Source of the DNA: a virus | Taxonomy: Duplodnaviria; Caudoviricetes | Length of the DNA: 64,000 bases | Strand: one strand, 5' to 3' | IMG/VR virus record: IMGVR_UViG_3300010351_000784 | Coordinates: 1-64,000 of that record | In this document: positions 1-64,000 of the stretch, in pieces | Layout: each line of letters opens with the position of its first letter | Numbering within the stretch: position 1 is the first letter of the stretch | The notes under the pieces: model-generated | Database searches by the model: none | What the model was told of the DNA's origin: nothing | What the model saw: only the letters and a program-made list of their open reading frames with translations | Program-made: the position numbers and the translations under genes

Positions 1-242
1 TCTACCATTTTCCGCCCAAATTTTTTTAATACTTAACTACAAACTCCTCAACCATCTGGTTTCTCATGTCGTCCCAGTCATAACGAATGGTAAGAATACC
101 CTTCACAAGCTCCATGAACTCTACTGCCTTTACCTCGTCCAGAAAAATTCTCATAAACATAAGCATTCTCCTTTCAGATTAAGAAGTCTTTCCTTAACTT
201 TCTATAATAATTATATCAAAAATTATCGGAAAAGTCAAGAAG

Positions 243-962
243 TTATTCATTTAGAATTTTTTCAGTTTCCGTCTTGAATCCACAGAAGTCAAAGATTTTT
301 AGCTTGCCGTTTATCCAGCCGCAATTTCCTGCTCTGATATCGTTAATGTCATATTCTTTAAGGAATACTTGAAGATTTTCAAGCTCCTCTTTAGAATAAG
401 CGGCGAGAAAATAGCCCAGCACATCGGGCTTAATTCTGCCAATAAGGTCTTTCAAACCATTATGTCTACAATAGCTATGAAGTCCTTCACGGTTTAGAAC
501 AAACTGCGGCGGAATTTGTTGCTGACCGTAAACGCTATGGTATTGATAACCAATAGGCATAACTTTATCATGTTCGATGTATTCCTCCACCGAAAGGTCA
601 ATTTTTTCTTGTCTATATACGGCAGGAGCAACCTCTTCTGTTTCTGCAAAGAAATCACTAATATCAAGGTCTTTCGCCGCCTGATATAGTTGGAATTCCA
701 TCTTTGCATAATCTGCAAAATCATCTGTCATTTCATCATCGCACGTTTCTTCGTTATACCACGATGTGCCGCTGTAAGAAGTTTTGAGGACGCAATCCTC
801 TAAAATTATTACAACTTTACTGGCACCGGTACGCCATTCAAAGTCAGAATCATCAAGAATCCCTTCTTCATAAACAGTACCGCTGTCTTCATCATAATGA
901 AAGACTCCTGATAAAATATCAACTGCTTCATCGTAATCTGTTTTGTATAAAGTATTCGTCAT
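243..962 (-). CDS. Protein kinase-like (APH/Ser-Thr kinase fold) protein
   Basis: GASKVV Gly-loop, VLKT lysine, DIRAGNCG catalytic loop, KIFDFCG (DFG-like); promoter and RBS upstream. Confidence 0.6.
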   Translation of the reverse strand: MTNTLYKTDYDEAVDILSGVFHYDEDSGTVYEEGILDDSDFEWRTGASKVVIILEDCVLKTSYSGTSWYNEETCDDEMTDDFADYAKMEFQLYQAAKDLDISDFFAETEEVAPAVYRQEKIDLSVEEYIEHDKVMPIGYQYHSVYGQQQIPPQFVLNREGLHSYCRHNGLKDLIGRIKPDVLGYFLAAYSKEELENLQVFLKEYDINDIRAGNCGWINGKLKIFDFCGFKTETEKILNE

Positions 963-1024
963 AGGAACTCCTCTCTCAAAACTCTATAATAATTATAGCA
1001 CAAATTATTTTTCAAGTCAAATGT

Positions 1025-1855
1025 TTAAGAGAGGAGTTCTGCCTTAAATACCTTCTTGAGAACATCAATCTTAAGTGCGTCAAGTTCAGCGTAAGTAGCC
1101 TCGTCAACCTTAAGGTCAGGATGAGCTGCGAGGAAGGCAACCTTCTTATCGTACATCTCCTTAACCTTTGCATCACCGAGTCTCTTAGCCTCTTCAACAC
1201 TGAGCTGAGGATTGTAAAGCTTCATATCCATAAGAACCTTAAACTCGTCAGGATTTGGAACAAGCAGACCCTTGTAGTCCTCACCAGCCATGTACTTGTC
1301 CATCATAAAGGCAAGTCTGTATATGTGAGAAAGCTGCTTTGAATCATAGCCACGCTCCTGAAGCAGAGCTACCTTTTCCCACCAAGAGATACCTTCCTTA
1401 CCCTCGTATGGGTGGCAGAGGGCATAAACCTTCTCCATTGCCATACCACACATTGCGTCAAGATGACGCTTCACATCTGCGTGTGCAACACGAGGTGCAA
1501 GTGTACGAACAGCCTCCCACTCTTCTCTATAAAGCGGATTTACCCAGTAGAAGTCAGTAAAGAGAGTCTCAAGGAACTGGCAGTTCTGCTTCTTGTACTC
1601 GTTAAACATCAGACGAACGTCCTTGACATCGACCTGACCATCGCCGTATACATATACCTTCGATACAGGCTTGGCAACACTTACGACTTCAACTTCAAAA
1701 GTCGGGAATACCAGTGCCTTGAAATCGTAGTCAGAATTCGGCGTATCCATCTTGTAGTTCTGAGAGCCGTAAAGGTTTACAGCCCATACATTATAACCAA
1801 GGTTCTCAACGAACGCAAATGCGTCGCTGAGTACCTTTTCCATCTTTGCGTCCAT
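1025..1855 (-). CDS. Pol-beta superfamily nucleotidyltransferase (RlaP-like)
   Basis: LYGSQNY...SDYDFK (GS..DxD motif). Confidence 0.75.
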   Translation of the reverse strand: MDAKMEKVLSDAFAFVENLGYNVWAVNLYGSQNYKMDTPNSDYDFKALVFPTFEVEVVSVAKPVSKVYVYGDGQVDVKDVRLMFNEYKKQNCQFLETLFTDFYWVNPLYREEWEAVRTLAPRVAHADVKRHLDAMCGMAMEKVYALCHPYEGKEGISWWEKVALLQERGYDSKQLSHIYRLAFMMDKYMAGEDYKGLLVPNPDEFKVLMDMKLYNPQLSVEEAKRLGDAKVKEMYDKKVAFLAAHPDLKVDEATYAELDALKIDVLKKVFKAELLS

Positions 1856-1876
1856 ATTTATCTCCTTTCTGAGAGA

Positions 1877-2206
1877 TTAAAGTTCTCCCATAGGTTTACC
1901 TGTTTCTGCGAATACCCTCTTTGCTTCATAGAAATCCCAAGCAGGAGTAAACTTCTTTGTGCCACAATGGTCCTGATAGTTCTTAATGACGAACTTGACA
2001 GTTGCAGCCATATCACAAGGACAGCCGTCATTATCATTTACATCACCAAACACAAAACCTACTGTGTTCTTGTCAACCAGACCGACATTCTCTTCTCCGA
2101 AACGTTCATTAAGAAATTCAAGGAAGAGTGTGGTTAGGTCATCACGAGCAACATTCTTTGCCTGAGTTTCATTTTTAGCACCTGTGTAATCGAACTTTTC
2201 TCCCAT
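1877..2206 (-). CDS. Hypothetical protein
   Basis: ORF with AGGAG RBS, phage-like codon usage. Confidence 0.7.
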   Translation of the reverse strand: MGEKFDYTGAKNETQAKNVARDDLTTLFLEFLNERFGEENVGLVDKNTVGFVFGDVNDNDGCPCDMAATVKFVIKNYQDHCGTKKFTPAWDFYEAKRVFAETGKPMGEL

Positions 2207-2635
2207 AATAAAACTCCTTTCAAGATTCAGAATCTTTGTTAGCCTCTTTCTTTACTTTGTCTATGTCGATATCGTCCCAGAAGAAACAATAATCGTCACA
2301 CTGTCCCCAGTCGAAACCGTCCATTCAATCATTCCTTTCTCTCAACTTTCTATAATAATTATATCATAAATTTTGAAATTTGTCAAGATTTTTTGTCTTT
2401 AAAATTTTTTCTTGACTTGTTAGAACATTTATGATATAATTATTACAGAAAGGGGTTAATAATTTCCCCTCTCGTAATAATCTACTTTTCTTTCATACTT
2501 ATATTTCTCTGCCTCCATCTTATACTTCGCCGCCAGAGCTGTACACACATATTTAACTATGAGTACAATTCCACCTACGACTGTAGCGAAGTAGAGGAAT
2601 GACATCCATATATGCTCCTGTTCCATATATCCTCC

Positions 2636-2893
2636 TTAATAGAGTGGACCTCCAAACATCGCGGCGCAGTATAAACTCAAATCGCCGCAGTCAACCTTAT
2701 AGTCGTTTGGGTTATAGTAAGTCTCTGTTGTCACTACTGTTGTCATGGAAGAATGTTCATTCGGGTCTCCTATCCCGTAATCAAAATCAACACCGCCTGT
2801 TTTCTTTTTCTTAAACTTAGACTGGTCTACTGCTTGAATGTTTTTCTTCGGCGCATTGAGGTCGAGATAGGCAGAGAAATCTACTGCCATCAC
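2636..2893 (-). CDS. Hypothetical protein
   Basis: ORF overlapping upstream stop, RBS. Confidence 0.55.
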   Translation of the reverse strand: MMAVDFSAYLDLNAPKKNIQAVDQSKFKKKKTGGVDFDYGIGDPNEHSSMTTVVTTETYYNPNDYKVDCGDLSLYCAAMFGGPLY

Positions 2894-3129
2894 TCGTCCT
2901 CCTTGTCTTCTGTCGTTAGACCCAGTAAGTCCATTGACATTTTAGTTTCTTTGAGCTGCGCATAGAAAATGTATGCTATAAGTACGCCGCCCCATGAGAA
3001 GTCCCAAAATCCAGCAAGATAGCCGAGGGAAACGACACAGAAGGGGACGCCGAATGCTATGATAAATTTGAGGATTGATGCAAAGAATAATAGCATGAAA
3101 TACGTTACCTTATCTACTTTCATAATCAA
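2890..3129 (-). CDS. Small membrane protein
   Basis: Two hydrophobic segments, coupled to ligase stop. Confidence 0.6.
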   Translation of the reverse strand: MIMKVDKVTYFMLLFFASILKFIIAFGVPFCVVSLGYLAGFWDFSWGGVLIAYIFYAQLKETKMSMDLLGLTTEDKEDE

Positions 3130-4226
3130 CCCTCCTTTAACTCAATCTTGAACAGAGAGATGAACTTCTTTGTCTCCAAAGAATCTACAGTGTTGGCAAG
3201 CTTACCATCGTACTCCGCGAAGTACAGGGGTCCCTTCTTACCAAGGTCCTGTGCGAACCACTTACGAGCCATTCTTGCGTCCTGCTCGTAAACATCCTTG
3301 TTGCTGTTCTTCCACTCTGCTACGTCCTGACGAACCTTCTCTAATACTACCTCAGAATGGTCAATCTGTCTCTTGACGTCGTCAAAAATAGGTTGATATT
3401 CCCGAAAATAGGATAGAAATTCATAATAGTCATTTGCACGAATTAAGTCTACAATACGCTCCAGAGTGATAACACCATTGTTTTTTGCACGGTGCATCTC
3501 GAAGTAAAGTAAAGTCTTAATCTTAACACGCTCACCATTCTCGTCACGAACAACGATACCCTCATGACCCTCTGGCATTTGCTCAACAAGGCGGCGGAAA
3601 CCAGCCTCATCGTTCATGTAGTAGAACTGTGGCTTAGGAATGCCTATTTCAGTATCTATTTCTTGTAAAGTAGACATATTTCTTGTCATTAAATGGAATA
3701 AACATGGTGTATTATATTCTATAACTATTCTATTAAAATTAGAACATCCTTCTAAACAATAAACATAGTTTTTGTTTAATCTCTCATAAGAGAAATTTGG
3801 ATAAAAAGATATTAAATAGTCAAATAATTCTTTAAAATTAGCAAATTTAATATTATCCATAGGCGCTTCTTCTGCGTCAAAGGTTGAACGAGTTTTTACG
3901 TGCCATTTATTATTGTACCAATAAAGGAAGAACAAAGTTCCATCTTCTTTGGATGTAGCCACAGCAGTATCCCAATCAATTTTTGCGGCATAAGCCTCAT
4001 CTATATTATAGAAACGCTTAAAACCTACGCATATTGGTTTAAAAGTCTCAACTTCAATAATTGTGCCGCGAGCCTCTTTTACTATCTCATTTGAAGGGTC
4101 AGATTCTATTTGAGAATAATTAAATAAGATTAAGTTGTCTTTTCTTTTTATCTTGAGCGAATAGGGTGGATTAGATAGCAATTCTTCCCAATTAGAATGA
4201 TTTTTCAAAAAATTTATTATTTTCAT
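3126..4226 (-). CDS. T4 Rnl1-like RNA ligase
   Basis: EARG, F(K)RFYN, motif I KEDGT, EGIVV, RVKIK. Confidence 0.85.
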   Translation of the reverse strand: MKIINFLKNHSNWEELLSNPPYSLKIKRKDNLILFNYSQIESDPSNEIVKEARGTIIEVETFKPICVGFKRFYNIDEAYAAKIDWDTAVATSKEDGTLFFLYWYNNKWHVKTRSTFDAEEAPMDNIKFANFKELFDYLISFYPNFSYERLNKNYVYCLEGCSNFNRIVIEYNTPCLFHLMTRNMSTLQEIDTEIGIPKPQFYYMNDEAGFRRLVEQMPEGHEGIVVRDENGERVKIKTLLYFEMHRAKNNGVITLERIVDLIRANDYYEFLSYFREYQPIFDDVKRQIDHSEVVLEKVRQDVAEWKNSNKDVYEQDARMARKWFAQDLGKKGPLYFAEYDGKLANTVDSLETKKFISLFKIELKEG

Positions 4227-5127
4227 ATAAAAACTCCTTTCTAATTACTTCATCTAAAGTAATTGTCTTTTTATTATAATAATCTATTTCAACTAATGGT
4301 ATATTATGTTTCTAACAATATTCTCTTTTTTTTGAATCTCTTTCTTTCTGTGAAAGAAATGCCATTTCTCCTCCGAAAAAGTTAACTGGCTAATAATGCT
4401 ATTTTCCTTGACATTCTATAAGATAAGTTAATTTATCATTAGAATTAAATACAGCAAAATCAAAGCGTAAGGGGCATCCATTTTCAGATAATAAATCAGA
4501 AAAAACAAACTCTTTTTCATATTGAATATTATTCTCTTTTAATATATTTTCTATCTATACTGAGCCATAAGACTAAGAAAGACAACCACAGGAGTGCGTA
4601 TCGCCAGTATTCAATTCTCTTGTTTTTACAATTACTTCATTGCCGCAATCGCAAAGACAAAGCCAAGCTGTTCTTAAAATTCCAGATTGTTCTCTAATTG
4701 AATCAACCTATTCTTTTGCGACGAGTCTTCCAAAACGTTTATCCTTTATATTATTACCAATGGCAGCCCTCACTTGTTCATTTCTAAAACATCCGCAAGA
4801 CTTCACTCTTCCGTTCTTTAAGTCATAAGCCTAAACAGTAGTAATATTTCCACACTCACATCTGCATATCCAATATGCATTTCCCCCCACTCTTGTCTAA
4901 TTTTTTTCAATAACGGTTAATCTATTAAAAGTTTGTGCAGTTAAATCCTCTAAATTATAAGCCATTCTTTTTGGAAAAATAAAATTAGGATATTTTGCTC
5001 TTATTGCTTTTATTGCTGAATCTGTTTTTCCAGCATAGCCCATTTTAATACAAAAATCCTTTTGATTATGAGTTTGATTGGCAAACTCCTAAAGTTCTTC
5101 TTCTGTAAAAGACTCCCATTTTTGCAT
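4192..5127 (-). CDS. Free-standing homing endonuclease (two CxCG...SCGC repeats + PD-(D/E)xK/DUF2726-like nuclease), read with TAG=Gln
   Basis: 312 codons open with TAG=Gln: WICRCECG..SCGC, WLCLCDCG..SCGC, LRFDFAV..IECQGKQHY..KREYC..NIPLVEI. Confidence 0.8.
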
Positions 5128-5186
5128 TTACATCACCTCTATTTATAAAGTAAAAAATGTATGCAAACGGTCCAGAAAATTAAGAC

Positions 5187-5240
5187 TTAAAGCTCACGCC
5201 AGTTATCATGTGCAAGAATGAACTCCTGAATCTTTAACAT
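5187..5240 (-). pseudogene. Orphan original N-terminus of the RNA ligase (MLKIQEFILAHDNWREL*)
   Basis: Aligns with MKIINFLKNHSNWEEL at the start of 3126..4226. Confidence 0.7.
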
Positions 5241-5457
5241 TTTCTACTTCCCTTCTGACTATATTATAAGCCTGCTCTCTTGTTATATAAAAAGGACAAG
5301 CCTTATCTGAAAACTCACATGGCGGTCCTTTCTGCCAATAGTCTTTGTCTTTGTATTTATTATATGTACAACTCTCCCAACTTGCTGTCATTTCTCTTTC
5401 ATTTTCACAAAAGTAGCAATCATAGTGAATACTCATTACTCTTCTTCCACCGTCCAA
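5206..5457 (-). CDS. Small Cys-rich hypothetical protein
   Basis: CxxC..C..C..C pattern. Confidence 0.5.
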   Translation of the reverse strand: MDGGRRVMSIHYDCYFCENEREMTASWESCTYNKYKDKDYWQKGPPCEFSDKACPFYITREQAYNIVRREVENVKDSGVHSCT

Positions 5458-5697
5458 TCACTAAGTTTCTTTTTTTACACTTTCGATGTCATTGGCTTTG
5501 CGGTAAGCATCATAAAGCAGCTTTAAATTGTTGTCCTCTATTTCAGAAACATAAATAGGCTTTCCGCAGTCGGCGCAGTATGCTTCCAAGCCAATAAACG
5601 AATATTCGTTATCCTTCAGAGTTCTCTTAAACACCGTTTCCTTTGTAACAAAACCAACGTCTTTTCTGCATTCAGCACAAAATACTGTTTTATTCAT
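5458..5697 (-). CDS. Stand-alone YgiT/MqsA-type zinc-finger (antitoxin N-domain-like)
   Basis: FCAEC...YCADCGKPIY..EIEDNNLKLLYDAYR; TAG then TGA at end; own promoter. Confidence 0.6.
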
Positions 5698-5917
5698 AAC
5701 AATGCTCCTTTCCTCAACTTTCTATAATAATTATAACAAAAATTATAAAAAATGTAAAGCCCTTTTGGACTTTAAATTTTTTTATTTAAAAATAGAATAT
5801 GATAATTCAAAGATATACATTTCACCGTTAATACGGAAACCACGAAACTCTTCCTGTCCAGCAATCTCTTCAGGAACTTTCCATACACATATAACTACTT
5901 CGATAGGAATATTCAAA

Positions 5918-6211
5918 TTACGCAATTCCTCCTATGACTTCTTTCCACTTAGCGTTAAGTAAGTTGCAGACTTTCTGACAAGCCGCCTTGTCCTTGAAGT
6001 ATCCATAACAGTATCCTTCCTTGCCTTTCAAGGTTGCACCCTGAGACCGAAGGAAACAAAGATAATCGGGATAAGATAGTCCAAGCAGGCGAGAGTCGAG
6101 AACTTGGAAGGAACCACTGAAGATTACTTTATTGTCACGGATGAAATCAATATCATCCATTGCTGCCATCCAGTGACCCTCTTGACAGAGTTCTCTTGGG
6201 AAATATTTCAT
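5918..6211 (-). CDS. Hypothetical protein
   Basis: ORF with RBS. Confidence 0.6.
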   Translation of the reverse strand: MKYFPRELCQEGHWMAAMDDIDFIRDNKVIFSGSFQVLDSRLLGLSYPDYLCFLRSQGATLKGKEGYCYGYFKDKAACQKVCNLLNAKWKEVIGGIA

Positions 6212-6501
6212 ACCAAAACCTCCTTCTGAATTTCCTTCATCTCATTCCATTCCTCTTCAGAAAGCATACAGCTATCCATGAGCTCCTGATAAGAAGTGTA
6301 CCGCTTAGGACCTGTGATTTTACTCATATCAAAAGGCGGCGGAGCAACACGTTCTTGCTGACTAATATAATTTGGTATAAGATAACGAGTTACACTCGCA
6401 GGACTAATCCCCATTATTTCTGCAACTTGTTTTTTTATACCTAGTTGTAAGTATAGCTCATTTATCATTATTTTTTGGTCTTCAGTTATTCTCTTTCTCA
6501 A
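6208..6501 (-). CDS. HTH DNA-binding protein
   Basis: KKQVAEIMGISPASVTRYL helix-turn-helix. Confidence 0.7.
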   Translation of the reverse strand: MRKRITEDQKIMINELYLQLGIKKQVAEIMGISPASVTRYLIPNYISQQERVAPPPFDMSKITGPKRYTSYQELMDSCMLSEEEWNEMKEIQKEVLV

Positions 6502-6640
6502 GAAGGTCTACCACCTTTCTTAAAAATTTGTCTTTATCAAGATAAATAACTTCTTTATAAGATAATTCTAATAATGGAATATTGTGTTGCTAACAATATT
6601 CTTTTTTCATAGCATCATATTTTTGTCTTTTTATAAACTC
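6480..6640 (-). pseudogene. C-terminal remnant of DUF2726-like homing endonuclease
   Basis: KYDAMKKEYCQQHNIPLLELSY matches the tail of 4192..5127. Confidence 0.6.
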
Positions 6641-6757
6641 TTCGCCGCACTGGCAACATTTTACAAGTTCATTACGAACGATAAATTCTCCATAAGGAGC
6701 TGTAATTATTTTTTTCAACAGAAGGAGATGTGTTTACCCAATTTTTATTTTCTAAGC

Positions 6758-7087
6758 TCATAAGATTTTCAACTCCTTCCTAATTTTCTCTTTGAAGTTC
6801 ATTACATATTGTGTGTAGATTGGGTCAAGTCTTCTGTCCTCAATCTTCTCCTTATTGTCCTCACACCAAGCGGCACACTCCTTACGAGTATCACCAACAC
6901 AGATACGAGCACCCGAAGCGATATCAGTTGCGACCCATCTCTTGCCATCTGAGGTACGATGGAACCCAATAGCACCGTCTTCAGAAAGCCAACCAGATAC
7001 ATATTCGATTGTATTTTCTGCCACATCAATCATCTGTAATGCGATTGTAGCCTTACGAAATCCCATTTCCTTTACCTCTTTTCTCAT
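6758..7087 (-). CDS. Hypothetical protein
   Basis: ORF behind sigmaA-type promoter. Confidence 0.65.
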   Translation of the reverse strand: MRKEVKEMGFRKATIALQMIDVAENTIEYVSGWLSEDGAIGFHRTSDGKRWVATDIASGARICVGDTRKECAAWCEDNKEKIEDRRLDPIYTQYVMNFKEKIRKELKIL

Positions 7088-7163
7088 TTTCTATATATAT
7101 TATACCAAAAATTTTAGAAAAAGTAAAGGAAAAGGGGAGCAAAAATTTTTACTCCCCTTTGTT

Positions 7164-7457
7164 TTATCTCTTATCTTTTAAGGTATAACCATTCGCAGAG
7201 AAGCGAACTTTTGTGCCGTCCTTGAGAATAATTTCATATGCGTCTTCTTCATATACTCCGGGATGGGAAATAACTGAAGTAACCTCATCTGTGTTATAGT
7301 CCTCGCCGTTAATTGAAATGGTTTCATATGACGAGATTTCAATCATGAAATCTTTCTCATTATCGTTGGCTTTCCATTTAAGAGCGCCGACAAGTAAACC
7401 AACGGCAATCCAGAAAATAATAAAAACAGCAATAAATCCCTTTGCATCTTCGCTCAT
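7164..7457 (-). CDS. Membrane-anchored hypothetical protein
   Basis: N-terminal TM helix. Confidence 0.6.
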   Translation of the reverse strand: MSEDAKGFIAVFIIFWIAVGLLVGALKWKANDNEKDFMIEISSYETISINGEDYNTDEVTSVISHPGVYEEDAYEIILKDGTKVRFSANGYTLKDKR

Positions 7458-7506
7458 TAATCATCACTCCTTAACTCAACTCTGCCATACTTTGATTTCT
7501 CAACTT

Positions 7507-7947
7507 TTACATAGGCAGGATATCCTTCACCTGTCCAAATTCGCCGTGATTAAATCTCTCCGCAACTTCGCCGCGGCAATCGCTCTGGAGTCCCCAAGCG
7601 AAGCCGAATTCGTAAGATTCAAGGTCCTTATAGGTTGCACCAAGTTCGTACTCAATGCAGTCTCCAACCCACTTAATGAACTTCTCTCCCTCATCTGTCT
7701 GAGTAATATTTGAAAAGTCAATACGAAGTACAGACACATCTGCAATGTGACACATTCTAAGAAAACTGATAACAGTCTCCGGAGTGTCGCCGTCAAATAA
7801 TACCAAACCAGCGAAATATTCTCCTGCTTTTACAAGAGGAACGTTGCTGTTTGCATCGTGCTGATTGTGAATATATCCTACATAGTCCATAATGCAGAAA
7901 GTATCTAAGCCCCATCCTTTAAGTGTATCAAAATTAAAATTAGCCAT
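7507..7947 (-). CDS. Hypothetical protein
   Basis: ORF from MANFNF with GGAGG RBS. Confidence 0.6.
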   Translation of the reverse strand: MANFNFDTLKGWGLDTFCIMDYVGYIHNQHDANSNVPLVKAGEYFAGLVLFDGDTPETVISFLRMCHIADVSVLRIDFSNITQTDEGEKFIKWVGDCIEYELGATYKDLESYEFGFAWGLQSDCRGEVAERFNHGEFGQVKDILPM

Positions 7948-8294
7948 TAGTAAACCTCCCAATATTTCTCCACTGCATTCTTCATGTTCTGAACGCCAAC
8001 AGGGTTCATAGAATGGAAGTGGAATTTGAAAACGACATTCTCATCGTGAAAATTCTCAACAAGCCAATCAACCAACTTAATAGCGTCGCCGCCCTGAGAC
8101 GCATAATCACCAAGGTCATGGTCAAGGTCAAACCAAATCTCGTTGATGCCATTCGTAACAGCCTGAAGCACAAAATATTTTGCGCCATTGACGTGCTTAG
8201 TAACGTAGTAGTACTTAAACTGCTTGGTGATGCTTGGAATGTCTGCTTCACGAATATCATCGAGAAAAAGATAAAGTGCGTGACGCTTCTCCAT
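7947..8294 (-). CDS. Cyclic-phosphate-processing receiver-domain protein
   Basis: LFLDDIR...DLDHDLG...HSMNPVG..NM signature. Confidence 0.75.
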   Translation of the reverse strand: MEKRHALYLFLDDIREADIPSITKQFKYYYVTKHVNGAKYFVLQAVTNGINEIWFDLDHDLGDYASQGGDAIKLVDWLVENFHDENVVFKFHFHSMNPVGVQNMKNAVEKYWEVY

Positions 8295-8594
8295 TAGTTA
8301 ATCCTCCTCTTTTTCCTCTGGCGGTCTTTCATCAAGAACAAAGGTTGCCTACCCCTTATCAGTTGCATAGAACTCACGGAGATTGAACCATCTATCCTCA
8401 ATTATATTACCGATTTCGTCGATGGTACTGCCCCACCCATTGGTCTTAACACGAATAATTAGTTGCCATTTTAACATCACTCCTTAAAGTAAATTTAATT
8501 TATATAAAATAGCTTAGGCTCGCTATTTTTACTATAATAATTATGGCAAAAATTATAAAAAAGTCAAGACATTTTGAGCCTTGACTTTTTGCTT

Positions 8595-8909
8595 TTATTC
8601 GGATTCCTTATCAGTATCGGAGGTATCTTCAGGCTGAGGTATGTCTAACCACTGGTCAACTAAGAAATGACCAATAGCAACAACCTTTGCCTTGTCGTCT
8701 TCCTCTTCGATGCAAAGTTTTACGGGTGCGCCAACGAGCTGCTCCCAAGCAGATTTACCTGCAATCGCAATCATCTTCACGATATTCTCTATTGTAGGAG
8801 CAAGTAAAAATGCACATGATGCTTCTTTACCCTTATATGCAAGGGTACAACCAATCTGAATTCCTTCTGCCGTTAAAATAGTCTGCTGAATAATTGCATT
8901 AAGTTCCAT
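8595..8909 (-). CDS. Hypothetical protein
   Basis: MELNAII start after GGAGG RBS. Confidence 0.55.
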   Translation of the reverse strand: MELNAIIQQTILTAEGIQIGCTLAYKGKEASCAFLLAPTIENIVKMIAIAGKSAWEQLVGAPVKLCIEEEDDKAKVVAIGHFLVDQWLDIPQPEDTSDTDKESE

Positions 8910-8973
8910 TGTTCTTACCTCCATTGGTATATGTGTTTGCAATTTCGCCGTTGTCCAAAGCCTGAATGTCGAT

Positions 8974-9670
8974 TCATGCGTCTTCATAGTCAGCCGCAAT
9001 CATAATGATATCGTCATATACAATTCTTTGTTTTGTATTAACGATTTTATCACAGTGATAATGTCCACAATATGCGTAGTCATAATCTGCCGTATTAAGA
9101 ACAAGGTCAAGCATAAGGTCTGAACTTGTAGGTGAGAAGCCAAGCATCTTACAAACCTCTGTGCCGCCAGTATGAGTGAAGACAAAATCAACCTTATCAT
9201 TATGCTGGGCAAGAGTAATAAGAGCCTTGTTTGCATCGTCCTGAGTAATACGCTCCTGTTCCCACCAAGAGATACCTTCCTTACGAAAATCCTTATCATG
9301 AGAATCAGCACCATTTACGACAAGGCACTTTTTGTCGCAAAGATTATAGACCTCTCCACTAATTGCATAATAGATTGAGTCATTAACTTTACGAGCAGGT
9401 GTACCGTGGAAGTCCACGATTGGAAGCTTCTCGATAAGATGATAAGCTTCATGGTTACCAAGTACACAGAATGTAGTCCAAGGCTTCTTATCTAAGAAGT
9501 CTTGCCAATATTTATCAATTGCACTTCCATCCCATACAAAACCCGCATCACCCATAATAACAACTATGTCTTCTTTAGTCATATTATCGGGTTTAAAATG
9601 GCGGCTGTTTAATTTAGCAATATCTATCCCTTGGTGCGTATCGCTAACCAGTCACGAAAAGACGTGACAT
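8974..9670 (-). CDS. Calcineurin-like metallophosphoesterase with a 4-nt insertion (TAGC, 9643-9646) in the GDTH motif
   Basis: VTG|DTH, GDAG, GNHE, FTHT, CGHYH motifs. Confidence 0.75.
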
Positions 9671-9704
9671 ATACATCATCTCCTTTAAGGAATTAAATCC
9701 TATA

Positions 9705-9835
9705 ACGTTATTTTTCCTTTTTTGTATAGGGAATTTCAATCAATGGATAATTATACTTTTTACAAAACTATCTTTTTATTTCATCTCTTTCCTATATAAG
9801 TTCTAAAGGAGACGAATTAGAAAAATACTATGTAA
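9705..9835 (-). pseudogene. C-terminal remnant of DUF2726-like homing endonuclease
   Basis: QERDEIKRQFCKKYNYPLIEIPY (TAG=Gln). Confidence 0.6.
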
Positions 9836-9933
9836 GTAACATCATTCATTCATTCATTCATCTAAAACTTTTCTTTTTCCTCAATTTTCTATAATAATTA
9901 TAACAAAAATTTCAAAAAAAGTCAAGGAGTTAA

Positions 9934-10275
9934 TTACCAAGAAATTTCCCTTAAGCCGCCACTTCTATCATAGAATGAAGTTTCCTTTTCTTCTGCGGGA
10001 GATTCTTTTGTTTCTCTTGCATACATTCCCATAGAGGGGTATAAATCCTCACCCTGAAATGTAATCCAATGCTCTTTTGCATGGAATTCAACGTCATAGC
10101 TTTTGCCGCCAAAGGTATTGAATCTTTGATTTATGAGCATACAATTATCAATGTCCTTAAAATTTAATAGGACTTCATTTCCTTCTTCGTCATGTCCTAT
10201 TATAATAACTTGCTCAATATTTTTAGCCTCAGCCATCACAACCCTCGCAAGTAAATACTTCCATAGACTGACCAT
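9934..10275 (-). CDS. Hypothetical protein
   Basis: ORF; likely start at MAEAK. Confidence 0.5.
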   Translation of the reverse strand: MVSLWKYLLARVVMAEAKNIEQVIIIGHDEEGNEVLLNFKDIDNCMLINQRFNTFGGKSYDVEFHAKEHWITFQGEDLYPSMGMYARETKESPAEEKETSFYDRSGGLREISW

Positions 10276-11857
10276 TCCTAAACTTCAAAAGAGGCTGGAT
10301 TGTTTCCTTTTTTGCCTTAAGAGCAAGCAGTACATCTGTAATGATAAAATCATAGAACTTCTCTGTGCCAAGACCAAGAGTATATGGAATACTGTGGTCA
10401 TCAAGGAAGAACTGAATTCTATCGCCGATTTCATTTGACTCTGCTTCGGTCTGATTTCTGCCGATTGGGCTGTACGGCTTATCTCTTACAATTCCATAGT
10501 TCATATTGTCATAAGTATTGAATACATCAAGAACGAGCTGTTCATAGTGTTCACCAAGAACTGGATTTGTATTGTAGAAGATACCAAGAGGAAGAGGGCT
10601 ATCAGTTATAATTACATCGACCTTATCGCGGCAACGCTTCATTCTGAAAGACTGCTTGCCAAAGGTGTATTCCTGACAACTCAAAGCTTGTTTATTTTCT
10701 TCCCACGTGAAGTCTTTCGCTACTTCTGTAACTAGTTCGCAATTAACACCCATCATTTTTAGTTGTGAAAAAATATAAGCTGCCCCTGTTGAATTATGAA
10801 CAACAGTACAATCATCAAGAACAAAACGGTGATTACCATCTGTCGTAAAGCCAAAAAATTCGTCTTCTCCAAGAGGCATTATCTCAAAGCATTCTCTTAA
10901 TGGTTTTGTTATATCTTTAATTATATTTTTACATATTTTTCGTGGAATTTTTACAGGAATAGTGGTAAGGTCTCCAGTAATATTAACTCTCCAATATTCT
11001 CCAACAAAATCTCCACAAGATTTTTTACAAGAAGTAATTGTCGCTCTAAGTCCACAACTATTAACTAAACAGTAAAAATCATAAGCTAAAGTCTTATTTT
11101 TATTCATCCAATCATAAGAAGTTCTATTAAGATTTCCATCAGAATCAATCAACCCAGCAATAAGAGCAAGTCTATTTTCTAAAGTTGCTGTTCTATATTC
11201 TTTAGGGATGTGCTTATTTTTAATGAGATTATATATATTGCCACTTAACTGATGATGGGCTCCTCCAATATTTCCTTTTGTTAAACAATACGTTTGGCAT
11301 TTGCTATCTTTATAAGAATGTTGTTTTAATTCAAGCCCCAATTCCTTTGCATAATATCTACAATAATCAACTATCTCTTGGTCAGCAGTACAAAAACGGT
11401 TTATAGATTCGCTTAGTCCATCTCCAAGCCAATAACCTAAATAATAAGGGTCAATTTTCAAGCTCTGTCTCTCTGATTGAGTAAAGAATCCTACTTTTGT
11501 TTTATATAATCTCGCATAGTGTTTATATTGAACACCTTTATTAAGATAATCTTCAATAGAAATATCTTCATGAGACCAGCTCTTATCTCTATGATAGCAC
11601 ATTAAAGATAAAATATGATTTGCACTTACAACGATATCTTTTGAAAAACTTCTTTTAAGAAGATACATTGGCGCTCTACCCTGATGTAATTCAAGAACTT
11701 TTCGTGGGGTAGAGTCATCTCCCATAACCCAATCTCCCACCATTACGTCTTCAATATTTTTTATCTCACCATTCCACATAAGAACTTTAGTTCCTTTTGC
11801 AAAACATTTGCCGCTACCCGGTGCTCCGAATAGATTAACTACAATTGGTCTTTTCAT
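10229..11857 (-). CDS. NadR/AAA_28-like P-loop kinase with intein
   Basis: GAPGSGK|...|STGAA, TEVAK, ITDSP, GRNQT. Confidence 0.8.
   Translation of the reverse strand: MKRPIVVNLFGAPGSGKCFAKGTKVLMWNGEIKNIEDVMVGDWVMGDDSTPRKVLELHQGRAPMYLLKRSFSKDIVVSANHILSLMCYHRDKSWSHEDISIEDYLNKGVQYKHYARLYKTKVGFFTQSERQSLKIDPYYLGYWLGDGLSESINRFCTADQEIVDYCRYYAKELGLELKQHSYKDSKCQTYCLTKGNIGGAHHQLSGNIYNLIKNKHIPKEYRTATLENRLALIAGLIDSDGNLNRTSYDWMNKNKTLAYDFYCLVNSCGLRATITSCKKSCGDFVGEYWRVNITGDLTTIPVKIPRKICKNIIKDITKPLRECFEIMPLGEDEFFGFTTDGNHRFVLDDCTVVHNSTGAAYIFSQLKMMGVNCELVTEVAKDFTWEENKQALSCQEYTFGKQSFRMKRCRDKVDVIITDSPLPLGIFYNTNPVLGEHYEQLVLDVFNTYDNMNYGIVRDKPYSPIGRNQTEAESNEIGDRIQFFLDDHSIPYTLGLGTEKFYDFIITDVLLALKAKKETIQPLLKFRNGQSMEVFTCEGCDG
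10793..11806 (-). mobile_element. Class 1 intein with LAGLIDADG endonuclease (338 aa) in Walker A
   Basis: CFAKGT start, LGYWLGDG and LIAGLIDSDG, ends VVHN before Ser. Confidence 0.9.
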
Positions 11858-12431
11858 GGGCGTCCCTCCATTTAATTTTCTTATAAATATAGATATAGAA
11901 GAAATTGTCTACGATGTTTCCAATCAGTGCAAAGATAAATAGATATTTTAAATCGAGAGGGCAGATAATAGCAAAACCTGCTCCCATTAAAGTCGCTGTT
12001 GCTGAAACAATTTGATTGTTATTGTCATAACATTCTCGTAGTTTTTCTGTTGGGTTAATCTTTGCTCGCATTTTTGTTCCGCCGCAGTAAAGGTTTCGTG
12101 TAATAAATGAGTAGATTATGATGTTCAATAGAAAATAAAAACTCAAATCCCATCGTATTAGTACAGCTGTAAACAGAATTACATCTGCCACAATCTCTGC
12201 CCATAGCATTACTAAATAATGATTGAAAAATTTGTCGCTGTATTTATTCCACAACTTACAGAAAATGATTGTAGAAATACAACAAAGTATTTGTTCCAAT
12301 CCAATATACCCACGCGGCACAACCTTGATTGTTTCAGCATAGATATAAGGATAAGAAGTCGCATAGAATAGTGTGCTAATAAAATTAGCCAGTAACATCA
12401 GGTTCGATAATCTTTTCAGTTCCATTTTCAA
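11835..12431 (-). CDS. Multi-pass membrane protein (MFS half-like)
   Basis: 5-6 hydrophobic segments. Confidence 0.6.
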   Translation of the reverse strand: MKMELKRLSNLMLLANFISTLFYATSYPYIYAETIKVVPRGYIGLEQILCCISTIIFCKLWNKYSDKFFNHYLVMLWAEIVADVILFTAVLIRWDLSFYFLLNIIIYSFITRNLYCGGTKMRAKINPTEKLRECYDNNNQIVSATATLMGAGFAIICPLDLKYLFIFALIGNIVDNFFYIYIYKKIKWRDAHEKTNCS

Positions 12432-12684
12432 TTAAGTAAAACTCCCATCCACAATTACATTGAAATCCTTTATATAACTTTCCAGAACGTGGCGGTGAAT
12501 AGATGGTAAACTTCATCCAATGTTTTGGTATTTTATACATACCACTGTTGCCGCCACACTGTGCCACATGAACTCTGAAAGCCTACGAGCACTGGTCTAA
12601 ATCTTCTTTGCTAAAAGAATATGTTTTGTCCATACTATCCCTCCTTTAGTTCTATAATTATTATATCATAAAAATGGTCTAATG

Positions 12685-12906
12685 TCAAGACTTATCCTTC
12701 CATTTAATAAACCCAACAAGGTTAATAATGAAATAAACTGTATACATTATAACCATTGGTAGATTGAATGGACCTACAACATTAACTGCAATCCAAGCAA
12801 TATTGCCAAAAATCCATGCCAACCACCCCATTCTTTTCTTGAGGATAATCAGTATGTTACCACCTAAGCTAAACGCCGCCCCAAGAATAGATAAAATCAT
12901 AACCAT
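12685..12906 (-). CDS. PnuC-like small membrane protein
   Basis: GWLAWIFGNIAWI...YFIINLVGFIKW. Confidence 0.6.
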   Translation of the reverse strand: MVMILSILGAAFSLGGNILIILKKRMGWLAWIFGNIAWIAVNVVGPFNLPMVIMYTVYFIINLVGFIKWKDKS

Positions 12907-13150
12907 AATACCACTCCATAAAATAAAATAAGGGAGCCATTTCTGACTCCCTTTGCTTAATCTTCGTCGTCATCGTCGTAATAGTTGTCACGCTTACGCT
13001 TTGAACGGCGGCGCTCCGAGTCCTTTTTTCTGTGGTCTTTCTCTCTTTTGTTGCCGTCTTTGTCCTCGAAGTTATAATTTCTTTTTCTCTTATTGTAACC
13101 CCAATCCTTCTGAGTCGGGTAATCCTTATGAGCCAAGTCCTTCCCTCCTA

Positions 13151-13582
13151 TTAGAAGTCAAGTTCCTTACGGATAATATCTCTGAGGTCATTTCCAAAGC
13201 TTGGATAGGTTGCAGTTGCGCCCTCGCCAAACTCCTTACCCTTCTCTGCTTCGTTACTGTAAAGCCAAGGGAAGGACCTCGCCGCACGGAAAGCACAAGT
13301 AATATCGTATCTTGAAAGAGGCTGCTTGTACTTTGTAGCATATGTCTGAGCCTTTACGTTGTATGTATATACAAGCTTACGGAGCTCTTCATACTTGTCT
13401 TCAACAAGCTTCTTGCTCTTCATGAGGTCGTTGTAGTCAGACTTACGGCACACTTCGATTCTACGAGCTTCGCTCTTACTCTTCTCTGCCTCTGCCGCGT
13501 CCTTAACAACACAATTTGCTACGTCCTTTTCTGTATACCAAATCTTGCCACAAATAGGACACTTATAACTCTTATTTGCCAT
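13151..13582 (-). CDS. Zn-finger/coiled-coil hypothetical protein
   Basis: YKCPICGK then charged helix. Confidence 0.65.
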   Translation of the reverse strand: MANKSYKCPICGKIWYTEKDVANCVVKDAAEAEKSKSEARRIEVCRKSDYNDLMKSKKLVEDKYEELRKLVYTYNVKAQTYATKYKQPLSRYDITCAFRAARSFPWLYSNEAEKGKEFGEGATATYPSFGNDLRDIIRKELDF

Positions 13583-13844
13583 TTTCTTACACTCCTATTG
13601 TAATTTTTTTGGTTATTAGCCAAATAACCATAGCTATATAATCAGGGAGCATAGGCATCATTGCTAATGCCTGCGCCCATAATGTTCCGAATTTATGTAT
13701 TTTATACATTTTTCATCTTCTCCTATAAATATTCCTTATTTAATTTAGAATAATCAGTATAGGGGGAATAGTTAATAGATTTATCTCTGGACAAGACTTT
13801 TAGACGTCCAAAATCTTGTCCAGTTAAATCAATAAATCTACCCA

Positions 13845-15326
13845 TTAACGCCAGCTAAACTGTGAGCGAGAAAGAATCTCAATCATAGCAGACATAGCGT
13901 CCTGAGAGATAAGAGTTGTAAGCTCCTTAAAAGTAGCAGCAGAGCTACCACTGAGATAAGCTACTCCCCTGTTCTCCTTAGATGCAATGTAACGGTCACC
14001 ACGGGAAGCGACGTTCCACATAATAAGCTTTGGAGCCTTAAGACCGATGCTTGCATACTTAGCCTGCCACTTCTCAGCAATTCCCTCGAAAGAAGAACCG
14101 CGAGCCTCAAGACTACGTCTGTAGCTGTCGATTTCTCCGTCAGAAATTACGATAAGTGCAGAAGGTGCGTCATGCTCTCTCTTAGTAATGTCATAGATAC
14201 GCTCGAAAGCAAGGTCAAGGTTAGTGCTAAATCCCTCGTGAGAAGTCATCTGCTGAACTCTTGAAAGCAAGCTGTCGCTTGGGTTCAAAGTGTAAAGAGA
14301 AGGCTCGTTAGTGAATGACATAACAAGGTTCTTGTAAGCACCGCTGTTACGCTCTGCAAAGTAGATACCAAGGCTGATTGATGTTGCCATAGGCAAACCA
14401 GTCATAGAACCCGATACGTCTGCAAGAACAATTGCGTTGTGCTCACCCTTGACGTAGTTTGGAAGTGCCTTCCACTGAGCCTCAAGCACAGGGTCGAGCT
14501 GAGTTCTGGAAAGGCTGTACCATCCAGCTACAGCATCAACATATGGCTTTGCAAGCTCATATGGGTAAGTAACTGAAGCGTTAATCTTTGCATCGCCGCT
14601 TGTTACAGCGTTGATGTAAGCGTTAAAACGCTCAAAGTCGTGCTTACCGAATGCAGAGCGGTAGCGTGTCATAGCGACAGAAGGTACTGCCTGATAGTCG
14701 ATAGCGCCGAAGTTTTGTGCGGACATCTTCTTCTCAACTACATCAAGGTACTTTCTAAGTGCAGAAAGAGTCTTTCTGTAAGTACGCTCGCTCAAACCGA
14801 AATATGTGTAAACCTTTCTCGCAAGACGACGAGTCTCCTTAGAGCTTGTGTTTGCAGAAGGAAGCCACTTAGCAAGCAATGAGATAGAGTTACCCTTGCC
14901 CATGTCAGTAATGTCCTTACGGAGCTGCTCCTTCATGAACTTAAGAGCGTCATTCTCAACGCTTGTACCTTCAAAGACAAACAAGTCGTCCCAACGACCT
15001 GCAGACACGATTGTGTCAAGGTTACGACGAACCTTTGCAGGGTCCTTGATAGCAATAGTCTTCAAAAGAATTCTTGCGATTCTACGCTCACCGATACCGC
15101 CCTCACGGATGTTACGGGCATAAAGAATAAGGTTATCTGCAAGCTCTTTGTCCTCGTTACGAGCATCGAGATAAAGACGGTTAATCTCAGACTCAGATGC
15201 CTGACGAAGTCCACCTACACGTGCGAAAAGGTTAAGCAGTGCGCTACCTGTAGTAGACTTTACCACCGCACCGTTTTCAGTGCGAGTAAGGTTGCTGTTT
15301 CCACGAAATCCATCAGTAAAACTCAT
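13845..15326 (-). CDS. DUF2828 / TROVE-like helical + vWA protein
   Basis: TENGA..STT, RxIRxGxGER, GRWDDL, LLAKWLPS, vWA DVSGSM and ISDGE. Confidence 0.85.
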   Translation of the reverse strand: MSFTDGFRGNSNLTRTENGAVVKSTTGSALLNLFARVGGLRQASESEINRLYLDARNEDKELADNLILYARNIREGGIGERRIARILLKTIAIKDPAKVRRNLDTIVSAGRWDDLFVFEGTSVENDALKFMKEQLRKDITDMGKGNSISLLAKWLPSANTSSKETRRLARKVYTYFGLSERTYRKTLSALRKYLDVVEKKMSAQNFGAIDYQAVPSVAMTRYRSAFGKHDFERFNAYINAVTSGDAKINASVTYPYELAKPYVDAVAGWYSLSRTQLDPVLEAQWKALPNYVKGEHNAIVLADVSGSMTGLPMATSISLGIYFAERNSGAYKNLVMSFTNEPSLYTLNPSDSLLSRVQQMTSHEGFSTNLDLAFERIYDITKREHDAPSALIVISDGEIDSYRRSLEARGSSFEGIAEKWQAKYASIGLKAPKLIMWNVASRGDRYIASKENRGVAYLSGSSAATFKELTTLISQDAMSAMIEILSRSQFSWR

Positions 15327-15351
15327 AATAAGTTCCTCCTTTAATCATACA

Positions 15352-15382
15352 AGATTCATTTTAATTTGTGCTGTAAGAATCT
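15352..15382 (-). ncRNA. Stem + TTACAGCA motif RNA, copy A
   Basis: AGATTC ttacagcac..GAATCT. Confidence 0.5.
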
Positions 15383-15388
15383 ACAACG

Positions 15389-15449
15389 CGTCACGCCTCT
15401 CTTGTCAAAAGAAAATGGCGACAAATTATATAGGTTGCTGCACGTGACG
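15389..15449 (-). ncRNA. Stem + TGCAGCAA motif RNA, copy B
   Basis: CGTCACG tgcagcaacc..CGTGACG with internal TTGTC/GACAA hairpin. Confidence 0.5.
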
Positions 15450-15452
15450 AAA

Positions 15453-15529
15453 TGGTACTCCGAGTGGGACTCGAACCCGCAACACACCATGTTTAAGACG
15501 GATGCCTCTACCAATTGGATTACCGGAGC
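15453..15529 (-). tRNA. tRNA-Leu(TAA), short variable arm, encoded CCA
   Basis: GCTCCGG/TCGGAGT acceptor, loop CT-TAA-AC, GGTTCGAGTCC T arm, ACCA end. Confidence 0.85.
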
Positions 15530-15749
15530 ATTTAAAATGAGCTTTTTGTATACGAAGTCTGCTCAAACTCCGCCGCCATATCGCATTCATGATACATATT
15601 CCCTATCCTGGCGCCTGTATCACTTCTGCCATAGGGCTGGTAAAATTTCTTTAGGGGCAGCGTGGTACACTTGCCTGACTACTCGGAAGATTGTCAACTA
15701 CCACACTTTCGTTCTGGTAGAGGCGTGCTGACCACATAGATAAATACGC

Positions 15750-15847
15750 AAGACACGAAAAATCTGAAAATCCTTGATAACCAATTCACTAAATGATTTT
15801 AAATCTAAATGTTTTTAAATAATTTACAGGTCGCTGTAACGTGTCTT
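15750..15847 (-). ncRNA. Stem + TTACAGCG motif RNA, copy C
   Basis: AAGACACG ttacagcgacc..CGTGTCTT. Confidence 0.5.
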
Positions 15848-15849
15848 CT

Positions 15850-16282
15850 AAATTTCGACGGTTTACATTGCCCGTCAATTGGTGTGGGATAGGAGAATGG
15901 AGGGAGCAAACCTATTGAAGCCAATCTCTTTCTTCCCACAGCGGCTCGTCACCGTTCGGCGTCTCTTTTATGCTTTAGCGAAACTAAAACCTACGCCATA
16001 CTCCTTTTGAGAGCATACTGTATTTATCGCTGACCGATAAACTTTAAGGAATAATGCTATAACATTATCACGATGGACGGTGTTTTCTGATTGTCTTTCA
16101 TAGCTGAAATATTTTCGGGCTTCAGCCACACGAGCGGTCTTGGATTCTCGCCGCCACAAAGTACGGGTAACGTAACCGTACACGCCACACTCTTTCTTAG
16201 CTATGTGATGCCGTCTCATCCTCCGCCTAAGGGAGGTAAGTCTCTCGTTATTTGTTTTATGGATTGCTGTCTTTCCATCGTT
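15850..16282 (-). ncRNA. GC-rich multi-hairpin non-coding transcript (unassigned)
   Basis: Directly after promoter; at least 7 hairpins; no convincing ORF. Confidence 0.4.
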
Positions 16283-16320
16283 TCTATAATAATTATAACA
16301 AAAATTTTGGAAAAAGTCAA
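16283..16320 (-). promoter_or_regulatory. SigmaA-type early promoter (family copies near 200, 985, 2350, 5720, 8530, 9890, 12650, 18450, 21520, 26290, 30115, 51970 minus; 52018, 54558, 58020, 58835 plus)
   Basis: TTGACT-N17-TATAAT with extended TG and conserved ATTATAGA tail. Confidence 0.8.
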
Positions 16321-16352
16321 GAAATTAATTCTTAAAGTTATTCAAATCTGCC

Positions 16353-17276
16353 TTAATGTGCGTTAAGGTCAGCCTCATGGACAAGCTCATACACCTTGCA
16401 CATATCTTCTCCATAAGTTGCCTTGAACTTCTCAAGATAATGCTCAGAATCCGCATAGGACTCCATATGCCACTGTACAAGTACAATCATATTTGCGAGC
16501 AGAACGTGCTGCTTCTCACCCTCAAACTGATTTGCACAGCAAGCCATCATGTATGCGCCGATTTCAGCGTGGTTGTAGTAATGAGAATGGTCATCGAGTT
16601 CACCATTCATCTTCTTGCGAGACTTAACTACAGGCTTACCGATATCGTGGAATAATGCGGCAGTACGAGCAAGATGAATCTGAGCCTTATCCAGACCCTT
16701 CTCTTCACCGTGCTTGGATGCGTATGCACCTGCCTGAATCATGTGGTCAAAAATGTTCGCAGAGTGATGAGGATTATCATGGTCTACACCGTAAGCATCG
16801 TAAAGATACTCTCCAAGAGTCTTGATGTTCTTAGGATGTGCAATCATACGAATGCCATCCCAGCCCTCGTCAAGACGAGGAAGAGTCATCTGCTTGTACA
16901 TTCTCATGATAACGTCCTCAGGAACCTTGCGGTTACGAGAAGCGTTCTGCTCAAGGATAATGTCAAGCTCAGTTGCGGCTACTACAGCAATCTTCTTCAC
17001 GCCAGCAGGAAGGTCCTTCAAGAAGGACTTTCTACGCTTACGAGAAAGGTTGGTAGCATCGTATACGCAGGAAGTACCTGCAAGGAGATACTTTCTAATG
17101 CGGTTGTGAACCTCATTGAAAACCTCTCCGTTATGAGTCTGGTCCTCTTCAGAACCGAATAACTCTGCGCGAATTGCATCGGAAGATACAACAGGAGCGT
17201 TTAGAGTATTTGCAATGTAGGACTTGCCGGAGCCTGGTTAAGGAATGCCAATCATCATATATAAAATTGGCATCAT
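16353..17276 (-). CDS. Polynucleotide kinase (AAA_33) + HD domain; in-frame TAA at 17238-17240 within Walker A
   Basis: MIGIP*PGSGKS, SSDAIR, YDATN, HDNPHH, FHDIGK, HAEIGA. Confidence 0.8.
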
Positions 17277-17294
17277 ATGGCATCACTCCTTCCA

Positions 17295-17410
17295 TCAATA
17301 AGTTGTTTTTGATAAAATCAGGTTATCAATTATTAAATTACTTAAATGAGTATAGGGAATTCTTATTAAAGGAATAGAATTCTTTATACAATACATATTT
17401 TTATTTCTAT
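17295..17410 (-). pseudogene. C-terminal remnant of DUF2726-like homing endonuclease
   Basis: DRNKNMYCIKNSIPLIRIPY. Confidence 0.6.
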
Positions 17411-17499
17411 CTCCGCCCCGGAGCCTTGAAGTAGCTAATTTTAACTGCATAGCTTTTTTCAAGGTCGTATTCGACCATTTCAGTATCACTTGACTCTCG

Positions 17500-18126
17500 T
17501 CACAGCCATTCCTGTGATTCGATGAATCTGAAGATAGTCTTTTTCAGTTCGAACAGTTCCTCGGTATATTCTCCTTCCTCAATTGCTTTTACCTCATTAT
17601 AAATTTCCTTCCAACTATCACAGTGGATAATAGAATGGTCAGTTACATTTCTGTTCCACGGGTAGTCGATACAGATAGAAGTATACTTTCTGCCGCCGTT
17701 CAAATTGTCGATACAGTCGTCAATAAGAACGTCAAGGTCAAGAAGCTGCTTCTTATGAATGTTGATTGTGTGTCTCCAGACGTACCCCGGCTCGAAAAAG
17801 TCCAGCTCTCTTTCAAGATGCTTGATTTTCTTGCGGAGGTTCTCAGGAAGTGAACTGGTTACGAAATAAATTTCGTGTCCCTCTGCTCTCAGTTTGTTGA
17901 TATACTTCTTTGCTCCCTTGATTACCTCAACCTTTTTCCACATATGCTTGGACTCAAAGGCTTCCTGTACAAGAAGCTCATAGCCGCGAGGAAGATTTTT
18001 TTCAAGCCAGTACTGTTTACAATCTTCCAATTTAAAATTAAGGTTAGGAACGCGTTCATTAAGATATTCGATTACTGACTCTGTAGTGTTGACTATAACA
18101 TTATCAATATCTACTCCAAGTATCAT
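17500..18126 (-). CDS. HAD-family 5'(3')-deoxyribonucleotidase
   Basis: GVDIDNV, FVTS, K..LDLDVLIDD, PWN. Confidence 0.85.
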   Translation of the reverse strand: MILGVDIDNVIVNTTESVIEYLNERVPNLNFKLEDCKQYWLEKNLPRGYELLVQEAFESKHMWKKVEVIKGAKKYINKLRAEGHEIYFVTSSLPENLRKKIKHLERELDFFEPGYVWRHTINIHKKQLLDLDVLIDDCIDNLNGGRKYTSICIDYPWNRNVTDHSIIHCDSWKEIYNEVKAIEEGEYTEELFELKKTIFRFIESQEWL

Positions 18127-18129
18127 TTC

Positions 18130-18220
18130 AATAAAGTCTCCTATATATAATTAGAATTTAACTTGTCATAATCCCAATATGGAATAATAACCAATTTAAT
18201 ATTATTATTTTTACAATCGC
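18130..18220 (-). pseudogene. C-terminal remnant of DUF2726-like homing endonuclease fused to a Zn-ribbon ORF
   Basis: CKNNNIKLVIIPYWDYDKL. Confidence 0.55.
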
Positions 18221-18601
18221 CACGACAATTTTTAAAACCTCTTTCATATCTTTCTTTTGTTTTAAAATAAACAAAATTCTCTACGCCGCATTCTGGACAC
18301 TTTATTGCATATTCGTATTCCTGAATGCCAGTCTGTACATATTTTGTTTCATTTTTGCTATAAGCAAAGATGCACCCGCAGTTACATTTCTATGCGTAAA
18401 GGTTGGCGCCGCTTCGCAATACTTTCATTTTTCGCTCCTTTCAAACTTTCTATAATTATTATATCAAAATTTTTTAAAAAAATCAAGTATTTAGATTTGG
18501 GGAAATTTTAAGGAAATTTTATTATATTATAAATGAACACGTGATTATAGTATAAATTTTAGGAAAAGTAAAGAGTTTAGAAAACTAAAATTTTATTTAT
18601 A

Positions 18602-18814
18602 TTAAATAGTAGTATTGTTGCATCTACTCATATCTTCCTTGTCTACTTGTTTTAGTATTTCAAAGGTAAAGTTTTCAATGCCTTCAAGTTGAATAATATC
18701 GTCAATGAATTGGCGACCTTTACAATGTTCATCAAGACGTTTGCCGCAATGGACAGATTGACCAATGTATGATTTGCCGTTTAACTTATTTGTTATTTTG
18801 TAGATACCTTCCAT
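18602..18814 (-). pseudogene. Truncated GIY-YIG endonuclease
   Basis: GIYKITN..SYIGQS..R..EH; stops before the catalytic Glu/Asn. Confidence 0.65.
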
Positions 18815-18869
18815 AAAACTCACTCCTCCTATTATGCTCTTTTATATAAATTTATATTTCTATTTTATA

Positions 18870-19559
18870 TTACTTACCAAATATTTCTTCCTTTATTTTA
18901 TCTACAAGCTATTGATTAACTGGTGCATTAACATCAATTTCAAAATCACTATTTTCATTTATCATATTTACTTGTTTTACTTTATAATACTTGTGTTTGC
19001 CAGTATTTTCATTCCTAACTTCCACTTGTAAAGTGACAAGACCCCAATAAGACAAAACTCCTAAATACAATTCAATTTGCGGATAGTAAGAAGAATCTTT
19101 AATATTATGGTCTAATATTGCAATAATTGTTGCTTTATTAAACCATTGTTCAAGTTCTTGATGTTGATAAATTCTGTTTAAAATCACATACGTTCTTATC
19201 AGTTCCACTCCTAAATATTTTTGAAACTAAAGAAGAAATGTTAAAGTTTTCTAATCAACCGCCGCATAAATTTGTGGTATTTTTATTATATACCATTTTT
19301 CTTCTTCCGTAACTATGCCCATTGTTTTTAAATTATCGAGTGCTTTGTAAAATGTGGGTCTGCTAATATCTAATAATCTTGATACGGCACTTATGTTAAG
19401 AGAATTTTTGTAAATGAAATAATGTCTTTCATTATCTATTCCATTCCATTTACATATAGACATAAAATAATAATATACAAGCCATTGTTTAACTGAAAGT
19501 TTATCTGTCTTATGTATCTAATCAGAAGATAATACTCTAATATTTTTTATAGTAGACAT
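18870..19559 (-). CDS. Winged-helix protein, candidate replication initiator (229 aa, TAG=Gln)
   Basis: Joins ORFs 19251-19463 and 18909-19208; HTH ISAVSRLLDISRPTFYKALDNL; adjacent to iterons. Confidence 0.65.
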
Positions 19560-19626
19560 ATAATCACCTCCAATATAAATGTGTAAAATACTTTACAGAA
19601 ATCTAATATTTTGAGTTCATAAGAAT

Positions 19627-19770
19627 TGTAAATTCAAGTCTACTGGATGTAAATTTTCGTCTACTGGATGTAAATTTTCGTCTACTGGATGTAAATTTTC
19701 GTCTACTGAAGTGTAAAATATTGACTAATGAAGTGTAAAATATTGATTAACGAAATGTAAAATATTGTAG
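19627..19770. repeat. Seven 21-22-bp iteron-like repeats (core TGTAAA; GTCTACTGGATGTAAATTTTC x3)
   Basis: TGTAAA at 19627, 19648, 19669, 19690, 19712, 19734, 19756. Confidence 0.85.
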
Positions 19771-19808
19771 AATATTTATTTACTCTTTTTAGAAAAGAGT
19801 AAACAGAA

Positions 19809-19957
19809 AACGTTCTCTTTGACTGCGCAAAGAGAACCAGAAACGCAGTTCGGAGCTTCGCTCCTCACATCTTAGAGAGAAAAGAGAAAGAAAAATTTCT
19901 TCTTTCGCCGCCATGCGTCGAGGTGTCGCGGCGAAGTAACGTAAACTATAAAAATTG
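19809..19957. repeat. 149-bp structured direct repeat, copy 1
   Basis: Appears identical to 20123-20271. Confidence 0.9.
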
Positions 19958-20085
19958 TTAATATTTAATAGTCCGGGTGTTAACGTTTAATACCCCGGCT
20001 GTTAATATTTAATAGTCCGGTTTGTTAATGTTTAATAGTCCGGTTTGTTAATGTTTAATAGTCCGGTTTGTTAATGTTTAATAGT
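19956..20085. repeat. Six 22-23-bp tandem repeats (TGTTAATGTTTAATAGTCCGGTT)
   Basis: Seen directly. Confidence 0.9.
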
Positions 20086-20122
20086 GCAAGTTGTTGCTTT
20101 CTTTGAAAGAAAGCAACCAAAG

Positions 20123-20271
20123 AACGTTCTCTTTGACTGCGCAAAGAGAACCAGAAACGCAGTTCGGAGCTTCGCTCCTCACATCTTAGAGAGAAAAGAG
20201 AAAGAAAAATTTCTTCTTTCGCCGCCATGCGTCGAGGTGTCGCGGCGAAGTAACGTAAACTATAAAAATTG
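20123..20271. repeat. 149-bp structured direct repeat, copy 2
   Basis: Appears identical to 19809-19957. Confidence 0.9.
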
Positions 20272-20332
20272 CCACTCATGAGAGTGGCAAAGGTTATAAA
20301 TAATTACAAGGAAATTTCTGTTCAAAACGTTC

Positions 20333-20602
20333 TTAAGCCTCCTCAGCCCAAAGCCATACAATATCACGAGTTGCGAGCATATAAATCTGGTTGAGCTTAA
20401 AACGCTCCGGCTTTTCTGTTACGACTTCGATATGTGCTGATATGCCGTAGAGTGATTCACGAAACTTTTTACCATTGCCGGAAATAATTTCCGAACTAAC
20501 AACTGTAAAACGCTCCTTGCCATCTTCGTCCTCAACCTTTCTTAACTTTGTTAAATAAAATCTGAATTTACTCTTAGGGTATAAAAGTCTATCCTCTCTC
20601 AT
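20333..20602 (-). CDS. Hypothetical protein
   Basis: ORF with RBS. Confidence 0.6.
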   Translation of the reverse strand: MREDRLLYPKSKFRFYLTKLRKVEDEDGKERFTVVSSEIISGNGKKFRESLYGISAHIEVVTEKPERFKLNQIYMLATRDIVWLWAEEA

Positions 20603-20613
20603 AATAAAACCTC

Positions 20614-21030
20614 CTCAATCCCAAAGGCACGAATAAAACTCAGTAAAGAGCTTCATCCCTTTGGCAATAATTTTCTGTTCTTTTGGTGTAGGAAAATCCT
20701 TTACCAAGTAAAGGTAGAATCCCTTATCATTTTATTAAGCACTGAATTCCAATGCTCCGCCGCCTTGCGCTCAGTGATTTGATTACTGTGCCAACCATAG
20801 TTCTGAAGGAAACACCCTGACACTCCCCAACTCATATCACGATAGTTAACAAGTCTTACCAAAATGAAGTAGCAAATCTCTGCATCTAAGTTCCACATTT
20901 CCTCAAAATGGAACCCGTTGAAGTCATAAAATTCCTGTGATGCAAGATAGCGTTTCCCATCGCTTGGCTTTAAACGACAGGGCTTATAGCAATTCTTCGC
21001 TCGTTCAAGCGTAATCTTCCCATCTTTCAT
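20614..21030 (-). CDS. Hypothetical phage protein (apparent homopolymer frameshifts near 3' end)
   Basis: EMWNLD...W..VL.KMI; a natural-looking end (..GMKLF..LWD*) lies in shifted frames. Confidence 0.5.
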
Positions 21031-21061
21031 GCGGCATCACTCATGAATATAGTTGCCGTCC

Positions 21062-21301
21062 TCAGCGAACATGCTCAGAGTTAATCCACTTCTCAAAAAC
21101 AGAATAAATTTCGGCGCCAGACTCAACCCAAATATCATCGCCCCACTCAGCAGACGCAAGCATACAGCCCATAATAGACTTTGCATTTACACGATACTTG
21201 CCGCCCCGACTGATGAGGGATACTTCACCAACGATATTCTGTGCCTTCTGACAAAAATCAAGACAATCTCTCTGTCCAAGTAATTCAATCTTATATCTCA
21301 T
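21062..21301 (-). CDS. HPr-like protein
   Basis: YRVNAKSIMGCM (HPr Ser46 region). Confidence 0.7.
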   Translation of the reverse strand: MRYKIELLGQRDCLDFCQKAQNIVGEVSLISRGGKYRVNAKSIMGCMLASAEWGDDIWVESGAEIYSVFEKWINSEHVR

Positions 21302-21528
21302 TTGTTAAATTCCTCCTTAATAATTCTTTTTACTTCGTCTTCTTCAAACACTACGAGTGCTGAGCTTGTGATAAGCCAAATTAGTCTGCCTAAAAAATAG
21401 CAAAGGCTATGTCTGACAATTGAAATAATTATCAGTCCAATGGGGCAAAGGAAAGATGATTTAAGTGTGTTTTCAATTATAACTCTGTTCGGATTTATCA
21501 CTCTTTTCATCTCCTTTGATATAATCAT
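21298..21528 (-). CDS. Small membrane protein
   Basis: Hydrophobic ORF. Confidence 0.4.
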   Translation of the reverse strand: MIISKEMKRVINPNRVIIENTLKSSFLCPIGLIIISIVRHSLCYFLGRLIWLITSSALVVFEEDEVKRIIKEEFNK

Positions 21529-21567
21529 TATATCAAAAATTATTTAAAAAGTCAAGTATTAAAAAGA

Positions 21568-21592
21568 AAAGAGAGGGACAAGCCCTCTCTTT
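21568..21592 (-). terminator. Intrinsic terminator
   Basis: AAAGAGAGGG-ACAAG-CCCTCTCTTT with U-tract on minus strand. Confidence 0.7.
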
Positions 21593-21611
21593 AAATCAAA
21601 ATAAATATTTC

Positions 21612-22271
21612 TTACTCCCCTGTACCAGGAATAGATGGGTCGCTATTAGGTGCTGACTCAGGAGTAATTTCCTCGTTAATAGCTGCTGTAACAAGTGTAA
21701 TTTCCTTGCGGACTCTTGCAAGCTCTGACTGAAGTAAATCAACTGGGTCCTTAAGAGCTACTCTTGTTTTAGTATCGTCAACTACATATGTGCCTTCTTC
21801 AAGCTCCTCAATTGGTTTTCCACAAACAAGGTTTGCATACATACCCTTTGCAGGCTCGCCGTCAAAGTCAGTAATGTTCTCAGTACCAAACTGGTAACTG
21901 TTAGGACCAATTGTGACAATAACAGGACGATTCTTCTGCTCGAAGTCCTTAATCATCTGAACTAAAGTCTTAGTCTTCTGAGTAAGTTTTGCCAATCTCT
22001 TAGAACATTCATCTACCTTCTCAGGTCTTGGACATGGGTAAGGAGGAATGTATGGTGGAGGTGGTGGAGGACATGGACGAGGGTACTTACCAGGAATTGG
22101 AGGCACGGGCTCAATCCACCCGTAAGGATATGGTAGGTAGTGTGGATATACATCCCAATCAATTGGAGGTGGTGGAGGAGGTGGGAATGGTACAGGGTGT
22201 GGATGCCAGCCCGGAAGTGAAGGTACCGCATAATCTACTCCATTGAAACATGTCTTCTTATATGTGCTCAT
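21612..22271 (-). CDS. Proline-rich protein
   Basis: Poly-Pro/Tyr/Cys N-half followed by coiled coil. Confidence 0.75.
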   Translation of the reverse strand: MSTYKKTCFNGVDYAVPSLPGWHPHPVPFPPPPPPPIDWDVYPHYLPYPYGWIEPVPPIPGKYPRPCPPPPPPYIPPYPCPRPEKVDECSKRLAKLTQKTKTLVQMIKDFEQKNRPVIVTIGPNSYQFGTENITDFDGEPAKGMYANLVCGKPIEELEEGTYVVDDTKTRVALKDPVDLLQSELARVRKEITLVTAAINEEITPESAPNSDPSIPGTGE

Positions 22272-22342
22272 TTAATTCACCCCTTTATATAAAGAAATAA
22301 ATTGGACCTTAAGCCGCCCAATCGAGAAATATCTTTCTCGCA

Positions 22343-22374
22343 TATAAAGTAGTTTTGCCGGAGTTTTCGTCTAA
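22343..22374 (-). promoter_or_regulatory. Second-class promoter candidate TTAGAC-N16-CTACTTTATA
   Basis: Same spacing as sites at 5144, 19575, 41735, 55986. Confidence 0.55.
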
Positions 22375-22433
22375 GAAAAGTATTCCCAAGTTTTCCTGAG
22401 AAGATAGTGGAATAATAGACTATATATAAAAAT

Positions 22434-22461
22434 AACCTGCCCCATTAAAAGGGCAGGTTAT
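22434..22461 (-). terminator. Intrinsic terminator
   Basis: TAACCTGCCC/GGGCAGGTTA hairpin. Confidence 0.7.
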
Positions 22462-22466
22462 TAGTT

Positions 22467-22818
22467 TTAAGAAGGTAAATTAAGAAGTGGCAAAATAATA
22501 TCGTTAATATCATCTGCTGAATGGTCATGATAGTCATCAAGGATTCCACATTCAGCTCTTGTCAATCTGCGTCCCCTAATAGTATCTGACTTTTGCTCAG
22601 GAAGGTCCTTCTCTATTACCAAAACTTCACCAGTCATTTCTTTCTTTAACTTAATTTTGTGCATTGTAAAAGTAGCTTCAAGGTCAGACCCCTCGTGATT
22701 CATTAAAAATTTTAAAACATTATTCTTTGCTTCATCAAAATTCTGTTGAAGTTTTTACTGTGCCATATACATAGCTTGTCCCCTCAAACCAATCTTTAAT
22801 ATCTTTGTATGTAATCAT
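22467..22818 (-). CDS. Hypothetical protein (one homopolymer frameshift near 22740)
   Basis: MITYKD... joins ORF 22467-22703 if one T is removed. Confidence 0.45.
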
Positions 22819-23825
22819 GTGTTACCTCCGTTTCCATTATATCCCCAAGTATCTGCATGGTAGAGTGCAATATAGTCTCGCTCCTTTTCGTTAAGCTCTT
22901 CTGGCGCGCAAGTAGCGAGGACTTCAAAAGTAAAATTCTCTGCTCCATCTTCCCACATCGCCGCATAGAGTTTGTTCTATGTGCCCGGCTCCGCTTTAAC
23001 CCCTCGCTTTAAATGGGTACGCCAACGTTCTTTGAAAGCCTGTCTTGTTTGTCCAATATAGCAACGCCCATTTTCAAGATTGGTTATTTTATAAATACCA
23101 CACGCTGCCGCCTCACTTGACACGACTCGTCCGACCATCTCTGTGAAAGGTTTCTCGTAATAGGTTTTATAAATGAGTTTATAAATAATGGTTGGGTCAT
23201 GTAATTCTCCTGCAATTTTCCTGAGTTTTTTCACATCCTCCTAAACTTCTTCGGAGAGGACTATTCGATAGAAATTTTTGTCTTGCTTAATTTGTTCTGC
23301 TCGTTTATATTGTTCAATTATTTCTTGCTGTTTTGCTTTTTCTCTTTTAAGAACCTTTTCAAGTTCTTCTCGTCTTGCTTTTACTTTCTCTTGATATGCT
23401 TCAAAATCTGTATAGATTTCCTGCCTACGACTCTCATAGAAGTCAACAACTCCCTAAAGCTGTAATGCTTCATTCTTTGATTTCTCATTTACTGATTGAA
23501 CAATTTGTTCTTCCAGTTCCTTCATTCGTATTTTATAGTGTTCTTCACTTGCGTGTAAATTATCCTACGCCTTTCGCAGGGCGGCAAGACTATTCTATCT
23601 CTGTATCTCACAATTATTTATGTACTCTTTAAGACTCTATTCAACCTTCTTTCTTTCTTCATCAATACGTATCTAATTTTCTTTACTAAACTACTTGCCT
23701 AAGTTTTCAACTTCTTTTTTAAAGGTTTCAGAATATTTGGAAGGACTCTCCTTCTTACCGACGAAAAGCCCTAAACCAATTGCACACAGTGAACCTGCTA
23801 TAATAAATAGTAGCCACCACTGCAT
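22815..23825 (-). CDS. TM + coiled-coil + GIY-YIG nuclease (336 aa, TAG=Gln)
   Basis: MQWWLLFIIAG TM; CGIYKITN..CYIGQT..ERW..H; FTFEV..LNEKERDYI..WGYN. Confidence 0.75.
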
Positions 23826-23826
23826 A

Positions 23827-25695
23827 TTATCCCTCCTGTATCATTTCTGCTCCGCACATCGGACAGAATTTAAATGTTTTAATTCCGCCATTAAAACCAC
23901 AAGCGCTACACTCTTCGCCGCCCATGTTAGCATAATAAGTTTGCCACTTTGCTTTTGGACGCCATACAAATTCTTTAAGCGGCTTATATCTGCCACACCC
24001 ATTATGCTCAGGACAGGCTTCAATAGGACCTGTAGCACATTTGGGAACTAATACAGTATCAAGAATTTCCTTCTCTTCTTTTGAGATATTAACAGCACAC
24101 ATGAGTTCATTCTTCATACCAATAGCAACATTACGAATTTCAGCTTGCGCTCTTGAACATATACGTTCATTACAGAAGTGCATAAGTGCTCTTAAATTCA
24201 TAGTTACATAAATAACAGTAGGGGTTGCGTTAGGTAAAACTGCTCTTGCATTTTCTGCTTTAACACCTTTTTCAATCATATCTCTATATGCAATCATAGA
24301 CTCTGCGCAGCTTAACATTACAGGCTCAACTGCATCATGCTCAAGTCCATCAGTTACCCAGTCTACTGAGTCATATGTTACATAACGCTGACTCTGTTGA
24401 GAGTATGAAGCAATTCTATGACGCACGAGCTGGTGACTACAATTTCCACACCAACAAGCAATTCCATTTCTTCTTACAAAAAGAGTATGATTAGGAACCT
24501 CTACACAATAAACATAATCATTAAAAGGAATCTCTGAAAAGTGAGAATCTTTTTTGGTCACAATTTCATGATTTCTTTTTCCAGTCATAGAAATATTGAT
24601 TATATAACAAGGATAATTATGTTTTATTTCTCGACCATTCCATATATGACTTTGTCCTACTCTATTATCAATATGATTAGTGGCAGTATATCCAGCAATA
24701 AAACATAAATTATAAATTTGTTCAGATAATTCTTTTGAAATAGTAAAAATTTTTCCACTTTTATCTTTTTGAATTGTTCCGTCTCCTAATATATATTCAT
24801 CTATAAAAATTTTTGATAGTTTTTTATTAAAATTAGTAAAAATATCAAAAGGAATTTTTTTATTTAAAGACAGTCCTAAAGAAGAAAAATATTTTCCTAA
24901 AACCATATTTTTAAAACGTATAGACTTTCCATCATAATAAGGTTGTAATCCACAATTAGATACTATTTCCATAATATGGTCGATATTTTGAGTTTTTAAT
25001 TGACTAATAGAAATAGTATAAGAATTTTCTTTTTGATTATAATATGTGCTTCCCTCTGCCAAATACCAAGCTAATAATTTATAAAAATTATCTCTTGGGA
25101 GTCTTAAATCGGAAAGCGTTTTTTCATATAACTCTCCATTTCTATTTTTCCTATAATAACTGTATCCTGGAATAGTAAAATAATCATCAACTTCTATATC
25201 ATAATTAACAGTCTTTTTCATATAAAAACGTTTCACTTTTATATCCTCAGATGGACATAGATGATATTTATCTGGAACTCTTACATCATATTTTTTCATA
25301 TATAAGTTATGATTTGGTGTTACTAACAAATCAATATTTTGAGATTTATAATAATGCATCAATCCATTATATTTATATTTAACTTGATTTAAGATGGGCT
25401 GAAATTCTGCTTCTTGAGTATCCTGATTTATTGTAAAAATCAAGTCTGTATTTTCAACATCACAAAAATGTTTCCATCCATTATTTGTTAATACTTCTGT
25501 CTCTCTATCAAAGCAGGCACGAGAAATTCCTTCTACTTTAAAAGTAAAACTACAATGTTCAAGAACAGACTGATGCCCTGACTTAATACATCCTTTTACA
25601 ATTTTCAAGTCTGGTTCACTATCGTAACAAACTGCCGCAGCCTAAGCACAAACATATAACGGATTAGGTGTATATCCTACAAGTGTTACTTTCAT
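23827..25695 (-). CDS. thyX: Flavin-dependent thymidylate synthase with intein and C-terminal Zn ribbon
   Basis: GHQSVLEH, SRA|CSHQLVRHR..SYSQQSQRY, ENARAVLP; one TAG=Gln at 25642. Confidence 0.92.
24442..25515 (-). mobile_element. Class 1 intein with LAGLIDADG domain (358 aa)
   Basis: CFDRETE start, TPNH block B, ends WCGN before Cys. Confidence 0.9.
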
Positions 25696-26267
25696 TCTTC
25701 GCCTTCCTCCTTAATATCAGAACGAGTTTCAGTTTCTTCCATTGATTCAAATGCTTTCATGTTATTATAAATAGTAAGTAATTCTTCTGTGTTCAAAGGA
25801 GAATATCCCCACTTTATTGCGTCAGCAGAAAGCATCATATCTTTAATCATTCCCTCAATTGGATTTTCTCCATCAACAACGATTAAAGCATATTGTTTAT
25901 AAAGGTCGAGTCTTTTAATTGGTTTAATTTCATAAAGGACTTCTTCACCAGTTGGAAGTTTATTGAACATAGGTACACCCCAAAAATGTTTGAAACCAAT
26001 TTCTCTCCACTCAGCCTTTGTAAACTTCTCATTCAAGTGTTTTGATGTCGCAGTTTTAATACCGTTAAGCCGTGAGAATATAGATTTCATCTCTTCAAGA
26101 GTTCCATCTCCATTGTCACCCATGATAATTACATCATCTTCAGGCTTAACAACCCTATTCCAACTTCTTATTATCTCTGCGTTCATCTATGCAAAATTTG
26201 AATAGCCAAGTTTTTGTAGCTGTTCTTTATTGAATAATTTTAAATCTGCAATTATGTAAGTTGCCAT
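25692..26267 (-). CDS. Calcineurin-like phosphoesterase, degenerate metal ligands
   Basis: YIIADL, MNAEIIRSWN.VVKPED..IIMGD; TAG=Gln. Confidence 0.65.
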
Positions 26268-26466
26268 ACTTTCCCTCCTTACAATTTCTTTATTTTATTA
26301 TATCAAAAATTTGAAAAAAAGTCAAGAAATCAAAAAAAGAGTAGTCATAAGACTACTCCTTTTGGTTGCGTGTTCCCATTTCGATATTTTCTGTTTTTGC
26401 CTTTTTACTTGTCTCGCTTACGCAATCGAGTTGCCAAGTCAATCACATATCTTTTCTAATGGGACA

Positions 26467-27327
26467 TTAGACGGTACGGAAATGATTGTAAACGCCATCT
26501 CCCTGCCACTGATTACAAGTCCAATTTGCGAACTCTTGTGGATGATTAAAGTAATAATCTACGGCATCTGACATTGTTGAATAATGAACACTTCCTCCAC
26601 AGAAGTAGTCATTATATTTATTGAAGCCCCATGGTGCACAAGTCTGGTCAAGTACACCTTCAACGTTGTTGGGCCAGCGTGAATCATTTACCATATTCAT
26701 AACTGAAGCAACAATCTTAGCTCTTTCGTAGACACTTGTCATGCCGCCGTATTCGCTTGCAACAATTTTGCAAAGCAGTGTGTAATCTCCATCACTAATT
26801 CCCGTACTTGATACTGCAACTACAGGAGCAGGCTCATTATACTAAGTTATAATTTCCATGCCTGGATTACATTCACTACATTTTCTACATTCTAATCCTT
26901 CTGTATTCTCAATTTCATAACACTCACTATTTACCCAATGACAGGTAGAGCGATGTATATAATGTGTGCTTGGTTTAAACACAACATATTCTCTTTTAGG
27001 TTCTGCCGTTTCCTTTGCCGCCTCAGTAACTTCGGCAGTTGTTACTGGTTCAGTTTTAGCTTCAGTTTCTACTGAAGTTGTCTCTGTTACTGATGTTGTG
27101 GTTGAAGGTAATGTAGATGTGCTTGTGATAGAAGTTGTGGATGTACTTGTGGTAGTGGTACTTGTGGTAGTAGTTCCTGTAGTTACTGTTGTTACCTCTG
27201 TACCGTTTGCTTTACTTAATGTGCCTACTTTACAAGACGTAGTAAAACAAAGAACGGCAGTAGTAATTATTGCTGCTGCCGTAACTGAAATAACTGTAAT
27301 AATTGTTTTTCTTTTCTTCTGATTCAT
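26467..27327 (-). CDS. Secreted SleB/Hydrolase_2-like cell-wall hydrolase with Thr-rich linker
   Basis: Signal peptide, Thr-rich linker, LLCKIVASE..VASVMN.V...WPN.V.GV..Q; joined by TAG=Gln. Confidence 0.75.
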
Positions 27328-27412
27328 TATAAAATTCCTCCTTTTCGTCCTTGCGGACTATAGGGGAACACGCATTATGCGACAAACAGCCGCAATTATT
27401 ATGTAACAAAAC

Positions 27413-27925
27413 TCAATAAATACTCAAACTTTTTCCTTCTTCATTAAGAACTATTGGCAGAATAAGGATGCTATCTTCAAGTTCAATAGCTATGAAACCT
27501 GAGATTCCATTAAGTGTTGTCTCGTAAAAATGAGCTATACATTTCTGACTCGATTCGAGTTGATAATATAATCGGACCATTATTTCCAAATCCATTTTCC
27601 ATTGTAAAGTTACCTATCCCTCGGTATTATCAAACGCTTCACTTACAAGAAGGATTGCGTCTGTTAATGCCTAATAGATTTCTGTCACATGACAATACTT
27701 TCCTCGACTAAGAATGATAGCTTTTGAGGTTGATATAACCCCGTGTTCTTTTCCTTTAATTTGAAAGAAATTATCCAAGTATTCAAGAGCTTCTTGGGTA
27801 AACTATTCAAATTCCATTTTGGAAAGTTGTTTCTAATTATTTGCGATGAAGTTTATTTCATCAGCAATTTTCTTAGGCATATATACTTTCTATTCATTAT
27901 CTTCATAGATAGTAACAAAGTCCAT
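27413..27925 (-). CDS. Hypothetical protein (170 aa, five TAG=Gln)
   Basis: Open frame with RBS under code 15. Confidence 0.65.
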
Positions 27926-27937
27926 ATACTCCACCTC

Positions 27938-30088
27938 TCAGAATTGAACTGACTTCTTTTCTGTTTTGGAGAATACATTACCAGCAAGATGTGCTTTATT
28001 CTTTGCTTTGCCGCGATAGGTACGAATAGATGGACACCAGTAAAGAGATTTCATTGCACGGGTTGCGGCAACATAACAAATTCTTCTTTCCTCTTCATTG
28101 AATGTTTTACAACCTACTACAACAACATGAGGGAATTCAAGTCCCTTTGCAGAATGAATTGTCATAATTTTTACTGCGTTTCTATTAAGTAAGTCACCCA
28201 TCTGGTCGAGGTCAAGGTCGCCACGTTTAACAATTAAGTTTCTTATTTCTTTTGAATCGAGATACTCTTGTGCCGCTTCGACTTCACTATTTGTTCTACA
28301 AAGAACAACCCAGCCTGTCCAATCTTCTGTCCAAGTCATTTCTTCCGCCGCGTCCCTAAAGGTGCATTCATCAAGGAAGCCTGATTTAATAATAATTGGA
28401 ATAGCCGCAGGTGAAATCTTTGGCATTGAATTAAGATAATTGTCTGCGAATCTTAAAATGTTTGCGGGATTACGATAATTTTCTACAAGCGGATACTTTT
28501 TAAAATTATCATCAGTTGCCAATTCACGAATGAATCGGTCTGTTGCCCCCCTGAAAGAGTAGATAAACTGTCTTTCATCACCAACATAGAAACGATTTTC
28601 TGCGAGTATGCGTGTAATAAAACTATATTGTATTGGGTCTGTATCTTGAAACTCGTCTACAAATAAATACTTAATTGCTGGATATTTTTCCCATGGAACA
28701 GTCATAGCCTTTTCAATAATTTTATCAAAGCGCTCTGTCTGAATGTAATCATATGTACTGATACCACCAATACCACAAATCTTATTTGCATAAGAATGAA
28801 TAGTACCAATAAACATATCTTGACATTTGTCACCCAAACGCTTTCTCATTTCCTCTGCCGCCTGATTTGTAAAAGTAAAAGCGACAATGGAAGAGGGCTC
28901 AACGCCCTCATTCAAAAGTCGTTCTATTCTACCAATCAGCGTGCGTGTGTTGTGAGTTACAATAAAATCGTTCATTAGAAATAAATGTTCTGAATTTTCC
29001 ACTTCAAAACATACCATCTCAGTTTGATAGCCCAAGTCTTCAATTTTACGAATAGATGTACGAGTATAATCTTTATGTTGTGGCATATCTTTGACTAATA
29101 ATGCTATTTCTTTCTTTCTGGGCAGCCAAAATAATTTATATTTTTCACTGTTCGACATGTTAATAATTAAATTATAACAAGTTTTATGAGTATATTTTTC
29201 AGGACGATTATCTTCTGAAATACTACTTACATATCCTAATGAACCTAATACCTCTTGCACATCTTTTATTAAGAGTAAGCTGGTTGATGTAAATCTTATT
29301 ATAGCAGTATTTTTATGATTATCACGAGAATCTTTAGTAATTGAACCACCTGTATCCATTAAACCTCGAAGTAATTCCAATCGTTGTTCAATATCTCCAT
29401 ATTTATATTCTTGTGGAATAGTTTTGTTATAACTATATTGACATACTTCAGAAGGCAATATATTTGTAGATAGTTTTTGTCCATTTTTAATAAAATTCCA
29501 ATTAAAATTAGCAGGATTTTGATATAAACTATCTCCTTCTAATAATTCAAGGATATGATTTGGTATTTCATTATTTTCTGATGATAAAGTTAAATATGTA
29601 TTTTGCATTGTACAGCCGTCACCAAGAAAAGCGCCAATTACATAAGGTGGAATAGTATACTTTTTTGTAGAGTATTGTACCGCTTTTGCAACTGGAATGT
29701 AAAATTGTGCACTCCGAGATGAGTTAATTAGTTTTTCTTTTAAAAGTTCATTAACGCTCATAGTTTTAAACTGATTTTTGTCTTTCCAAGTCGCTTTATG
29801 AATTGACCACAAATGTTCATTACAACATTTTGCTGTACGTCCATCTCCAAAAGTAAGTCTATATACCCATTTCTGTCCTTGCGGATATACTCCAATCACT
29901 TTTGTAGAATTACCATTCCTATCGAACAATAAATCTCCTATCTAAATATTTCCAGCTTTCTTTGCTCCGTTTGGCGTAGGTATAATTGTATCTGTTGGTA
30001 TCGCTTTACCTGCTGCGGCGCACGCTAAACAGAGGATATTTTTATCATTTGCCGCAATAATATTTTTCTGTTGAACATTAAATTCCAT
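27938..30088 (-). CDS. UvrD/Rep-like SF1 helicase with intein
   Basis: ACAAAGK|..|TRT, AFTFTNQAA, VDEFQD, VGDERQ.IY.FRGA, MTIHSAKGLEF, YVAATRA. Confidence 0.9.
28949..30004 (-). mobile_element. Class 3-type intein (Ala1; W-C-T signature) in Walker A, 352 aa
   Basis: AIPTDT start, EHLW, MVCFEV, IVTHN|T. Confidence 0.85.
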
Positions 30089-30154
30089 TACGTAGTTCCT
30101 CCTTCTTACTGAACTACTATTATTATATCAAATTTTTTTGAAAAAGTCAATCTA

Positions 30155-33088
30155 TTAAGTGTAAATCCAGTCTGGCGCACTAAGTCCATCCGCAAGACTT
30201 GACTCTGCTGTGTCTACTGGAATGCTCATAAAATCAATTTTACCAGAAACAGGAACTGCCATAAATCCAGTATCATTATTATTTCGTGCCTTATTTACGC
30301 GGGCGTCTAATGGAATGTCTGGAGTCGTGCAAGGAGAAATCATACCCTCTCCTTCTTCTCCTTGGCTTTGTGAATAACCATTTGTATCAATTGTAATTCC
30401 TGGCGCCCAGCCAACTTGACATCCATCATTGAAGACATCTACATTATTTTCGCTTGCCCATCTATGGTCATAGTATTTAACTTCTCCAGTAAAACTTGTA
30501 GAGAAGACTACGTCATAAGTAACTTCCTCGTCAGGGTCTCCTTCATTTATAGTTATACAAAAGCATTTTTCATTATTATCTGAAATAATTTTGAACTATC
30601 TCCATTTTCCCTTAAATTCTGGGCTGTAATAACAAGTTCCATCACACATATCCCAGTTAGAGTTGTCATAGAAAGAATCATATTTCTTAATTAAATTACA
30701 AGAAATGATTTTTCCAACTTCAACACTTTCACCATCTACTTGGATAGTCATTACGCCAGATTCGCCGTCGATTGTAACAGCATCAATATCATATGCTTGT
30801 TCATAAGAATCATCGGTTGGAGGAACCTCCAATGAATATTCTGAAGGAATGAAGTGGTAAATATGACATAAAGCACCGATATCCCAATATAGCACGCTAC
30901 CACTACCAATCCATGGAGTTACTCCGATTGCTGTTGCAACATAGCAAGGCTGTGAAAGGTTATTAGATTTAATTAAATAATTTTTTACTGCAATAAGACC
31001 ATGTTTCTTTAAGAATGCTTCGTTAATTTCTGTACAGCTTTTTTCAGTAGGGTTCTCGCTGAAACATAAATCAGTTGAACTTTGTCCAAGCTAATCTTTA
31101 TCATATAAGTATGTTGACCAGTCATTCAAATAGAACTTAAGTTCACTTCTATTTGTATCAGGATTTATATCGCTGGTATGAGTTGTAACATTACCCCTCA
31201 TAAGAGTATGTGTCTAATCACTCATTCTTGCAGTTTCAAATTGAATCATTCCTGTTCTAAGATAACTTCCGACCTTAATAACATGAGCAGTAGTGTTAAA
31301 CAGATTATTAGAATGAGATTCTTTCATGGTTTTTGCTTTCCAAGAAGTAACCTCACCCATGTAATAACCAGGGTATCCAGCAGTTGGATTTCCACAAACA
31401 ACTTCAAGATTTTCTGGAACAGCTCTTTTTTCATCATAATAACGTAAATAAACTATATTATTCTTAACAGCCTGACTTGTATAATATCCAAGTCTTCCAA
31501 GTACTCCGCCTCCTTCAATAAGCTGCGCGGCAGCATCATAAATATCAATATCAATACAGGTAAAATTAAAACCATTTGGCGTTGCCTAACAGCTAACCCA
31601 ATTGTTAGATACAGAAGTCTATAGGCAACCATAAAGAATAAATCGTGCATAATCTGCTCTTGTTACTGAAGTCTTACTGAAAGGAGATGAATAATAAATA
31701 CATTCGTCTTTTGATTGCTTTGAAGAATAAATATGAGAAGAGAAGCGAGGTAAAAGAGTTTCTCCTTCTTGAAGAGGTCTAAAGGCTCTTTCATATTTAG
31801 GAGAAATAATTATTTCTCTTGTTGGAGTCTCTTCATTGGGAGTATAAACGTTCTCAGGAATTTCAACAAGCTTATAAACGGTCCATTCTTTTGTACCCTG
31901 ATGGTACATATAAACGCCAGGGTACCAGCTTGCTGCATAATAATTATGCTTATAATTTTCAAGACGAATATAAGGAATAATACAAAGATTTTTATCTGCA
32001 TATCTTTCTATTAAATATGCAAGTCTCTTTTCTACCTCTGCGTCAAAATTTGTTCCACGAGTAACATTGAGATAGCCATGACCATCATCTTCATAAGAAT
32101 ACCAATCTACACTTACATCAATATCAATATAATCATACTATCTACCATGTTCATTATCTCTTATCTGTAATGGAAGGTGAATAATAGCAACTTCACTACC
32201 ATTTTTCTTTTGTGTTGTTGCCGCGATGCCTGTCCAAAGATAAAGAATGTTTTCCCAAATTTCAGAGACTTCGCGAGTTAATCCTTCCCACATTTTAAAA
32301 AGAGGATTATCAGGGTCAAAAAGATAAGCACTAATAGCCGCAATAGTCTGTGTAATAACCCAGAAGTTTCTGTCAAGGTCTTCTATCTCAACTCTTCTAC
32401 CATATTGAGGCATAAGGAGTCTTATCCAATTTTTAAATGTAAGTTCTCCCTCTTCTTCACCAGGCGCAGGATTCTAAGGGGAGCGAGTGTATTGAAGCTT
32501 ACTCTAATTTTTAAGAATATTATAAACCTCGTCACACTTACGAACATCATCATAGTTATCATTATCAATGTTCCACCAAGGTTTTACCCACTGGTCACCG
32601 CCACGAATCTCCGGAAGATTAAGTCCTGCATCGGCATCTTTTAAAACATTAACGGTGATATCATGTTCGTCGCCATCAATATTAAGAAGAACTTTATTTT
32701 CGTTCTACTCAAAATTTTTAATGAAAAATTCAATTAGTTTTTGCATTGACTCATTCCAAAAACTATCTTCTCCTTCACTGATAAGCTCTTTTATATCATT
32801 ATAAAGTGCGCTATAAATTGGAGTTTGTTCTAAATCTTTTAAATCTGCATTTTGAGTTATGAAACCCATCAAGGTTCTAATATCTTCATCTTCTATATCC
32901 TCTGGACCTCCAATATCATCTGCTATCCATCGGATTGGAGACTCCTCGCTCTTTAAAAGGGCGAGGAACTTCTTCCAAAAGATAGCTTCAGTTTGAGGAG
33001 TAAGATTAAGAGATTTAATTAAAACACTGATATCAGTAACAGTTTTAAGAGATTTAAACCATTTAATCTGTTCAGGCGTTGCTGCCAT
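30155..33088 (-). CDS. Large putative virion protein, paralogue C (977 aa, TAG=Gln)
   Basis: Joins in-frame ORFs; RLLMPQYGRRVEIEDLDRNFWVI, EIWENILYLW, GYYMGEVTSW. Confidence 0.75.
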
Positions 33089-33101
33089 TATTACTCACCT
33101 C

Positions 33102-36100
33102 TCATATTTCATCTTCCCAGATATATGCTTGCCAGTCGGTTAATGAGTCACCATTCTGCATTTTTGCTCGACCATTATCTTTATACCTATCATAATTTCT
33201 TTCTTTTCCTTTGCTATATTTTTTGCCGCTTCCATTTAAGTTCATAAAGGCTACGTAATTACTTCTTAAATCATTAAAACCTTTTTCACTACCATTTAAA
33301 GTTGCACCTTTGGTCCAAGTTAATGCATCCGGCTACCACTCAGATGAATCTTTACGGCTATAAGTCTAAGAGCCCCATTGATTTTCGCCAGGACCGAAAG
33401 CAAGAATAGTCTGCCCCATGAAGATTCCACCATCGACATAATAGCCATCGGGATTTACAAATTCTGTTTTATTTAAGAATTCGTATATTTCTTCAATATC
33501 GTTCTAATAATCAGTGTCATTTTGAATATCAATTTCTTGCTAAATTGACGGCTAAGTGCCATGGACATCAGACCATCTTTTAGCATCATCATCACCTTCC
33601 CAATCATGAACATCACTTGGCATTGTATAAATTTTGTTTAAAGCTCTTACACTACCAAGATAATTAGGAGAGTTTACATCACTAAATATTGGAACATGCT
33701 GACCACCATAACAAGAAATAAACATAATTGACCAGTTAGTAGAAGTTAATTTATCATCCTCATTTCTTCTCAAAATGATAAATTCATTATCAGAATGATT
33801 CGTTCCGTATGATTTTTCATATCCTTCTTCATCTCTTGTATATATCCAGTATATACCATTAAAACCAAGCTGGTCAGTTACTAAAGGATAATAGTATTCT
33901 TGTTTTTCGCCCTTGACATAGAACATAATACCAAAGCCACAAGGAAGGCTATAACCAGCGGCGTAAGCTCTCTATGCTTTTAAAAATAGAATATCTTTTT
34001 TAGTATATTCTCTTTCTTCCCATATTCTATTCAATTCAGCTTCAAGTTCTACTTTATCATTAGCCCAATATTTATTCTTATAAATCAAAGGATTTTCAAC
34101 AATTTCAAATTTACTTTGGTTATCATCAGGATTCATGTTTTGATAGCTATAAGTTTCAACATGAATTTCATATTCAATAGCTTCAACATCCATATAGGTA
34201 CTAAGTACTTCTCCCTAATAATAGCCTCTCTCAATATTTGCAGAAGCCATTTCAACCTTGTCGATTTCGCCTTCATCTTTAATATCATATAGAGTTGTCG
34301 TAAGCATTCCTTCTTCTCTTAAAAAAGAAAATATACACAAGATAAGAGGATTGCCTTGAGTAACAAGATACTTTGCTAAATCTATAAAACTGATTACTAC
34401 AGTAATATCTTTATCTTCATTCCATTCACTACTCTATTCATCATAAGTATAAAGATTTCCTTCAATAGAAATCTTATCTCTTGCCATTCCATAGAATCGT
34501 ACATCATCGTCAGCAGTCTCATTCTCTGTATCGCTAAGCGGCGCCAAGTAAGAATATGTTTCTTCTTCTTCATGTAATCCATAAATATAATCTACATAGT
34601 CTTTCAAATCAACTACGATTCCTTTTTCTTCTTCATCTGGGTAAAAATAATAAACTTCCCAACCAATATCCTTATTTCTATCATATACAAATACGCCCGG
34701 ATACCAAATTACATCGTAGTAATTTCTCTCATAATTCTGTAATCTGATTTGTGGAAGAATCATAAGATTCTTCTCAGGATATTGTGAAATAAGATAGTTA
34801 AGTTTCTATTTAATAATTTCTATGCTTGTTGATGTTGTCAACTTATCGAAATTATCATATTTAAGATAAGGCAAGAATGTCTCATTTGGAATAGTAACAA
34901 CCTCAGTATAAGTTTCTCCATAAAATCTTCCTTGAGAAAGTAATGCTAATGCTGCCCAAAAGAAAGTTACATTTTCCCAAAGCTGAGCAATTTCATTAAG
35001 CAAACCTTTTATCATCGCACCGATAGGTCCATTGGGGTCAAATATATCTATACAAATTCCAGCAAGTACCTATCCGATAACCCAAAAGTTTCTATTCAAA
35101 TCTTCGACTTCAACTCTGCGCTTATACTGCGGCATTATAAGTCTTATCCATCTATTTGAACTAGACGGGTCTTTTCTAAGTCTTGTGAAATCAAGTTTTG
35201 AAGGGTCAGTTAAAGCACTAAGCTTTTTATCGTCTCCTCTTACGCGGCGATATGTTTCACCGTCAATATTATACCAAGGAATAACCCAAGGATTTTTAAC
35301 AACTTTAAATGTATATTTTTCTCCTTCGGTTTCCATTGTTACCTAAATTGTTCCTTTAGAAGGAAATGGTGGAATATGTTCAGAAACTCTTTTGCCACTA
35401 TAAATATAAGAACCTAAAGAAGTTTCACTATCAGTATGAAGGAGTTTTGTTAAATTTTCAACACTGATTTCATAACCATTTTCAATTGCAGCTAAGGTTT
35501 CAAGAGCTTCTTGTTTATAAAGAATTTTTTCATATGTAACTGACTAAAGCTCACTCTATGAATCTTTTCTGTAAGAATAAGTTATTTTATCAAAGTATTT
35601 TCCGAACCAGTATGTGTCATTCTCTCCAGCAAAACTATAACCTGCATCGGCATCTATGATGTCAATGATTCGAAGTTCTGCAAGAGTTCCCTCATAGTTA
35701 CCCCTTTCAGGAGCAATATTACCGCGAAGATGGTCAACATCTATCATGCCATCACTCTCAGGCGGCTCAACAAGTTCAATAAGTAAACCAGACTATTCAT
35801 AGGTTTTAATATTATCAGGGTCAATTCGTTGAGCAAGAATTTGCATTAACCTTGTAACAGACTCATTCCAGTAACTATTTGACCACCAACCATTATCGCC
35901 GCCGACCAAATCCTTTTTTTTATAGTCGTTACCTTGAGCTTCAAAAACTTCTTTTAAAGCATTATCTAATGAGGCATAAAGACCGTCTGGTCCATTAAAG
36001 AATTCATCCTCTCCGTATTCGGTAGACATAAACATTTCCCAATCAATATTGTTAAGGATATTACTAAGAACATCAGAGGGGACAGTTACGCCGCCCTCTG

Positions 36101-36254
36101 TATGCTCTACTGTATCACTCTTATAAACTGGGTCATTGTCATGTAAACCAAGTAGCATTTTTTGATAGAAGACTTCTTTAAGCCCACTTTCTGTAGCTAA
36201 CTTGTTTATAACAAGAGATAAGAACTCTTCTTTATTAAATTTTGTTACACTCAT
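33102..36254 (-). CDS. Large putative virion protein, paralogue B (1050 aa, TAG=Gln)
   Basis: Seven in-frame ORF fragments; RLIMPQYKRRVEVEDLNRNFWVI, QLWENV. Confidence 0.75.
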
Positions 36255-36265
36255 TTTCTCACCTC

Positions 36266-39055
36266 TTATTCTGTGTCTTCTTCTTTATTAGTGAAGGTTA
36301 CTTCATTGTTTCCGCTGTTAATATTTATTGTAGTATTATCGAAGGTTGTTTCCCAACCAGCCCCCATACTCTCTTCAGTAAAGGTATAATCAATAACGTG
36401 TTCATTATTACTATAACCATTAAGAGGTAAGGTCAATGATTCGGACGTATCTTCACCAGGACAGTCAAATATAAATGTGTCATCATAAACTACAAAACCT
36501 TCTGAGTCTACGCCATGAACATTGATGACAGCATCTCTTCTTAATCCAGAAGGAGTCGTATGAAGGTTCCTCCAATTTTTTGTAAGAACGATAGTGAACT
36601 AAGGAGTAGCTTTATGAATCCAAGATATCACTTCGCCGCGGTACCAGCCTTTAACAATTTCTTTAGATTCGTCTACTACCGCAACTGCGTTATCTTTTAC
36701 AACTTCATTTTCGCATACAAGTTTATCCTAAGTGAAGTTGTATTCACAGCTATAAACTTCTGCATCAGGAGCTCCACCGAGCTCTTTTGCTACATCTATA
36801 CAAGAAACGCTTATACCAAAATTTGTAAGCTCTCCATTTGTAAACTCAGGTGGGGTAATTATATCAAAAATAGTTCTTATTGCTGCAACATATGCTACAC
36901 CGTTTAAACCTTCACTATCATCAGCAAAGTCGCTCTTAAAATAATAGCGTGGCGAACTTTCATAAACTCCCCAAGGATTATTCTGATATAATTCACCATT
37001 GATTCTTAAATTATTTCCGAGTTCTACTATAAGATTTCTGTTTGTACTATTTTTGTTAAAAGGAATATGCTCAACTCTCTCTTGGTTTGAAACGTTTGGC
37101 TATGAAGCTGGATAAAGATTTGCAACTCCTTCTGCAACTTTTCTGTTATAGATAATTACGCCTGGGTATGAGACTCTGGCATAATAATTTTCAAGATAAG
37201 CATTCTGCCTTACTTCAGGAATAATTACCAAAGTGCTTCTATTATAAACATCTTTAAGATATTTTAATTTATCCCATATTGCATTAAGCTGAGTAGTATT
37301 ATTTCTTTGGAAATCGTCAAACTTAATATAAGGCTCTGAATAAAGACTATTGACAGGAATGGTAAGAACCATTATATCATTTTCTCTAAGAGCCTGAGAA
37401 ATCAAAGCAAAAGCTACCCAAAGATATAGAAGGTTCTCCCAAAGCTGCGCAAGTTCATCAAGCATACCATTAAACAAATCGTTGATTGGAGAATCTTCAT
37501 CAAAAAGGAATGAAAGAATTCCCGTAAGAACCTGTCCGATAACCCAGAAGTTTCGGTTTAAATCTTCAATTTCAACTGTTCTTTCATATTCGGGCATTAA
37601 GAGTCTTATGTATTTATCAAAAAGCTTATGAGTAAATTGTAAGAATCGTTTGTCATTAAGTACTCGCTTAATTTTATCATTCGCTCTTACAGTTGAATAG
37701 TTATATGGAACTGTATAAGTATCTTCATTATGTATCTTAAGAGGAGTTATATCCCATAAATAAGGAATCATACCAACCTCTTCCTGAGCGGTTTCATCGT
37801 ATAATGTTCCACGCAAAATTGCATAATAAAAATTCATAAGGTCATGATGAATGTTTGTAGAATTTGTTTCAACAACATAAGGATGCTTCTTATCATCATA
37901 TACATGTTCCCATTTATAAGTATGATGTAGATTTGGTTCATCTGTATATCCCCGTCCATTTGGGAAGTTAATGCCAAGACTTCTATAACCTTCTAACACA
38001 TAAATCCACTCATGCATCATTACTGCTGCCAAAGGAATAACTGGATAATCATAACCATCACCATAAATTTCGCAGGGGTTATAGGTTTCTCCATTATATG
38101 TTCTTGAAATATTATCTCCTAACATTCCAAATGAAATATATCCAAAAGCATTATTTGTATAAGTACACATTGTTGTACCCATCTGCCCTTTGGCGTCTAA
38201 TCCTTGGAATACAAAGAAATTGTCGTAGTGATAAGTTATATCATCAATAATCTCTGGCGGAATATTGTTAAGAAAAATTACATTTTCATGTTCGCCGCCA
38301 GGACCACTCATAACAATTGGATTATCTTCCGTATCATACTTTAGAATATCGTACTGTATAATAACATTATTATCACTAAAATTTTCTACGCTTCTTTTGA
38401 AATTATCCGCTGCTTTTACAAGTATGTCTAAGTCCGTTTGTGAAAACTCGTAAACTTCTCCACCTCTTTCAACATGAGTAAAGTAAACAAATGCAAAAGT
38501 ATGAACAGGAGTTGCCGATTTCATTTTTAATTTATTATGAGAGGTATAAAAAGGAATAAGACCTTCCTTTTTCTGCTCGTAGGTTATCTCATGAGTATCT
38601 GATGAATTCCAAGGTATAACCCAAGGCTTAGTTTCATTAAAACTATTGCCGGCATTCGCTTTTAAGATATCATCAACAGTAATATTTGTACTGTCAATTT
38701 CGCCGTGGTCAATAAAATACTAACGATAAATAGTAAGAAGTCTTTGAAAACTTTCATTCCAGTGATAAGGAGGACTTAGACAATCATCAAGAAAGCTATC
38801 AATTAAATCTGCATTATCATTTATATATTCAATTACACTTTCGACATTGCCAGGGAATATGTTCTATCTTATACCAAAAACGCCGCCAGCTTTATCATTT
38901 TCGTTTTGGAGGTATTGAAGCAAACCATCCCAAAACAAATCTTGATGTTCTGCAAATGCTCCGAGCGCCACACCGCTAAAATTCTCAGCTGTTGTGCCAT
39001 TCCTACCGGTGAGAAGCTCGTCCATTACTCCATCAAATTTCTAATAATTAGCCAC
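36266..39055 (-). CDS. Large putative virion protein, paralogue A (929 aa) with metallopeptidase-like insert
   Basis: GTG start; RLLMPEYERTVEIEDLNRNFWVI, QLWENL, GWYRGEVISW; insert has MMHEWIY. Confidence 0.75.
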
Positions 39056-39365
39056 CTTTCTTTTCACCACCAGTAAAACGGTTTATAATTTCTTTAAACT
39101 GGTCAAAACCAAACATGGAAATGAAAGAAACCACAAAGCCGCCAAAGATTGCCATTATAATTGAAGTAACAGTAATTGTTCCAAACACAAATGTATATAC
39201 AAGAACAACAACAAATGAAACAATCATTGTAAGAGCTTTTGTTGGAAAAGATTTTGGAAGAACTGCTTTAAGCACCTCAACGATAATCGCAGTAGCTGCT
39301 GCAAGAATTCCGACCAAACCTAATACTGAGCCGCCCAAAGTTGTTAATGCTCCCATTCGTCTCAC
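39048..39365 (-). CDS. Holin
   Basis: Three TM helices, basic tail, near endolysin. Confidence 0.7.
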   Translation of the reverse strand: MRRMGALTTLGGSVLGLVGILAAATAIIVEVLKAVLPKSFPTKALTMIVSFVVVLVYTFVFGTITVTSIIMAIFGGFVVSFISMFGFDQFKEIINRFTGGEKKGG

Positions 39366-39366
39366 C

Positions 39367-40386
39367 TCACTTTAAATAATATTCATAGTTCTCATTGAAC
39401 TCTGAGTAGTCTTCGTTCTTTACTCGGTAAGTATATTCAGGCATTGATACGTTTGTTACAACAGTTAAGAAGTGAGCAAGAGAAGTTGTAACCATATTCT
39501 GATAAACTTCTGCAAACTTTTTCTTTATTGTTTTATCATCAATTTTTGAATATGCTGCCTCATAAAACCAACGAGCAAGTTTAAGAATTTCTATTGCTTT
39601 AGCTTCGCCTTTGTTCTGAAATACGTCTAAGAAATGGAAATAAATTCTTATCCAAACTGCGATACAATGATAAACACATTTATCTTTATACTCAATTCCT
39701 CTTAGTACGCACTGGTCATAAACCCATATCATATTCTCAACGTAACTCTTGAAACCTTTGTATTTATATTCGTGATTGTTTTCACGAGTTATTGAAGATG
39801 GTTGAAATCTCCAAAAATAAACTGGCTATAAAAGCCAAGTAACATTATCTGTACAAAGAGAACAAAGAGTACAGAAACTATTATCTTCATTTGCTCTTGT
39901 ATCATTAAAATTTATATTGTTCTTTCTCAGAAACTCTGTCTTATAAAGTTTTGCAAAACACCAAATAAAACTGCGCTCATGGATATAAGTTGTTCCATCT
40001 TCAAGTTCCTCAATAGTTTGTCCACAAATCATATCTGCATTTGGATTTGCAAGAGCTTCACTATAAAGTCTTTGAAGCACCGTACTGTCAATATATTTAT
40101 CATCTGAGTCGATGAAGGTAATATATTTCCCTACTGCTTTATCAACGCCCATATGGCGGCAAACACCAGGACCAGCGTTCTTTTCTGGCTTAAGGATTGT
40201 TAAATTAAGATTGAGAAAATCGTTATAGACTTCTGAATAATTTTCAGTAGAACAGTCATCAACAATAATAACTTCAATCATTTTATTCATTCCCTAATCT
40301 GCAATACTCTAAAGACAATCTCTGAAATAATCAATAGATGTATTATAAAGCGGAATTATAATACTAATCTTTACTGATTGTTTCAT
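39367..40386 (-). CDS. Glycosyltransferase family 2 (339 aa, TAG=Gln)
   Basis: ISIIIPLYN, IIVDDCS, YITFIDSDD, NED. Confidence 0.85.
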
Positions 40387-40409
40387 ACTCCTTTCCTCCT
40401 TATTAAAAG

Positions 40410-40437
40410 AGCCGCCATCCGCTTACTGAATGGCGGC
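40410..40437 (-). terminator. Intrinsic terminator after endolysin
   Basis: GCCGCCAT/ATGGCGGC hairpin plus U-tract. Confidence 0.65.
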
Positions 40438-40445
40438 GTAATTAC

Positions 40446-41531
40446 TTAAGCCTTTACAATCTTAACCTGAATTTTATCAATAGCCTTTCCGTAAAGACCT
40501 GCATAGTCTTCGAGACCCTTAACCCATGGAAGGTAAGCGCCAGTGCCGAAGAGTGAAACTCTGTACATTGCCTGATAGCCAGGAGCACCAACAAGTTCCA
40601 TCTGAAGACCATCAACTGTACAGCCAGGATATCCTGCAACACCGTTGTTCCAGTCAGCCTTATTGTACTGGTCAATCCAGCTATACCATTTGTTTTCGTT
40701 TTTAACATGAACTCTGTACTTAAGTTTACCTTCTGATGTTTTTGCGCCGAAGCCTGAGATAATATAATTCTCAATACCAGCGTAGCCGTTTATATTAACA
40801 TCATTGCAGTTCTTAATTTCACCAAGCCAACGACCTGGGATATATGCACTATATACTACGTCAATAGTTTTTTCAACAGGCTTTACTGGCTCTGGAGTAG
40901 GTTCAGGCTTTGTATCTTCCTCTTCCTTCTTTGCATAGTCAACATAACTCCAGTCTTCATCAACATCGCCGTTAATGCCGCTGTACTTACCTTTCCAAGA
41001 ATACTGCCACATTTCCTTATGACCAGGATAACCAGTATTTGAAAGTGGTGCACCACCATTACCAACGTGTGCAAGCCATACATCATACTTACCTTTTACT
41101 TCATCTGTAAAGTAGGTCTGGAATGTGTAGTATGAAGAATAAAGACCAACCTTATATCCTGCCGCCTTGAGAGCTTCACAGAATACTTCTGCAATCTTAG
41201 AAACATTTGCCTTACCTGTTGCAAATACTGAGTTCTCTTCAATATCATACCATACAGGATAGTCCATCTTTCTGCCGCTTAAGCACTTAATACAAGCTTC
41301 AGCTTCTCTCTTTGCATCGTCAACTGTTTTAGCATAGTTATACCAATAGCCGCCTACTGGAATATTGTTTGCTTTACAGCCTGCATAGTTAGCTTCAAAT
41401 CTTGTATCCTTCTGCGATACTTCACGACCATAACCGATACGAAGTATAGCGAAGTCAATTTCTTTCTTTGTCTGCGCCCAGTTAATGGAGCCGTTCCAGA
41501 CACTTACATCAATACCCTTAAGCTGTGCCAT
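40446..41531 (-). CDS. Endolysin, GH25 muramidase + C-terminal binding repeats
   Basis: GIDVS, WYDIEE, MWQYS, VDED; linker; YRVHV..W..W repeats. Confidence 0.9.
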   Translation of the reverse strand: MAQLKGIDVSVWNGSINWAQTKKEIDFAILRIGYGREVSQKDTRFEANYAGCKANNIPVGGYWYNYAKTVDDAKREAEACIKCLSGRKMDYPVWYDIEENSVFATGKANVSKIAEVFCEALKAAGYKVGLYSSYYTFQTYFTDEVKGKYDVWLAHVGNGGAPLSNTGYPGHKEMWQYSWKGKYSGINGDVDEDWSYVDYAKKEEEDTKPEPTPEPVKPVEKTIDVVYSAYIPGRWLGEIKNCNDVNINGYAGIENYIISGFGAKTSEGKLKYRVHVKNENKWYSWIDQYNKADWNNGVAGYPGCTVDGLQMELVGAPGYQAMYRVSLFGTGAYLPWVKGLEDYAGLYGKAIDKIQVKIVKA

Positions 41532-41685
41532 AGTTTCTCACCTCCAATTCTTCAAGAATTTCAGGATTTTCATCTATGACCTTTTCAACTTCTTCTTCAG
41601 AAATCTTCATTATTTTTGCAATATCTTTAGAAGAAAATCCATTGAAATGAGCCTTCAAAAGCTCTCTTTTAGTTTCTTCATTCAT
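41518..41685 (-). CDS. Small HTH protein
   Basis: GFSSKDIAKIMKISEEEVEKVI with GGAGG RBS. Confidence 0.6.
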   Translation of the reverse strand: MNEETKRELLKAHFNGFSSKDIAKIMKISEEEVEKVIDENPEILEELEVRNYGTA

Positions 41686-41770
41686 TATTAACTCCTCCTA
41701 AAAAAAATAGAGAGAAAAATTGTTTTCCCTCTCTATTTATGTAGAAATATTGTTGTTATGCTCTAATGAT

Positions 41771-42883
41771 TTATTTGCTGAACTTTTGGTTATATTGCTT
41801 AACGACTTCTTCAGCTTTCTTCAAGTGAATTGAGAATCCTTTATCTTGCTCTGCCGCCGCGCGGTCATTGTAAATAAAGGTAGACCAATCCCACCAGAAT
41901 ACTCCGGCGAAGTATGGAGATGGAAGGAATGTGTCATAGCAGGATTTAATAAAGTTTGCCTGCTCATTCTCGTCCCAAGCAAGGTCTTCTGTGAAGTCCC
42001 AAGGATGAGTTGAAGCCTCCTTAACAGAGCGACAACCGATTTCCATGAAGATGTATTGCTTGTTACGGTCCTTGGCGATTGCGTCAAGACGATAACGAAC
42101 TTCCATCCAATTTTTGCACATTTCTTCATATGTTCTTGATTCGCCGCCGACTGGATAGTATGCAGAAGTTCCAATATAGTCAAGTGTGTCAAACCACTCT
42201 TGGTCATCTTCGTGGTCATGATTTGTGTTGTAAATGATTTTGCCTTTGTAAACACGACGTACTTCATCAATTAAGTAAAGCCAATCATATTTACGATGTT
42301 CTGTTCCAAGCATCTCGCAGCCAATACAGAAGAGTTCTACATTAAGTTCCTGAGCAAGTTCAGCGTAGTGAAGAAGGAAGTTCTTATAGCTTATAAACCA
42401 AGCTTTCCAGTAAACATCCATATCTTCCATGTTAAGGTCTGGGAATCCAATATGTGCTCTCCACATATGGTCACGACATTCAATAATAGGTTTAAGACAA
42501 ACCTTAACGCCACGCTTATGAGCAGACTCGATAAACGCCGCAACATCGCGGTCAGTTGGAGTTGCAAGATGGTCTGCATAAATGTTTGTTGAATGGTATG
42601 TGTCTTGCCAGTTTACGACAGGAAGACAAACCCAGTTAATACCGAGGTCAAACATTTTATTCTATGACTCTATCGCGGCAGGAGAACGATATTCTCTGCG
42701 ATTTGCCATATAGCCGTAGTTGTATCCCATTATTCTTTTGCCGGACTCAATCGGAGGAATGGCGTGAGTACCGCTCACAAAGAACGGCACGCCATCTGTA
42801 TATCCGATTGGAGTTCCGGTAGTTGATGGGATTGGATAATATCCGCCACCATCTGAGCCGCCATAGAAATTGGTTGTACTCAT
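41771..42883 (-). CDS. Glycoside hydrolase family 113-like TIM barrel (370 aa, TAG=Gln at 42662)
   Basis: VCLKP, WRAHI, IGCEM, IGTSAYYP, FMEIG, GVFWWDW. Confidence 0.8.
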
Positions 42884-42903
42884 ACTCCATTCCTCCTTTT
42901 TAT

Positions 42904-43545
42904 TTAATTAAATTCTAAACATAAAGCTCCATTTGTTAAGAACTTTTTATCATTTAAAGTTATCTGTTTAATATTGTTGCTTTCTGTAGTTTGCGTTCTG
43001 ACTGCAAAACAAACATGAGGAATATATTCTCCTTCAGGACTGCCAAGTAATAATGGAAGAATTTGTGTTAAAGGAGCCTACTTATTTTCATATTCATAAT
43101 ATGGAGGTACAACATTATCCTCATAAGTCATTGCCGGCGTAGTGGGATATGAAGTATTATAAGCAATCACTGCATTTTTGCCTGTTTGGGTTTTTGCAAA
43201 AATAATAGCTTTGGTTGACCACATAATAGCAATACTGTAATCTGTTATTATAACTCTGGGGTCAACGGATAATGATGATAAATTATTTTCAGATGAAGGT
43301 CCTAAAGAATAAAGAATAACTTTGTTTGATGTCGATGACGTTAATGAAGCTGGCACGCTAATCTAACAAACAACCCTATCTCCTTTTTTAAAATTCAATT
43401 CATTGATTACAGGAGAAGACTCCCTATCTACAGTAAGAACAGTACTATCGAAATAGTCAACATCCAACTCATCAAGAGTTGCTTTTAATGAACTTAACCA
43501 AGTGAACTAATCAGTTTTATCAATTTGTATAATTGTATATGCCAT
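42904..43545 (-). CDS. Hypothetical tail-region protein (213 aa, TAG=Gln)
   Basis: Open under code 15, coupled to upstream stop. Confidence 0.65.
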
Positions 43546-46500
43546 TATTCTTCAACCTCCTCTGCATTTCCAGTTTCTCCTTCGGTAGAAATTGTTCCTA
43601 CTTCCATTTCAGTATTCGCCGCGATAGCTGATGGATTTGTTATAAAATCCTTCAAAGCTTTAAGCTAAGCAAGTGTAAATGATACCTCTCCCTCTGCTGA
43701 AGTGCCACCAAATGTTACAAAAGTTGTATCCCATTTTGTTTCAGCTTTAATTGAAGCACCATTTGTAAGTCTGAGTTCAGAAGAACCAATCATTTCAAAT
43801 ACTGGGTCGGTACCGTTACTTAATACTTCATTATACATCTATGGGTCTTTAGTAAGGAACTTAACAATAATAGCTCCACTATCTTCTTGAAGTTCAATTA
43901 TCTTTGAAATGTTGTCTACTGTATAGCCTAAATCAGTTAACATAGCAGGATAATCCGCGCCATTTAAAAACTGAGTTATAACATCATAAATACTCTATGC
44001 AAAATCATATGTCTCTTGAGGACTCTGAATTACATATACAAGATATGGAATTTGATAAAAAATCTGTGCGGACTAAAAACCAATATCGTTTATTAAATAT
44101 ATCTCAGTAAGTTTTGGTATTTCTCCATTTCTGCAGAATATTTGTCTTCTAAAGATTTCATAGTCTGGACCCGATTCAAATGCTGCAATAAGTGCCGCCT
44201 ATGAATCATTAGGATTATAAGTCTGTGTACATCTAAACGCAAAACAATATGTATTATCTTCATTATATTGTTTATCATTTCTTAAGCAAATATTTGCTTT
44301 ATCATAAAGCTGAAGTACCGGTCCATCTTGTGCATCTCTTTCTGACTGAATTGGTAATCTCCAGTCTGCACCAATATGAGTGCCATTACTATATCTATAT
44401 GCGCTAACTGTTGTTGAATATTTTAAGTTTGGATTTGGACCATTTTCAACAACTTTTGCATTAGTTGTTGTTTTAGGAGTAATATAAATTTTATTCTTAT
44501 CTTCGGTAGAAAGATTATCATAAGGTGTATCAATTGCGTATTGAGTGTTAGAGGTAAATGATACTCTTACATTTTTCATATAGCCATAGAAATGATAGGT
44601 ATATCTCTTATTAGTTCCAGAACCACTTTCAGTTCTTTGATTACAAGCATATGAACTATAAAATTCTGCATTAGGACCAAAATTATATGCCATTTGAGCT
44701 TTTACATAAGGGTCATTCAAAATTGCCGCGGTTTGTGAGGTAGTGTATTCGGTATATGAATAAAAGCTATATCTATTATTTGGACCGCCATTGCGATAAA
44801 GAGTAAATCCTTCAACGACAATTTTATAAAATTCCCTTTTGGGTGTTGATGCTACAATTCCACCATCATAATAATTACGTCCAACACTTGAGAACTGGTT
44901 TGTCTCAGAAACTTTATCAATTAGTTCAGTCTTATCTGCTGGAGCAAAATCATCAACAGTTAAACCTGTGTAATCTACATTAGTTTCAAATGTAATAGCC
45001 TCTTCTTGAGTAGCAATACTTATAGTAGGTTGTAAATATGTCCATCTCTCTTCCTAAGGTGCTGCAGAAATAAGTGTAATACTTTCTACATTATTAACTG
45101 TATCATTGTTAATATCAAGATAAGGGCTTACAGTTTTCTGAATAAAAACATTATTTCTTTCTGTTGCGCCAATAATTATAATATCTTTAAATTGAGCAAG
45201 CGTCATAGTCCCATTTGCTTCAATATTGTCAATAATATCGAGAATTTCAGTATTGTTACTATTTGAAAGAGTAATTAACATCTTCATCACAAATTGTGTA
45301 ACAGTTTCGTTATCATTGTATTCACCAGTTAAATTGATTTCGTATCTCTTTCTATTAGAAGATATAGATATTGGCTGTCTATGTGTTTTACCTCTTAAGA
45401 TAATAGTTGTATCATCAAGTGCTTCAAAGTGGTCTTTACCCTCCATCTGTACAAAGCCATCTTTACTTTCAATAATAGCTTCAAAAGACTTCCACTGACA
45501 TACGATATCAGTATATGTTGGAGTAAAACCAATACCACAATGACTCTCTGGAGCAAAGTTTAATGAGCATACATTATGAGGAGTAAATAAAGCGGTTACA
45601 TTAGCACCACTATTTGGGCAAATTTTATAGTAAATATTAGAACTGCCGGAGTCTCCCATGTCAAGTACAACCTTAGAATTTGTACCATATCCAATTTTAA
45701 CATCTACATCTGAGCCGGGACTGTCCGTCCAGTCAATACTTAAGCAACCTCGTGTTGCAACTTTGGCATTAAGTACGCCTGAATCACCAAATACTACACA
45801 AGTTCTTCCTTGTGCACCTAAAGTTGGCTACTTATATTTATTATTGAAGCTACTTATATTGCCACCGTCATATCCGCCATTATAAACTTTACTTCTTACA
45901 AACTTAGCTGCTAATGGAGACGCTGAAGAGTAAAGGCTCATAATTCTATTCTTAGGTCCGCCATTATTTATAAGTATATTAGCAATGTTTCCTGCAGGCT
46001 CATCAGAATTATTATGTTTAACCTATGTAGTCATAAAGACTTGTCCATCATTTCCATCATCAGCAGATAAATATAAGTAAGGTACATATCCCTCTGAACT
46101 ACCTGTAGACATTTTTACATTTGCGCCGTGTTCGATAAGGATTCTTGTATCTCCAAACTATGAAGGTGACCAAGAAGTACTTCCTCCAATACCGTTAATT
46201 TTTACAGAAGCATTACCTGAAATCTCTACTCCTGCACCGTCTGCCATTTTAATAAGAGACGCGCCCTCCATATAAATTGTACTGCTATTTGCCATATGAA
46301 GATAAGGGAATGGAGGGTCATCACTTAATTTATGACCAAAAGGTCCGGTTAAATCACCATAAATTGTTGATGCCAACCAAGACATTGGTGGGTTAGAAGA
46401 GGCATAATATCCCTATCTCATACTTCTTGTAATATTTGCCTATGCACCATATCCAAATTTATCTATTTCAATAATTCCGCCGCCATTCATTGAGAATATT

Positions 46501-46994
46501 GGACCACGTATTGTCTATTCAGTTTCATCATTTATCATACTGAAATAAGAGTTTCCGCCCATAAAGAAATCAAGACTCTTAATTGGAGTATCCCAATAAG
46601 TAGAGTTTCCGACTTCTGCAGTGCTCTTTATTTCAAAATCTGGAAGTGGTGTTTGTAAGATAGATTTTCTTGTGTCAGCTTTACTATATATCTGTCCTAT
46701 ATTGCCTTTTGCCCAATTTTCTCCATCACCAACAAGAACCTAATCTTCTTCGGCATCAATATCGCCGCCGCCGCCGCCGCCGCCTGCTTCACCAAGCTTG
46801 AAATGGTCTCTTGACTCTTTTGTGCCCGGCTCTGCATCGGGGTCAGCAGGGACTCTGATTACTGCAATCTTCTCTTCTTCTCCAATAGGAGGTCCTTCAA
46901 CAAGAACATCACTTAAATCAGAAAGGACATTATCAATTATTTGCGCACTGGCATTTTCACCTTCTACTTGCCAGTAGTGTCCGTTTTCTGCCAT
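43545..46994 (-). CDS. Large tail fibre/spike-like protein (1149 aa, TAG=Gln)
   Basis: Four in-frame ORFs join; poly-Gly linker, beta-rich. Confidence 0.7.
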
Positions 46995-47260
46995 CAATCT
47001 CCCTCCTTTACATCTATAAATTTATTATCATAACTACAAATAAATTTGCCATCATAGCTCATTAAATTTGGAGCTTTAATCTTAACCTCTTTATCTGCTT
47101 CAGCATCTATATCAATGCTCTTTCCTTCAATCTGAATTGTCATATTGGTAGTAGCATGGATATTATCTTTAGCAAGAAAGTTATATTTAAGTCTTGTATC
47201 AGAGGTTATTATTTCTTCAATCTCCTAATCAACGTCAGGAATAAAATTATTCCATCCCAT
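46994..47260 (-). CDS. Hypothetical protein (88 aa)
   Basis: MGWNNFIPDVDQ.. with RBS. Confidence 0.55.
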
Positions 47261-47445
47261 TTTCTTTCACCTCTATTATATCACATTGGATAATAAAAGT
47301 CAAGCCGCCGAGTTAGACTCAGCGACATATACTAAAATAAATTAAATTAATTATTAAATAATATCAATAAATATAATAACTTATTACAACCTCACTATTA
47401 CACTAAGTATAAACTATTTATGTAGTTATTACGATGTTAAAATAT

Positions 47446-47574
47446 TTAATTCTTTTCTAATATTAATTCAACTTCTTCATGAGTTAGCCATTTGCCTTCT
47501 GCCTTTTTTACCCATTCCTCAGACCAAACTCCTTCTTTATAATACTTCTTAATTTTTTCAAACATTTTACTCAT
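47446..47574 (-). CDS. XkdX-family protein
   Basis: MFEKIKKYYKEGVWSEEWVKKA..KWLTHEE. Confidence 0.75.
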   Translation of the reverse strand: MSKMFEKIKKYYKEGVWSEEWVKKAEGKWLTHEEVELILEKN

Positions 47575-47908
47575 TATCAATTCCTCCTATAAGGTCTTCA
47601 CCATTAATCATCAAAAGATAATCAATAGTCGCATTTACCTTTTCAAGTGCGATTCTATATTCTCCACTTTTATCAATATTTTTAGTATAATCAGAAACAA
47701 TATACCAAGTGTAATGTCTACCAATACTATCCATATCTTCTTTGATTAATCTTTCAATTTTACAAGACTCAGTAACTTCTATATATTCATCCTTTAAAGT
47801 AAAAGTCTAATAATGACCAATAGGATACTTTGTTTTATCACCAATAGTAGAGAGAATAATAACATCATTACCCTCAAATTCTCCTCTTTTAAAACTATAT
47901 TCTAACAT
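47567..47908 (-). CDS. Tail-fibre-associated hypothetical protein (113 aa)
   Basis: ..ATIDYLLM end preceding XkdX; GGAGG RBS. Confidence 0.65.
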
Positions 47909-48053
47909 TTAATCGCCTCCTGTTATTGCTTACGATTTGCTTCATCATTCCATTTATCCAACTTGGAATATATCTTTTCGAAATAGAACGATGATTACAC
48001 CATTTTAACTATCCTATTCGAGCAATTAATCCTGCCGCAAGCCAATGTACTAT
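47889..48053 (-). pseudogene. C-terminal stump of DGR reverse transcriptase
   Basis: HWLAAGLIARIGQLKWCNHRSISKRYI..MKQIV resembles the thumb-region end of Firmicutes-phage DGR RTs; no start codon. Confidence 0.6.
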
Positions 48054-48059
48054 TTATAT

Positions 48060-48079
48060 TAACGTAAAAAATTACGTTA
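48060..48079 (-). promoter_or_regulatory. Hairpin 3' of VR (DGR homing cruciform-like)
   Basis: TAACGTAA-TTTT-TTACGTTA just after the target stop. Confidence 0.55.
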
Positions 48080-48081
48080 TT

Positions 48082-49695
48082 TTAATTTGTTGAAGGTATC
48101 TTCTATAGTCGGACGCCGATGTTGAGGCCCTGGCCGACAGCCCTGAGGCTCCCGGACAGTAAGAACAAACCGCGGTACGGGTACGAGATATAGAGACCAC
48201 CAACGCACAACACAACACCATTAACATTGAAGTGGCAGCTATCAGGTATTTGATTTTGACTACTTGCTGTATCACCATTTCCAGGATACAACACCCAATC
48301 AAATCCACTAACATTTGACTAATCAAATTCCTAAATATAATTTGATACATTAGCTCTTCGTCCAACTAATACTGCACCTGACGCACTATAACTATCTGAA
48401 TAATTCTCAAAATCTTCAAAACAATAGATACCTTCTCCAGTATTATTATTTTCATCAGGTCCAAAGGTAATTCCATCGCACCAGTCACAAACATTACCCC
48501 AGGGGTCTTCAATATATCTATATTGAACACCAACCCCATAAGTTGTTTTTGAAGCCTACATAGTTCCAGTATGATATGGCATAGTATCTGTAGAGCCAGT
48601 ATTTTCTTTTGACTTATCATTACCACAGTTATAGCCAATCATTGACTATGTATCCCAGTTGGCAAATTCAACAAGATATAACATCCAAATTGTTATCCAA
48701 AGACTAAAATCAAGCTGATAATATCCGCTTCCTATTGCTGCCTAATTAGTTCTCGCTGTTGCTCTGGTAATACTCGCAATTGGAATTACACCACTTGTTG
48801 ATTTATAGTTGCTATTAGAATGATAACGTCCAATGTAAACATAGTCTTGCTCGGGATATGAACCTCTTGCTCTATGTGCAGGACTTACATTAAAGCCAGT
48901 TTTTGGAGCATCGGCAATCTAAATTGAGAATTTTGAATTTGTTTTTTCAATTTTATACCAGAATTTTGGAATTTTAACAACTTCATTCCCATCAACTGTT
49001 TCTCTTACCATTCCATTCCAAGGATAAAGATTATCAAATGGTGAGCCACAATCTTCAGCACTCATACCATTATTTACATATGGTACTGGATTAGTAAACT
49101 CCGCCGCGGCATCTGTTCTTGATAAAGTTTTGCCAGTTAGCCCCCATTCAACACCATAAACAACAACAAAAGTTAATTCAACATCATAAATTTTAGATGT
49201 TGTAAAGTTAATTATTTTACTAATGACTTTTCCATTTAAAGAAGCAGAGAAAGTCCATTCGCCACATGAAGGAATTAACATCTTAAGGTGAGTCTATTCC
49301 ATTGTGGCAGTAAGAATTATTGTTCCATTTGTTGCAGTTATTATTGCGCCACTATCCGCGATAATGTTTGCACTTGGATAAGTAATTGCTGCAAGTTCAT
49401 CAATCGCTGCCTAAATATTAGTTGCTTCAAGATAAGAAATCTCAGATGCAGTAGTTGGAATTGTAGGTTTGTTTTTAATATAATCATCTTTGGAATTATC
49501 TGCCTAATTCCAATCAGATTGAATATTAACCATGTCAATGAGAGCATTTTCAACATCAGAAAAACTATCAAGCGTTTCTCCATCTTTGATAGCAGCAATC
49601 TCAGCTCTTGCAACTCTATCTTCTGATGCGCCTGCGCCTGCGCCTCCACCTCCACCTCCACCTATGAAAGGATTAAACATATTCATCATTCCCAT
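48082..49695 (-). CDS. DGR target protein copy 1 (537 aa; C-type-lectin-fold VR ~48103-48240), probable receptor-binding protein
   Basis: YRYIEDPWGNVCDWCDG...GG....GLF....IGVRLQK. Confidence 0.85.
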
Positions 49696-49711
49696 TATAT
49701 CACCTCTCAAA

Positions 49712-49753
49712 TTATGTAATAAAAGGTTCCCAGAGATATCCAATTCTTTTCAA
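49712..49753 (-). pseudogene. N-terminal stump of DGR reverse transcriptase (MKRIGYLWEPFIT*)
   Basis: TTG start with AGGAAGTG RBS; MKRxGxL start typical of DGR RTs. Confidence 0.55.
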
Positions 49754-49766
49754 TTTCTTCACTTCC

Positions 49767-51386
49767 TTAATTTGTTGAAGGTATCTTCTATAGTCGGACG
49801 CCGATGGCGTCGTTCTGGTAGGGAGCCGTGTAGTGCCCGCCCAGGCAGAACAAACCGTAGCTCGCGTACTGGCCATAGCAACCACCAATGTACAACACAA
49901 CACCATCAGCATTGAAGATGCTGCTATCAGGTACTTGATTTTGACTACTTGTTGTATCACCATTTCCAGGATACAACACCCAATCAAATCCACTAACATT
50001 TGACTAATCAAAATCCTAAATATTATTTGATACATTAGCTCTTCGTCCAACTAATACTGCACCTGACGCACTATAACTCTCTGAATAATTCTCAAAATCT
50101 TCAAAACAATAGATACCTTCTCCAGTATTATTATTTTCATCAGGTCCAAAGGTAATTCCATCGCACCAGTCACAAACATTACCCCAGGGGTCTTCAATAT
50201 ATCTATATTGAACACCAACCCTATAAGTTGTTTTTGAAGCCTACATAGTTCCAGTATGATATGGCATAGTATCTGTAGAGCCAGTTTTTTCCTTTGAAAT
50301 GTTATTACCACAGTTATAGCCAATCATTGACTATGTATCCCAGTTGGCAAATTCAACAAGATATAACATCCAAATTGTTATCCAAAGACTAAAATCGAGT
50401 TGATGATATCCGCTTCCTATGGCCGCCTAATTAGTTCTCGCTGTTGCTATGGTAATATTTGTAATCGGAACTACACCACTTGTTGATTTATAGTTGCTAT
50501 TAGAATGATAACGTCCAATGTAAACATAGTCTTGCTCAGGATATGAGCCTCTTGCTCTGTGTGCAGGACTTATATTAAAACCAGTCCTTGGAGCATCGGC
50601 AATCTGAATTGAAAGTTTTGAACTTGTTTTTTCAATTTTATACCAGAATTTTGGAATTTTAACAACTTCATTCCCATCAACTGTTTCTCTCGTCATTCCA
50701 TTCCAAGGATAAAGATTATCAAATGGTGAACTACAATCTTTAGCACTCATACCATTGTTTACATATGGTACTGGATTAGTAAACTCTGCCGCGGCACCTG
50801 TTCTTGATAAAGTTTGGCCAGTTAATCCCCATTCAACACCATAAACATTATCAAAAGTTAATTCAACATCATAAATTTTAGATGTTGTAAAGTTAATTAT
50901 TTTACTAATGACTTTTCCATTTAAAGAAGCAGAGAAAGTCCATTTACCACATGAAGGAATTAACATCTTAAGGGGAGTCTATTCCATTGTGGCAGTAAGA
51001 GTTATTGTTCCATTTGTTGCAGTTATTATTGCGCCACTATCCGCAGTAATGTTTATACTTGGATAAGTAATTGCTGCAAGTTCATCAATCGCTGCCTAAG
51101 TATTAGTTGCTTCAAGATGAGATATGGTATTATCATAAGAAATCTCAGATGCAGTAGTTGGAATTGTAGGTTTGTTTTTAATATAATCATCTTTGGAATT
51201 ATCTGCCTAATTCCAATCAGATTGAATATTAACCATGTCAATGAGAGCATTTTCAACATCAGAAAAACTATCAAGCGTTTCTCCATCTTTGATAGCAGCA
51301 ATCTCAGCTCTTGCAACTTCATCTTCTGATGCGCCTCCACCTCCACCTCCACCTATGAAAGGATTAAACATATTCATCATTCCCAT
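49767..51386 (-). CDS. DGR target protein copy 2 (539 aa; VR ~49788-49925)
   Basis: Near-identical to copy 1 except VR. Confidence 0.85.
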
Positions 51387-51397
51387 TATATCACCTC

Positions 51398-51685
51398 TCA
51401 AATTATGTAATAGATGTTACCAGTGAAAGCGGTTTCAAATTTGAGACTCCAAATATTCATACCTCTTTCTCCAGTAAAAGGAGTCACAAAGTGACCTACT
51501 GCTGGTATTTCCATTTCTTCATTGGAGTCATTAAGATAAAACTTGGTACTAGCAGTTCCTTCAAATCCCACGAATCTGAGAGAAGAACCCATACTAATAT
51601 TATCGTTTTCCCTTACTGACGCCTTGATTAATGGTACGCAATTTTCCATTGCTCCAGCTGTGCATTTCCACATTCTGTATTCCAT
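51398..51685 (-). CDS. Hypothetical structural-region protein
   Basis: ORF with GGAGG RBS. Confidence 0.65.
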   Translation of the reverse strand: MEYRMWKCTAGAMENCVPLIKASVRENDNISMGSSLRFVGFEGTASTKFYLNDSNEEMEIPAVGHFVTPFTGERGMNIWSLKFETAFTGNIYYII

Positions 51686-51697
51686 ACCATCGCCTCC

Positions 51698-51958
51698 TTA
51701 AATAATTTCTTCACCATATTGGTTAAAAATACTCTTGACTCTACTCATTTGTTCAGGATTATCAATTAATATTTTAATTGTATCTCCCTATAAGAAGCGT
51801 CCTGATAATATTCCTATTAAAGATTTACCATTCACTCTTCTGTCATTTGCTCTATATAAAAAAACACTTGAATTTATTTCTTTTAATGAGAATATTAAAT
51901 TCGCAGCGTTTCTTTTCGAAAGATTTTGTGTGAGATAATATGTACAATCCATCATCAT
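51698..51958 (-). CDS. HPr-like protein (TAG=Gln)
   Basis: RRVNGKSLIGILS..GDTIKI. Confidence 0.65.
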
Positions 51959-52079
51959 CAACCCCCAATTATTATAATAGCATGACGCCGCCTAAAAGTC
52001 AAGCAATTAACAAAATCTTGACTTTTTGATAATTTTATGATATAATAAAAGTATCAAAAAAAAGGAGCGTGAACACACG

Positions 52080-52991
52080 ATGTTAAATATTGAAATGTCT
52101 GAGCGTATTAAAAAACTCAGAACAATAAATCATTTTAATTTTATTGGTCCTTTCTTTAATGATAAATAGAAGGACACAGATTTTTCTATTGGAAGCGCAA
52201 TCAGAGAAATAATTATAAGATATGATTATGAAATAAAACATAATTACACATTTGTAATTAAGTATGATAAGGATATTTATTCATCTTTGGCTTATCGCAT
52301 GATTTACAGCGCGGGTTCTGTTTTACAGAAAACTATTGATATTAAAATTCTTGGTGATATTGACACTCCAGAAGAGAAAGAAATTTTTAAGGATATCCCA
52401 GTAATAGGCTATCGTAAAGCACGAAAGCTGAAGAAGGTTGTCTTCATAACTGGTTATCATCCTATTTATAATGTAATTAACCTAAGCTCTTACTCTAAGA
52501 CTTTTATTGAAATCTTCAATCCAATTGAAAGATTTTTGCCTGATTCGCTTACAATGGCACAAGAGTTTTATCTTAAGCCGGAGAGTCAATTATGGAGTCT
52601 TTTTCTTGAAATGAGAGAGGATAATTACCTTGATTCAAATTGGGAGAGCGTAATTAATAAAACAATTCCAATTGTTGTTTTTAAACTTGAGGGTAATGAG
52701 AACGATTTCCCTGTTTTCAATTTCATCTTAAAGTCTTCAAAGGAAGGTAATATTCATATGTATATTGTTGAAAATGAAGAAGCAGCAAAATTCATTACCG
52801 ATAATTTAAGAATTTATGTTGACACTCGTAATGTTCCTTCTGAATTGAATATTATAAATAATGAAGAATATATAGATATGATAAGTAAATTTACACTTAA
52901 TTCAAAAATTGAAATTATAAATGAAATTCTTTTCTTTGATAAGAATACATTACCCGAGGAGGAGGATGAAAATGAAAATCATGGTCGTTAA
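52080..52991 (+). CDS. Hypothetical protein (303 aa, TAG=Gln)
   Basis: Promoter at 52018, AGGAG RBS. Confidence 0.7.
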
Positions 52992-54561
52992 TGGGCGCGG
53001 CGCGTCAGGTAAAGCTTTACCAAATTCAACTTTAATTCCTACACCAAATGGATATAAAAAGGTTGGAGAAATAAAGGTAGGAGATTTTCTTTTTGATAGA
53101 AAAGGAAATCCAACCAAAGTATTGGGCGTATTTCCATAGGGAGAAAAAGAAGTATATAAAGTTTATTTTAAAAATGGAAAAGTTGCAGAATGTTCTGAAG
53201 AACACTTATGGAATATACATAAACAAAGTTGGCATAGGGAGAAAAGTAAAAATAAATTTGAGCCATACACCTTAAAGCAAATTATTGAAGAAGGAGTTAA
53301 AGTTTCTGATAAAGCAGGATACCGATTTAAGATTCAAAACAATGAAGCAGTAAAATACCCTCATCAAAATTTAAAAATTCATCCTTATGTATTTGGCGTT
53401 TTTCTTGGTGATGGGTCTTGTTTAGAAAGACAATTAACTCTATCATCTAATGATATTGAGATTGTTGAAAGAGTTAATACCTTACTAAACGCAGGAGGGT
53501 ATGTTAAAAAAAGTAAATTTAATTATAACTGGTATTTTTTGAATAGAGAAAAAAAGAAAAATAAAAATAATACGGATGTTAAATATATTCAAACATTAGA
53601 TTTATTTAAAAATTATAGTGATAATATATGTCAATTAAGTTATAATAAAAGTATTCCAGATATTTATAAGTATAGCTCAATTGAACAAAGAATAGACTTA
53701 TTATAGGGATTGATGGATACTGATGGTTCAATTGATAAAAACGGAAATATTAAATTTACTTCAACAAGTAAAATATTGATATATGACGTTAAAGAAATTA
53801 TTGAATCATTGGGCTATTGGGCTACTATATATAAAGATACAAGAAATGATAAATATACTAATGAAATTTGTTATCAATTAGGCATACATATGAATAATAA
53901 AGAAAAGGAAAAATTATTCTTTTTATCAAGAAAAAAAGATGTAGCAAAAGCCTTGCCAATTTCTATATTTGATTATAATACAACCCAAATTATTAAAATT
54001 GAAAAAACAAATAAAAAAGAAGAAATGACTTGCTTTTTGGTTGATAATAAAGAACATTTATTTTTAATGAATAATTATATCGTCACTCACAATACTACAT
54101 TTGAAACAATGGTACAAAAGATTGCCGCGGCAAGAGGAAAGGAAGTAAAAGTCATTTCTACTATTACGTATGTAAAGGAAATTGCAAAGCTGTTTGGTTG
54201 GGATGGCGGTAAGACTCCAGAAGATAGACGATTCCTCTCAGACCTCAAAGATGCTCTAACTCGTTGGAAAGACCTTCCGTATCAGAAGGTTAAGAGCTTT
54301 ATTGAGACTTATGAACAAAGTGATACTGACCTCTTATTTATTGATTGCCGCGAGCCTGAAGAAATTGCAAGATTCGTTAATGATTATGGCGCGCTTACAA
54401 TTCTCGTTCAGCGTGGAGAGTTTGAATTGCTCGGCAACCATGCTGATGATAATGTTCTTAATTATCAGTACGATGTAGTTATTGATAATAACAGAGGGCT
54501 TGACGAGTTAATGCAGGAAGCCACTATTTTTGAAGAAACTTTTGTAGATGAAGAAGATTGA
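52972..54561 (+). CDS. P-loop (dNMP-kinase-like) protein with intein
   Basis: NGRGASGK|..|TTF, GWDGGK...RRFLSDLK, FIDCREPEEI. Confidence 0.8.
53014..54093 (+). mobile_element. Class 3-type intein (Ala1; W-C-T) in Walker A, 360 aa, two TAG=Gln
   Basis: ALPNST start, EHLW, LLQGLMDTDG, MTCFLV, IVTHN|T. Confidence 0.85.
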
Positions 54562-54616
54562 CTTTCTGAAAAAATTATTTTATAATAATAATAGAAAATG
54601 AAAAGGAGAAATGTGC

Positions 54617-54652
54617 ATGGAAATTATAATTGATGGTTTTGGAGATGATTAA
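54617..54652 (+). pseudogene. Orphan original N-terminus of DNA ligase (MEIIIDGFGDD*)
   Basis: Matches MKDIIIDGF at 54860; sits right behind the promoter and RBS. Confidence 0.65.
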
Positions 54653-54859
54653 ATGGCTTATGATTTAACGAATTAGCGATTTGGGAAATTAAAAGTTATA
54701 AAAAAATCAAAAAAGAAATCTAATAGAGGAATAATCTGGGAATGTCTTTGTGATTGCGGGAACATTTGTGAAGTTTGTTCTACTGATTTAAGAAAATAGG
54801 ATACTAAATCATGTGGATGTCTACAAAGAGACAAATTTATACATAAAGGAGAGTACATA
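54653..54859 (+). pseudogene. N-terminal remnant of homing endonuclease, in frame with ligase
   Basis: MAYDLTNQRFGKLKV..WECLCDCG..KSCGC. Confidence 0.7.
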
Positions 54860-55981
54860 ATGAAAGATATTATTATTGATGGTTTTAATTTTACAACTAT
54901 GGCAGCCCAAAAATATTACAGTTTTACATCTTCATTTAAAGGCGACAAAAAGACTAAAGCAAAAGAGTTAATTTTTTCAGATAGATATTTGGGCGCAAGA
55001 AAGATGGATGGAGCCTGGGCAATGATTATCAAGGACATGGACGGTAACTTCCATATGCGTAGCCGCACTGAGTCTGTTAATGGTGGCTATCAGGATAAGG
55101 CAGAATGGATTCCTCACATTTGTAAACAGCTTGCTGCAATTCCAAACGGTACTGCACTTGTTGGTGAGATTTACTTCCCTGACAATGAAGGTAGTCGTAA
55201 GATTACATCAGTACTGAACTGTCTCAAGGATAAGTGCCTTGAAAGACAGAAAAAGAATGGATATCTTCATTTTTACATTTTTGATATAATTGCTTGGAAT
55301 GGTAAGTCAATGATTGATATGGAATTTAAGGATAGAATTAAATATCTTAATCTTGAACTTTTTAAAGACCTTGCAAATGTTGAAACAGCAAACTATGTAA
55401 TGGGTGAAGACCTTTGGAATCTTTACAGTGAGATTATTGCCGCAGGTGGAGAAGGTATTGTAATCACTCGTGAGGATTGTCATTATCTTTGTGGTAAGAG
55501 AACGGCATGGATGACACTCAAGATGAAGAAAGAGTTGGAAGATACAATCGACGCTTTCATTGACGGTGATTACAAGACAGCAACTCGTCTTTACACCGGT
55601 AAGGAAATTGAGACTTGGACTTTCTGGGAAAATACAAAGACAGGTGAAAAGTTTAATACTTGCAAGTTCGATGATTTTTCAAATGGTGTTCCTGTTGAGC
55701 CAGTTACTAAGCCTTACTTCTATGGTTGGGCAAGTGCAATATCATTCTCTGTAATGAACGGAGATAAGCCTGTTCATATTACTTGGATATCAGGTATAAC
55801 TGATGAACTTAAGAAGGAAATCGTTACAAATCCTGACAAGTGGATTGGTAAGGTTGCAGAGCTTACTGCAATGGAAATTGAGCATATCGACAATGATTAC
55901 ACATTGCGTCATGGTAAAATTGAGAAATGGCGTAATGATAAGAATTCCACAGATTGCGAGTTCAGTCAGCTTACTAAGTAA
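54860..55981 (+). CDS. ATP-dependent DNA ligase
   Basis: KMDG, VGEIY, YIFDI, EGIVI, LKMKK, LRHG..WRNDK. Confidence 0.9.
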   Translation: MKDIIIDGFNFTTMAAQKYYSFTSSFKGDKKTKAKELIFSDRYLGARKMDGAWAMIIKDMDGNFHMRSRTESVNGGYQDKAEWIPHICKQLAAIPNGTALVGEIYFPDNEGSRKITSVLNCLKDKCLERQKKNGYLHFYIFDIIAWNGKSMIDMEFKDRIKYLNLELFKDLANVETANYVMGEDLWNLYSEIIAAGGEGIVITREDCHYLCGKRTAWMTLKMKKELEDTIDAFIDGDYKTATRLYTGKEIETWTFWENTKTGEKFNTCKFDDFSNGVPVEPVTKPYFYGWASAISFSVMNGDKPVHITWISGITDELKKEIVTNPDKWIGKVAELTAMEIEHIDNDYTLRHGKIEKWRNDKNSTDCEFSQLTK

Positions 55982-56070
55982 AAAATTGGACTATAAACAA
56001 TGTAAAACTACATTATATTAGTAGAGGTAGGTTCTATCCTACCTCATTTTTTTACAGTGAGGTGAAAGAA

Positions 56071-57111
56071 ATGCACGACGGTTATGTTTATGGAACATGG
56101 GTTCCTTACCCATATGACTTTGAAGCTCCATGTCAGACACCAAGTTCCGCCGCAAGATCTGCTCCAAAAGATTATTCTTATGAAGTAGACGAGCCTTGTG
56201 AAAGACCTGCGTCTGTTCCAGAGTTCAAACCGGACCTTGTAATTAAGCCTGAGTTTGGTCCGACTCCGAATCCGCCAGGAACTCAAGAGCCTGTTGAGAT
56301 GAAAATTCCTCGTATGCCATATCCGAAGAGACCAATTCTTGCGCCAATCCCTCCTCAGTTACCACCAAAGCATACACAGGTACAGCCTCGCTGTTTTACT
56401 TGTCGTCACTTTGAAATGTGTGGTTTTAAGAAGGACTATCTTAAGACCATAACTTTGGTATAGAACAGTCTCGGCGCACCACAAGCAAGTTATGAAATTA
56501 CAGATAAGTACATTATAATCCCAGACTTTGTTGGTTTCCCTCTTGCAAATGAGGATAAATACTTCCCTAAAGAGGTCGACTTTGACAACATAGACCATAA
56601 AGGTCATTTATTCCTTGCAAAATTCAACGGTATCAACTATGTAAATGTTGTATATCTTGAAGGTCATCACTATATTCTTATTCAATTAGAATATAGTAAG
56701 GATACTGAGCTTTATGAACTTAAGTCTTGTGAAGAAGCTTTCTATGGAGTTAAATATGAATTATCTGCAAAGTCTCTTGAAGAAATTCAGCTCGGACTTA
56801 TTGAATGGAGAGAGGTTATTGTAAATGCTCAAAAACCACCTCCGCCGCCAAGAAAAGATATTATCAATACAACACACTTTTCTGCAAATTTGAATTGTGA
56901 TATGTATGATTGGAACAAGGAAACTACTGAGCAGGCAATCGCAAGATTGGTAAAACAGTTCCCATATGGTATTCCAATTGATGAAGACGGTCACAGATTC
57001 TATCATGTAGCTACTTTCCATATTGCAAATGGAGAAGTTCCTTATTCTCCATACTTCCCACCTAAGCCGCCGAAACCTAAGAGACCACTTAAAAGATTTG
57101 GAGATATGTAA
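56071..57111 (+). CDS. Proline-rich Cys-containing protein (346 aa, TAG=Gln)
   Basis: Joins 56062-56463 and 56890-57111. Confidence 0.7.
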
Positions 57112-57506
57112 TGTCAAAAGGAGAAGAAAAAGTTGAAAAACTCCTACGCTCACATAATCTTTATTTCCAAAAAGAAGTTTCCTTTCCTGACTTAAAAAGT
57201 TTAAAAGGAAATTTATTAAGATTTGATTTTATCGTTTATGATAAAAATAATAAAATTATTTGCGCCATAGAGATAGATGGAGAACAACACTTTCATAGAG
57301 TTCCCCATTTTCAGAAAACTGTTTCTGAATTTAAACAGACTCAAGAGTGGGACAGACGTAAAAACGCTTACTGCTTAAGGAAGAAGATACCTCTGATAAG
57401 AGTACCTTATTGGGATTACAATAATCTCACTTTTGAGTCTTTATTTACTAACCCGGCGTATAAAGTTTCTTCGAAATACCATAATGATTTATTAAATCGG
57501 AGGTGA
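57111..57506 (+). CDS. DUF2726-like PD-(D/E)xK endonuclease
   Basis: SKGE, LRFDF, IEIDGEQH, KNAYC..IPLIRVPYW. Confidence 0.8.
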   Translation: MSKGEEKVEKLLRSHNLYFQKEVSFPDLKSLKGNLLRFDFIVYDKNNKIICAIEIDGEQHFHRVPHFQKTVSEFKQTQEWDRRKNAYCLRKKIPLIRVPYWDYNNLTFESLFTNPAYKVSSKYHNDLLNRR

Positions 57507-57510
57507 GAAT

Positions 57511-57984
57511 GTGAACGAAGTAATAATCGCTGCTATTGCCGCGGGACTTGGTTCTGTAATAACAATCGTTGGCAAAGTAATTGTTGACATTATTAAGGCA
57601 AAGAAGGAACCAGACCAAGCTGATTTAGAATTGAAAGACAGTCTTCAAAGAGAAAAGGAAAAGAATGATGCGGCTATCCAAGCATTCACTGATTTTGGAA
57701 AAGAGATTAAAAGAGCTGTAGATGAGCTCAAAAGTGAGGTAACTCAGAAAATTGAGGAAATGGATGAGAGAATTGAATCATATCGCAAGGAAACACGCGA
57801 AATCAATAGGTCTGAGATTAGACACTCTATTACTCAGATTTATTTTGAACATTGTAATGATAAGGCCTTAGATATGAGAACCAAGGAAGACCTTTGCTCA
57901 TTGTATAATGTGTACAGTAATATTGGAGGAAATTCCTTTGCACATGAGCTATATGAAGAAATGATGACTTGGCAAGTTAAATAA
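57511..57984 (+). CDS. TM + coiled-coil protein (holin-like)
   Basis: N-terminal TM; LY..Y..IGGNS motif. Confidence 0.6.
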   Translation: MNEVIIAAIAAGLGSVITIVGKVIVDIIKAKKEPDQADLELKDSLQREKEKNDAAIQAFTDFGKEIKRAVDELKSEVTQKIEEMDERIESYRKETREINRSEIRHSITQIYFEHCNDKALDMRTKEDLCSLYNVYSNIGGNSFAHELYEEMMTWQVK

Positions 57985-57991
57985 TGTAATT

Positions 57992-58018
57992 TTGAGGGCA
58001 GGCAACTGCCCTCATTTT
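57992..58018 (+). terminator. Intrinsic terminator
   Basis: TGAGGGCAG/CTGCCCTCA + TTTT. Confidence 0.7.
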
Positions 58019-58175
58019 GTTGACTTTTTATAAAAATTAAGATATAATAAAAATAGATTAAATGAAAAGGGAAATGAATATCGAAACCTTACGGTAAAGA
58101 TAGTGGTATGATTACTAATGGCGTTCCTTGTTTTAAGAAAGATGATATTTGCGAGCATTATGAGGAGGATGTAGG

Positions 58176-58748
58176 ATGATTGAAAAGTTTATTATTTATA
58201 CTGACGGGGCTGCAACAATGAGAAAAGTTGATGGACAGTACGTTCGTGAAGCAGGTGGCTGGGCATATGCAGTTCTCGACGAAAATGAAAAAATATTATT
58301 TGACAACTATGGTCACGCAGATAATACAACAAATCATGAAATGGAACTCAATGCAATCTTCCAAGGTCTTATAAGATTTAATGGTCTTGGCTATACTGGT
58401 AAGACCGTTGAAATTCGTTCTGACTCTGCTTACTGTGTAAACATTTTCAATGACTGGATTAAGGGCTGGAAAGCTAACGACTGGACTCGTGGCAAAAAGC
58501 ATGAGCCTATTGAGAATGTTACACTTATTAAGAATATTGACTGGGCACTTAGCGAAGCAACTCGCTACTTCAATAAAGTTACATTCGTTAAAGTAAAGGG
58601 ACACGCAAATGACGAGTGGAATAACTATGTTGATAAGCTTGCAGTTGATGGAAAAGAAAGAAGATGGAGAAAGCAGGAAGATGACGCAATGCTTCTCTTT
58701 GGTGTTGTCCCTCCAAATCCAATCCCGAAAGTTTGCGCTGAGAAATAA
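58176..58748 (+). CDS. rnhA: Ribonuclease HI
   Basis: YTDGA, TNHEMEL, SDSAY, VKGHA..N..VD.LA. Confidence 0.92.
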   Translation: MIEKFIIYTDGAATMRKVDGQYVREAGGWAYAVLDENEKILFDNYGHADNTTNHEMELNAIFQGLIRFNGLGYTGKTVEIRSDSAYCVNIFNDWIKGWKANDWTRGKKHEPIENVTLIKNIDWALSEATRYFNKVTFVKVKGHANDEWNNYVDKLAVDGKERRWRKQEDDAMLLFGVVPPNPIPKVCAEK

Positions 58749-58894
58749 TTAAAAGGAAATCAGGTGGTTCGACTCGAATGACACCAAATCATTAGAGTTT
58801 GACTATCTGATTTTTACTTTATAATTACCATGTCTTGACTTTTAAAGTTGGATGTGGTATAATTATAATAGAATAAATAAAAAGGAGTGAGGAT

Positions 58895-59137
58895 ATGGCT
58901 AATATAAGACTTTATTCTACTGGCTGTCCAAAGTGTAATGTACTTAAAAAGAAGCTTGATGCTTTAAATGCCAAGTATGATGTCATTACAGACGCGGATG
59001 AAATTAAAGGAATTTGTGAAGCAACTCATAATGATTCATTGCCTATCTTACAGGTTGATGAAGCATGGGGAACAGTAACCTATGATTTTGCAAGAGCAAT
59101 TGACTGGATGAAAAAGGTAGGTGAGAGCAATGCTTAA
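58895..59137 (+). CDS. NrdH/glutaredoxin-like protein
   Basis: YSTGCPKC, upstream of nrdD. Confidence 0.8.
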   Translation: MANIRLYSTGCPKCNVLKKKLDALNAKYDVITDADEIKGICEATHNDSLPILQVDEAWGTVTYDFARAIDWMKKVGESNA

Positions 59138-62100
59138 TATTGGAAGAAAGAATAAAAATTTCACAACTCAGTGGAATAAACTGTAGAACGAATTTGGTAC
59201 AGAGCTTGCCTATTTAAACGGCTTTGGTGATGACCAGCTTTCTCTCGGAGAATTTATTGACAATTTCGTTGACGAGCCAGTTGTAGCTGATAGCTCAATT
59301 GACTCAAACAGTAATGTAAGAAGAAAAGATATTGTAACCCTTCTTTCAGAAATGCCAAAGCCACACAGAAAGGTTATGGCTTTTCAGAAGATTTATTATG
59401 AAATGCAGAAGGAGTATGGTTTCAAGGCTGCTAATGAATGGCTTCGCCGCGAGTGGATGGGTGAAATGTAAACAACTTGCCCTTAGATTACTTTTCCCTT
59501 TATCAAGGGGGTTCATATTTAATATGAGCTAACGAGGAAGGCTTTTGCTAATCTCGTGGGAATTTATTTACGAAAAATCTTTTTTGTTTTGTCAAGGAGG
59601 TTTACTTATGAAAAAAGATATTTATGTAATTACCAATATAATTACTGGGATGCAATATGTGGGACAGAGTTCTAATGCTCAAAAAAGATTTCTTGCTCAT
59701 AAACAAGCTAAAGATGGGACAGTTTTTCATCAAGTTATTAGGAATTATGGTCCAGAAAATTTCTTTATAGAAGTATTAGAAGAACAAATCGAAAATTTTA
59801 ATGAAAGAGAAAAGTATTGGATTAAAAAATTGAATACCCTATACCCTACTGGATATAATATGACCAAAGGCGGAGAGGGGTATCCTCACTTAAATGGAGA
59901 GCTTTCTTATCAGAGTAAATTAACTAATGTTCAAGTGAACCAAATTATAGATTTACTCTTAAATTCTTCATTATCTCAAGAGCAAATAGGTGAAAAGTTT
60001 AATGTTACACAAGAAATTATTAGTAACATAAACAGAGGGAAAACATATTTTAGAACAAATTGTTCTTATCCTATTCGCTCCACAAAAGAAAAAGAACAAG
60101 AAGCATCTCAAATCATTTCTGAAATTTTAAATAATAAAAATTTAACTTTAAAACAAATCGCAAAAAATCATCCAAATTTTTCTTATTTTATGATAAAAGC
60201 AATTAACGAAGGAAAGAGTTACAGAAAAAAAGATTTAAAATATCCTCTTGCTATTGAAACTGGCAATAAATTAAAAGAAAATGATATTATTGCGATAAAA
60301 AGTTTCTTGGAGCATGATGATTTAACTATTATTGATATTGCAAATTTTTTTCACGTAAACAAGCAAGCCATAGAAAAAATTAACCAAGGAGAAGCTCATT
60401 TTCATCCCTCTTGGGATTATCCTCTTAGGAAGCATGCTGTTTACAAGAAAAATATTTCTATTGAGGATTTAAATCAAATTAAATTTTTGTTAAAAAATTC
60501 AGACCTCTCTTTTCGAGAAATTGCTCGGCGGATGAATATTAAGTCCCATAGCACTATTAGTAATATCAATAGTGGAAAAACTAAAGCATATTTTGAACCC
60601 AATGAAAATTATCCAATTCGTAAATAAAAGCCTGTAACGACTACCTCGTGAAGAGGACTACAAATGCTATTGATACGCATTTGGAAAGAGTAATTATTTG
60701 TCTTCAAAAGGCAAATCTAAAAAATAGTCTAATAATTGGAGTTGTATTTACATGACTCAGATACTGCAACCTTCAAGTCTTATTGTTTTGCTTACGATTT
60801 AAAGGATTTGGCTGAAAAGGGATTGTTTTTCCTTGGTGACACCTTTAATGCTAAGCCGCCAAAGCACTTGACAACTTTTGTTGACTTCGTAAAAGAGTAT
60901 ATCAACTTTGCAAGTAACAGAACTTCGGGTGAATTTGCTGCGCCCATATGTTTCTTTTCTGCTTACCAGCAGGGTCGCATTTGCGGCTAACGGGGGAGGC
61001 TAAGTGAATGAATAATTCATATGTTAGTCCCGTGGGAATCATTAGAAAAGATATCTACATTATTAAAAACAACATTAACACTAAAGTTTATATAGGACAA
61101 GCTTTAGATAGTAAAAAGAGATTTCAATCTCATTGTAAAGGCGATTATGATAATTCTTTAATTGATAAAACAATTCAAAAATACGGAAAAGAACATTTTT
61201 GGTTTGAAATTTTAGAGTCTCAAATTGAAAATTACAATGAAAGAGAAAAATATTGGATTAAATATTATAATTCAAAAAAGCCATTCGGATATAATATCCT
61301 TGATGGCGGAAATGAGCCTCCTATTTTTTATGGAGATGAACATTCTAATACTAAAATTTCAGATGAGGATGTGCTTAAACTAAAAATAGACTTGGCAACA
61401 ACTCAAATTTCTTTATCTCAGTTGGCAAAGAAATATAATATTTCTAAAAGACAAGTATTGAGAATAAATCAAGGCATTAGTCGAGCTTTATTAAATGAAA
61501 AGTATCCAATTAGGAAAAATTCTAATATAAATGGAAAAATAACAGAAGAAGATGTAGATAATATTATTGATATTCTCAAATACACTTATCGTTTTAATGG
61601 AGATATTGCAAGAGAATATGGAGTTGAAGTTCATGCTATTTCTAAAATAAACGCTGGAATTACACATCATAGGGATAATATTCAATATCCAATTAGAAAT
61701 TGGAAGAGCAGCGGTGTAATATTATTTACTTATGAACAAGTTTCTGATATTATTGACGCTTTATTAAACACAAAAGAAAGCATACAATCTTTAGCAAAAA
61801 AATATAATGTAGATAGAAGAGCCATTGAAGGAATTAACCGTGGCACTTCAAAAAAATATTTTCGTGAAGGACTGTCCTACCCATTACGAAAATTCTAATG
61901 AAGCCTGTATCGACTATCCACGCTAAGTGGAGTACTCTTGCTATTGGTACGTGAGGGGACAGAGAAACACTGCGACAAAGGTCGTAGGAAAATCCAGTCA
62001 GTCCCGATAGAAATATCGGAGTTCCGACGGCAGTCGGATTACCAAACCTTATTCCTTATATGTATTACTTCTGGAAAGAAGACCAGAAGAAGGCTTACTT

Positions 62101-63703
62101 TGGCATTACAGAATGGGACGAGTATGCTTATCAGAACATTCAGAGATTTATTTATGCCGTTAATCAGCCTTGCGTAAGGGATAGAATCTAATTAGAACTG
62201 TCCATTTATTACTTTTCCAGTAATCACTGGGGTCACTTAAATAGTGGCTAACGAGGGAGCCTGGAGCCCTGTCGGGAGACATAGGTATGGTAATCTCGTG
62301 GGAATCATTTAATTGCTCTAATAAAATAAAAATAAAGGAGGTGAATAGATGGAAAAATATATTTATATAATCAAAAATAATATTAACAATAAGGTTTATA
62401 TCGGTCAATCCAATAATCCTAAACATAGATTTAATCAACATTGCCGCCCTAATAATGATAATAGTTTAATAGATTTAGCTATACAAAAATACGGTAAAGA
62501 ACATTTTACTATGTCAATATTAGAAGGTCCAATAAAAAACTATAATGAACGAGAAAAATATTATATACTCAAATATAAATCTTTAAGACCAAATGGATAT
62601 AATATTCTTGAAGGAGGAAATGAACCGCCTCTTTTTAAAGGCATTGAACATCCTGAAGCAAAATTTAAAACTAATATAGAATTAGAAAAAATTGTTTCAG
62701 ATTTAAAATTCACAAAAAATAGTATAAGAGATATTGCAAAAAAATTTAATATATCTTCCTCTTGTGTAAATGATGTTAATTTAGGAAATACTTATTATAA
62801 TTTAAATGTTGAATATCCGCTTAGAAAAAATCCTAATCCAACTGGTAAACTTACTCAAGAAGATATTGAAGAAATTATATATTCTCTAAAATTTAGTTAT
62901 TCTTCTTATGAAGATATTGGAAAAAGATATGGAGTAGAGGGAAGGACTATTTCAAGAATAAACAGTGGAATTTATCATAAACAAAATAATATTTCTTATC
63001 CAATTAGACAATATCGAGCAACAAAAAATGCTGGTCAATTAACTTATCATCAAGTCTCAGAAATTATTGAACTAATTTCTACAACAAAAATAAGTTTAAG
63101 ACAAATTGCGCTACAATATAATGTGGCTCCAAATATAATAATTGGTATTAAAAATGGTTCAACAAAAATGTATAGGAGAGATAATCTTATCTATCCACTT
63201 AGAGCAAATAATTAAATGAAGCCTGTATCGACTATCCTCACGAAGAGGAGTACCTCCGCTATTGATACGCGGCGGGAAAGAGTAATATTACTTTTAACTA
63301 AGTAATAAAAAATAGTCAGCGCATAATGAAAATTATGATAACGTGGGTTAGCAGTCTGCTTTTACAAATACATCAGTATTTGACAGAGAATATTTGATGG
63401 CTTTGTTCGGTGGTTCAGAGTTTCCAAATGGCGAACTTATGGTTGACCACATTGATGGTATTATGGATTTCCAAAAGCTTTATATGAAAGCTATGAGTGA
63501 TATTCGTTCAGAGAATATGTTTACATTCCCTATTTCTACGATTTCACTTGTAAGAAAGGATGGAGAGTTCCTTGACCCTGAGTTTGCAGAGTGGGGAATT
63601 GGACATAATATGAGGTGGAGTGATTCAAACCTCTTCATTGATGATAATGTTTCAAGCCTTTCTAATTGTTGCCGCCTTAAGAGCGATATTCGCGACCTTG
63701 GGT
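59130..63703 (+). CDS. nrdD: Anaerobic ribonucleotide reductase, exons 59130-59462, 60739-60930, 62030-62182, 63346-63703 (continues past window)
   Basis: Spliced: MG|ELYLHD..YCF..PKHL..SG|AVGLPN..RD|GQQSAFTN..FTFP..LSNCCRL. Confidence 0.9.
59463..60738 (+). mobile_element. Group I intron 1
   Basis: 5' site after U, P1 GGGT/GCCC, P10 CAACTT/GAGTTG, ends in G. Confidence 0.85.
59608..60627 (+). CDS. Intron-encoded GIY-YIG endonuclease
   Basis: DIYVITN..YVGQS, EREKYWI, GYN; repeated IN.G..YP.R modules. Confidence 0.9.
   Translation: MKKDIYVITNIITGMQYVGQSSNAQKRFLAHKQAKDGTVFHQVIRNYGPENFFIEVLEEQIENFNEREKYWIKKLNTLYPTGYNMTKGGEGYPHLNGELSYQSKLTNVQVNQIIDLLLNSSLSQEQIGEKFNVTQEIISNINRGKTYFRTNCSYPIRSTKEKEQEASQIISEILNNKNLTLKQIAKNHPNFSYFMIKAINEGKSYRKKDLKYPLAIETGNKLKENDIIAIKSFLEHDDLTIIDIANFFHVNKQAIEKINQGEAHFHPSWDYPLRKHAVYKKNISIEDLNQIKFLLKNSDLSFREIARRMNIKSHSTISNINSGKTKAYFEPNENYPIRK
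60931..62029 (+). mobile_element. Group I intron 2
   Basis: GGGT|, P1 GCCC, P10 CTGC/GCAG, ends in G. Confidence 0.85.
61008..61898 (+). CDS. Intron-encoded GIY-YIG endonuclease
   Basis: DIYIIKN..YIGQA. Confidence 0.9.
   Translation: MNNSYVSPVGIIRKDIYIIKNNINTKVYIGQALDSKKRFQSHCKGDYDNSLIDKTIQKYGKEHFWFEILESQIENYNEREKYWIKYYNSKKPFGYNILDGGNEPPIFYGDEHSNTKISDEDVLKLKIDLATTQISLSQLAKKYNISKRQVLRINQGISRALLNEKYPIRKNSNINGKITEEDVDNIIDILKYTYRFNGDIAREYGVEVHAISKINAGITHHRDNIQYPIRNWKSSGVILFTYEQVSDIIDALLNTKESIQSLAKKYNVDRRAIEGINRGTSKKYFREGLSYPLRKF
62183..63345 (+). mobile_element. Group I intron 3
   Basis: GGAT| pairs with GTCC; ends in G before GGT TAG CAG. Confidence 0.85.
62349..63215 (+). CDS. Intron-encoded GIY-YIG endonuclease
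   Basis: YIYIIKN..YIGQS. Confidence 0.9.
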   Translation: MEKYIYIIKNNINNKVYIGQSNNPKHRFNQHCRPNNDNSLIDLAIQKYGKEHFTMSILEGPIKNYNEREKYYILKYKSLRPNGYNILEGGNEPPLFKGIEHPEAKFKTNIELEKIVSDLKFTKNSIRDIAKKFNISSSCVNDVNLGNTYYNLNVEYPLRKNPNPTGKLTQEDIEEIIYSLKFSYSSYEDIGKRYGVEGRTISRINSGIYHKQNNISYPIRQYRATKNAGQLTYHQVSEIIELISTTKISLRQIALQYNVAPNIIIGIKNGSTKMYRRDNLIYPLRANN

Positions 63704-64000
63704 ATGTAATAAATGCCCTATTATCCCTTTACCAGTAATCTCTGGGGTATACTTTAAAGTATGCTAACGGGGAAACCTGAAGCCCCTGTCGTGAGACATA
63801 GGTATGGCAATCCCGTGGGAAGTCTTTTCATCTATAATTTCTCTCAGCTTAGAGAGGTGATATAGTGAAGAAAAGCATTTATGTAATCAAAAATAAAATC
63901 AATAATAAAGTTTATGTGGGTCAAGCAATAGACCCACAACATAGATTTATAGCTCATTTATCAAGAGCCAAAATGAATGCTGATAACTCTCCTATTCATG
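63704..64000 (+). mobile_element. Group I intron 4 (partial) with GIY-YIG ORF starting at 63865
   Basis: GGGT|..GCCC P1; core similar to intron 3; MKKSIYVIKN..YVGQA. Confidence 0.8.

What the first reader, a model, noticed from the sequence alone, without database searches (positions are those of the whole stretch)
13845..15847. TROVE-like DUF2828 gene preceded by three covarying stem-ACAGC RNAs (Ro60/Y-RNA-like pair?)
Three elements share one design: a terminal stem of different sequence (AGATTC/GAATCT, CGTCACG/CGTGACG, AAGACACG/CGTGTCTT) followed at once by T(T)RCAGCR, with loops of very different length. A fourth ACAGCAA lies at the transcript start (~16265). They interleave with tRNA-Leu, and the last abuts the DUF2828 RBS. 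Ro60 (TROVE+vWA) binds end-paired Y RNAs and associates with RNA repair. Inference: these are ligands, decoys or autoregulatory operators for the protein.
Basis: partly seen in the sequence, partly recalled or inferred. Interest (0 to 1): 0.75.

Follow-up and report, generated by a model that had tools for sequence, protein, structure and literature searches.

The report
Phage Ro60-like protein with partner RNAs
A large uncultured phage encodes a protein predicted to fold like the RNA-binding ring Ro60, preceded by four small RNAs that share one "handle" (a short end-to-end stem followed by ACAGCAA); the same gene-RNA pairing recurs in very different phages, I found no paper describing it, and it probably forms a Y-RNA-like particle.

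Summary
Upstream of the DUF2828/vWA gene (13845-15326, minus strand), one sigma-70-type promoter heads a ~950-nt non-coding leader. It holds four elements of one design, not three: an 8-nt 5' arm, a 2-3 nt spacer, (A/G)CAGC(A/G)(A/C), a variable insert of 19-194 nt, and a 3' arm followed by G.

Single-sequence statistics are weak. Comparative evidence is strong:
- The design lies beside DUF2828 genes in nearly every relative examined, down to about 30% protein identity, including phages of Listeria, Mycobacterium, Campylobacter, Bacillus, Escherichia and Vibrio.
- Stem sequences differ completely between copies: 98% of stem positions stay paired, and all 7 pairs show changes on both sides.
- Every significant match is on the gene's strand.
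- In whole genomes the matches fall almost only next to the gene.
- Four large tRNA-bearing phages without the gene have no significant match.

AlphaFold2 plus Foldseek puts the protein in the Ro60/Rsr fold. In relatives, long copies carry a YrlA-like tRNA mimic, and short copies match the design of Dictyostelium Class I RNAs.

Best reading: these are Y-RNA-like partners of a Ro60-like protein. Binding is inferred, not shown. This scan has noted the same pairing on other DNA more than 300 times.

The parts
13845..15326 (-). Gene for a 493-aa DUF2828 + DUF7788/vWA protein with a predicted Ro60-like fold (HEAT-repeat ring plus vWA domain with an intact MIDAS motif).
   Evidence: Pfam PF11443 at 7.9e-37 and PF25043 at 3.5e-19. 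AlphaFold2 pLDDT 93.4, pTM 0.91. Foldseek top 12 matches are all Ro60/Rsr/TROVE, E 1e-9 to 3e-6. MIDAS residues D303, S305, S307, T368 and D396 are invariant in 57 homologues.
15335..15340 (-). Shine-Dalgarno sequence AGGAGG of the DUF2828 gene, 9 nt after the last base of E1.
   Evidence: Read from the sequence.
15350..15384 (-). E1, the minimal handle RNA: arms AGATTC/GAATCT, spacer TT, core ACAGCAC, 19-nt A-rich loop, terminal TG.
   Evidence: The stem is in the minimum-free-energy fold. Orthologues in L001, L018-L021 and L029 score 31.7-33.8 bits with model R2. A gene-proximal copy 45-70 nt before the ATG recurs in L002, L005, L007, L008, L009 and L013 with unrelated stem sequences.
15387..15451 (-). 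E2, a handle RNA: arms CGTCACG(T)/(G)CGTGACG, core GCAGCAA, 49-nt insert with an inner hairpin. It starts 1-3 nt after the CCA of tRNA-Leu.
   Evidence: Scores 44 bits with R1 and 34.3 bits with R2 (E 1.9e-4), the only significant match in the 64-kb window. The inner hairpin covaries in L001.
15453..15529 (-). tRNA-Leu (anticodon UAA) of 77 nt with a short variable arm. The score is low, and close relatives have anticodon CAA.
   Evidence: ARAGORN. Rfam tRNA 32.8 bits against a threshold of 29.
15550..15735 (-). Conserved structured RNA of unknown class between E3 and tRNA-Leu. It has no handle.
   Evidence: RNAalifold on 6 relatives gives 49 pairs, 7 of them with compensatory changes. No Rfam match.
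15749..15847 (-). E3, a handle RNA: arms AAGACACG/CGTGTCTT followed by G, spacer TT, core ACAGCGA, 82-nt AT-rich insert.
   Evidence: The L001 group has arms AAGACGCA/TGCGTCTT, which is two compensatory pair changes. Orthologues score 21.9-27.9 bits with R2.
15857..15897 (-). Remnant of tRNA-Gly(UCC): only the 3' T-arm strand, the 3' acceptor strand and CCA remain (15897-15880). A conserved hairpin GACGG/CCGTC follows (15876-15857).
   Evidence: In the alignment of 9 close relatives the tRNA is whole in L017, L029, L018, L019 and L020, and truncated here.
16069..16281 (-). E4, the first RNA of the transcript: arms ACGATGGA/TCCATCGT followed by G, spacer AAG, core ACAGCAA (16270-16264), 194-nt structured insert.
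   Evidence: Arms are conserved in 8 close relatives; L020 has ACGATGGG/CTCATCGT, with a changed pair and a G-U. The stem is in the minimum-free-energy fold.
16292..16320 (-). Sigma-70-type promoter TTGACT-17-TATAAT with an extended -10 TG. The predicted start is about 4 nt before E4.
   Evidence: Consensus scan, 11 of 12 matches. This is a consensus match only.

Best explanation
Proposed mechanism. One promoter drives a long leader transcript, which is cut into two tRNA-type pieces, one unclassified structured RNA and four "handle" RNAs. Each handle RNA is closed by a helix of about 8 bp joining its 5' and 3' ends, followed after 2-3 nt by the single-stranded-looking motif ACAGCAA (one base off consensus in E1, E2 and E3). 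A variable body sits between the motif and the 3' arm.

The downstream gene encodes a Ro60-like ring protein of the DUF2828 family. I propose that it recognises the handle (helix base plus ACAGCAA) in the way Ro60 recognises the conserved stem of Y RNAs. The RNAs would then be its partner RNAs, forming a phage ribonucleoprotein.

E1 ends 9 nt before the ribosome-binding site. It is therefore also placed to let the protein repress its own translation, or to mark the cut that releases the mRNA.

What is shown: the RNA family, its covariation, its strand bias, its genome-wide restriction to DUF2828 neighbourhoods, and the protein's predicted fold.

What is inferred: binding, processing, autoregulation, and the biological role. 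The role is probably RNA or tRNA surveillance, or counter-defence during infection.
For: Protein
- Ro60/Rsr/TROVE structures are the 12 best Foldseek matches, over the full length, for a model with pLDDT 93.4.

RNA structure
- In the model-fitted alignment of 22 elements, 98% of stem positions are paired. All 7 pairs change on both sides. There are 48 double-change positions against 10.3 in shuffles, and only 36-43% pairing when partners are slid.

Co-occurrence
- All significant covariance-model matches are on the gene's strand.
- Whole-record searches place every match beside the gene or, in one case, 7 kb away: Listeria phage List-36, 3 of 3 just upstream; mycobacteriophage LeBron, 3 of 3 just downstream, with no tRNA gene in the 7-kb stretch examined; Bacillus phage FADO, 5 of 5 within 2.9 kb upstream; Felix-type SME50, 2 of 2 within 1.4 kb downstream; KVP40, 1 match 7 kb away on the same strand.
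- T4, T5, SPO1 and phiKZ (704 kb in total) have neither the gene nor a match better than E 0.7.
- A Pacearchaeota-labelled contig has 4 copies directly upstream of its DUF2828 gene.

Kinship to Y RNAs
- Long copies in relatives hit Rfam YrlA at 31.6-37.5 bits, with T-arm, acceptor-like hairpin and D-arm in the permuted YrlA order.

Precedents
- Thermus phage phiLo Ro60 binds two Y-like RNAs encoded upstream of its gene (PMC12135203).
- The Listeria phage CKA15 homologue was matched to Rsr by HHpred and lies downstream of abundant non-coding transcripts (PMC12282133).
Against: - No binding, expression or processing data exist for this phage or for any handle RNA.
- The window's own elements are weak members. 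Three of the four cores deviate from ACAGCAA. Only E2 reaches significance with the covariance model, and none hits YrlA or Class I RNA in Rfam.
- The canonical Ro60-binding motif (GNCGAA / GGUCCGA) is absent, and DUF2828 does not match TROVE by sequence.
- In CKA15, the one highly transcribed non-coding region whose coordinates the paper gives is not the handle array.
- The Campylobacter phage and L013 elements were found only by my hand-made descriptor, not by the model.
- The Lachnospiraceae-type loci L048 and L049 gave no convincing match.
- The pair counts lean towards the structure, because the alignment was fitted to it.
Confidence: 0.65

Rival explanations
1. The handles are processing signals of a polycistronic tRNA/ncRNA/mRNA precursor, that is, sites for a host or phage RNase. 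On this reading they have no direct link to the DUF2828 protein and sit near it only because the gene lives in tRNA clusters.
For: - In this window and in many relatives the elements are interleaved with tRNAs and start 1-3 nt after a tRNA 3' end.
- The stem base is semi-conserved (xARG...CYUG), as expected for a cleavage site.
- The elements lie back to back, 2-6 nt apart, in L007-L012.
Against: - LeBron has three handles directly after the gene and no tRNA gene in the 7-kb stretch examined.
- List-36 has annotated tRNA genes up to 4 kb upstream of the gene, yet handles only in the 400 nt before it.
- T4, T5, SPO1 and phiKZ carry tRNA genes (from established knowledge, not checked here) but no handles.
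- Processing and protein binding are not mutually exclusive.
Confidence: 0.15
2. Only E1 matters for the gene. It would be a translational operator or leader hairpin of the DUF2828 mRNA. The upstream copies would be duplicated decoys, or cis-regulatory elements such as attenuators or stabilisers, rather than free RNAs.
For: - A copy 45-70 nt before the ATG is the most constant feature across lineages.
- In L009 and L027 its 3' arm touches the Shine-Dalgarno sequence.
Against: - In LeBron and the Felix-type phages all copies lie downstream of the gene.
- KVP40's copy is 7 kb away.
- Long copies carry elaborate tRNA-like bodies that a leader hairpin would not need.
- None has a terminator-like U tract.
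Confidence: 0.12
3. The stems and motif are a DNA-level feature (recombination sites, a repeat family or protein-binding sites), or a chance pattern in AT-rich spacer DNA.
For: - In the single sequence the pattern is not significant.
Against: - Matches are strictly on one strand.
- Compensatory changes keep pairing while the sequence changes completely.
- Inserts range from 19 to 260 nt.
- The design is conserved across hosts from Actinobacteria to Campylobacter.
Confidence: 0.03

Closest known systems
Ro60 (Rsr, TROVE + vWA) with Y RNAs: bacterial and mycobacteriophage YrlA/YrlB (Rfam RF02553; Chen et al. 2014, PMC4201824) and Thermus phage phiLo Ro60 with Yrl1/Yrl2 (PMC12135203)
   Same: - The protein is a ring-shaped HEAT-repeat plus vWA/MIDAS protein.
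- Several partner RNAs are encoded within a few kb on the same strand.
- Each RNA is closed by a helix joining its 5' and 3' ends, with a short conserved motif near the 5' end and a variable body.
- In relatives some bodies are permuted tRNA mimics that score against the YrlA model.
   Different: - The protein belongs to Pfam DUF2828/DUF7788, not TROVE, and has no sequence-level match to Ro60.
- The RNA motif is ACAGCAA placed after an 8-bp clamp, not GNCGAA/CGAA inside a bulged helix.
- All matches are below the Rfam threshold, and the window's own RNAs do not match at all.
- No tRNA-like body was detected in the window's four copies.
Dictyostelium Class I RNAs (Rfam RF01414; Kjellin et al. 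2021, PMC7919456)
   Same: - Both have a short terminal stem whose structure, not sequence, is conserved.
- The conserved motif ...UUACAGCAA lies directly after the 5' arm.
- The ends are conserved (AAG...CUGU there, xARG...CYUG(U) here).
- The rest of the RNA is variable and A-rich.
- Phage elements align to the model end to end (L035 23.1 and 18.5 bits, L032 23.3 bits).
   Different: - Scores are below the 41.5-bit threshold, and the window's E1 and E2 give no match.
- Class I RNAs are 42-65 nt eukaryotic RNAs with their own promoter element, and were reported as unique to dictyostelids.
- Their only proven direct binder is an RRM protein (Rnp1A/CIBP).
- Whether Dictyostelium has a DUF2828 protein that binds them could not be tested here.
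Phage DUF2828 proteins already noted as Ro60-like: 'Ro-like RNA binding protein' of LeBron-type (Bronvirus) mycobacteriophages, Listeria phage CKA15_055 (PMC12282133), and Bas63 gp130 (bioRxiv 10.1101/2024.10.10.617714)
   Same: - It is the same protein family for the first two: 708 phage records match by tblastn, including these groups.
- The genomic setting is the same, beside tRNA genes.
- The authors of both papers also guessed that Y RNAs lie nearby.
- Bas63 gp130 was shown to counter the Ppl defence system.
   Different: - Neither paper identified the partner RNAs or the handle motif.
- That Bas63 gp130 belongs to this family is inferred from its description and from Felix-type synteny. 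I did not verify it on the Bas63 sequence.

Membership tests
Ro60 / Rsr protein family (TROVE + vWA) | Ring of HEAT-like repeats closed by a vWA domain (three-dimensional fold). | tested here: met
   The AlphaFold2 model has pLDDT 93.4. The top 12 Foldseek PDB matches are Ro60/Rsr/TROVE over the full length, with TM-scores 0.38-0.58.
Ro60 / Rsr protein family (TROVE + vWA) | Sequence membership in the Pfam TROVE family, or a detectable sequence match to solved Ro60 structures. | tested here: not met
   Pfam gives DUF2828, DUF7788 and a weak VWA_2 match, with no TROVE. phmmer and profile searches of PDB sequences find only vWA proteins.
Ro60 / Rsr protein family (TROVE + vWA) | Intact MIDAS motif (DxSxS...T...D) in the vWA domain. 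| tested here: met
   D303, S305, S307, T368 and D396 are invariant in 57 homologues.
Y RNA, YrlA type (Rfam RF02553) | Score at or above the Rfam gathering threshold (69 bits). | tested here: not met
   The window has no match at E up to 10. Relatives score 31.6-37.5 bits.
Y RNA, YrlA type (Rfam RF02553) | Encoded within about 4 kb of the Ro60-type gene, on the same strand. | tested here: met
   All four elements lie within 960 nt upstream on the same strand. The same holds in relatives.
Y RNA, YrlA type (Rfam RF02553) | Ro60-binding motif GNCGAA(N0-1)G (GGUCCGA in animals) in the terminal helix. | tested here: not met
   The motif here is (A/G)CAGC(A/G)(A/C), placed after the clamp helix. 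It aligns with the YrlA 5' motif in only one of two displayed alignments.
Y RNA, YrlA type (Rfam RF02553) | tRNA-like module (T-arm, acceptor-like stem, D-arm). | tested here: not met
   It is not detected in E1-E4 of the window. It is present in long copies of L005, L006, L008 and L032.
Y RNA, YrlA type (Rfam RF02553) | Physical binding to the Ro60-type protein. | not testable with these tools
   This needs RNA immunoprecipitation or gel-shift assays.
Dictyostelium Class I RNA (Rfam RF01414) | Short stem joining the 5' and 3' ends, with structure but not sequence conserved. | tested here: met
Dictyostelium Class I RNA (Rfam RF01414) | 11-nt motif CCUUACAGCAA directly after the 5' arm. | tested here: inconclusive
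   The window has UUACAGCAC (E1), GUGCAGCAA (E2), UUACAGCGA (E3) and AGACAGCAA (E4). The core is shared, each window copy differs at one to three positions, and the CC is absent.
Dictyostelium Class I RNA (Rfam RF01414) | Score at or above the gathering threshold (41.5 bits). | tested here: not met
   The window has no match. Listeria phage copies score 23.1 and 18.5 bits, and L032 scores 23.3 bits.
Dictyostelium Class I RNA (Rfam RF01414) | Length of 42-65 nt and an upstream DUSE promoter element. | tested here: not met
   E1 is 35 nt, E2 65 nt, E3 99 nt and E4 213 nt. They are transcribed from a bacterial-type promoter as one array.

The most novel reading that the evidence does not exclude
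DUF2828 proteins plus ACAGCAA-handle RNAs would be a second, ancient Ro/Y-type ribonucleoprotein that runs from phages, bacteria and archaea to eukaryotes. On this reading, the unexplained Class I RNAs of Dictyostelium are its eukaryotic arm.

One untested lead bears on this. DDB_G0281243, the protein of unknown function that was pulled down with Class I RNA DdR-21, could be the amoeba's DUF2828 protein.

In phages, the particle would act as a counter-defence or tRNA-protection device, as the Ppl-countering phenotype of Bas63 gp130 hints.
Probability: 0.2. Interest if true: 0.9.

Novelty: new variant of a known kind. Interest (0 to 1): 0.8.

Why it matters
Ro60 and its Y RNAs are a classic RNA-surveillance particle, but they are known in only a minority of bacteria and a few phages. 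Here a different protein family with the same predicted fold travels with its own, differently marked partner RNAs. That family has about 5,400 representative clusters in the protein library and occurs in 708 deposited phage genomes.

If the pairing is real, three things follow:
- It gives a function to a large domain of unknown function.
- It explains "spacer" DNA in many phage tRNA clusters, including those of well-studied Felix O1-type, P100/A511-type and mycobacterial phages.
- It offers a concrete candidate protein partner, and an evolutionary origin, for the Class I RNAs of social amoebae. Those RNAs have had no explanation since 2004 and were thought unique to dictyostelids.

One homologue reportedly counters an anti-phage defence system, so the particle may also matter for phage-host conflict and for phage therapy strains.

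Tried and rejected
- **Window-only statistics.** Motif counts and loose hairpin scans are not significant.
- **Folding energies.** z-scores of -0.5 to -1.7 are not informative.
- **Rfam on the window.** It found only the tRNA.
- **First MAFFT alignments of the elements.** The 3' arms were out of register. I fixed this by using a fixed 8+2 register and a 10-seed subset.
- **The genome search 'own' with model R2.** It returned nothing, although the same model scores E2 at 34.3 bits in a direct search. I treat as uninformative.
- **Is the handle array one of the highly transcribed CKA15 regions?** The one region with published coordinates maps elsewhere. The supplement holds no coordinates.
- **Is DDB_G0281243 a DUF2828 protein?** I could not find out. 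The Avesson 2011 paper is not held. The locus tag appears in only one held paper. Protein searches listed only bacterial or phage homologues, or unnamed metagenome proteins. The Atlas and control-genome look-ups gave no eukaryote.
- **RtcB in this phage record.** Absent from the 94 kb held, which is 57% complete.
- **Profile-based scan of genome contigs.** The single-protein scan gave only 8 loci.
- **A handle around the 190-nt RNA.** Rejected: its CAGCAC is part of an internal covarying stem.
Full report
**What is in the window**

The window is 64 kb of a 94-kb IMG/VR virus record estimated to be 57% complete. On the minus strand, a 493-aa ORF (13845-15326) matches Pfam DUF2828 (7.9e-37) and DUF7788 (3.5e-19), with a weak vWA signal.

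The roughly 1 kb upstream of it has no convincing ORF. It begins with a near-consensus sigma-70-type promoter, TTGACT-17-TATAAT, at 16320-16292. It contains one tRNA call, tRNA-Leu(UAA) at 15529-15453, scoring 32.8 bits.

The "fourth ACAGCAA" at 16270-16264 turned out to be a full fourth element. Its 8-bp stem (ACGATGGA 16281-16274 / TCCATCGT 16077-16070) encloses a 194-nt insert and starts about 4 nt after the predicted transcript start.

**Anatomy of the elements**

Placed in a fixed register, 41 of the 44 elements I collected from this window and from related loci keep at least 7 of 8 arm positions paired. E1 and its L020 orthologue keep 6. The design is:
- an 8-nt 5' arm;
- a 2-nt spacer;
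- the core (A)CAGCAA;
- a variable insert of 19 to about 260 nt, often A-rich at its 3' end;
- an 8-nt 3' arm that almost always ends in G.

The outer stem positions are semi-conserved (xARG...CYUG). The inner positions are free to vary.

In this phage, E4 has the consensus core. E1 (ACAGCAC), E2 (GCAGCAA) and E3 (ACAGCGA) each differ from it at one base.

**Is it more than chance?**

Within the single sequence, no. The 7-mer is not enriched (22 seen, 18.5 expected). A loose stem-plus-motif scan hits about once per 8-10 kb per strand. Folding z-scores are only -0.5 to -1.7, although all four terminal stems appear in the minimum-free-energy folds.

The case rests on comparison with relatives.
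- Close relatives (85-97% protein identity) keep all four elements. Compensatory changes occur in E3 (AAGACACG/CGTGTCTT against AAGACGCA/TGCGTCTT) and in E4.
- More distant relatives (31-62% identity) carry the same design with unrelated stem sequences. Usually two to five copies are present, and one sits 45-70 nt before the start codon.
- Over 147 kb from 19 non-redundant DUF2828 neighbourhoods, a fixed descriptor gives 49 hits on the gene strand, 9 on the opposite strand, and 9.3 +/- 2.7 in dinucleotide shuffles.

**Covariance model**

I built model R1 from ten in-register seeds. Its 22 best matches gave model R2.

On that alignment, 98% of stem positions are paired. All 7 pairs show changes on both sides. 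There are 48 double-change positions against 10.3 in shuffles. Sliding the 3' partner by 1-3 columns drops pairing to 36-43%. The alignment was fitted to the model, so these counts lean towards the structure.

Every match at E < 0.05 lies on the strand of the DUF2828 gene.

**Whole-genome specificity**

| Genome | Size | DUF2828 gene | R2 matches |
|---|---|---|---|
| Listeria phage List-36 | 132 kb | starts 103,837 | 3, all at 103,494-103,766 |
| Mycobacteriophage LeBron | 73 kb | gp53 ends 40,161 | 3, all at 40,199-40,454; no tRNA gene in the 7-kb stretch examined |
| Bacillus phage FADO | 165 kb | starts 84,586 | 5, all at 81,771-84,502 |
| Felix O1-type SME50 | 90 kb | 61,825-63,240 | 2, within 1.4 kb downstream |
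| Vibrio phage KVP40 | 245 kb | 168,289-169,716 | 1 (E 1.7e-6), 7 kb away on the same strand |
| T4, T5, SPO1, phiKZ | 704 kb in total | none | none better than E 0.7 |

Other points:
- In the 64-kb window the only significant match is E2.
- Campylobacter phage NCTC12673 has two copies by descriptor but none by the model.
- A contig labelled Pacearchaeota has four copies directly upstream of its DUF2828 gene.
- Two Lachnospiraceae-type loci gave no convincing match.

Because LeBron has handles and no nearby tRNA, and List-36 has tRNAs without handles among them, the association is with the gene, not with tRNA clusters as such.

**The protein**

The family is large: 5,423 representative clusters at E <= 1e-3 and 708 phage GenBank records. 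Some of those records are annotated "Ro-like RNA binding protein".

An AlphaFold2 model built on a 57-sequence alignment has pLDDT 93.4 and pTM 0.91. Its 12 best Foldseek matches in the PDB are all Ro60, Rsr or TROVE structures aligned over the full length (E 1e-9 to 3e-6, TM-score 0.38-0.58). They include Xenopus and human Ro60, Deinococcus Rsr and Thermus phage phiLo Ro60. Isolated vWA domains follow.

The MIDAS residues are invariant. Sequence searches alone do not connect the protein to Ro60. It therefore has the Ro60 fold but is not a TROVE-family member by sequence.

**Links to known RNAs**

An Rfam scan of related loci at relaxed thresholds gave two informative sets of sub-threshold matches.

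First, four long-insert elements hit YrlA, the bacterial and phage "Y RNA-like" family: L032 at 37.5 bits, L005 at 34.8, L008 at 33.1 and L006 at 31.6. Each shows a clear T-arm, acceptor-like hairpin and D-arm in the permuted YrlA order.

Second, short elements align end to end with Dictyostelium Class I RNA: L032 at 23.3 bits, and Listeria phage copies at 23.1 and 18.5 bits. The consensus of that family is a 6-bp terminal stem, CUUACAGCAAU, an A-rich stretch, then the 3' arm and UG. This is the handle.

Kjellin et al. 2021 (PMC7919456) describe Class I RNAs as follows:
- a short terminal stem conserved in structure only;
- an 11-nt motif next to the 5' arm;
- conserved ends AAG...CUGU;
- a class unique to dictyostelids.

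Their preprint lists four proteins pulled down with Class I RNA DdR-21. One of them, DDB_G0281243, has unknown function. I could not determine whether it is a DUF2828 protein.

The window's own elements match neither Rfam family.

**Literature on the protein**

- The Listeria phage CKA15 study found its homologue (CKA15_055) in virions and matched it to Rsr by HHpred. It saw three very abundant non-coding regions within 2 kb upstream and speculated about Y RNAs (PMC12282133). The one region with published coordinates is not the handle array, which has its own TTGACA/TATCAT promoter.
- The PhageMaP preprint reports that Bas63 gp130 is Ro60-like by structure, lies directly upstream of the tRNA genes, and counters the Ppl defence system. 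Its authors guess that some "tRNAs" are Y RNAs.
- Thermus phage phiLo Ro60 binds two upstream Y-like RNAs with a CGAA motif and recruits host PNPase.
- No held paper contains DUF2828 in a phage context or describes an ACAGCAA RNA family.

**Interpretation**

The most economical reading is that the handle RNAs are the partner RNAs of a Ro60-like protein. This would be a Y-RNA-type system with a different protein family and a different recognition element. I put this at about 0.65.

E1's position, 9 nt before the Shine-Dalgarno sequence, suggests an added autoregulatory or mRNA-releasing role. Pure processing signals (0.15) and a leader-only operator (0.12) remain possible, and they partly overlap with the main reading.

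The biological role is open. Three observations point to RNA or tRNA surveillance or counter-defence, but none is evidence for this phage:
- the neighbourhood in Listeria phages holds an HD phosphohydrolase and an RtcB ligase;
- an HD-domain gene lies directly upstream here;
- Bas63 gp130 has the Ppl-countering phenotype.

No RtcB is present in the 94 kb held.

**Earlier notes of this scan**

After reaching the above, I consulted the scan's own notes. More than 300 findings on other genomes describe the same ACAGCAA-handle/DUF2828 pairing. Twenty-one mention the Class I resemblance. None mentions DDB_G0281243. They agree with my reading but are not independent evidence.

Noticed in passing
window 15857-15897 (-); L017, L029, L018-L020; L001:2900-3440: The window keeps only the 3' end of a tRNA-Gly(UCC) (T-arm strand, acceptor strand and CCA) that is intact in five close relatives. 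In L001, L021 and L033 the 5' part of the same tRNA is replaced by an inserted ORF whose end overlaps it. This looks like a mobile-element insertion into a tRNA gene.
   Followed up: partly
window ~15550-15735 (-): A conserved, structured RNA of about 190 nt lies between E3 and tRNA-Leu. It has 49 predicted pairs, 7 of them with compensatory changes in 6 relatives. It has no handle and no Rfam match, so its class is unknown.
   Followed up: partly
window 15453-15529 (-): The 'tRNA-Leu' is unusual. It is 77 nt with a short variable arm where bacterial tRNA-Leu normally has a long one (from established knowledge). It has several non-standard pairs and scores only 32.8 bits. Its anticodon is UAA here but CAA in close relatives.
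   Followed up: no
window 10229-11857 (-) and 11835-12431 (-): A 542-aa ORF carries an intein-type Hint domain plus a LAGLIDADG homing-endonuclease domain. The overlapping 198-aa ORF upstream may be the N-terminal part of the host gene.
   Followed up: no
window 16353-17021 (-); L035:6108-6539: An HD-domain phosphohydrolase gene sits directly upstream of the RNA array here. An HD 'metal-dependent phosphohydrolase' also lies two genes downstream of the DUF2828 gene in Listeria phage List-36, followed two genes later by an RtcB ligase. HD may be a recurrent neighbour.
   Followed up: no
L036:3076-3567 (Listeria phage CKA15 26,236-26,727): This region is the most abundant phage transcript reported for CKA15: two of the small ORFs annotated in it take up to 67% of phage reads. 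It is a roughly 490-nt non-coding stretch after tRNA-Pro with its own TTGACA promoter. It contains no ACAGCAA handle and remains unexplained.
   Followed up: partly
L051:3551-3917: A contig labelled Candidatus Pacearchaeota carries four handle RNAs back to back, directly upstream of a DUF2828 gene with 33% identity to a Blautia DUF2828 homologue (P0240), not to the window's protein. I did not check whether the contig is archaeal or viral.
   Followed up: no
G000 (whole record): the genome search 'own' with RNA model R2 reported no match at E <= 1. A direct search of the window with the same model gives E2 at 34.3 bits. An empty 'own' answer for an RNA model should not be trusted.
   Followed up: yes

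Follow-up and report, generated by a model that had tools for sequence, protein, structure and literature searches.

A Pro-stop-Pro site at the edge of a decayed homing-endonuclease cassette in the Walker A motif of a phage polynucleotide kinase gene, and its probable bypass by a one-codon hop

The interrupted kinase gene and its genomic setting

The stretch of DNA analysed here (the window) comprises the first 64 kb of a phage genome of 94,474 bp. On its minus strand lies a gene for a polynucleotide kinase joined to an HD domain, in which a TAA codon stands in frame inside the Walker A motif (Table 1). The minus strand reads ATT GGC ATT CCT TAA CCA GGC TCC GGC AAG TCC at this site, and all three site codons fall inside 17229-17252, where an earlier note on this DNA had claimed just such an interruption; this much is confirmed in the sequence. 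The kinase identity given there also holds, since the downstream part matches Pfam AAA_33 and, in PHROGs, phrog_505 polynucleotide kinase (3e-12). The hallmarks of an AAA_33 kinase and an HD phosphohydrolase are present, namely the Walker A GxxxxGK[ST], the region of the SSD catalytic Asp and the HD His/Asp motifs. The frame after the TAA is open for 294 codons, close to the ~295 intact codons that had been claimed, but without recoding the Walker A motif is split. Gene callers have annotated only truncated, HD-only ORFs of this kind (P0041, P0043, P0092, P0113), of which P0043 is likely a further carrier of the interruption.

Table 1. Positions of the features of the interrupted kinase gene and of the cassette at its 5′ end
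Feature	Position	Strand	Basis
PD-(D/E)XK-type homing-endonuclease ORF remnant, last ~38 codons recognisable	17295..17489	-	PHROGs
Cassette block of ~113 nt (nuclease 3′ end, SD, mini-ORF, hairpin, stop, landing codon)	17233..17345	-	
Shine-Dalgarno (SD) AGGAG of the replacement start, nine bases before ATG, kept in all carriers	17286..17290	-	sequence
Mini-ORF of 12 codons, MMPILYMMIGIP, replacement beta-1 strand; start ATG 17276, last codon CCT	17241..17276	-	
Hairpin of 10 bp, 5′ arm 17274-17265, 3′ arm 17253-17244	17244..17274	-	ViennaRNA
Take-off codon CCT	17243-17241	-	
In-frame TAA, the A-site codon at take-off	17240-17238	-	
Landing codon CCA, the original Pro of Walker A G-x-P-G-S-G-K-S	17237-17235	-	HMM alignment
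Rest of the kinase-HD ORF; decoding would resume at GGC 17234, stop TAA 16355-16353	16353..17234	-	
AAA_33 kinase domain	about 17237-16878	-	Pfam 8e-17, match from profile position 8
HD domain	about 16751-16368	-	Pfam 4e-9

The kinase-HD protein has about 470 homologues, and the nearest full-length ones (85–93% identity, 306–307 aa) are uninterrupted, with ..LYMMIGIPGSGKS or ..LYMMVGVPGSGKS in this region. The closest intact relatives have ..YMMIGIPGSGKS, with ATT CCC GGC in the DNA (L003), so the window carries exactly six extra bases. Is the resulting arrangement more than a coincidence? X-stop-X′ sites with open flanks number seven in this genome, about the chance expectation, and only the one in the kinase gene sits in a conserved motif with family homology on both sides. 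This, together with its recurrence in independent assemblies, places the CCT-TAA-CCA site above chance; the other six sites look like chance. The same six bases are found in independent assemblies of IMG/VR, JGI, ENA and Logan samples and are not a homopolymer, which upholds the earlier argument against a homopolymer error and makes an assembly or sequencing artefact barely conceivable. Rfam returned no match at the site, and blastn of the locus against INPHARED phages gave zero matches.

TAA is a working stop in this TAG-recoding phage. Among the 120 long ORFs of the whole genome, 80 end in TAA and 40 in TGA, while TAG is read through in 57 (late and structural genes, window 22800-51400 and beyond), which bears out the assertion in the earlier note that TAA is not the recoded codon. 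Reassignment of TAA would show itself by TAA in frame in many genes and by a cognate suppressor tRNA, and neither is met in the 94.5-kb genome. ARAGORN detected no suppressor tRNA in these 94.5 kb, despite the TAG readthrough; the sole tRNA there is tRNA-Leu with the UAA anticodon (15453-15529). The phage shares with gut phages of reassigned stops (code 15, TAG=Gln) the reading of TAG as sense in late genes, but our site has TAA, the stop that this phage uses most, and is confined to one position in one early or middle gene.

The neighbours of the kinase gene are a DUF2828/vWA protein, tRNA-Leu and an NT5C nucleotidase, joined in relatives by an RNA ligase, which suggests an RNA-repair module. 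The ligase gene lies just upstream of the kinase-HD gene in relatives L115 (1216-2127) and L219 (57-959), assigned by a Pfam RNA_ligase hit on record for the L219 gene and by a KxDG motif recognised by eye in the L115 ORF, and its place beside kinase-HD supports a role of the module in RNA repair. In the window the DUF2828+DUF7788/vWA protein (13845-15326), followed by tRNA-Leu, falls within an RNA-repair-like stretch at 13845-16352.

Origin of the six bases in a homing-endonuclease cassette

The six extra bases mark the 3′ end of a homing-endonuclease cassette that has since decayed. Directly upstream of the kinase start, the remnant of a nuclease ORF (17298-17489) matches phrog_559 (E 4e-5) and phrog_9084 homing endonuclease (E 4e-4), and its stop TGA (17297-17295) lies within the SD region of the kinase, just 5′ of the start. 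A longer piece of the same nuclease is preserved in L001 (1138-1467; phrog_559 3e-17, phrog_9084 1e-13), with a full 311-aa endonuclease (4e-54) directly upstream of it. MAFFT alignment of the window, L001, L002 and L007 with the intact L003 delimits the cassette block, which is 95–97% identical in the four carriers, while past CCAGG, i.e. immediately beyond the landing codon, the identity collapses to the level of saturated synonymous sites.

The cassette did not simply split the gene. The mini-ORF sequence MMPILYMMIGIP stands in place of the parental MADVILYMMIGIP, and since no relic of the parental 5′ end is found upstream of the cassette in this genome or in the carriers, the cassette must have replaced the first 13 codons of the gene. 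At L007 the promoter leader of the intact L115 joins directly onto the last 60 nt of the nuclease remnant. The nuclease is truncated at a different point in each of the window, L001, L002, L007 and L218, and yet the SD, mini-ORF, stop, landing codon and an ORF of 291–294 codons are intact in all carriers; the 882-nt kinase ORF has thus survived where the nuclease decayed. The cassette, with its replacement start, hairpin, stop and landing codon, looks built to keep the gene working. The earlier note had offered, as its alternative, that the insert might be the scar of an element left in a pseudogene: the selfish element is real and the six bases are its edge, but the cassette does not look like the scar of a pseudogene.

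The three independent assemblies with the intact allele, L003, L004 and L005, all break 22 nt upstream of the kinase ATG, and the shared break point suggests either a repeated promoter element or strain heterogeneity, with the cassette present in some genomes and absent from others.

Distribution among relatives and selection on both sides of the stop

The insert is not private to this genome, which would have counted against the earlier reading. Six other lineages of the kinase-HD family carry Pro-stop-Pro or a one-base variant of it, and TAA, TGA and TAG forms all occur. CCT TAA CCA is found in L001/L030 (91% amino acid identity), L002 (74%) and L007/L058/L067 (74%), CCT TAA CTT in L218 (about 52% identity), CCT TGA CCA with a different 5′ region in L219/L220 (about 46%) and CCT TAG CCA in L112/L114 (45%). 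The phage of L112/L114 appears to read TAG as sense in other genes, so that the TAG variant is ambiguous and gives no evidence for or against hopping. In L218 (2288-2296) a single transition separates the landing codon CTT (Leu) from CCT, and the frame of 291 codons is still open; either a mismatch at the middle base is tolerated in hopping or this copy is starting to decay. All 80 family loci retrieved from IMG/VR have intact P-loops, but the scan patterns favoured intact loops and hence these loci give no carrier frequency.

Nei-Gojobori dN/dS values among carriers are 0.05–0.2 in every segment, with dS often above 1. The downstream sequence is therefore under purifying selection and not evolving neutrally, the other outcome that was to refute the earlier reading. 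This includes the 72 codons between the TAA and the first internal start, where dN/dS among carriers is 0.05–0.12. Assuming the hop product, the window protein retains every one of the 47 columns that do not vary among 28 intact relatives. When scored with the family HMM, the hop product, with the GIPGSGKS that the note had derived by skipping the TAA, reaches 545.3 bits in a gap-free collinear alignment, the readthrough product, with two residues inserted in the loop, 539.5 bits, and the downstream part by itself 525.0 bits. The mini-ORF thus adds ~20 bits and so encodes an authentic first strand. Collinearity with the HMM and selection on both sides of the stop are the only support, and an indirect one, for a single polypeptide made from both ORFs without residues from the gap.

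Could the functional product be the HD domain alone, translated from the internal start TTG 17021, with the kinase part a decaying leader? A 222-aa ORF does begin at this TTG, and the ORF calls of carriers in the databases start there or nearby. However, the low dN/dS over the 72 codons before TTG 17021 is not what a decaying leader would show, the invariant residues of the kinase (G, K and S of Walker A, the SSD Asp, the Arg residues) are kept, and the internal start is itself not conserved, the ORF call in L002 beginning at a different codon. We regard this possibility as very unlikely.

It could also be argued that the gene is dead, a selfish endonuclease cassette having overwritten its 5′ end so recently that the ORF is intact only for lack of time. 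The near-identity of the cassette block, set against the saturated synonymous sites downstream of it in the carriers, agrees with a recent arrival, and the truncated HD-only annotations would be as expected. The gene is moreover a recombination mosaic, with the kinase domain of the window nearest to the intact L003 (99% amino acid identity, dS 0.25) and the HD domain nearest to the carrier L001 (dS 0.30), and from the near-identical 5′ block and this mosaic structure it follows that a part of the purifying selection could predate the arrival of the cassette. Against this, the differing decay and deletion of the nuclease in the window, L001, L002, L007 and L218 indicate that time has passed, during which the SD, mini-ORF, hairpin and long ORF nonetheless stayed intact in every carrier. 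The far more distant L218 and L219 (46–52% identity to the window protein), whose cassettes have diverged, still keep the geometry and the open frames, the window protein has lost none of the invariant residues, and the design persists across deep divergence in two other protein families, including a 500-aa helicase (see below). A dead gene is for these reasons improbable in our opinion.

A conserved hairpin abuts the take-off codon

The replacement start can pair with the I-G-I codons that precede the site, and together they fold into a hairpin whose 3′ arm runs up to the last base in front of the take-off codon. The predicted stability is −10.9 kcal/mol with a z-score of −4.1 on a 39-nt segment (ViennaRNA); when 111 nt around the site are folded, no significance is reached (z −0.8), so that only the local hairpin stands out. 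In L002 and L007 it is kept through a U.G pair, and in L218 and L219 the arm sequences differ while the geometry is the same. Over all kinase-HD carriers z is −2.9 to −4.1 on 39-nt segments, whereas the intact L003 and L115 have no comparable hairpin (z above 0).

The same design in other P-loop families

Searching IMG/VR and JGI metagenomes for the pattern Pro-stop-Pro with GSGK[ST] directly after it revealed two further phage P-loop families with this arrangement. The first consists of small AAA_33 kinases of ~145 aa on AT-rich contigs, several of them from JGI/IMG metagenome assemblies, in many lineages at 54–82% identity, with the sites CCT TGA CCG, CCA TGA CCA, CCT TAA CCA, CCG TAA CCT and CCG TAA CCA. 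The second consists of UvrD-like helicases (Pfam) of ~500 aa, at a GC content of 44–56%, with the sites CCG TGA CCA, CCA TGA CCA and CCG TAA CCG. Contigs of both families are densely coding under table 11. Downstream of the site dN/dS is 0.05–0.3, the value for the 500-aa helicase being 0.05 (L086 vs L090), and in the helicase mini-ORF ..KVFGPP is conserved despite saturation at synonymous sites. Selfish nucleases are again next door: the small-kinase carriers L081, L082, L083 and L088 adjoin NUMOD3+TnsA-like nucleases, in L083 as an intact ORF at 1603-2478, and the helicase L080 adjoins an HNH nuclease.

The hairpin abuts the take-off codon in every carrier of the three protein families. In small kinases and helicases it is strong, with z-scores of −2.8 to −6.8 and examples such as L084 and L093 far more stable than in the window, the 3′ arm ends 0–3 nt before the take-off codon, and the arm sequences vary by lineage, with compensatory changes at 7 of 14 pairs. 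Register shifts in the most divergent members mean that the counts of ‘broken’ pairs in the RNAalifold alignments overstate the mismatches, and the single-sequence folds are cleaner.

The middle codon was analysed with a scan for G-x-P-X-P-G-S-G-K-[ST] that allowed any codon at X. In the three carrier families X is a stop in 29 of 29 matches, with TAA, TAG and TGA each represented and no sense codon among them; sense codons at X appear only in unrelated proteins (L198, L201, L205, L207). The take-off/landing pairs across carriers are CCU/CCA, CCU/CCG, CCA/CCA, CCG/CCU, CCG/CCA and CCG/CCG, with L218 (CCU/CUU) as the exception. As the pairs are often non-identical and L218 lands on CUU, strict codon matching is not required.

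Hopping as the likely mechanism of bypass

What happens to a ribosome that reaches this stop? It is quite likely, as we see it, that peptidyl-tRNA-Pro hops 6 nt downstream from CCU onto CCA, and that the canonical GIPGSGKS results; there are no protein or RNA data, and the hop is inferred from four features, namely that a second Pro is always present, that the stop is always in the middle, that the Walker A motif is restored and that the hairpin is well placed. The hop proposed in the earlier note is supported to this extent. Two things expected of a stop-hop are present, namely take-off and landing codons that the same tRNA can read (CCT and CCA, both Pro) and a codon that is slow to decode, the stop, in the A site. 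All four Pro codons are read by the tRNA-Pro isoacceptor with the UGG anticodon, and release is slow, and termination poor, when proline precedes a stop. According to PMC4519876 this isoacceptor is also prone to shift, and matched-codon stop-hops have been demonstrated in synthetic constructs, as stated in PMC5009743 (citing Weiss 1987).

The sequence of events that we envisage begins with a homing-endonuclease cassette that entered a phage gene for a polynucleotide-kinase/HD protein of RNA repair at its P-loop codons. The cassette would have swapped the 5′ end of the gene for its own SD, 12-codon start, hairpin and Pro-stop before the original Pro codon, and the nuclease gene would then have decayed to a remnant. 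On the resulting mRNA, a ribosome with CCU in the P site and UAA in the A site would be held up by slow release after the C-terminal proline. The 3′ arm of the hairpin would at that moment be in the mRNA exit path, where its refolding might favour forward slippage of the mRNA. Peptidyl-tRNA-Pro could then unpair from CCU and re-pair at CCA 6 nt downstream, with decoding resuming at GGC, and the predicted product is a 305-aa protein with the Walker A motif GIPGSGKS. The six extra base pairs probably shield the conserved P-loop DNA from the nuclease of the cassette, a suggestion made by analogy, in the absence of cleavage data.

Several points count against the hop. No tRNA-Pro is encoded in the 94.5-kb genome, and the hairpin is AU-rich and modest here (about −9 to −11 kcal/mol). 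The E. coli stop-hops of Weiss et al. in 1987 were reportedly inefficient, at about 1%, and the efficiency of the hop proposed here can only be inferred.

A competing explanation is readthrough, in which a near-cognate or suppressor tRNA decodes the TAA and a working protein of 307 aa results, with the loop GIP-X-PGSGKS extended by two residues. The poor termination context of proline would help this process too, P-x-P-G-S-G-K-[ST] loops with a sense middle codon do occur in unrelated viral proteins, the insertion costs just about 6 bits in the HMM, and the TAG-recoding phage of L114 might simply read its TAG variant as an amino acid. However, the genome lacks a TAA suppressor tRNA, and TAA is its most used terminator. 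The middle codon is invariably a stop, though a sense codon would serve at least as well, and with TAA, TGA and TAG interchangeable the inserted residue would vary inside a catalytic loop. Cassettes of independent derivation all have Pro as the extra codon, for which there is no need under readthrough, L218 would have Leu at a conserved P/A position, and the conserved abutting 5′ hairpin has no known role in readthrough. The second Pro codon, the invariant stop, the skip of six bases and the placed hairpin are none of them needed by readthrough, which we therefore consider unlikely.

Relation to known recoding systems

Among the known systems closest to the hop proposed above is the translational bypass of phage T4 gene 60, carried by the MobA homing-endonuclease element. 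In the MobA element a homing endonuclease lies 5′ of the gene and the insert encodes a replacement of parental coding sequence (preprint 10.1101/2022.08.31.505936); the bypass cassette ends at the landing codon and the nuclease has often decayed (same preprint). All four of these traits recur at the kinase locus (compare Bonocora et al. 2011). The differences are as clear: the gap is 6 nt and in frame here but 50 nt there, the tRNA is Pro here and Gly there (GGA take-off and landing codons), and the gene is hit in the P-loop of a kinase (in other cases a helicase) here but is a topoisomerase gene there. The nucleases are PD-(D/E)XK-like, NUMOD3+TnsA-like and HNH, with no sequence homology to the MobA element, and with take-off only 12 codons from the start, a long nascent-peptide signal as in gene 60 is impossible. 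The kinase cassette is thus an analogue of MobA/gene 60 and not a member of that family. The earlier note had invoked the matched codons of gene 60; at our site both codons are Pro and readable by the same tRNA, without being identical. The 50-nt gap of gene 60 is said to protect it from MobA, and this was the model for our proposal of immunity through six base pairs.

The RF2 gene prfB has its +1 frameshift site at AGG GGG UAU CUU UGA C, where, as proposed here, the tRNA in the P site slips while the A site contains a stop. The sequence AGG GGG GTG CCT TGA C of many small-kinase carriers (L083-L111) resembles this site in its SD-like G-run, 3-nt spacer, shift codon and UGA C. In contrast to prfB, the G-run of the small kinases is the 3′ arm of the hairpin, the shift would be +6 and in frame, and there is no evident autoregulatory logic. 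An added anti-SD interaction of the G-run is conceivable in these carriers.

To our knowledge, natural examples of programmed bypassing are very few: the byps of yeast mitochondria, gene 60 of T4 with its homologues, and some candidates from Streptomyces phages. The E. coli stop-hops came from engineered constructs and worked at low efficiency (Weiss, Dunn, Atkins, Gesteland 1987; O’Connor et al. 1989), whereas the site described here is natural, conserved and equipped with a hairpin. A 2016 review knew of no natural occurrences of in-frame stop-hopping (PMC5009743), and our literature searches found no published Pro-stop-Pro or hairpin-stop cassette in Walker A motifs. What would be new is an endonuclease-linked translational bypass, in itself a known kind, that is reduced to one codon and aimed at P-loops.

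On balance we lean towards a more general proposal, that the hairpin with Pro-stop-Pro is a widespread, convergent, minimal bypass cassette, by which endonucleases of at least three families disrupt, and thereby immunise, the conserved P-loop DNA of kinase and helicase genes in phages while leaving these genes functional, and that it represents the first natural one-codon stop-hop. If this is true, a reaction so far seen only in synthetic constructs has a natural case, and bypass sites that occur in nature, are very short and lend themselves to simple assays become available by the dozen, with a simple rule (abutting hairpin, Pro, stop, Pro). Selfish nucleases would have solved the problem of insertion into an essential motif via translational recoding, independently and more than once, and such genes would be systematically mis-annotated as truncated or as pseudogenes in phage genomes, as at this locus, where only HD-only ORFs were called.

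Other features of the window

Downstream of a near-consensus promoter, TTGACT-17-TATAAT (16320-16292), ~800 nt are without a convincing ORF; this stretch has no Rfam match and might be the source of a non-coding RNA. Two more selfish nucleases in decay lie upstream of the NT5C gene, at 18605-18823 and 18126-18428 (minus strand). The first is a 73-aa N-terminal fragment of a GIY-YIG homing endonuclease (Pfam 1e-6, phrog_314 2e-15), and the other is a separate 101-aa ORF with two in-frame TAGs, whose end ..IIPYWDYDKL.. resembles the C-terminus of the L001 endonuclease. A protein of 361 aa (40446-41531, minus strand) has its best phage matches in human-faecal ‘Bacteriophage sp.’ entries and in GH25 muramidase endolysins of phages with Gram-positive hosts, and these matches hint at a gut Firmicutes host.

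Follow-up and report, generated by a model that had tools for sequence, protein, structure and literature searches.

The locus described here is very probably the remnant of a phage DGR in which the target gene was duplicated in tandem and the template repeat (TR) and RT were deleted via microhomology. It lies on the minus strand of a 64,000-nt window (the whole stretch of DNA analyzed), which belongs to a linear, metagenome-derived viral contig of 94,474 bp with a completeness estimate of 57%. TAG encodes Gln in the source phage, a large phage, and the minus-strand genes were read accordingly; support for this recoding from within the window comes from the sequence SI-TAG-IAD of target copy B, in which the TAG aligns with a CAG of copy A. 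Gene callers that use the standard code would shred TAG-recoded genes such as these.

A target locus flanked by RT stumps

An initial annotation of the window had listed two target copies, an RBS with a TTG-started stump, a hairpin, a startless frame, a hypothetical gene, and XkdX, and all of these elements are found in that order (Table 1). The annotation had also proposed that the N-terminal stump ends where a duplicated block starts and that this edge is common to the end of the upstream gene; we find the edge at TATTACATAA, the last bases of gene X. At the other end of the locus, the next gene has its RBS and start inside the 3' end of the RT C-terminal stump. Pfam searches returned no family for the target gene, gene X, or the 113-aa gene.

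Table 1. Features of the locus, in the direction of transcription
Feature	Position	Strand	Basis
Gene X, 95-aa hypothetical, upstream	51398..51685	-	ORF; homologous to L002 5689-5988
DGR target gene copy A, 539 aa, in-frame TAG=Gln, tail-fibre-like	49767..51386	-	93% identical to L002 6861-8328
Variable region A (VR-A), 140 nt, GC-rich end ATCGGCGTCCGAC	49793..49932	-	Aligned with relatives' VRs and TRs
Junction J1, copy A stop codon region to RT ribosome-binding region	49767..49772	-	blastn map onto L002
RT N-terminal stump, TTG start	49712..49753	-	L002 and L087 RT comparison
Junction J2, tandem-duplication joint	49717..49721	-	Blastn segments 49772-49717 and 49721-49541 overlap
DGR target gene copy B, 537 aa, in-frame TAG=Gln	48082..49695	-	Paralogue of copy A
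Variable region B (VR-B), 140 nt	48108..48247	-	Aligned with relatives' VRs and TRs
Conserved hairpin 3' of VR-B, 8-bp stem, 4-nt loop	48060..48079	-	DNA fold -7.8 kcal/mol, z -3.2
Junction J3, post-hairpin spacer to about RT codon 310	48038..48043	-	blastn map onto L002
RT C-terminal stump, startless, about 50 codons	about 47889..48043	-	Match to L002 RT
113-aa hypothetical gene, after RT in all relatives	47567..47908	-	ORF
XkdX-family small phage protein	47446..47604	-	Pfam PF09693, E 1.9e-6

Six relatives retain an intact locus, with the order gene X, target gene with VR, hairpin, TR, RT, and 113-aa gene, and in all six the cassette occupies the exact position of the window's stumps; this comparison, which had been proposed as a check, supports the dismantled-DGR structure. 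The RTs of two of these relatives, L002 and L087, match RVT_1 (E 1e-11), and their best solved relative is 8ub7 (E 2e-19), a 328-aa RT with which the IGxxxSQ motif aligns and which we take to be the Bordetella phage DGR RT. Judged by these matches, the gene missing from the window codes for a DGR-type RT. The interval between target and RT in the intact relatives holds the TR only and no accessory gene, and thus the clade appears to be without avd. The hairpin after the VR is present in six of six.

What survives of the RT in the window is limited to residues 1 to 12 and about 305 to 359. The N-terminal stump has an RBS and a TTG at 49753, reads MKRIGYLWEPFIT up to a stop codon, and ends at 49712; the TTG start and 12 RT codons (MKRIGYLWEPFI) derive from the RT, and the T and TAA that follow come from the joined sequence. 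By blastn, positions 49717-49772 (56 nt) match the 5' end of the L002 RT with 96% identity, and the intact L087 RT also begins at TTG, with MKRVGYLWESFIS. The frame of the C-terminal stump is 69% identical to residues 305-359 of the L002 RT (E 9e-21). The resemblance of both stumps to DGR RT termini, which the annotation had proposed, is therefore borne out.

The rest of the machinery is gone from the entire 94,474-bp record, which extends to the full contig the earlier report of no TR or avd in the window. When both strands of the record were scanned with the VR pattern, in line with the TR search that had been suggested for the whole genome, only the two VRs turned up, and the ATCGGCGTCCGAC motif occurs only twice in the whole record with up to 2 mismatches allowed. 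The record contains no RVT_1 domain and no match to the Avd family (PF05635), and it holds two copies of the target gene only. Of the parts expected of a functional DGR, an RT with (I/V/L)GxxxSQ, a TR, and avd or HRDC are all missing from the record.

Three junctions and a proposed order of events

By blastn, the window is colinear with L002 save for three breaks, each with 5 to 6 overlapping bases. At J1 the microhomology is ATTAA, and the absent equivalent is L002 8329-8734 (406 nt comprising the hairpin, a spacer, the TR, and the TR-RT spacer); the sequence after copy A does not fold into a hairpin. J2 runs from RT codon 12 straight into the gene X 3' end, with the microhomology TATTA. At J3 the microhomology is GCT.G, and the absent equivalent is L002 8373-9669 (1,297 nt comprising the TR and about 297 RT codons). 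The duplicated unit is a 1.69-kb direct repeat, and J1 and J2 are 45 nt apart. We rejected simple homologous recombination between VR and TR as the source of J1: the VR/TR homology ends 22 nt short of the joint, which is at the stop codon, and on the other side the joint is 116 nt beyond the TR end.

These observations are consistent with a proposed mechanism that starts from an ancestor with gene X, a target gene with VR, the hairpin, the TR, the RT, and the 113-aa gene. The 1.69-kb segment from the gene X end to RT codon 12 would have been duplicated in tandem by illegitimate recombination at the 5-nt microhomology of J2. The J1 deletion would then have taken the hairpin and TR after copy A, and the J3 deletion would have taken the TR and about 297 RT codons after copy B, such that each of the two deletions accounts for the loss of one TR copy. 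We infer the order of duplication and deletions. In this model, the outcome would be a locus no longer able to diversify itself, with two co-oriented tail-fibre-like proteins that are apparently co-transcribed. The annotation had described a split RT and a deleted mutator; the deletion and the flanking remnants stand, but a simple split by insertion does not, since the layout needs J2 and the deletions at J1 and J3.

Does such a layout exist in any single genome? The contig derives from a metagenome, and stretches of 182 and 142 nt, which exceed usual k-mers in length, are identical between the two copies; a short-read assembler could therefore switch haplotypes in the gene body, and J1/J2 and J3 may lie on separate molecules. 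The contig of one relative, L001, ends exactly inside the VR, which suggests that assemblers struggle at this locus. The junctions are in no independent contig (viral and metagenome contigs were searched for exact J2 matches, and viral contigs for exact J1 and J3 matches, all with no hit), and look-ups of the exact products of copies A and B found neither one in any other record. Nonetheless, we consider a chimera of strain haplotypes or of reads very unlikely. The three junctions are new sequence joined via only about 5 nt, which De Bruijn graphs would not produce, and J1 and J2 are so close that single reads must run from the end of VR-A across the RT stump into the beginning of the next copy; the tandem arrangement is therefore real in at least one haplotype. 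Both copies are also intact ORFs with a coherent pattern of divergence, and an independent deletion of RT and TR in another phage of the clade indicates that such losses are real.

That phage, represented by the 130-kb contig L090 (target P0025), has lost the hairpin, TR, and RT in a single clean deletion equivalent to L002 8332-9789 and has a single target copy. Its VR has drifted: third codon positions hold 17 of the 27 non-adenine mismatches, and the GC-rich VR end is mutated. Judged by this drift, the loss in L090 is older than that in the window. The L090 deletion is an independent one, and DGR loss therefore recurs in the clade. A candidate second tandem case, L086, was ruled out, as it merely has one in-frame TAA inside a single target gene.

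A tandem duplication is not the only way to arrive at two copies. The same decayed end state would result if the second copy came from a co-infecting related phage by copy-choice recombination, possibly in one multi-jump template switch. All three junctions carry the same microhomology signature, as expected from one replicative template-switching event, and the divergence of the copies is large for a recent duplication: they mismatch at 64 of the 1,471 pre-VR positions (4.35%), two indels (12 and 18 nt) set them further apart, and in a quick tree of 36 homologues their terminal branches are long (0.039 and 0.045 versus 0.01 for P0001). In that same tree, however, copies A and B are sisters, each the other's closest homologue (SH-aLRT 95), and no donor lineage was found. 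We thus regard a foreign second copy as improbable, if less so than a chimeric assembly, and favor duplication within the lineage followed by deletion.

Two variable regions and the fate of the target copies

In their C-terminal 350 aa, copies A and B share 85% identity, and inside the VR they differ at 37 of 140 positions. Because the window's own TR is gone, the relatives' TRs were used as the reference from which VR adenine sites were taken (39 adenine sites and 101 other sites). VR-A and VR-B differ at 25 of the 39 TR-adenine sites versus 12 of the 101 other sites (Fisher p 2e-9), which excludes a chance origin of the pattern; the target gene has a VR at its 3' end with the adenine-specific substitution pattern of a DGR. 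Against the consensus TR, VR-A has 18 mismatches at adenine sites and 7 at other sites, and VR-B has 21 and 11, respectively. In contrast, the VRs of intact relatives show 0 to 3 non-adenine mismatches to the clade's near-invariant TR (p 9e-6).

Can these mismatches date the loss? Thirteen of the 14 non-adenine positions at which the window's VRs depart from the consensus TR are at codon positions 1 and 2, the sole third position being position 88 in VR-B, and changes at codon positions 1 and 2 fit extra adenines in the lost TR equally well. We therefore set aside the non-adenine mismatches as a firm date.

The same counts bear on whether the DGR still acts in trans, the alternative that the annotation had raised, that is, whether an RT and TR in the unassembled fraction of the genome (about 43%) or in co-infecting relatives rewrite one or both VRs. 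Several features would be compatible with such activity. The record is linear and incomplete, with relatives measuring about 170-190 kb; the ATCGGCGTCCGAC end is kept in both VRs, as is the conserved hairpin after copy B; VR synonymous sites are almost undiverged (0.5 differences versus about 3 expected from the gene body); and remote DGR targets are known, for example in Treponema denticola (PMC4891356). However, 94 kb of sequence hold no RT or TR, the cassette of all six intact relatives sits at the stump position, and one of the relatives, G001 (122.7 kb), has no RT elsewhere in its sequence. Moreover, the 7 and 11 non-adenine mismatches speak against any recent overwriting by a consensus-type TR. 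On balance, activity in trans strikes us as a slim prospect, and we continue with the reading of a locus that has lost its DGR.

The dN/dS ratio is about 30 in the VR and 0.42 in the gene body; both copies are intact, with purifying selection outside the VR, which fits both being in use. The GC-rich VR 3' end is found in both copies and the downstream hairpin in copy B only, that of copy A having been lost at J1. An AF2 model of the copy A protein (pLDDT 94.3, pTM 0.94) has TaqVP (5vf4, E 3.7e-10) as its best PDB match in Foldseek, followed by TvpA (2y3c, 1.2e-3), Mtd (1yu4, 1.5e-3), and then FGEs. The C-terminal 350 aa are thus predicted to adopt the C-type-lectin/FGE-like fold of DGR variable proteins, in which the VR makes up the binding face at the C-terminus. 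Between A and B, 23 of 55 residues of the predicted ligand-binding faces differ, a difference that we attribute to each VR having been written by adenine mutagenesis before the DGR was lost.

What, then, do the two proteins do now? The likeliest function, which we put forward tentatively, is that they provide two fixed binding specificities from one virion population. The trade of hypervariation for a stable dual tropism that the annotation had proposed would go with such a function. A fuller reading seems to us doubtful: that this clade of TAG-recoded large phages has seen at least two DGR losses by different routes and that in the window the frozen VR alleles have been kept and are co-expressed as a two-specificity set, with the VRs adapting by point mutation at codon positions 1 and 2. 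Should both frozen alleles be in use, the locus would illustrate how a hypervariable receptor-binding gene can give way to a fixed repertoire of two genes, and if the fuller reading is true, the clade would offer a natural series for testing when hypermutation yields to fixed alleles.

DGR loss in a clade and in known systems

Catalogues of DGRs mostly cover intact ones, and the manner and timing of their loss have mainly been a matter of theory; one such study predicts loss in stable environments (bioRxiv 10.64898/2026.02.18.706561). In this clade, one orthologous locus can be seen with intact cassettes, in a recent and complex decay with legible scars, and after an older clean deletion. The sequence of events that the clade implies is target duplication, then VR diversification, and then removal of TR and RT, and once a TR no longer refreshes the VR, drift at third codon positions of the VR may serve as a rough clock. 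DGR finders that require RT and TR will overlook such loci.

The prototype for comparison is the DGR of Bordetella phage BPP-1, with Mtd, TR, and bRT. As in BPP-1, a phage protein of receptor-binding type is the target and has a C-terminal C-type-lectin VR, VR variation tracks TR adenines, and the RT of the relatives is closest to 8ub7, with IGxxxSQ. In copy B, the GC-rich VR 3' end is followed by a hairpin, as it is in BPP-1, and hairpins of this type are needed for efficient DGR homing (PMC3240598). Unlike BPP-1, the RT core and TR have been deleted here and the element appears dead, there is no avd in this phage or its relatives and the order is target-TR-RT, the RT of the clade has YMDN instead of YMDD, and the genes are TAG recoded and the target is duplicated in tandem.

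The loss of a DGR with its targets kept is a clear case here, and it has precedents in Treponema and in cyanobacteria. The all3226 gene of Nostoc PCC 7120 and a degraded cassette in Anabaena sp. 90 are cyanobacterial DGR remnants, for which it was proposed that the diversification components were removed after selection of a good variant (PMC7517822). Like the window, these remnants have a target paralogue, remnant TR-VR homology, and no nearby RT (PMC7517822); unlike it, they reside in a cellular genome with transposase-associated dispersal, whereas the window has a tandem duplication in a phage tail-gene module and microhomology deletions. The relative L090 is of the same phage clade and locus and has likewise lost TR and RT, but by one clean deletion, with a single target and with third-position drift of 17/27 versus 1/14 in the window. 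In T. denticola, isolates without RT and TR retain 2 to 6 DGR target genes; that is, core DGR parts were lost and VR-bearing FGE/CLec targets were kept, some with VRs that have an excess of non-adenine mutations (PMC4891356). Those targets, in contrast, are dispersed on a bacterial chromosome, and RT stumps or deletion junctions were not described there, whereas the scars in the window permit a base-by-base reconstruction of events.

A duplicated target and its intact relatives

The window covers the first 64 kb of a linear IMG/VR record of 94,474 bp, with an estimated completeness of 57%. The minus-strand late genes in the window are fragments under translation table 11 and long open reading frames when TAG is translated as Gln; one gene holds as many as 13 TAGs. 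Recoding is evident inside the locus itself based on aligned codons: a CAG in target copy A faces a TAG in copy B (SI-TAG-IAD), and L002, a related contig with an intact cassette, has CAG where the window has TAG just past both variable regions (VRs). No suppressor tRNA-CTA was seen in the window (1-64000), where the only tRNA found is a tRNA-Leu(TAA).

Copies A and B form a direct repeat of ~1.69 kb, and the whole 94-kb record holds the target in these two copies only. Between them lies an RBS with a TTG opening MKRIGYLWEPFIT*; 3' of copy B come a hairpin and a startless frame that continues into the next gene. The initial annotation had described this layout, all of which we found, and had read it as a dismantled DGR, a structural interpretation supported by the intact cassettes of relatives and by the map onto L002 (see the table); the stable dual tropism that it further proposed is hypothetical.

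A Pfam search of the target protein found nothing. Its last 350 residues were modelled with AlphaFold2 from an alignment of 53 sequences (pLDDT 94.3, pTM 0.94); in the PDB, the model is closest to known variable proteins of DGRs, namely TaqVP (5vf4, E 3.7e-10), TvpA (2y3c), and Mtd (1yu*), with formylglycine-generating enzymes ranking next. The target genes sit in the tail and lysis module, upstream of XkdX, an 1150-aa protein, and, farther on, a GH25/GH113-type region.

Homologues of the target number in the thousands, 27 of them at 82-89% identity, and we inspected nine related loci. In six (L002, L084, L085, L087, L089, and L091), the target and its VR are still accompanied by a conserved hairpin and by a template repeat (TR) that lies ~316 nt past the start of the VR. 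A complete reverse transcriptase (RT) of ~360 aa follows in L002, L084, L087, and L091, and then a 113-116-aa gene and XkdX, as in the window; in L085 and L089, the RT is cut by the contig end. The relatives' RT matches RVT_1 (E 1e-11), and its best solved match is a 328-aa RT (8ub7-8ube, E 2e-19), named just "Reverse transcriptase" in the database, which we take to be the Bordetella phage DGR RT. The relatives' RT is a DGR-type enzyme, and its IGxxxSQ motif, a DGR signature, aligns with the one in the solved chain. Throughout its clade (identity to the L002 RT 45-100%), YMDN replaces the usual DGR YMDD (L087:4814-5899, residues ~218-227; likewise in the RT genes of L002, L005, L006, and L007), the Asn lying opposite the second Asp of the 8ub7 YMDD; the phage DGR RTs that the search retrieved at greater distance have retained YMDD or YCDD. 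Given that VR variation in the YMDN relatives is still cleanly adenine-specific, this RT appears to be active.

The target's N-terminal part ranges from 537 to 834 aa across relatives via repeated segments (e.g., L002 6132-6860), and in L086 the target has an in-frame TAA (8590-8630; GAA in the window), which reflects a nonsense mutation or else an error in sequencing, and the gene was called as two ORFs. The module 3' of XkdX differs (window 43545-47260 versus L084:9973-14016 and L087:6348-11386), and L084 and L087 encode a 730-aa LRR_5 protein absent from the window. An HPr-like gene just upstream of the tail-fibre module is kept in most relatives inspected, with none called in L090. A plus-strand ORF is a small P-loop protein with an intein-like, LAGLIDADG-type insert directly after GASGK; a 529-aa form with Hom_end/LAGLIDADG_3 matches occurs in L086, L089, and L090, and the insert is absent in L001 and L002 (186 aa uninterrupted in L002).

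Three junctions and the lost machinery

Features of the window and their counterparts in L002
Feature	Window	Strand	L002	Remark
Target copy A	49767-51386	minus		539 aa
Target copy B	48082-49695	minus		537 aa
Target A down to stop codon	51234-49767		6861-8328	
RT RBS and first codons	49772-49717		8735-8790	96% identity
End of gene X (95-aa gene upstream of copy A) and target start	49721-49541		5974-6131	
Target B, hairpin, spacer start	49531-48038		6861-8372	
RT C-terminus and downstream genes	48043-47300		9670-10419	
HPr-like gene	51698-52006	minus		PTS-HPr, E 3e-8
P-loop ORF with insert	52921-54561	plus		546 aa
tRNA-Leu(TAA)	15453-15529			

Neighboring mapped segments overlap by 5-6 nt, which defines three microhomology junctions. 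J1 (ATTAA) removes 406 nt of L002, in which the hairpin and the TR lie together with the two spacers; J2 (TATTA) is the joint of the tandem duplication; and J3 (GCT.G) removes 1297 nt, that is, the TR and ~297 RT codons. The C-stump is the sole match of the L002 RT protein in the whole record (residues 305-359, 69% identity, E 9e-21). Based on the L087 RT, which opens with TTG and then MKRVGYLWESFIS, the N-stump corresponds to RT residues 1-12.

Could the tandem be an assembly artefact? Stretches of 182 and 142 nt are identical in copies A and B, making a haplotype switch within the gene body possible, and exact searches found the junctions in no other contig, whether viral (J1, J2, and J3) or metagenomic (J2). 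However, graph assembly does not produce new sequence joined via ~5 nt, as at the three junctions, and only 45 nt separate J1 from J2, short enough that individual reads must run from the end of VR-A through the RT stump into the start of the following copy. We consider an artefact very unlikely.

Searches of the 94-kb record returned no match to RVT_1 or the Avd family, no second match to the VR scaffold, and no further occurrence of ATCGGCGTCCGAC, the GC-rich VR end, with up to 2 mismatches allowed. Lacking an RT domain and a TR, the locus is not a functional DGR and is best classed as the remnant of one. In a close relative (G001, 122.7 kb), no RT was found away from the DGR locus; its contig (L001:8135-8225, 122,745 bp) ends exactly inside the VR, as would be expected if population-level hypervariation broke assembly.

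Across relatives, the conserved hairpin combines an 8-bp stem with a loop whose length ranges from 2 to 4 nt (4 nt in L002 and the window). Copy B and all six intact relatives carry it directly 3' of the target stop codon; 3' of copy A, it is gone. Efficient retrohoming in phage BPP-1 needs a hairpin/cruciform immediately 3' of the VR (PMC3240598), and copy A would therefore be a poor homing target even if RT and TR were supplied.

History of the variable regions

Upstream of the VRs, the copies differ at 64/1471 nt (4.35%) and by two indels (12 and 18 nt), with a dN/dS of 0.42; the 140-nt VRs differ at 37 nt and 23/55 residues, with a dN/dS of ~30. These VR differences fall at 25/39 TR-adenine sites versus 12/101 other sites (p 2e-9). 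The TRs of the six intact relatives are nearly identical, and each relative's VR departs from its own TR at 15-23 adenines and 0-3 other positions; against the consensus TR, the counts are 18 and 7 for VR-A and 21 and 11 for VR-B. Both window VRs were written by a DGR.

The non-adenine excess is significant against four intact relatives (p 9e-6), and 13/14 such positions fall at codon positions 1-2 (assigned by hand). Two explanations fit: the lost TR was richer in adenines than those of relatives, or amino-acid-changing point mutations followed the loss. Under either, the window VRs have not been rewritten recently by a consensus-type TR, which counts against diversification in trans by co-infecting relatives (the initial annotation had raised an RT and TR acting in trans as an alternative). 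Intact relatives also show recurrent VR/TR differences at identical non-adenine sites (alignment positions 41 and 122-123), unexplained by adenine mutagenesis from present TRs: position 41 is C>T in five of the six (e.g., L002:8202), and the GGC codon at 122-124 is affected in L002 and L089 (L002:8283-8284).

How did the tandem arise? The copies are sisters among 36 homologues in a quick tree (SH-aLRT 95), and duplication of the target within the lineage is the simplest reading. Both sit on rather long branches, and the tandem possibly came instead from copy-choice between co-infecting relatives, maybe in one multi-jump template-switching event. Synonymous VR differences number 0.5 versus ~3 expected from the gene-body dS of 0.079, which weakly suggests that both VRs were still refreshed after the copies started diverging, i.e., duplication first and loss later.

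An independent loss and known cases

In L090, a 130-kb contig, the 113-aa gene starts 19 nt past the target stop codon (7300-7560), a clean deletion of the equivalent of L002 8332-9789 (hairpin, TR, and RT). We interpret this as a second, independent DGR loss. Compared with the consensus TR, the L090 VR is mismatched at 27 non-adenine sites, 17/27 at third codon positions, and its GC-rich end is mutated; it looks like an old, unrefreshed VR. With this drift as a yardstick, the loss in the window would be the younger one.

DGR loss with kept targets has already been described, and the present locus is a further, unusually legible case, in a TAG-recoded phage. Removal of the diversifier once a good variant is selected has been proposed for cyanobacteria (PMC7517822), and on theoretical grounds DGRs are predicted to be lost where the environment is stable (bioRxiv 10.64898/2026.02.18.706561). 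As in the window, isolates of T. denticola have kept VR-bearing targets and lost the RT and TR (PMC4891356).

Follow-up and report, generated by a model that had tools for sequence, protein, structure and literature searches.

A duplicated DNA ligase start in a TAG-recoded phage as the probable scar of a free-standing homing endonuclease gene

Why should a phage DNA ligase gene possess two starts, with part of an endonuclease gene lodged between them? The first-pass annotation described this arrangement in the 64,000-nt stretch of phage DNA analysed here (the window), and proposed that, where TAG is read as Gln, the endonuclease remnant provides the ligase with a 69-aa zinc-binding extension that is made only upon read-through. 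The coding content of the window agrees with TAG recoding: ORFs of at least 100 aa cover 69% of it under translation table 11 versus 88% with TAG as a sense codon, and individual ORFs on the minus strand, from 22.8 to 51.4 kb, contain up to 14 TAG codons. A search of the 94,474-nt record, whose estimated completeness is 57%, returned no suppressor tRNA; the only tRNA found was tRNA-Leu(taa). The features of the locus are the following.

54558..54586, plus strand: sigma-70-type promoter, TTGACT-N17-TATAAT, matching 11 of 12 consensus positions
54617..54652, plus strand: stub of the ligase, MEIIIDGFGDD and a stop, 11 codons; recipient ligase codons 1-8, then GDD and TAA from the insert
54642..55021, plus strand: foreign patch, comprising the ribosome-binding site (RBS) of the homing endonuclease gene (HEG), the remnant, the ligase RBS and ligase codons 1-54
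54653..54859, plus strand: endonuclease remnant, 69 codons; matches phrog_374 'HNH endonuclease' (E 1.8e-20) and corresponds to residues 1-60 of P0122, a full-length form of the enzyme
54825..54831, plus strand: deletion junction, one copy of the 7-nt direct repeat AAAGAGA; the lost 500 nt lay between two copies
54858..54862, plus strand: TAATG, the native HEG stop overlapping the ligase ATG; the stop is out of frame here, owing to the deletion
54860..55981, plus strand: ATP-dependent DNA ligase, 373 aa, PF01068 (E 8.7e-19)
56024..56055, plus strand: terminator-like hairpin and T-run, closing the ligase transcription unit

The promoter and RBS reported ahead of the stub are all found in place. 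The -35 hexamer of the TTGACT/TATAAT promoter overlaps the stop codon of the P-loop gene upstream, and the promoter is the top scorer among 8 promoter-like sites in 54300-56200; the number of such sites is itself unremarkable, since shuffled versions of the interval give a mean of 7.4. The stub has its RBS, GGAG, at 54605-54608, its ATG at 54617 (not 54618) and its TAA at 54650-54652, and an alternative in-frame ATG lies at 54611, two codons 5' of the stub ATG. The second start, MKDIIIDGF, likewise exists with a GGAG of its own (54848-54851), 8 nt ahead of ATG 54860. The ligase ORF that follows contains no TAG, and its motif I (K48-M-D-G) is encoded by 55001-55012. As for the AT-rich beginning of the ligase gene that had also been pointed out (about 150 nt), GC content is indeed lower in 54860-55021 than in the rest of the gene (0.32 versus 0.38), but the difference is modest, and the sharp signal is instead the divergence of this segment from L031, the closest relative.

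Between the two starts, the ATG of the remnant at 54653 directly adjoins the stub stop (TAAATG). Its frame contains two TAG codons (54674-54676 and 54797-54799) and neither TAA nor TGA, and runs into the ligase ATG at 54860. Among homologous modules, the first TAG aligns to Gln in 189 of 317, in keeping with TAG as a Gln codon, and the second mostly to Gly (320 of 411, with Gln in 6). Codons 1-60 form one complete zinc module, while the last 9 or so are the 3' end of the HEG read in the wrong frame. The remnant shares zinc-module motifs with a 311-aa endonuclease ORF at 4192-5127 on the minus strand; these motifs and the phrog_374 match bear out the assignment of both to the same endonuclease family, and no Pfam match to the remnant was obtained at E≤1. 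A search of viral contigs found 17 loci with close relatives of the remnant, the best of them 56% identical, and in none of the 17 does the relative lie beside a ligase.

The relationship to a complete enzyme is clear from P0122, a 235-aa protein-database entry. Its residues 1-60 match 54653-54832 at 59 of 60 positions (98%), and its last 12 residues (224-235) correspond to 54822-54857, read in the +1 frame. P0122 finds phrog_559 (2e-31), phrog_374 (3e-29) and phrog_9084 'homing endonuclease' (7e-26), while DUF2726 scores E 0.0087, under the curated cut-off; no PDB sequence matches it at E≤1. Its structure model (mean pLDDT 86; 88-96 over residues 1-50) consists of two zinc modules and a Vsr/I-Bth0305I-like nuclease domain. 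A Foldseek search of the model against the PDB gave no match at E≤0.001. When residues 124-235 of the model are compared with the I-Bth0305I catalytic domain (3r3p_B), Z is 9.0 and rmsd 2.8 Å with 90 of 98 residues aligned; with Vsr (1cw0_A), Z is 8.4. The catalytic domain of P0122 is thus predicted from the model to have the restriction-endonuclease-like fold of the Vsr-like/I-Bth0305I-like (EDxHD) PD-(D/E)XK nucleases, for which EDxHD is the catalytic motif. The window copy lacks that domain; it is the remnant of a free-standing HEG whose nuclease domain has been deleted, rather than a gene for modules and nuclease in itself. Otherwise its decay amounts to that single deletion and nothing further, as the start, the RBS, every cysteine and a complete module are retained. 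We also considered whether the remnant and a 131-aa nuclease-only ORF at 57111-57506 might be two halves split by the ligase, and rejected this, as synteny of the ORF is preserved in all the relatives compared.

To place the two starts, the locus was compared with 25 related loci that include the ligase start (11 of 12 viral and 14 of 16 metagenome loci, several being the same contig in both collections). All 25 have one uninterrupted ligase start. The endonuclease is absent from 23 of them; L009 and L041 have an orthologue (57% identical over 231 aa, with one in-frame stop) between the promoter and the ligase, and no stub. In this comparison, named in the first-pass annotation as the refuting test, the IIIDGF duplication without an endonuclease was seen in none of the 25 loci. 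The first 25 nt of the stub (54617-54641) are identical at 25 of 25 positions to the ligase start of L001-L003 and L031, in which the reading frame then continues as ligase. Over the 84 nt of 54558-54641, mismatches number 1 against L001, 2 against L002 and 5 against L031, and in these three relatives the stretch continues directly into the ligase without an insert. Homology to the endonuclease-free relatives breaks off at 54641 and restarts at 54866. From there the ligase differs from L031 at 49 of 156 positions (31%) in 54866-55021, versus 47 of 960 (4.9%) in 55022-55981 (Fisher p 3.6e-20); the final mismatch of the patch is at 55021 and the following one at 55084, and 93-95% identity to L031 extends beyond the patch to 58796. 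Given this sharp step, we conclude that 54642-55021 is a foreign patch ending 9 nt past ligase motif I, with ligase codons 1-54 of foreign type and the remainder of the gene 95% identical to L031. The ligase start is thus duplicated around the remnant, as had been noted from the letters alone, with the upstream copy identical to that of close relatives and the downstream copy divergent. The mismatch step at 55021/55022, together with a shorter tract in other sequencing runs (X3, X4 and X6; see below), is evidence of co-conversion of flanking host sequence. The foreign ligase start could not be traced to a donor among the 25 loci, all of which are 65-72% identical to it over 54866-55021.

Contigs from other public runs show three alleles of the locus. 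In two other wastewater runs, X3 record 2 has 1156 nt for the window span 54559-55214 (656 nt), and X4 record 6 has 827 nt for 54602-54928 (327 nt). Both are 500 nt longer than the window, with the stub included, and in each of them both flanks overlap on 54825-54831. The P0122 gene with its stop measures 708 nt, which is the 208 nt of the window plus 500. From the record lengths and P0122, we infer that the extra 500 nt comprise the nuclease domain in full together with the second zinc module; by the same record lengths, a full-length HEG would exist at the ligase site in both X3 and X4. X4 also holds an endonuclease-free allele, since record 7 covers 54602-54641 and then continues as uninterrupted ligase, so that empty and occupied sites are found in one run. 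The deletion junction is bridged as in the window by X5 record 12 (54708-55051, no differences) and X6 record 13 (54332-54901), and at least 3 studies have yielded the deleted allele, a spread compatible with neutrality and also with some advantage. X5 is an RNA library with contigs over 54526-55051; given possible DNA carry-over and no visible transcript ends, these contigs speak for presence only. X3 record 2 differs from the window at 44 positions, and among those listed all fall in 54902-54991 and none in 54559-54831. The foreign tract ends at about 54901 in X3, X4 and X6, three of the four other runs, versus about 55021 in the window. The deleted allele therefore occurs with a long tract (window, X5) or a short one (X6), and later recombination or recurrent deletion is needed to account for this. 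A deletion between the two AAAGGAGA motifs of the old and new ribosome-binding sites was considered as the route of nuclease loss and rejected, the junction being at 54825-54831.

Very probably, a free-standing HEG invaded the ligase gene at its 5' end, co-converted the flank and then decayed, and the region is its scar. The same order of elements could in principle have arisen had the ligase 5' end been duplicated locally in tandem, with the endonuclease inserted between the copies at a later time and no foreign ligase DNA involved; the codons for IIIDGF and the ribosome-binding motif AAGGAGA do each occur twice, 242 nt apart. However, only the upstream copy resembles that of the close relatives, the downstream copy, together with some 150 nt that follow it, being 31% diverged from L031. 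Furthermore, the duplication is never seen on its own among the 25 loci, and L009 and L041 have the orthologous HEG upstream of the ligase without any duplication. We therefore regard such an origin as very unlikely. Still less credible is an assembly chimera. The metagenomic origin of the virus record, at 57% completeness, might raise that suspicion, but it is refuted by contigs obtained independently in other runs and studies, which span these junctions as well (X6 record 13 and X5 record 12, with the X3 and X4 records covering the stub and the HEG start).

Whether the zinc module serves the ligase is a separate matter, and here the earlier claim survives in part. With TAG read as Gln, remnant and ligase do share a frame, as stated: 69 codons interrupted by TAGs only. 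As an evolved feature, the extension fares less well. The fusion frame exists only because the 500-nt deletion (3x166+2) shifted the frame and removed the HEG stop; in the intact allele, the TAA of the HEG overlaps the ligase ATG and no fusion is made. The extension is conserved in none of the 25 related loci, and no fusion of a zinc module to a ligase appears among the 120 listed of 322 protein-database matches. Could the module nevertheless be a retained, TAG-gated part of the ligase, an extra DNA-binding domain made only late and on its way to domestication? The remnant is in frame without TAA or TGA, its start, RBS and one confidently folded complete module are intact, its first TAG stands at a position where Gln prevails among homologous modules (189 of 317), and the deleted allele occurs in contigs of several independent studies; moreover, zinc DNA-binding domains of HEG origin have been co-opted elsewhere, CapR being one described example (PMC10448857). 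Nevertheless, one frameshifting deletion yields this frame match with a one-in-three chance, the ligase still has an RBS and an ATG to itself, the intact allele has a stop of its own, related loci and the listed database matches are devoid of the fusion, and the remnant bears no sign of selection after the deletion. We thus consider a retained extension improbable, and the zinc-module fusion is most likely incidental, a leftover of the deletion and not a designed feature. By its reading frame, the deletion allele could give rise to a 442-aa isoform where TAG means Gln, and this isoform may be made late in infection. A model of this fusion (mean pLDDT 62) has pLDDT below 50 over residues 1-70, because its alignment contained only ligases, and is hence silent on whether the ligase tolerates the extension.

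Returning to the HEG scar, the following course of events would account for the locus. The HEG would originally have resided between the promoter and the ligase gene of a divergent donor phage, the position in which L009 and L041 still have it. Its enzyme would have cut an endonuclease-free ligase allele near the 5' end. Repair on the right side by homologous recombination would have produced the co-conversion tract to about 55021, while the left side was presumably joined illegitimately right after codon 8, leaving the recipient start as a stub and duplicating the IIIDGF codons. A later loss of 500 nt between the 7-nt direct repeats would have removed the second zinc module and the nuclease, and shifted the frame. 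The ligase would now be translated from the RBS and ATG that arrived with the insert. Ribosomes starting on the stub or the remnant would terminate at remnant codon 8 where TAG is a stop; where it is Gln, the same ribosomes would continue into the 442-aa zinc-module-ligase fusion, a by-product of the deletion.

Several of these steps have counterparts in T4, with descriptions of HEG cassettes that lack a promoter, of UAAUGA coupling, and of one-sided homing in which illegitimate repair takes place at microhomology (PMC2988022). As in the free-standing HEGs treated there (seg, mob; 'intronless homing'), the cassette is promoter-less and uses the host gene promoter, its stop and start codons overlap those of neighbouring ORFs (TAAATG and TAATG here, UAAUGA for mobE), and presence/absence polymorphism between close relatives, flank co-conversion and HEG decay are all seen. 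Unlike mobE in nrdA, as reported in the same source, the insert lies 8 codons into the coding region without splitting the protein into working halves, and brings with it an entire new start. A further difference is the nuclease, Vsr/I-Bth0305I-like with zinc modules rather than GIY-YIG or HNH (PMC2988022), and its gene carries in-frame TAGs in a TAG-recoded phage.

A second parallel is provided by fungal mitochondria, where endonuclease ORFs (mORFs) carry a foreign duplicate of a gene end and form gene hybrids, as described for atp6 of Allomyces macrogynus and for atp6, atp9, cox2 and nad3 of Glomus (PMC3630166). There, as here, the endonuclease ORF lies within the host gene beside a duplicated gene end, the ORF-borne copy is foreign (64-81% identity, versus about 69% here) and the displaced native copy matches that of relatives (91-98%, versus 25/25 nt here). 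However, according to that account it is the 3' end that is replaced, often with the ORF fused in phase, whereas in this phage the 5' end is replaced, and the cassette must therefore bring an RBS and a start codon (PMC3630166).

A further likeness lies within the window itself, in the RNA ligase case (3126-5240), and the DNA ligase locus is the second such endonuclease case in this TAG-recoded phage. Both involve the same endonuclease family and the same order of stub, endonuclease and gene restart. At the RNA ligase, the native stub has 17 codons and the 311-aa endonuclease is intact, with 9 TAG codons and a 3' end that overlaps the restarted gene by 35 nt; in contrast, the DNA ligase copy is short of 500 nt and fused in frame to the ligase. 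Recoded in-frame stops have been proposed by Borges et al. to delay a homing endonuclease to late infection (10.1101/2021.08.26.457843). The present locus resembles the case presented there in having an endonuclease gene with in-frame recoded stops inside an early transcription unit, but that gene is intron-encoded with TGA, whereas this one is free-standing with TAG, and the TAGs of the window copy now gate a fusion protein and not a nuclease (10.1101/2021.08.26.457843).

With two instances in the window, at the RNA ligase and the DNA ligase, it is tempting to ask whether this zinc-module endonuclease family routinely colonises the first codons of phage genes as a harmless cassette with a TAG-silenced nuclease, its leftover module perhaps heading for co-option. 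We consider this a speculative and rather doubtful generalization. If it is true, the cassette would take the promoter and start of its host gene by way of a translated stub and return the ribosome to the replacement start that it carries; the in-frame TAGs would silence the nuclease until the phage switches its code; and the surviving zinc module, ligase-fused and made late, may become a co-opted DNA-binding domain. For annotation, the locus calls for caution, as a gene caller using code 15 would give a 'zinc-finger ligase' of 442 aa, most likely the chance product of a single deletion.

Taken together, our results place the life cycle of a HEG at the population level on one locus, with an empty site, an intact invader, a decayed invader and two co-conversion tract lengths, in an uncultured TAG-recoded wastewater phage. 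Our literature searches returned no report of a HEG with a replacement start at phage gene 5' ends, whereas gene 3' ends are documented in fungal mitochondria. Neither intron nor intein is needed for a HEG to reside in a coding region if it carries a replacement gene start.

Every part named in the first-pass annotation (promoter, RBS, stub, endonuclease remnant and a ligase start with its own GGAG) is found at 54558-54860, laid out on the plus strand as follows.

54558-54586, plus strand: near-consensus promoter
54617-54652, plus strand: stub MEIIIDGFGDD, 11 codons, opened by GGAG and ATG (ATG 54617, TAA 54650-54652)
54653-54859, plus strand: remnant ORF, 69 codons, with its ATG directly after the stub's TAA and its own GGAG at 54641-54644
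54860-55981, plus strand: ATP-dependent DNA ligase, ATG 54860, 373 aa, no TAG (PF01068, E 8.7e-19; phrog_114, E 2.8e-29)
56024: hairpin terminator downstream of the ligase

The ligase's GGAG lies 8 nt 5' of its ATG. The remnant runs in frame into ATG 54860 when TAG is read, as had been claimed, with TAG at codons 8 and 49 as its only stops. A virus record of 94,474 nt, derived from a metagenome and with an estimated completeness of 57%, has the window as its first 64 kb. Under table 11, 69% of the window falls in ORFs of 100 aa or more; with TAG as sense, 88% does. TAG counts reach 14 per ORF on the minus strand from 22.8 to 51.4 kb, and are 0-1 per gene in the plus-strand block around the ligase. 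The 94,474-nt record (~57% complete) contains no suppressor tRNA for TAG, tRNA-Leu(taa) (15453-15529) being its sole tRNA.

For the remnant, the family match is phrog_374 ('HNH endonuclease'; E 1.8e-20); Pfam gives none. A protein-collection search for longer relatives returned P0122, a 235-aa database protein with 98% identity to the remnant, which bears out its assignment to an endonuclease family. Residues 1-60 of P0122 correspond to 54653-54832 (59/60 identical), while residues 224-235 correspond to 54822-54857 in the +1 frame, which ends at a TAA (54858-54860) overlapping the ligase ATG. In P0122, a C-terminal domain follows two zinc modules; the protein matches phrog_559 (2e-31) and phrog_9084 ('homing endonuclease'; 7e-26). 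In its AlphaFold model (mean pLDDT 86), residues 124-235 align with the catalytic domain of the homing endonuclease I-Bth0305I (Z 9.0, rmsd 2.8 Å over 90 residues) and with Vsr (Z 8.4).

Scans with the ligase protein gave 12 viral and 16 metagenome loci, several contigs, to judge from their identical lengths, being common to both collections. The ligase start is spanned by 25 of these loci; it is single and uninterrupted in all 25, and a duplicated start occurs in none. Hence duplication of IIIDGF in orthologues lacking the endonuclease, which would speak against the proposed origin, is absent (0/25). Over the 84 nt from the promoter through the RBS to the eighth codon, the window differs from the related loci L001, L002 and L031 at 1, 2 and 5 positions, respectively, and in all three this stretch leads directly into the ligase. 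The intergenic space between the upstream P-loop gene and the ligase is variable among the relatives examined: four have a 75-112-aa ORF 5' of the promoter (L002 3625-3942, L031 2607-2942, L001 831-1058, L033 530-868), and L004 has a 93-aa ORF 3' of it (3730-4011). The window has neither type of ORF. Its ligase promoter sequence recurs with ~80% identity at three places in the 9-kb L004 locus (3666-3709, 7108-7176 and 7816-7866), which suggests a promoter type common to the gene block.

Homology to the relatives breaks off at 54641 and returns at 54866. Against L031, the closest relative (94% protein identity), there are 49 mismatches in 156 nt at 54866-55021, versus 47 in the 960 nt beyond (Fisher p 3.6e-20); the dense tract has its last mismatch at 55021, the next one follows at 55084, and identity stays at 93-95% on to 58796. 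Together, the homology gap, the mismatch contrast and the identity beyond mark 54642-55021 as a foreign DNA patch within an otherwise L031-like region. It ends 9 nt past ligase motif I (K48-M-D-G, 55001-55012).

In two of the related loci, L009 and L041, an orthologous endonuclease gene (57% identity to P0122 over 231 aa) lies between promoter and ligase without a stub, which is the layout expected of a donor.

1850-2548 of L009 (same in L041): endonuclease gene upstream of the ligase, with a single in-frame stop

This stop replaces the first cysteine of the first SCGC motif, and reflects either early decay or a sequencing error. Within the window, the stub-endonuclease-restart layout is also seen at the RNA ligase gene, with an intact 311-aa family member (4192-5127, minus strand); the DNA ligase is thus a second case, as had been proposed.

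Other mobile elements and family fragments are present in the window. The upstream P-loop gene (ORF 52972-54561) contains, just past its GRGASGK motif, an intein (53017-54090) with a LAGLIDADG domain (PF14528, E 4.4e-15) that is absent from all relatives compared; as the intein carries two in-frame TAGs, the host protein is incomplete unless TAG is read. The ORF at 59545-60627, a TAG-free GIY-YIG endonuclease of 360 aa with HTH domains, is probably another mobile endonuclease gene, and the segment around it (59471-60744) is missing in L002, L003, L008 and L010. The 131-aa ORF at 57111-57506 (phrog_559, E 3.7e-26) encodes only a nuclease domain of the P0122 kind (32-39% identity), without a zinc module; it is syntenic in all relatives compared, and is possibly a long-resident or domesticated derivative. 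A short minus-strand ORF at ~13812 starts with the N-terminal motif of the zinc module (…LTGQDFGRLKVL…), has none of the cysteine motifs, and could represent a third family fragment.

The stretch also occurs in 11 studies, in runs from wastewater and activated sludge, and alleles were compared on contigs from four of these runs (X3-X6). X3 record 2 and X4 record 6 span the stub and endonuclease start; across 54825-54831, each exceeds the window by 500 nt, and its two sides overlap on these 7 nt, marking a direct repeat. Adding 500 to the window's 208 nt gives 708 nt, exactly what P0122 and its stop need. By this length match and P0122, both records are taken as the full-length allele. X5 record 12 (0 differences over 54708-55051) and X6 record 13 cross the junction exactly like the window, representing the deleted form, and X4 record 7 is an empty site, running from 54602-54641 into an uninterrupted ligase. 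There are 44 differences between X3 record 2 and the window; since all those listed fall within 54902-54991, the foreign patch of this X3 allele ends near 54901, not 55021. X4 and X6 have tracts of similar length.

Of 317 homologous modules, 189 have Gln at the position of the first remnant TAG. The TAGs of the intact allele would delay the nuclease until TAG is read; such delay by recoded stops has been proposed for an intron endonuclease of a TGA-recoded phage (10.1101/2021.08.26.457843). In the window allele, ribosomes would end after seven residues or continue into the ligase depending on these TAGs, solely because the deletion took out the endonuclease's own stop. No zinc-module-ligase fusion is found in related loci, nor in the database matches listed (120 of 322). 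Therefore, of the TAG-dependent 69-aa ligase extension suggested earlier, the in-frame reading stands, but an evolved feature is not supported; the predicted fusion is most likely incidental.

Taken together, the ligase was invaded at codon 8/9, with a foreign replacement start and a co-conversion boundary, and a 500-nt deletion between 7-nt repeats shifted the frame. The endonuclease would have cut endonuclease-free ligase alleles near the 5' end; the right side would have been repaired by homology, and the left joined illegitimately, leaving the recipient's first eight codons in place. Each individual part belongs to a known kind. For T4, one-sided homing in which ends are joined illegitimately at microhomology has been described, as have endonuclease cassettes lacking a promoter and overlaps of stop and start codons (PMC2988022); fungal mitochondrial genes provide endonuclease ORFs with a foreign duplicate of the 3' gene end (PMC3630166). 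We found no report of such a replacement gene end at a phage gene's 5' end in open-access papers and bioRxiv. Unlike the fungal mitochondrial cases described (PMC3630166), where the 3' end is replaced, it is the 5' end of a phage ligase that is replaced here.
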